From a virus (lineage: Duplodnaviria; Heunggongvirae; Uroviricota; Caudoviricetes), in the IMG/VR virus record IMGVR_UViG_3300011338_000526: DNA of 11,965 bases, one strand, 5' to 3'. A program made the position numbers and the translations under genes. A model generated the notes under the pieces. It was not told the origin of the DNA. It did not search any database and saw only the letters and a list, made by a program, of their open reading frames with translations. Below, in pieces: positions 1 to 11,965 of this stretch. How positions within the stretch are numbered: position 1 is the first letter of the stretch; every line of letters begins with the position of its first letter.

Positions 1-57
1 AGAGGATTCTCATATCTAAACTATGCTGTTTCTGACGCAAATCTACGACTGATTTAA
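1..57 (+). CDS. Probable 3' end of the upstream gene (partial; by synteny possibly a gp7-like baseplate wedge gene)
   Basis: Frame 1 is open from base 1 to TAA at 55-57 (RGFSYLNYAVSDANLRLI*) and is followed by an AT-rich spacer holding a late promoter core. The other two frames stop earlier. Identity is inferred only from T4-like gene order. Confidence 0.35.
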   Translation, partial: RGFSYLNYAVSDANLRLI

Positions 58-75
58 TTTTCGTTCTTACAAAGT

Positions 76-83
76 CATAAATA
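76..83 (+). promoter_or_regulatory. T4-like (gp55-dependent) late promoter core CATAAATA
   Basis: Matches NATAAATA (T4 consensus TATAAATA), intergenic, 25 nt before the ATG at 109. Confidence 0.75.
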
Positions 84-108
84 ACCAAAAGGTAGCTCGG
101 GCGAAATA

Positions 109-3100
109 ATGGCAACTCTCACGATCAATCACTACATCAATCAGTCGAACAGCTTCATCACTGATATTCGTAATAACAGAAATGCGTATTACATGATCGC
201 ATCAAGATCGCAACCATGGGCTAACAGCTCAGGCGGCAACGATGATGCTGCTGTATTGGCTTCGAACAACTCGGTTTCTCAGGTCGAGCAAACTGTGTAT
301 AACGACGTCTTGTTTGGCAAATTGTTGAAGGACGCGGATGTTATTAACGTTGTACCGAGATACAACTGGTCAAGCGGTGCAGTTTACGCTGCGTACGATC
401 AAAATGACGCGAACTTGTATGACAAACAGTTCTACGTTGTAACAGACGAGTATGAAGTATACAAGTGCATCGACAACAACAACGGTGCTGCATCGACCGT
501 CAAGCCTTCGCTCACTTCAGTTTCGGGCACGTTTAAGACTGGCGACGGCTACGTTTGGAAGTATATGTACTCAATTAGTTCTTCCTCAAACACGAAGTTC
601 GCGACTACCGAATACATTCCGGTCGATGAAAATTTGACCGTAAGAGACAACGCCACGCCAGGTTCAATTGATCTTATTAAGGTGACGGACGGCGGTAATG
701 GTTACTCGGTTTTCGAAACAGGTTACATAACCGGAGTCGACGAACGAGGCTCGCGAATTCAGCTGCCGGCAACGTCGTCTAGCGTTGACAATTATTACGC
801 GAATTCTTCTATCTACCTCAAGTCAGGTTTTGGTGCAGGTCAGATTCGCGAAATCGCAACGTACGACGGAGCGTCAAAACAAATTGTCGTTGCCGGTAAT
901 TCGCTTGATCTTTTCACAAGACTAGATCTTGCCAACGCCGAAGGAACTATCGCAACGGGATACTACGCCCAACAACGTTACGATGACGTGAGATATCTTT
1001 ACTCTAAGGGATATTTCAACGTTGATTCGAATGTCGCTCAGTCAGACACCGGAGTGACGGGTAGAGTTATTGCATCGAATTCTAGCGTTATTCAAGTCAT
1101 AAAGACTAATCAAGACTCGTTGTTTCAAGCTACGCTTCCGATTGTAGACGTAAGTCAAGCCGGAACGCAGAAGACAGGAACTGCAAACGTAGGAAACGTC
1201 GGATCTTGTAGTGTAGCGTTCGTTGTGACTCCTGGTAGCGGATACTCCGCCAATGCCGTTGTTACAATAACGCCCAGCGGGACAACTGGATCCGGCGGAG
1301 TCGCGAACGCTCAGGTCAACTCATCAGGAAGAGTTTCGGCTGTGTTGATATCGACTGCCGGCAGCGGATACTTTACGGCTCCTACCCTTACAATTGCAGC
1401 GCCTACGCCGCAACCCGTGATCGCCAATACATCTGGCGTTAACAACGCGTCTGATGTGTTACTTCTGGCATCAGCCAACTCTCGTTTCCTAGTTGGCGAT
1501 AGACTCTACTACGGCGTTCCAACTGGTAACACGGCAATCCCGCCCCTCACCGGCAACTCGTTTTACTTTGTAACATTTTCTAATACAACTGCGCTAGCTC
1601 TCTCCGCCACCAGCGGAGGCGCCAACATTAATATCAACACCGCAGTCGTCTCCAACCCAGGGGAATCGCACAGTCTCACAGGAAGTACCGCAACAGCTGT
1701 TATGTTTTGCGACAACCAAGTCGTTCGTGGAAACTCAGCGAATCTGAATTCGCTGAGTAACGGTTACAGTAATGGCGATTATATCAGAGTCGGCGCAAAT
1801 ACGACGAGCAACATAAGAAGAGTTGCCAACGCAGTCAACACGTCTGTATTGATCGTAACGGCTCCTTTCGGCAACACTTTCACTGCTACAACTAACAATC
1901 ATTTTAAAATGGTTACGGTGGCTGAAGTTGAAACTGCGCCTCTCATTCGCGAAGCAAATGGTTTTATTCTAGACACAAATTTGACATCGGTGCAATTAGC
2001 TATTTCAAATTCTGTTCTGCCAGGCGTAAACTTCATAGTCGGCGAAAATGTTAAAATGACGAATTTAGCTCGCGACTACCAAGGCGCAAATGCAACTATC
2101 GCGTTTGCTAATTCGTCTACCGTAATTCTTTCTAATGTGTCGGGTACATGGCTTGTTAATAGCGGCGGAACTCAGTTATACGTAAGCGGGGATTCTTCGC
2201 TTCAGTTGTCGCGAATTAACGATGTAGTAAGCAACCCGAACATCACGATAGAACAGCAACGAGGCGTGTTTAAGCTCGGATATCAGATATTCTTTAAAGC
2301 TAATGCGGAAAGCGTTTTTTACAGCGGGAATGCCTCGCTCATCTCTCAGTTCTCTCTGCCCAACGATCTTACGGAATATCAGATCGGTCCTACGGTTAAA
2401 ATCACCGGCGATGGAGCCAACGCTCTTGGGATCGCGATAGTGAATACAGCAGTCAATTCGATTTACAACGTTGTTGGAATTGATATGATTGACGCGGGAA
2501 TTGGATACACTCAGGCTAACGTCGAGATTTACGCCAACACGAGCCACGGATCTGGCGCAAAAGCAAGAGCAATTATCTCGCCATTGAATGGTCACGGTTA
2601 TGATCCTGTTACTGAACTGGGCGGGAGATACGTCGGCGTATCATCGAAGTTTGACTCAGTTGTCAACGAAAGTTACGAATTCCCGGGATATGGATCTTTC
2701 AGACAAGTTGGGATTCTAGAGAATCCACAGTTCAAAGACATAAGAGTTACATTGACCGACTTTGATCGCGTTAATATGTCTTTGGCCAGCGCTGTTTTTC
2801 CGGGAATAAATTGGAACCCCGGAGAAGTTGTAGTTCAATCAACAACCAACGCGGCTGGCGTAGTCGTCTATGGCAATTCTACTTTCCTACAGCTGAAAAG
2901 CGTTAAGGGAACGTTCAACACAGGAAACACGGTAAACGGCTACTATTCTACTGCCTCAGCCAACGTAGCCACGGCTGATGTTATCAGATTCCCCGTAGGC
3001 AACTCGGCTTCTTTCGTAACTCAATCGAATTCGGGATCGACCGGCATAATCACGGAGGTCATCAGTAACACTGTATACTCTATGAGCAACGTCGTCGGAC

Positions 3101-3762
3101 AATTTGCTGACGGAGACATTATGTATGACAACTTCGCCAACGCATACGCAACAGTTGAGTCGATCTCTACCGCCAATGGGACGAAAGATGTGTCTTCTAG
3201 TTTCGGCTTAAGATTCAACCAGACTGCGAGAATCACACTCACTTCAAGAACCGGTCAGTTCGCGAATAACGAATTCGTCCAACAGGATGTTTCTTTGGCT
3301 AGAGGCAGAGTTGTTTCGGCAACGGACGAAGTTGATCTAGTGATTTCTTCTCCTACTGGTTCGTTCTTTGTCGGTCAGACAATAACCGATACAACGACGA
3401 ACGCCAACGGCATCTGCATCTTCGCGAACAGTTCTTACCTTAAGCTGTCAGCGATCAGTCAGGGTCTTTCGTTCGTCGTCGGTGACACTATAAATAATGG
3501 ATTGGGATCGAACGCTACTATTTCTACGATCAATCCAGTTTTAGTTCTCAATGACGTATCGGACGTTACAAACTTCCAGGCTGGTTCGAACACTATCGTA
3601 GGTTTAACATCTGGCGCGAGAGCGACTTGTAACAACCAACTATTGATCAGACTACCAGACTTGGTAAGAGATTCCGGGAAATTGATTTACTCAGAGAGTT
3701 TCACACCTGTAACGCGAGCTCCGACTTCAAAAGAAGAAGTTAAACTTGTTATCAAATTTTAG
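109..3762 (+). CDS. gp8: Baseplate wedge subunit, gp8-like, enlarged by inserted beta-rich modules (1217 aa)
   Basis: Motifs recognised from cyanophage-type gp8: VVPRYNWSSG..Y..YD, FYVVTDEYEVYKCIDNNNG..STVKP, TGDGYVWKYMY, AIISPLNGHGYDPVTELG, FRQVGILENP, and the C-terminal PDL..SG..IY....PV.R....KEEVKLVIKF. It has a late promoter upstream and lies directly before a VrlC-like gene. Confidence 0.85.
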   Translation: MATLTINHYINQSNSFITDIRNNRNAYYMIASRSQPWANSSGGNDDAAVLASNNSVSQVEQTVYNDVLFGKLLKDADVINVVPRYNWSSGAVYAAYDQNDANLYDKQFYVVTDEYEVYKCIDNNNGAASTVKPSLTSVSGTFKTGDGYVWKYMYSISSSSNTKFATTEYIPVDENLTVRDNATPGSIDLIKVTDGGNGYSVFETGYITGVDERGSRIQLPATSSSVDNYYANSSIYLKSGFGAGQIREIATYDGASKQIVVAGNSLDLFTRLDLANAEGTIATGYYAQQRYDDVRYLYSKGYFNVDSNVAQSDTGVTGRVIASNSSVIQVIKTNQDSLFQATLPIVDVSQAGTQKTGTANVGNVGSCSVAFVVTPGSGYSANAVVTITPSGTTGSGGVANAQVNSSGRVSAVLISTAGSGYFTAPTLTIAAPTPQPVIANTSGVNNASDVLLLASANSRFLVGDRLYYGVPTGNTAIPPLTGNSFYFVTFSNTTALALSATSGGANININTAVVSNPGESHSLTGSTATAVMFCDNQVVRGNSANLNSLSNGYSNGDYIRVGANTTSNIRRVANAVNTSVLIVTAPFGNTFTATTNNHFKMVTVAEVETAPLIREANGFILDTNLTSVQLAISNSVLPGVNFIVGENVKMTNLARDYQGANATIAFANSSTVILSNVSGTWLVNSGGTQLYVSGDSSLQLSRINDVVSNPNITIEQQRGVFKLGYQIFFKANAESVFYSGNASLISQFSLPNDLTEYQIGPTVKITGDGANALGIAIVNTAVNSIYNVVGIDMIDAGIGYTQANVEIYANTSHGSGAKARAIISPLNGHGYDPVTELGGRYVGVSSKFDSVVNESYEFPGYGSFRQVGILENPQFKDIRVTLTDFDRVNMSLASAVFPGINWNPGEVVVQSTTNAAGVVVYGNSTFLQLKSVKGTFNTGNTVNGYYSTASANVATADVIRFPVGNSASFVTQSNSGSTGIITEVISNTVYSMSNVVGQFADGDIMYDNFANAYATVESISTANGTKDVSSSFGLRFNQTARITLTSRTGQFANNEFVQQDVSLARGRVVSATDEVDLVISSPTGSFFVGQTITDTTTNANGICIFANSSYLKLSAISQGLSFVVGDTINNGLGSNATISTINPVLVLNDVSDVTNFQAGSNTIVGLTSGARATCNNQLLIRLPDLVRDSGKLIYSESFTPVTRAPTSKEEVKLVIKF
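3489..3496 (+). promoter_or_regulatory. Possible intragenic late promoter TATAAATA (inside the gp8-like gene)
   Basis: Perfect T4 late consensus about 300 nt upstream of the ATG at 3790; could be a coding coincidence (ACT ATA AAT A). Confidence 0.35.
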
Positions 3763-3770
3763 AATAAATA
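3763..3770 (+). promoter_or_regulatory. T4-like late promoter core AATAAATA
   Basis: Intergenic NATAAATA directly after the TAG at 3760-3762 and 19 nt before the ATG at 3790. Confidence 0.75.
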
Positions 3771-3779
3771 ATAATTAAA

Positions 3780-3785
3780 AGAGGA
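3780..3785 (+). promoter_or_regulatory. Shine-Dalgarno site AGAGGA
   Basis: Purine-rich GAGG core ending a few nt upstream of the ATG at 3790. Confidence 0.7.
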
Positions 3786-3789
3786 TAGA

Positions 3790-6700
3790 ATGGCGCTAGA
3801 TACAGACCTTTCGCGTAAGCCATACTTCGATGACTACGAAGTATCTAAGAACTTTTACAGAGTCCTCTACAGACCAGCTGTTGCTGTTCAGGCGCGCGAA
3901 CTCAATCAGATGCAGACGATCCTTCAGGATCAGATCGATAAGTTTGGTCGTCACATCTTTAAGGAAGGTTCTGTTGTCGAAGGTTGCGCCTTCACGTTCG
4001 ACAATTCATACAACTACGTAAAGATCAAAGACAACTTCGCGAACAACTCGGCTATCTCGAACATCAACGAATTCGTTGGAAGAATTGCTGTAAACTCTAA
4101 CGGTCTTCGCGCGCGAGTGATTAATGCCATCAATGGTTATGAAGCGGAAGATCCGGATCTCAACACGCTGTATATCAAGTACCTGAATTCAAGCACATTC
4201 GCTAATGGCGTTCAACAATCGAATTTCTCTAACAACGAAACGATTCAGATTCAATCTGACGCAGCCGTCAATATCAGCAACGTAGTCGTAGCATCTGTAT
4301 CAAATTCAACTGGTAAAGGTTATGCGTTCTCGACTACGGAGGGCGTGATCTTCAAGAAAGGTTTCTTCGTCCGTGTTGAACCTCAGACGCTGGTAGTTTC
4401 GAAGTACAATAACATCCCAGACCAAGTATCCGTCGGTTTTGAAGCACTTGAAGAGATTGTAACTCCGGAAATTGATACATCTCTGCTGGATAATGCCGCA
4501 GGTTCTCCAAACCAAAATGCTCCTGGTGCACACAGACTTAAGCTTGTTCCAACTCTAGTGGTCAGGAACGCCAGCGATATCGCGAACACCACAACATTCT
4601 TTTCTCTTTGCGACTTCAAAAATGGTCTTCCCGTTTCAATCAAGAACGATCCGCAGTATGCTGCTCTTGCAAAGGACACGGCTCGTCGCACATTTGAAAC
4701 CAACGGCGATTACATCGTCAATCCGTTCCTACTGAGCACCGAAAAGAAGTACACGTATCAATCGAACACTGCAAACTCGGATTACCTGAGTATCGTATCA
4801 ACACCAGGCATCGGATACGTTAAGGGATATAGAGTAGAGTTTATCAATAACAACACCGCTGATCTTCGTAAAGGTACAGATTTCGCTGCAGTATCCAACC
4901 AATTAGTTACGGCTAACTTTGGCTACTACTTCAACGTGAACGAGTTTGCCGGCGATTTCAATAGCGACGGGTTGGCTCAAATTCAGTTGCACAGCACGGC
5001 TAAGACTGCTATAACCAACAATCTATTCTTAGGGACTTCGTACACCGATACCACTATAATCGGAACTGCATACGTTAGAGGCGTAGTTTATGATTCTGCG
5101 CCGCAAGAACCGGTAGTAGTTAATGCGACGTTCACAGGAACAATCAGCGCAACGACTCTCACCGTTTCTTCTATTTTAAGCGGCACGATTGCTATTGGAC
5201 AAGTTCTAAAAGGAACCGGCGTCACTGCTGGCACTACCATCACGGGAGGAAGCGGAAACGTTTGGACGCTGTCGGCTTCTTCGACGGTCTCGACTTCGAC
5301 GGCTATGACTACCAGCACAGCGCCCGGATTCACCTACAGACTGTATGTGTTCAACATACAAATGAACCCAGGTCGTAAGCTTTCGGACGTGAGAAGCGTA
5401 ATCTATTACACTTCATCAACCCAAAGAGCGGTCGCCGACATAGTTCTTGATAAGGACTTCACTGGAACTAATATCGCTAAGATTCAAGAATCCGCTAGCG
5501 AGACTATGATCTATCCGTTCGGACAGAAGGCGATTAAGCGAGACGGATTTAACAACACAAGTTACGTATACAGAAACAGAGTAAATTCGAATTTCGTTAG
5601 CACAACAGGATTGCTAACGCTCCCTATCGTCGACGTTGCTGGCGCTAACGAACAGTTTAATTATGGCGCAGGCATTCTTTCGCAACCTTCCGAGACTACG
5701 TTCGTCGTCACTCCAATAGCTTCCGGATTCAGTAATTTTAAGACCGGTAACGTTACGGTGACGGGAACTACTGTAGCGAATGCTGGCGCTACATCAACTC
5801 TATTCCAGACTGAGTACGCCGTAGGAGATTACATCTACGTCAATTCGCAGGCTAGAAAAATCGTTTCCATCGCTAACAATACGTCGATGACGATCGACGC
5901 TACAGTGAGCGCGACAAATCTCCAGCATCAGAAGACTTGGCAGGCTGGAGTGCCTATCAACTTCTTCTCTTCTTCGAGAACAATTACCATCGATGACGCG
6001 AATACAGCCACTGTTTCGCTCGGCGAAACTAGCAACGCGAATTTCGCGGCATCAATTTACTTCGACGTTCTTCGTTCTGAGACTCTACCCCTTCGCAAAA
6101 TTATTAACAGATCGACATACATTAGAATTCAAGCAAACAATAATTCGGGCGGAACAACTGGACCGTGGAGCCTTGGCATCCCTGATGCATTCAGACTGAA
6201 TGCCGTGTATGTTGACCAGGCTGGCGGCAATACTTACTTAACGACTAATCCGAATTTGTTGACCTCGTTCCGTCTTGACAACGGTCAAAGAGACAGTTAC
6301 TACGGTTTAGCTCAATTGTTATCTACAACGCCAGTTGCGCCCAATGCAACCTTACTTGTTTCTGTAGACAACTTCACCTACGATACATCGTCGCGTGCCG
6401 GATTCTTCACAGCAGCATCATATCCTATCGACGACGCTAATACAGCAAACGTCGCGGCGATTCAAACGTATCAAATCCCTCAATACACGTCAACTATCGG
6501 CGCGTTGTATGATCTTAGAGACAGCGTAGACTTTAGACCGTTCGCTGCTAATACGGCAAATGCAATCGCTAGCACTATCGCTACAGCTACCATCAATCCT
6601 TCGGGCGCGTTGACTATGTTTGCTTACGCGGATGGCTCGTATGTGCCTTCGCCAGGAACAAATTACAAATCGTCGATTCAATACTATCTACCAAGAAAAG

Positions 6701-8349
6701 ATAGAATCTCACTGACGACTGGCGGCGAGATCTTAATCACGGAGGGAACTGCTGAGCTAGACCCAGCACCGCCGCCAGAAGTGCCGGGGACTATGACTAT
6801 CGGTATCGCTACAGTGCCTCCATATCCTTCCTTGACGCCGACAGAAGCGAGAGCTTTCAACCGCTACGACTATGCGGTGCAGACATCAATTCTTCAGACC
6901 AAACGCTTTACGATGGCGGACATTGGCAAGATCAATAGAAGAATTGACAGACTTGAATACTACACGTCCCTATCTCTCCTAGAACAAGCTACAACCTCGT
7001 TGTTGGTTCGAAGCGGAGAAACCGGACAAAATAGATTCAAGAACGGGATCCTAGTTGACCCATTCAAGAACCACACGATCGGCAACACAAACGATCCAGC
7101 GTACAGAATCTCTATCGACGAAGTGAGGACTGAAGCTAGACCGTTCTTCCGCCAACAAACTATTGGTATGAGATTCGACCCTGTTGCTTCGGCTGAAATC
7201 ATCGGAGTTGCAGCTGCAGTTGATAAGAACGGAATCATCATGCTTCCGCATACGTCGAACAACGTCAATCAGCAGCAGCCTTTCGCTTCTAAGTACAGGA
7301 ACTGCATTGAGGGAAATATATTCAGCTATCGCGGTACAGTTGTTCTCGACCCTCCCGGAATTCTCGATTCCGACATCACACAGGGTCCGGTGATCAATAG
7401 CAGCCTAGACTTATCGTCAAACTTCGTCAATATCTCTAACAGTCTGAAGTCCGTGTTCGGAACTCAGTACGGCAATTGGTCCGATTACGGAACGTCGCAG
7501 CTCGTAGGACAACAATCAAGCGATAATATTACCGGCACCGGCTATGTTCAAAATCAACACGGTCAGGTTCAAGATTGGCAGAGAACTACAACAACCACTC
7601 TCGCGCAACAACAGCAACAGATCAGTAAGTCGTTCGCGTTTCAGCCGTCGGAAACCAGCGTTGAACTTGGTAACTACGTTTCGAACGTGTCTATACAGCC
7701 TTTTGTTCCCGCTAGACAAATCTTCTTCTACGCTAGAGGTATGAAGCCTAACACGGTGTTGAGAGTGTATTTGGACGGTATCGCTATGAATCAGGACTGC
7801 TTGCCGCTGATTCCGTACATAGGAACGTTGACGCAATCCGGCGGAAATAACTTCACGGACACTGGCAAGTTGGTGTATATCTCTCGAAACAACGGTAACT
7901 TCCAGTTCAACTCAATCGCCGATTGGGGAACCGCGCTGAGTAGCGACGCTTCCGGTAATGTGTACGGTATCCTCGCGATCCCAGCCAATCTATTCAAATC
8001 TGGGGAACTAGAATTTAGAATCACGGACATAACGGATCTTGCCATCGGCGAAAGCGCTGTAACCACACAGGCTTCAACGACTCTGTTTTGCTCCGCTCTA
8101 TCCGTTCAAAAGAACAAGTCTAATCTGCAGATCAGATCAGGCACTATAAATATCGAAGAACAAAAGCTCAATCAGACGGTGTATCGTGATGTCGTCACAA
8201 CTAATACTTGGCAATACTTCGATCCCAATATCCCGAACCCTCACTGCCCCCCTGAAAACTTTGCGCCGCCTATTACGCAGATCAGCGAGTCTTTCGACCC
8301 TGGCATACCTTTTAACGATTTTGTTGATGCTGGATCGCAGGGCAATTAA
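3790..8349 (+). CDS. VrlC-like / DUF4815 large virion structural protein, N-terminal part (1519 aa)
   Basis: The N-terminus PYFDDY...FYRVLYRP..AVQARELNQMQTILQDQI.KFG.HIFKEGS.V.G and internal motifs APGAHRLK, RTFETNGDYIV.PF, YVKGYRVE, RD.VDFRP, YYLPRKDRI, KRFTM.DIG.I..RI.RLEYYTSLSLLE and RFKNGILVDPF are ones I recognise from this T4-like family. It has its own late promoter and RBS. Confidence 0.85.
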   Translation: MALDTDLSRKPYFDDYEVSKNFYRVLYRPAVAVQARELNQMQTILQDQIDKFGRHIFKEGSVVEGCAFTFDNSYNYVKIKDNFANNSAISNINEFVGRIAVNSNGLRARVINAINGYEAEDPDLNTLYIKYLNSSTFANGVQQSNFSNNETIQIQSDAAVNISNVVVASVSNSTGKGYAFSTTEGVIFKKGFFVRVEPQTLVVSKYNNIPDQVSVGFEALEEIVTPEIDTSLLDNAAGSPNQNAPGAHRLKLVPTLVVRNASDIANTTTFFSLCDFKNGLPVSIKNDPQYAALAKDTARRTFETNGDYIVNPFLLSTEKKYTYQSNTANSDYLSIVSTPGIGYVKGYRVEFINNNTADLRKGTDFAAVSNQLVTANFGYYFNVNEFAGDFNSDGLAQIQLHSTAKTAITNNLFLGTSYTDTTIIGTAYVRGVVYDSAPQEPVVVNATFTGTISATTLTVSSILSGTIAIGQVLKGTGVTAGTTITGGSGNVWTLSASSTVSTSTAMTTSTAPGFTYRLYVFNIQMNPGRKLSDVRSVIYYTSSTQRAVADIVLDKDFTGTNIAKIQESASETMIYPFGQKAIKRDGFNNTSYVYRNRVNSNFVSTTGLLTLPIVDVAGANEQFNYGAGILSQPSETTFVVTPIASGFSNFKTGNVTVTGTTVANAGATSTLFQTEYAVGDYIYVNSQARKIVSIANNTSMTIDATVSATNLQHQKTWQAGVPINFFSSSRTITIDDANTATVSLGETSNANFAASIYFDVLRSETLPLRKIINRSTYIRIQANNNSGGTTGPWSLGIPDAFRLNAVYVDQAGGNTYLTTNPNLLTSFRLDNGQRDSYYGLAQLLSTTPVAPNATLLVSVDNFTYDTSSRAGFFTAASYPIDDANTANVAAIQTYQIPQYTSTIGALYDLRDSVDFRPFAANTANAIASTIATATINPSGALTMFAYADGSYVPSPGTNYKSSIQYYLPRKDRISLTTGGEILITEGTAELDPAPPPEVPGTMTIGIATVPPYPSLTPTEARAFNRYDYAVQTSILQTKRFTMADIGKINRRIDRLEYYTSLSLLEQATTSLLVRSGETGQNRFKNGILVDPFKNHTIGNTNDPAYRISIDEVRTEARPFFRQQTIGMRFDPVASAEIIGVAAAVDKNGIIMLPHTSNNVNQQQPFASKYRNCIEGNIFSYRGTVVLDPPGILDSDITQGPVINSSLDLSSNFVNISNSLKSVFGTQYGNWSDYGTSQLVGQQSSDNITGTGYVQNQHGQVQDWQRTTTTTLAQQQQQISKSFAFQPSETSVELGNYVSNVSIQPFVPARQIFFYARGMKPNTVLRVYLDGIAMNQDCLPLIPYIGTLTQSGGNNFTDTGKLVYISRNNGNFQFNSIADWGTALSSDASGNVYGILAIPANLFKSGELEFRITDITDLAIGESAVTTQASTTLFCSALSVQKNKSNLQIRSGTINIEEQKLNQTVYRDVVTTNTWQYFDPNIPNPHCPPENFAPPITQISESFDPGIPFNDFVDAGSQGN
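8145..8152 (+). promoter_or_regulatory. Possible intragenic late promoter TATAAATA upstream of the 8392 ORF
   Basis: Perfect T4 late consensus about 240 nt before the ATG at 8392; the 42-nt spacer before that gene has no NATAAATA of its own. Confidence 0.4.
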
Positions 8350-8391
8350 AATATTTTTGAAATACGATCGACAACAAAGAGTGGAATTTAG

Positions 8392-10896
8392 ATGAAGCCA
8401 ATCGCACAAACCTTTATTGCAATCGAGCCTTCTACTGGTGTGGAGTCTGTGTTCTTGACTAAGATTGATTTGTTTTTTCAATCCAAGTCAAGCACATTCG
8501 GCGTTGAGCTTCAGATCAGAGAGACCGATAACGGATACCCGACTAATAAAGTTCTTCCTTACGCGTCGAAGGTTCTTTCTTCATCGCAGGTTTCCGTGAG
8601 CGGCGATTCTTCTGTTGCAACTACGTTCGAATTCGCGACGCCTGTGATGCTTAGAACCAACGAACAGTTCGCTCTTGTAGTTATTCCGGAAGCGGGAAAT
8701 CCAGACTACAACATTTGGATTGGGGCTTTGGAAGGAATAGATGTAGTTTCTAAAGTTCCTATCTACACAAATAACCAGCTAGGTTCTTTGTTCATCTCAT
8801 CAAACGATTTGAACTTCACGCCTATTCAAAATGAGAGTTTGAAGTATACAGCCTACATTGCGGACTTCACTTCTTCGACCGCCAGGGCTGTGTTCAAGAA
8901 TGGGTTTACCGATAATCTTGTAGTGACGAATTTGATCGGTGAATACCTGAAGCAAGAAAAACTTGTCGTGTCCAATAATCAACTTCAACTTGCTTCTTTG
9001 GCGGTCGCTTCAGCCACCGCGAATACGATCACGGCAGGACAAGTTGTGTTTCAGCCGCCCGGAGTATCAGCGGCGAATCTAGCGCAATCCACAGCCAACG
9101 GTGTAGTGTATTTCGCTAATACAACAACAGTGTTGCTGAACAACGTGCGCGGTTCATTCGTGACAGGAACGGGTATTAGGAACGCGAACACTACCAATAC
9201 TTGGCCAAACTTAACTTTTGCTAACCAAACAGTGACTACTACATCGGCTTGTAACGTTATTACAGTTCCCAACGCTAATGCAACTTTGACAACGGATTTC
9301 GCTGTTGGCAACTACATCTATGTCGGGAAACCTACGCGCGCAGATTTGCAAATCCTTCAGATTACAGTTGCTAATGCTGCCGCTAACACTATCACTCTAT
9401 CGGGTAATATTGCGTTTAGCAGCACAACGGCGACTATTGGTAGATTGAAAGATGATGCTAATCTGACAGGAAACTTCGCTAGCATTACAGGCGGGGATAA
9501 TAAGTTTTTGACCGTCACCTCGGTCAGTTCTAATGCCACTTCAAACTTTACCGGAAGCAATGGCGCTCTGATCATCGGAAGAACGTCGGGCGCTTCTGCG
9601 GTTATCAGTGACGTTTTGGATATTCTATACGAAAACATCACAACAACAATTCCCGACATTGAACCGAATCTTACTAGCGTTAATTGGTCTTTCTCTGGGA
9701 CGCAAAACGACACTTCTAGAACTAGCGACGCTCCTCAGAGCTACTCGATAACCAACGAAGTGCCATACGATTTCATTGACAAGACTCGCGCGATCATGTC
9801 AAGAAGCAACGAGTTCGCGAACCCACCCACAGCGGGAGCGGGCAATAGTTCGTTGATAGTTACGGCTCAATTGAACACAGCTAACTCAAAGATCACTCCC
9901 TACATTGATACAATTCGCAACTCGGTCACGACGATTCACAATCTTGTATATCCCGAGAGCTCAATCAACGGCTTCATCGTTAACTACACTAGCGCGAACG
10001 GCAATTTAATTATAGGCGATAACGTTCAACAAGCCAACTCTACAGTGACATCGAACGGTTACGTCTTTTTCGCGAACTCTTCTGTAATATACATCACGAA
10101 TGTGTCTTCATCAAACACTTCGTCAATAGCTACATTCAATACAGCAAACAGCGTCGTAAACAGCCCGAGAATCGGCAACGTCAATATCTCGACTGTCACA
10201 ACATTCAACGAGACCGGTAGCGTTGGCTCTAGTGCAACAAGATATATCTCAAAGAACGTGATTCTCGCAGAACAACAGGATGCGGAAGATTTAGTTTGCT
10301 ATTTGACTGCATATAGACCTCCGGGAACGGACTTCAAGGTCTATGGTAAGTTTTTGGCTGGATCTGACAGCGCTACTTTTCAGTCTAAGGACTGGTCCGC
10401 AATGGTCGAGACAACAAGCTCTGCGCTGGTAAGCAGCGCGGTTAACACGAACGATTTAGTTGAGCTAGTATATGATCTACCCACATCCGTTCAGATCATA
10501 GCGAACTCAGCGACTGTAAGTAACACATCGGCGTCCGTTAACGTCAACTCTACTGCCGCGTTCTCCGCTGGTTCGTTTGTCTATGTGGTGGACAATTCAA
10601 CGGGACTTATCAATGTAAGACAAGTTACGGGCATCGTTAACTCGACAATCATGACCGTCTCCTCGAATCTTTCAATAAATTCAACCAACGCTGCAGTTGG
10701 AATAATCCCAGGTCTTCAGTCTCGAGCTGGGGCATTCAAGTATGCCAATAACAGTAGCATCGTTCGATACGTAACGAACGGCGACGGCGTGTTCGATACA
10801 TACAAGGTGTTCGCCGTCAAGGTCGTTCTAGTGTCTAATAATTACCACATCGTTCCTAGAATGGCTGACCTGCGTTGCTTGGCGTTGCAGGTGTAA
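8392..10896 (+). CDS. VrlC-like virion structural protein, C-terminal part as a separate ORF (834 aa)
   Basis: Begins PIAQTF...VFLTKIDLFF..K....VELQIR..NGYPT..VLP and has ESLKYT.Y.A.F, RYISK.V.LA...AEDL..YL.AYRP....KVY.K and FAVKVVL.S.N...VPR..DLR.LAL, which I recognise as the C-terminal region of single-chain VrlC-like proteins. Purine-rich AAAGAGTGGA lies upstream of the ATG. Confidence 0.8.
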   Translation: MKPIAQTFIAIEPSTGVESVFLTKIDLFFQSKSSTFGVELQIRETDNGYPTNKVLPYASKVLSSSQVSVSGDSSVATTFEFATPVMLRTNEQFALVVIPEAGNPDYNIWIGALEGIDVVSKVPIYTNNQLGSLFISSNDLNFTPIQNESLKYTAYIADFTSSTARAVFKNGFTDNLVVTNLIGEYLKQEKLVVSNNQLQLASLAVASATANTITAGQVVFQPPGVSAANLAQSTANGVVYFANTTTVLLNNVRGSFVTGTGIRNANTTNTWPNLTFANQTVTTTSACNVITVPNANATLTTDFAVGNYIYVGKPTRADLQILQITVANAAANTITLSGNIAFSSTTATIGRLKDDANLTGNFASITGGDNKFLTVTSVSSNATSNFTGSNGALIIGRTSGASAVISDVLDILYENITTTIPDIEPNLTSVNWSFSGTQNDTSRTSDAPQSYSITNEVPYDFIDKTRAIMSRSNEFANPPTAGAGNSSLIVTAQLNTANSKITPYIDTIRNSVTTIHNLVYPESSINGFIVNYTSANGNLIIGDNVQQANSTVTSNGYVFFANSSVIYITNVSSSNTSSIATFNTANSVVNSPRIGNVNISTVTTFNETGSVGSSATRYISKNVILAEQQDAEDLVCYLTAYRPPGTDFKVYGKFLAGSDSATFQSKDWSAMVETTSSALVSSAVNTNDLVELVYDLPTSVQIIANSATVSNTSASVNVNSTAAFSAGSFVYVVDNSTGLINVRQVTGIVNSTIMTVSSNLSINSTNAAVGIIPGLQSRAGAFKYANNSSIVRYVTNGDGVFDTYKVFAVKVVLVSNNYHIVPRMADLRCLALQV

Positions 10897-10897
10897 C

Positions 10898-11113
10898 TTG
10901 AGCGACTTTATTAAAGTAAAGGACAACAAAGATCTCGTCCGTCACAAACAAAGCGGAGCTGTATTGAACACTAATTTAAAAGAGTTGGATAAATACAAGC
11001 AAGAACGCGACGAGAAGCTCAGGTTGAAAAAGTTAGTCGACGAAACAGAGCAGATCAAAACGGACATAGACGAGATCAAGTCTCTATTGAGACAATTGAT
11101 AGGACAGAAATAA
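10898..11113 (+). CDS. Small conserved T4-like hypothetical protein with C-terminal coiled coil (71 aa, TTG start)
   Basis: The pattern IKV.D..DLVR...SGAVLNT...followed by a heptad helix ending DIDEIKSLLRQL resembles the small gene that usually follows vrlC-like genes. AGGTG lies upstream, and the start is 1 nt after the previous stop. Confidence 0.75.
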   Translation: MSDFIKVKDNKDLVRHKQSGAVLNTNLKELDKYKQERDEKLRLKKLVDETEQIKTDIDEIKSLLRQLIGQK

Positions 11114-11116
11114 CCC

Positions 11117-11965
11117 ATGACTATTTCAGTAGCAAACGTCCTCACTACAGAAACGTTCAACGCTTGGTTGGATAAGACCAACGTCATCGCAACCGCCATG
11201 TCACAAAATGTAGTTACGGTAGATGCATCACCAACGGGGTCTTTGACAACAGGTAACGCTGTTGTCATTGGTTTTTTTGGCGCAAACACGCTTGTCGCGT
11301 TCAACGGAATTGCCGGCGGAACTATCGGCGTAGGTAACACGCTTAATCTGACTACTAACGTCGCTTTCACGAACTCATCCGCGAATATCATCACCGTAAC
11401 TTCTAACACGGCGACATCTAATCTTATAGTGTCGACCAACGGCGTGCAGATCGTCACGACTGGCGGAACTATGACGCTGGGCGGGACTACTTTAAACATC
11501 AACTCGACGACGACTAACGTTACATCAACTGCGCTGAACGCGAATTCTGTGTTGACTCTTACCGGCAACGCAACCATTAAAGCGAATGGATCGTTCAATA
11601 CAATTGCAATAACCGGCGATAGCACATTCACAAGAATTGTCGCTAACACGACGAACACTACAATCACCGGTAACGTGTTCTTGTCGAACACTCTGAACTT
11701 GACGGGCGCAGCTACTCTTTCTAACACTATTCTTGTCACTGGTAACGCAACATTCCAAAATACAATTTCCGTCACAGGTAACGCGACGTTTAGTAACACT
11801 CTTGTTGTAACAGGAGCAGCTAACGTTCTTAGCACATTCGGTATCGGCGGGGCTGCTAATGCACTTGGGACGTTTGGCGTATCGGGCGCTGCTAATGCGC
11901 TGAGCACGTTCGGCGTAACTGGAGTTGCTACTTTCAGCAATAACGCTTCAGTCGGCGGTAATCTG
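11117..11965 (+). CDS. Tail fibre-like beta-repeat structural protein, 5' part (283 codons, runs off the window; absent from the ORF track)
   Basis: ATG at 11117, 3 nt after the previous stop. My translation is open to 11965: MTISVANVLTTETFNAWLDKTNVIATAMSQ...VTGNATFSNTLV...VGGNL. The N-terminal TF..W..KTN motif and the 12-aa repeats are typical of phage fibres. Confidence 0.8.
   Translation, partial: MTISVANVLTTETFNAWLDKTNVIATAMSQNVVTVDASPTGSLTTGNAVVIGFFGANTLVAFNGIAGGTIGVGNTLNLTTNVAFTNSSANIITVTSNTATSNLIVSTNGVQIVTTGGTMTLGGTTLNINSTTTNVTSTALNANSVLTLTGNATIKANGSFNTIAITGDSTFTRIVANTTNTTITGNVFLSNTLNLTGAATLSNTILVTGNATFQNTISVTGNATFSNTLVVTGAANVLSTFGIGGAANALGTFGVSGAANALSTFGVTGVATFSNNASVGGNL
11663..11965 (+). 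repeat. Degenerate 36-nt / 12-aa coding tandem repeat, 8 full units plus a partial unit
   Basis: ITGNVFLSNTLN / LTGAATLSNTIL / VTGNATFQNTIS / VTGNATFSNTLV / VTGAANVLSTFG / IGGAANALGTFG / VSGAANALSTFG / VTGVATFSNNAS / VGGNL. Confidence 0.9.

Follow-up and report, generated by a model that had tools for sequence, protein, structure and literature searches.

A VrlC/DUF4815 baseplate gene carried as two cistrons in an uncultured T4-like phage, probably through an ancient and inherited fission

Introduction

When two ORFs in the same frame are separated by a short segment, the segment may be removed during expression, or the gene may simply be divided. This question is raised by the window analysed here, the whole 11,965-nt stretch of DNA of the tailed-phage record IMGVR_UViG_3300011338_000526. 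ORF 3790–8349 encodes P0001 (1519 aa) and ORF 8392–10896, in the same frame, encodes P0002 (834 aa). Between them lie a TAA stop (8347–8349), 13 sense codons (8350–8388) and an in-frame TAG (8389–8391), which abuts the ATG at 8392. P0001 reads W-Q-Y-F-D-P-N-I-P, with the Asp codon at 8221–8223, and the N-terminus of P0002 is M-K-P-I-A-Q-T-F. Deletion of the 174 nt from 8224 to 8397 (58 codons) gives an in-frame Y-F-D-P-I-A-Q-T-F, with the join between D and P. The original prediction gave the same-frame ORFs and the TAA, 13 codons and TAG between them with every coordinate correct. It preferred a clean fission into two virion proteins and left splicing or ribosomal bypassing open.

Results

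The features of the locus are as follows.

109–3762, plus strand: gp8-like baseplate wedge subunit, the upstream gene, serving as context and synteny anchor (Pfam Phage-Gp8, phrog_438)
3790–8349, plus strand: VrlC/DUF4815 N-terminal protein, 1519 aa, body of a tripod-type baseplate protein (PF16075, phrog_358 1–1423, match to 9euf)
8224–8346, plus strand: 41-codon C-terminal tail of P0001, where the family has its variable linker (translated alignment with relatives L003, L005–L010 and L016)
8347–8349, plus strand: TAA stop of P0001 (no differences in independent Logan assemblies)
8350–8391, plus strand: intercistronic spacer of 42 nt with a Shine-Dalgarno-like element (sequence; purine-rich sites in relatives)
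8392–10896, plus strand: VrlC C-terminal protein, 834 aa, leg-like lectin beta-sandwich and distal domains (phrog_358 1423–2055, AF2 model)
8398–8415, plus strand: P-I-A-Q-T-F motif (invariance in relatives, strand in the model)

The two ORFs together correspond to one family protein. P0001 scores 151.9 bits on PF16075 (DUF4815), for which the gathering cut-off is 30. On phrog_358, a profile of 2056 positions, residues 1–1479 of P0001 align to positions 1–1423 (E 1e-231) and residues 3–833 of P0002 to positions 1423–2055, and full colinear coverage is reached only by both ORFs together. Mapping of the break on the full-length family, as had been proposed, placed it at a single phrog_358 position, 1423, immediately ahead of P-I-A-Q-T-F. 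The family motif DP[LI]AQ[ST]F, which had been expected for single chains, was also confirmed, since P-[LIVM]-[AS]-Q-[ST]-F occurs once in 104 of the 118 single-chain homologues and Asp nearly always precedes it. The agreement with the family thus exceeds what chance would give. Ahead of the D-P, the fused homologues have a linker that is variable, of low complexity and similar in length. No single chain with an internal D-P-[LI]-A-Q-[ST]-F was found in the window. The motif there opens a separate ORF as M-K-P-I-A-Q-T-F, so the window carries a split variant of the VrlC family. The fused forms share at most about 47% identity with its C-terminal domain. We considered W-Q-Y-F-D-P as the preserved family D-P, and set this aside because Thr or Arg replaces the Pro in close kin.

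Single-chain VrlC/DUF4815 proteins are found in T4-like cyanophages, pelagiphages and rhizobiophages, such as CPXG_00123 of P-RSM6, SmphiM12_129 of phiM12 and gene 166 of Melnitz-3. As in the window, the VrlC gene of these three phages directly follows a gp8-like wedge gene and is followed by a small ORF. Single-chain VrlC proteins are also colinear with phrog_358, and D-P-[LI]-A-Q-[ST]-F opens their C-terminal part. They are however chains of about 1800–2500 aa, whereas the window divides the protein into 1519 and 834 aa, with a stop codon, an intercistronic spacer and a second start codon in between.

The split is shared by the relatives of the window. In 40 of 40 IMG/VR relatives (27–81% identity over the first 220 aa) the PIAQTF motif is immediately preceded by one or more stops, a purine-rich ribosome-binding site and an ATG. 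The start is M-K-P-I-A-Q-T-F in 38 of them, and M-T-N-P-I-A-Q-T-F in the other two (L011 and L012). The original prediction had asked whether relatives share the split and the M-K-P-I-A-Q-T-F start; all share the split, and nearly all the start. Residues P3, I4, A5, Q6, T7 and F8 of P0002 are invariant in 25 relatives, and M1 and K2 are nearly so. The purine-rich site (AGGA, AAGG or GAGG) is placed 5–10 nt 5' of the ATG in the relatives, and the spacer of the window has Shine-Dalgarno-like AAAGAG at 8376–8381 and GGA at 8383–8385. The distance from stop to ATG varies from -1 to 67 nt among the relatives, after tails of very different length. The relative frame of the two ORFs is 0 in 23, 1 in 10 and 2 in 8 of 41 loci. 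It varies even among close kin: in L005 and L016 the two ORFs do not share a frame, and L028 has a different frame from L030. The 41 loci are not phylogenetically independent, and frame 0 is somewhat in excess in them. The excess is compatible with an in-frame origin but carries no demonstrated meaning.

Because M-K-P-I-A-Q-T-F was among its patterns, the initial locus search was biased toward split forms. An exhaustive HMMER search followed by a tree of the downstream domain was unbiased and removed this concern. In this tree the window falls in a clade of 44 representatives (50%-identity clusters), of which 44 are split, with SH-aLRT support of 98. The same split across a clade had been named beforehand as a sign of ordinary fission. 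The clade is deep, and the split is common to it down to about 27–35% identity. In the cultured relatives examined, the gene is continuous. No near-identical genome with an uninterrupted gene was found, and blastn of 7700–8900 against GenBank phages gave no match. Logan contigs (DNA, three studies) reproduce 8100–8520 exactly, and no Logan contig from these studies joins across 8224–8397.

Part of the 174-nt segment encodes a conserved peptide. The block 8230–8286 (I-P-N-P-H-C-P-P-E-N-...-I-S) is kept as protein in a sub-clade. Over these 57 nt, comparison of the window with its kin gave pN of 0.15–0.22 and pS of 0.71–1.18, which indicates purifying selection. Among the kin, pN of the tail is 0.08–0.24. 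The protein is conserved while synonymous change is saturated. The Pro that follows W-Q-Y-F-D varies, with D-T and D-R in close kin, and carries no weight. A regular-expression search for the tail motif (N-P-H-C-P-P and similar) found none in 269 other proteins; since these are fused forms or C-terminal halves, the result shows only that fused linkers are without the motif. Complex prediction with the last 190 aa of P0001 and the first 220 aa of P0002, both as alignments, gave a score of 0.00 without controls and weighs neither way.

The AF2 model of P0002 residues 1–220 has a pLDDT of 76.7. It matches chains 9eui_Q and 9euf_0 of the phage 812 baseplate (TM 0.63, 31–33% identity), and the next structural match is the Cwp84 lectin-like domain. 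In the model, the downstream domain opens with a beta-strand at residues 4–9. By sequence, both halves match one solved chain of 1152 aa, 9euf: P0001 213–372 aligns to 104–250, and P0002 21–177 to 805–963.

Discussion

Our data indicate that the VrlC/DUF4815 (tripod-type) baseplate gene of this uncultured T4-like phage very probably underwent an ancient fission that has since been inherited, and that it is now carried as two cistrons from which nothing is removed. Because the whole clade inherits the split, the 174-base stretch is a coding tail followed by a normal gene junction. The preference for a clean fission is thus supported by the clade-wide split, by start codons of the second gene's own, by a gap and frame that vary, and by selection on the tail. 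The cut corresponds to the end of the variable linker that joins the body to the lectin-like "leg" domain in single-chain homologues. The first cistron, 3790–8349, retains this linker as its 41-residue C-terminal tail and stops at the TAA. The second, 8392–10896, begins at its own ATG after the 42-nt Shine-Dalgarno-bearing spacer, with M-K in place of the x-D of the motif. Two polypeptides would be made, with no removal at the RNA or protein level. Judged from comparative sequence, both cistrons are probably expressed without a minor joined product. By analogy with the fused homologues and the phage 812 structure, the two polypeptides would associate non-covalently in the baseplate.

Ribosomes could instead join the two ORFs, either by a hop like that of T4 gene 60, from CCC at 8224 to CCA at 8398, or by read-through of the two stops. 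A frame common to both ORFs, seen for the window and for 23 of the 41 loci, is consistent with this, as are the Pro codons at both edges of the segment. Nevertheless, we consider such joining very unlikely. The take-off and landing codons differ, the codon after take-off is AAT rather than a stop, a stable hairpin is not predicted, and the gap of 174 nt far exceeds the 50 nt of gene 60. Relatives have D-T or D-R instead of D-P, and in 18 of 41 loci, including those of the close kin L005 and L016, the frame is 1 or 2. Read-through would have to pass two or more stops between the ORFs.

A very small self-splicing intron, of group I or another kind, could occupy all or part of the 174 nt, and its removal would restore the long frame. 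Only the in-frame arrangement and the tidy Y-F-D/P-I-A-Q-T-F join on deletion of 8224–8397 speak for it, and this explanation appears extremely improbable. The segment encodes a selected peptide, the corresponding segments of relatives differ in length and frame and always bring their own start codon, and relatives do not keep the Pro at the presumed 5' junction. The original prediction had proposed covariance-model and folding checks. Rfam cmscan of 7900–8700, with permissive filters and E values up to 10, gave only chance-level matches to unrelated families, and the RNA fold has a z-score of +0.55, with 147 of 200 shuffles folding at least as well. The flanking U and terminal G, which had been noted as resembling group I splice junctions, carry no weight, because they are expected by chance in about 1 in 16 cases. 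The gene 60 bypass of T4 and the small group I introns of T4-like phages interrupt a phage structural or enzyme gene with the flanks in frame, as here, but the window has none of their defining features. Splicing and bypassing are therefore unsupported, and excluded to the extent that sequence allows: neither an RNA family nor a structure was detected, the gap and frame are variable, and the tail is under purifying selection.

It is hardly credible that a split intein rejoins the two finished polypeptides through protein trans-splicing, the mechanism of "fractured genes". Other members of the family do have Hint domains at exactly this junction. However, the tail of P0001 is only 41 residues long and lacks a Cys-led Hint N-block, and P0002 starts directly with the extein motif, which leaves no room for an intein C-fragment, and has no H-N-[CST]. 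A Pfam search for Hint in P0001 and P0002 found none, and direct reading of the tail and of the N-terminus showed neither Hint blocks A/B (Cys1, T-x-x-H) at the end of P0001 nor blocks F/G (terminal H-N plus a nucleophile) at the start of P0002. The split could also be a recent accident in a normally continuous gene, due to a nonsense mutation, to insertion of a mobile element or to misassembly. This would fit the continuous gene of the cultured relatives, but we give it almost no credence, as a deep clade shares the split with both halves conserved, independent assemblies are identical, and neither inverted repeats nor a target duplication is present. A MITE or IS was also considered and rejected, since the segment has no terminal inverted repeats and its two edges have only 5 nt, CCAAT, in common, a match at chance level.

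The matches of P0001 and P0002 to 9euf suggest what has been divided by the fission. The tripod protein gp119 of Staphylococcus phage 812 (PDB 9euf and 9eui; EMBO J 2026, PMC13433997) matches both halves in a single chain. It is much shorter than the window pair, as are the comparison proteins A511 Gp106 and Deep-Blue Gp176 (PMC11406892), and all three are single-chain proteins from phages of Gram-positive hosts. The leg domain of phage 812 has been likened to the Cwp84 lectin-like domain (PMC13433997), and it moves by 88 Å on contraction. The first domain of P0002 is probably equivalent to this leg domain, judging from the shared Cwp84-like fold and the position of the alignment rather than from published residue boundaries. 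If P0002 opens with a lectin-like leg domain, the cut would lie between the body and the distal module.

The same site is interrupted elsewhere in the family. At least three other lineages cut the chain genetically at this spot, by independent fissions. Other VrlC homologues carry one to four Lys/Arg-flanked Hint domains (BIL-A or pretoxin-HINT-like) in the same linker. The last Hint ends in V-H-N, then K or R, and D-P-[LI]-[AS]-Q-T-F follows, in most cases directly; in a few proteins a short Gly-rich linker intervenes. The predicted cleavage product would therefore start within one or a few residues of the start of P0002. Self-cleavage of these proteins is predicted from motifs; the window, in contrast, is without Hint, and its chain break is genetic rather than post-translational. 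A tblastn search of cultured phages with the VrlC Hint domain returned only helicase inteins (26–28% identity), and a literature search found no paper on Hint domains in VrlC.

It is possible, although we regard it as rather doubtful, that the point before D-P-I-A-Q-T-F is a functionally favoured chain break throughout the family. The distal leg-anchor module would then act as a polypeptide in its own right, held by the conserved tail of P0001 (I-x-N-P-H-C-P-P-E-N...I-S-Q-I-S) as a docking peptide. If so, host-recognition modules could be exchanged independently of the baseplate body.

Our study leaves one candidate fewer for an unusually small intron or for a second bypass of the gene 60 type. 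The locus should be annotated as two genes, both encoding baseplate components. Our data also delimit a large clade of T4-like phages, apparently uncultured, whose VrlC/tripod protein is encoded in two parts, divided between body and lectin-like leg domain. Taken with the Hint domains and the independent fissions found at this site, the split marks a module boundary, which is relevant to studies of baseplate assembly and of host-range modules in metagenomic phages.

A split VrlC gene

The window has a baseplate gene followed by two ORFs, which are as follows.

109-3762, gp8-like baseplate wedge subunit gene, upstream of the P0001 ORF
3790-8349, P0001 ORF, 1519 aa, ending ...T-W-Q-Y-F-D-P-N-I-P-N-P-H-C..., with TAA at 8347
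8392-10896, P0002 ORF, 834 aa, beginning M-K-P-I-A-Q-T-F

Reading the window sequence gave exactly the layout of the original prediction: 13 sense codons and TAG (8389-8391) stand between the TAA and the P0002 ATG, all in the same frame, ahead of the M-K-P-I-A-Q-T-F start. DUF4815 (Pfam) was found in P0001 at 151.9 bits. On the 2056-position VrlC profile phrog_358, P0001 residues 1-1479 match positions 1-1423 and P0002 residues 3-833 match positions 1423-2055. This coverage is colinear with one break position, and P0001 and P0002 are therefore two parts of one VrlC-type protein; mapping on the full-length family, as had been proposed, places the break at the single position 1423.

phiM12, P-RSM6, Melnitz-3 and MED4-213 each encode the VrlC homologue in one continuous gene, which in phiM12, P-RSM6 and Melnitz-3 lies directly 3' of a baseplate-wedge gene; the gp8-like gene is likewise upstream in the window. 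The original prediction gave a W/Y-DP[LI]AQ[ST]F motif for single-chain VrlC. Of 118 long homologues, 104 have P-[LIVM]-[AS]-Q-[ST]-F once in their interior, almost always with Asp just before it. Gp106-type homologues produce a double-layered baseplate, and VrlC is thought to stand in for T4 gp7 in pelagi- and cyanomyophages (PMC11406892, PMC7029224).

Both halves also match the DUF4815 baseplate protein of phage 812, which is one chain of 1152 aa (9euf; P0001 213-372 aligns with 104-250, and P0002 21-177 with 805-963). AlphaFold models P0002 1-220 as a beta-sandwich (pLDDT 76.7), and its first strand, residues 4-9, is the P-I-A-Q-T-F motif itself. With this model Foldseek placed phage 812 chains at the top (TM 0.63, 31-33% identity), followed by the lectin-like domain of Cwp84. 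The leg domain of the phage 812 protein is Cwp84-like and shifts 88 Å upon contraction (PMC13433997). We infer that P0001 corresponds to the body and P0002 to the leg plus the distal part.

Two other elements were seen near these genes. A 71-codon ORF with a TTG start (10898-11113) begins 2 bases past the P0002 stop; ORFs of 60-87 codons follow VrlC at this place in P-RSM6, MED4-213, Melnitz-3 and the related loci L045, L047, L048 and L049, and the ORF appears to be a small, conserved partner gene. Within the P0001 ORF, 8145-8152 reads TATAAATA, a T4 late-promoter-like candidate promoter 240 nt ahead of the P0002 ATG. Relatives keep ATAAATA here, as required by the codons for I-N-I in the conserved motif S-G-T-I-N-I-E-E, and have G, C or A for the first T.

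Conservation of the split

An IMG/VR scan yielded 40 loci with a downstream protein that shows 27-81% identity in its first 220 residues. Immediately ahead of the PIAQTF motif, all 40 have an ATG, a purine-rich ribosome site and stop codon(s). The second protein begins M-K-P-I-A-Q-T-F in 38 and M-T-N-P-I-A-Q-T-F in L011 and L012; on the point that had been raised for checking, all 40 relatives share the split and 38 of them the M-K start. One scan pattern was the M-K start itself, and the census was therefore repeated without that bias. P0002 1-220 was searched exhaustively with HMMER against 1.84 billion cluster representatives, and 2670 matches resulted. In a tree of the window and the best 133 classifiable of these, the window falls within a clade of 44 rows (SH-aLRT 98), every row of the split type.

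At two distant loci (L033:2399-2968 and L034:2407-2976) the ORF 5' of the M-K-P-I-A-Q-T-F gene gave no alignment to the C-terminal domain of VrlC's body, and gene order there may differ from that at other loci. A stop codon (TAG/TAA) touches the second-gene ATG at window 8389-8394 and likewise in L003-L017, L028, L035 and L041, irrespective of the upstream ORF frame; this could be a start context or a termination-reinitiation device.

In fused homologues the body's last conserved domain leads into a linker that varies and spans some 25-50 residues; Gly, Asp, Pro, Ser and Thr abound in it, and it ends at D-P-[IL]-A-Q-T-F. The tails of split forms, Gly/Asp-rich or Pro-rich, resemble it, and the fission is therefore at the end of the flexible linker.

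Fission and its alternatives

The window locus is an ordinary, ancient and conserved VrlC gene fission at the linker. The original prediction preferred clean fission, and the split at 40/40 loci and the 44-row clade bear this out; it had left open splicing or ribosomal bypassing, which would join the flanks of a 174-nt segment (8224-8397). The neat Y-F-D|P-I-A-Q-T-F join is present in the window, but it rests on a Pro replaced by T or R in close kin. Among relatives, the spacing from upstream stop to ATG is -1 to 67 nt, the upstream tail beyond the last conserved domain is about 15 to about 200 residues, and the relative frame is 0 in 23 loci, 1 in 10 and 2 in 8. Both L005 and L016, which are close relatives, have the two ORFs out of frame, and L028 differs in frame from L030. 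Joining of the flanks by RNA or ribosome could not tolerate such variation in spacing, tail length and frame.

The segment itself also argues against an intron. In the nearest sub-clade (L003-L010, L016) the tail I-x-N-P-H-[CS]-P-P-[EQ]-N-...-I-S-Q-[IV]-[SG] has saturated synonymous sites and few amino-acid changes. Over 19 tail codons, pS is 0.71-1.18 and pN 0.15-0.22 for the window against its kin (pN 0.08-0.24 among kin themselves). Judged from these substitutions, most of the segment codes for protein under selection. The remaining 42 nt before the P0002 ATG are an ordinary intercistronic spacer, with AAAGAG and GGA 6-10 nt from the ATG (compare AAGAGGA before the ATG at 3790). A check for a group I intron by Rfam models and folding was negative: Rfam gave no match at the segment even with E up to 10, and RNA 8215-8410 folded no better than shuffled sequences (z +0.55). 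No terminal inverted repeats were found at the segment. Logan contigs from three studies, the source sample perhaps among them, reproduce 8100-8520 without one difference, and none joins the flanks across the segment. An intron and bypassing are each very improbable, as are a split intein and an accident.

Fission leaves a pair of cistrons that have separate signals and are kept as such in a deep clade. Both would be translated, with the second using a ribosome site of its own, and the two proteins would assemble non-covalently.

Other breaks at the same boundary

In the tree, 17 more split forms are scattered among fused forms, and its supported branches require 8 changes or more. Fissions at the same linker occur at L045:1-3399, L046, L047:1615-7680 and L048:1643-7803, in lineages beyond the window's clade and apparently independent of it. 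Three of the 17 were checked on contigs, one of them present in two samples. In each, a DUF4815 N-terminal ORF, 1439-1451 aa long when complete, is separated by 30-63 nt from a second ORF of 559-600 aa, and a small ORF comes next; after each L045-L048 second gene the small ORF is 60-80 aa. The second ORFs start M-S-R-F-F-Q-S-V-V-S-P-L-A-Q-T-F, M-A-G-L-Q-V-S-D-P-I-A-Q-T-F and M-Q-G-I-D-P-I-A-Q-S-F; these lead-ins differ, with D-P retained in two. A gp8-like gene 5' of the checked splits was recorded only at L047, as a faint match.

Many fused VrlC homologues have 1-4 tandem Hint (intein/BIL-like) domains, about 147-165 aa each, exactly at the window's split junction.

Hint-bearing VrlC: proteins P0184, P0018, P0093, P0107 and P0283-P0302; loci L049:4001-10984 and L050:2216-9199

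P0184 is identical on at least 24 contigs, in VrlC synteny. Each VrlC Hint has a C-F-x-x-G-T start, a T-x-x-H block and a V-H-N end, with K or R at +1 and not a nucleophile, and tandem copies are joined by H-N-K-C-F. After the last copy comes D-P-[LI]-[AS]-Q-T-F, in most proteins directly, while a few have a short Gly-rich linker in between. By established intein and BIL chemistry, a Hint domain with K/R in place of the nucleophile is expected to cleave, not splice. Self-cleavage is predicted to leave a C-terminal fragment beginning within one or a few residues of the P0002 start. A literature search found no paper on Hint domains in VrlC, and no cultured phage carrying such a domain was found. 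Proteins P0271-P0281 (1472-1828 aa), without a DUF4815 match, repeat the same Hint in tandem, as many as seven times, with H-N-K-C-F joints.

The window locus is a split variant of the known VrlC family. Sequence comparison suggests that elsewhere in the family the chain is interrupted at this boundary by other routes, through further fissions and through Hint domains with predicted cleavage. What makes the locus noteworthy is chiefly how large the split clade is and that chain breaks recur at one boundary.
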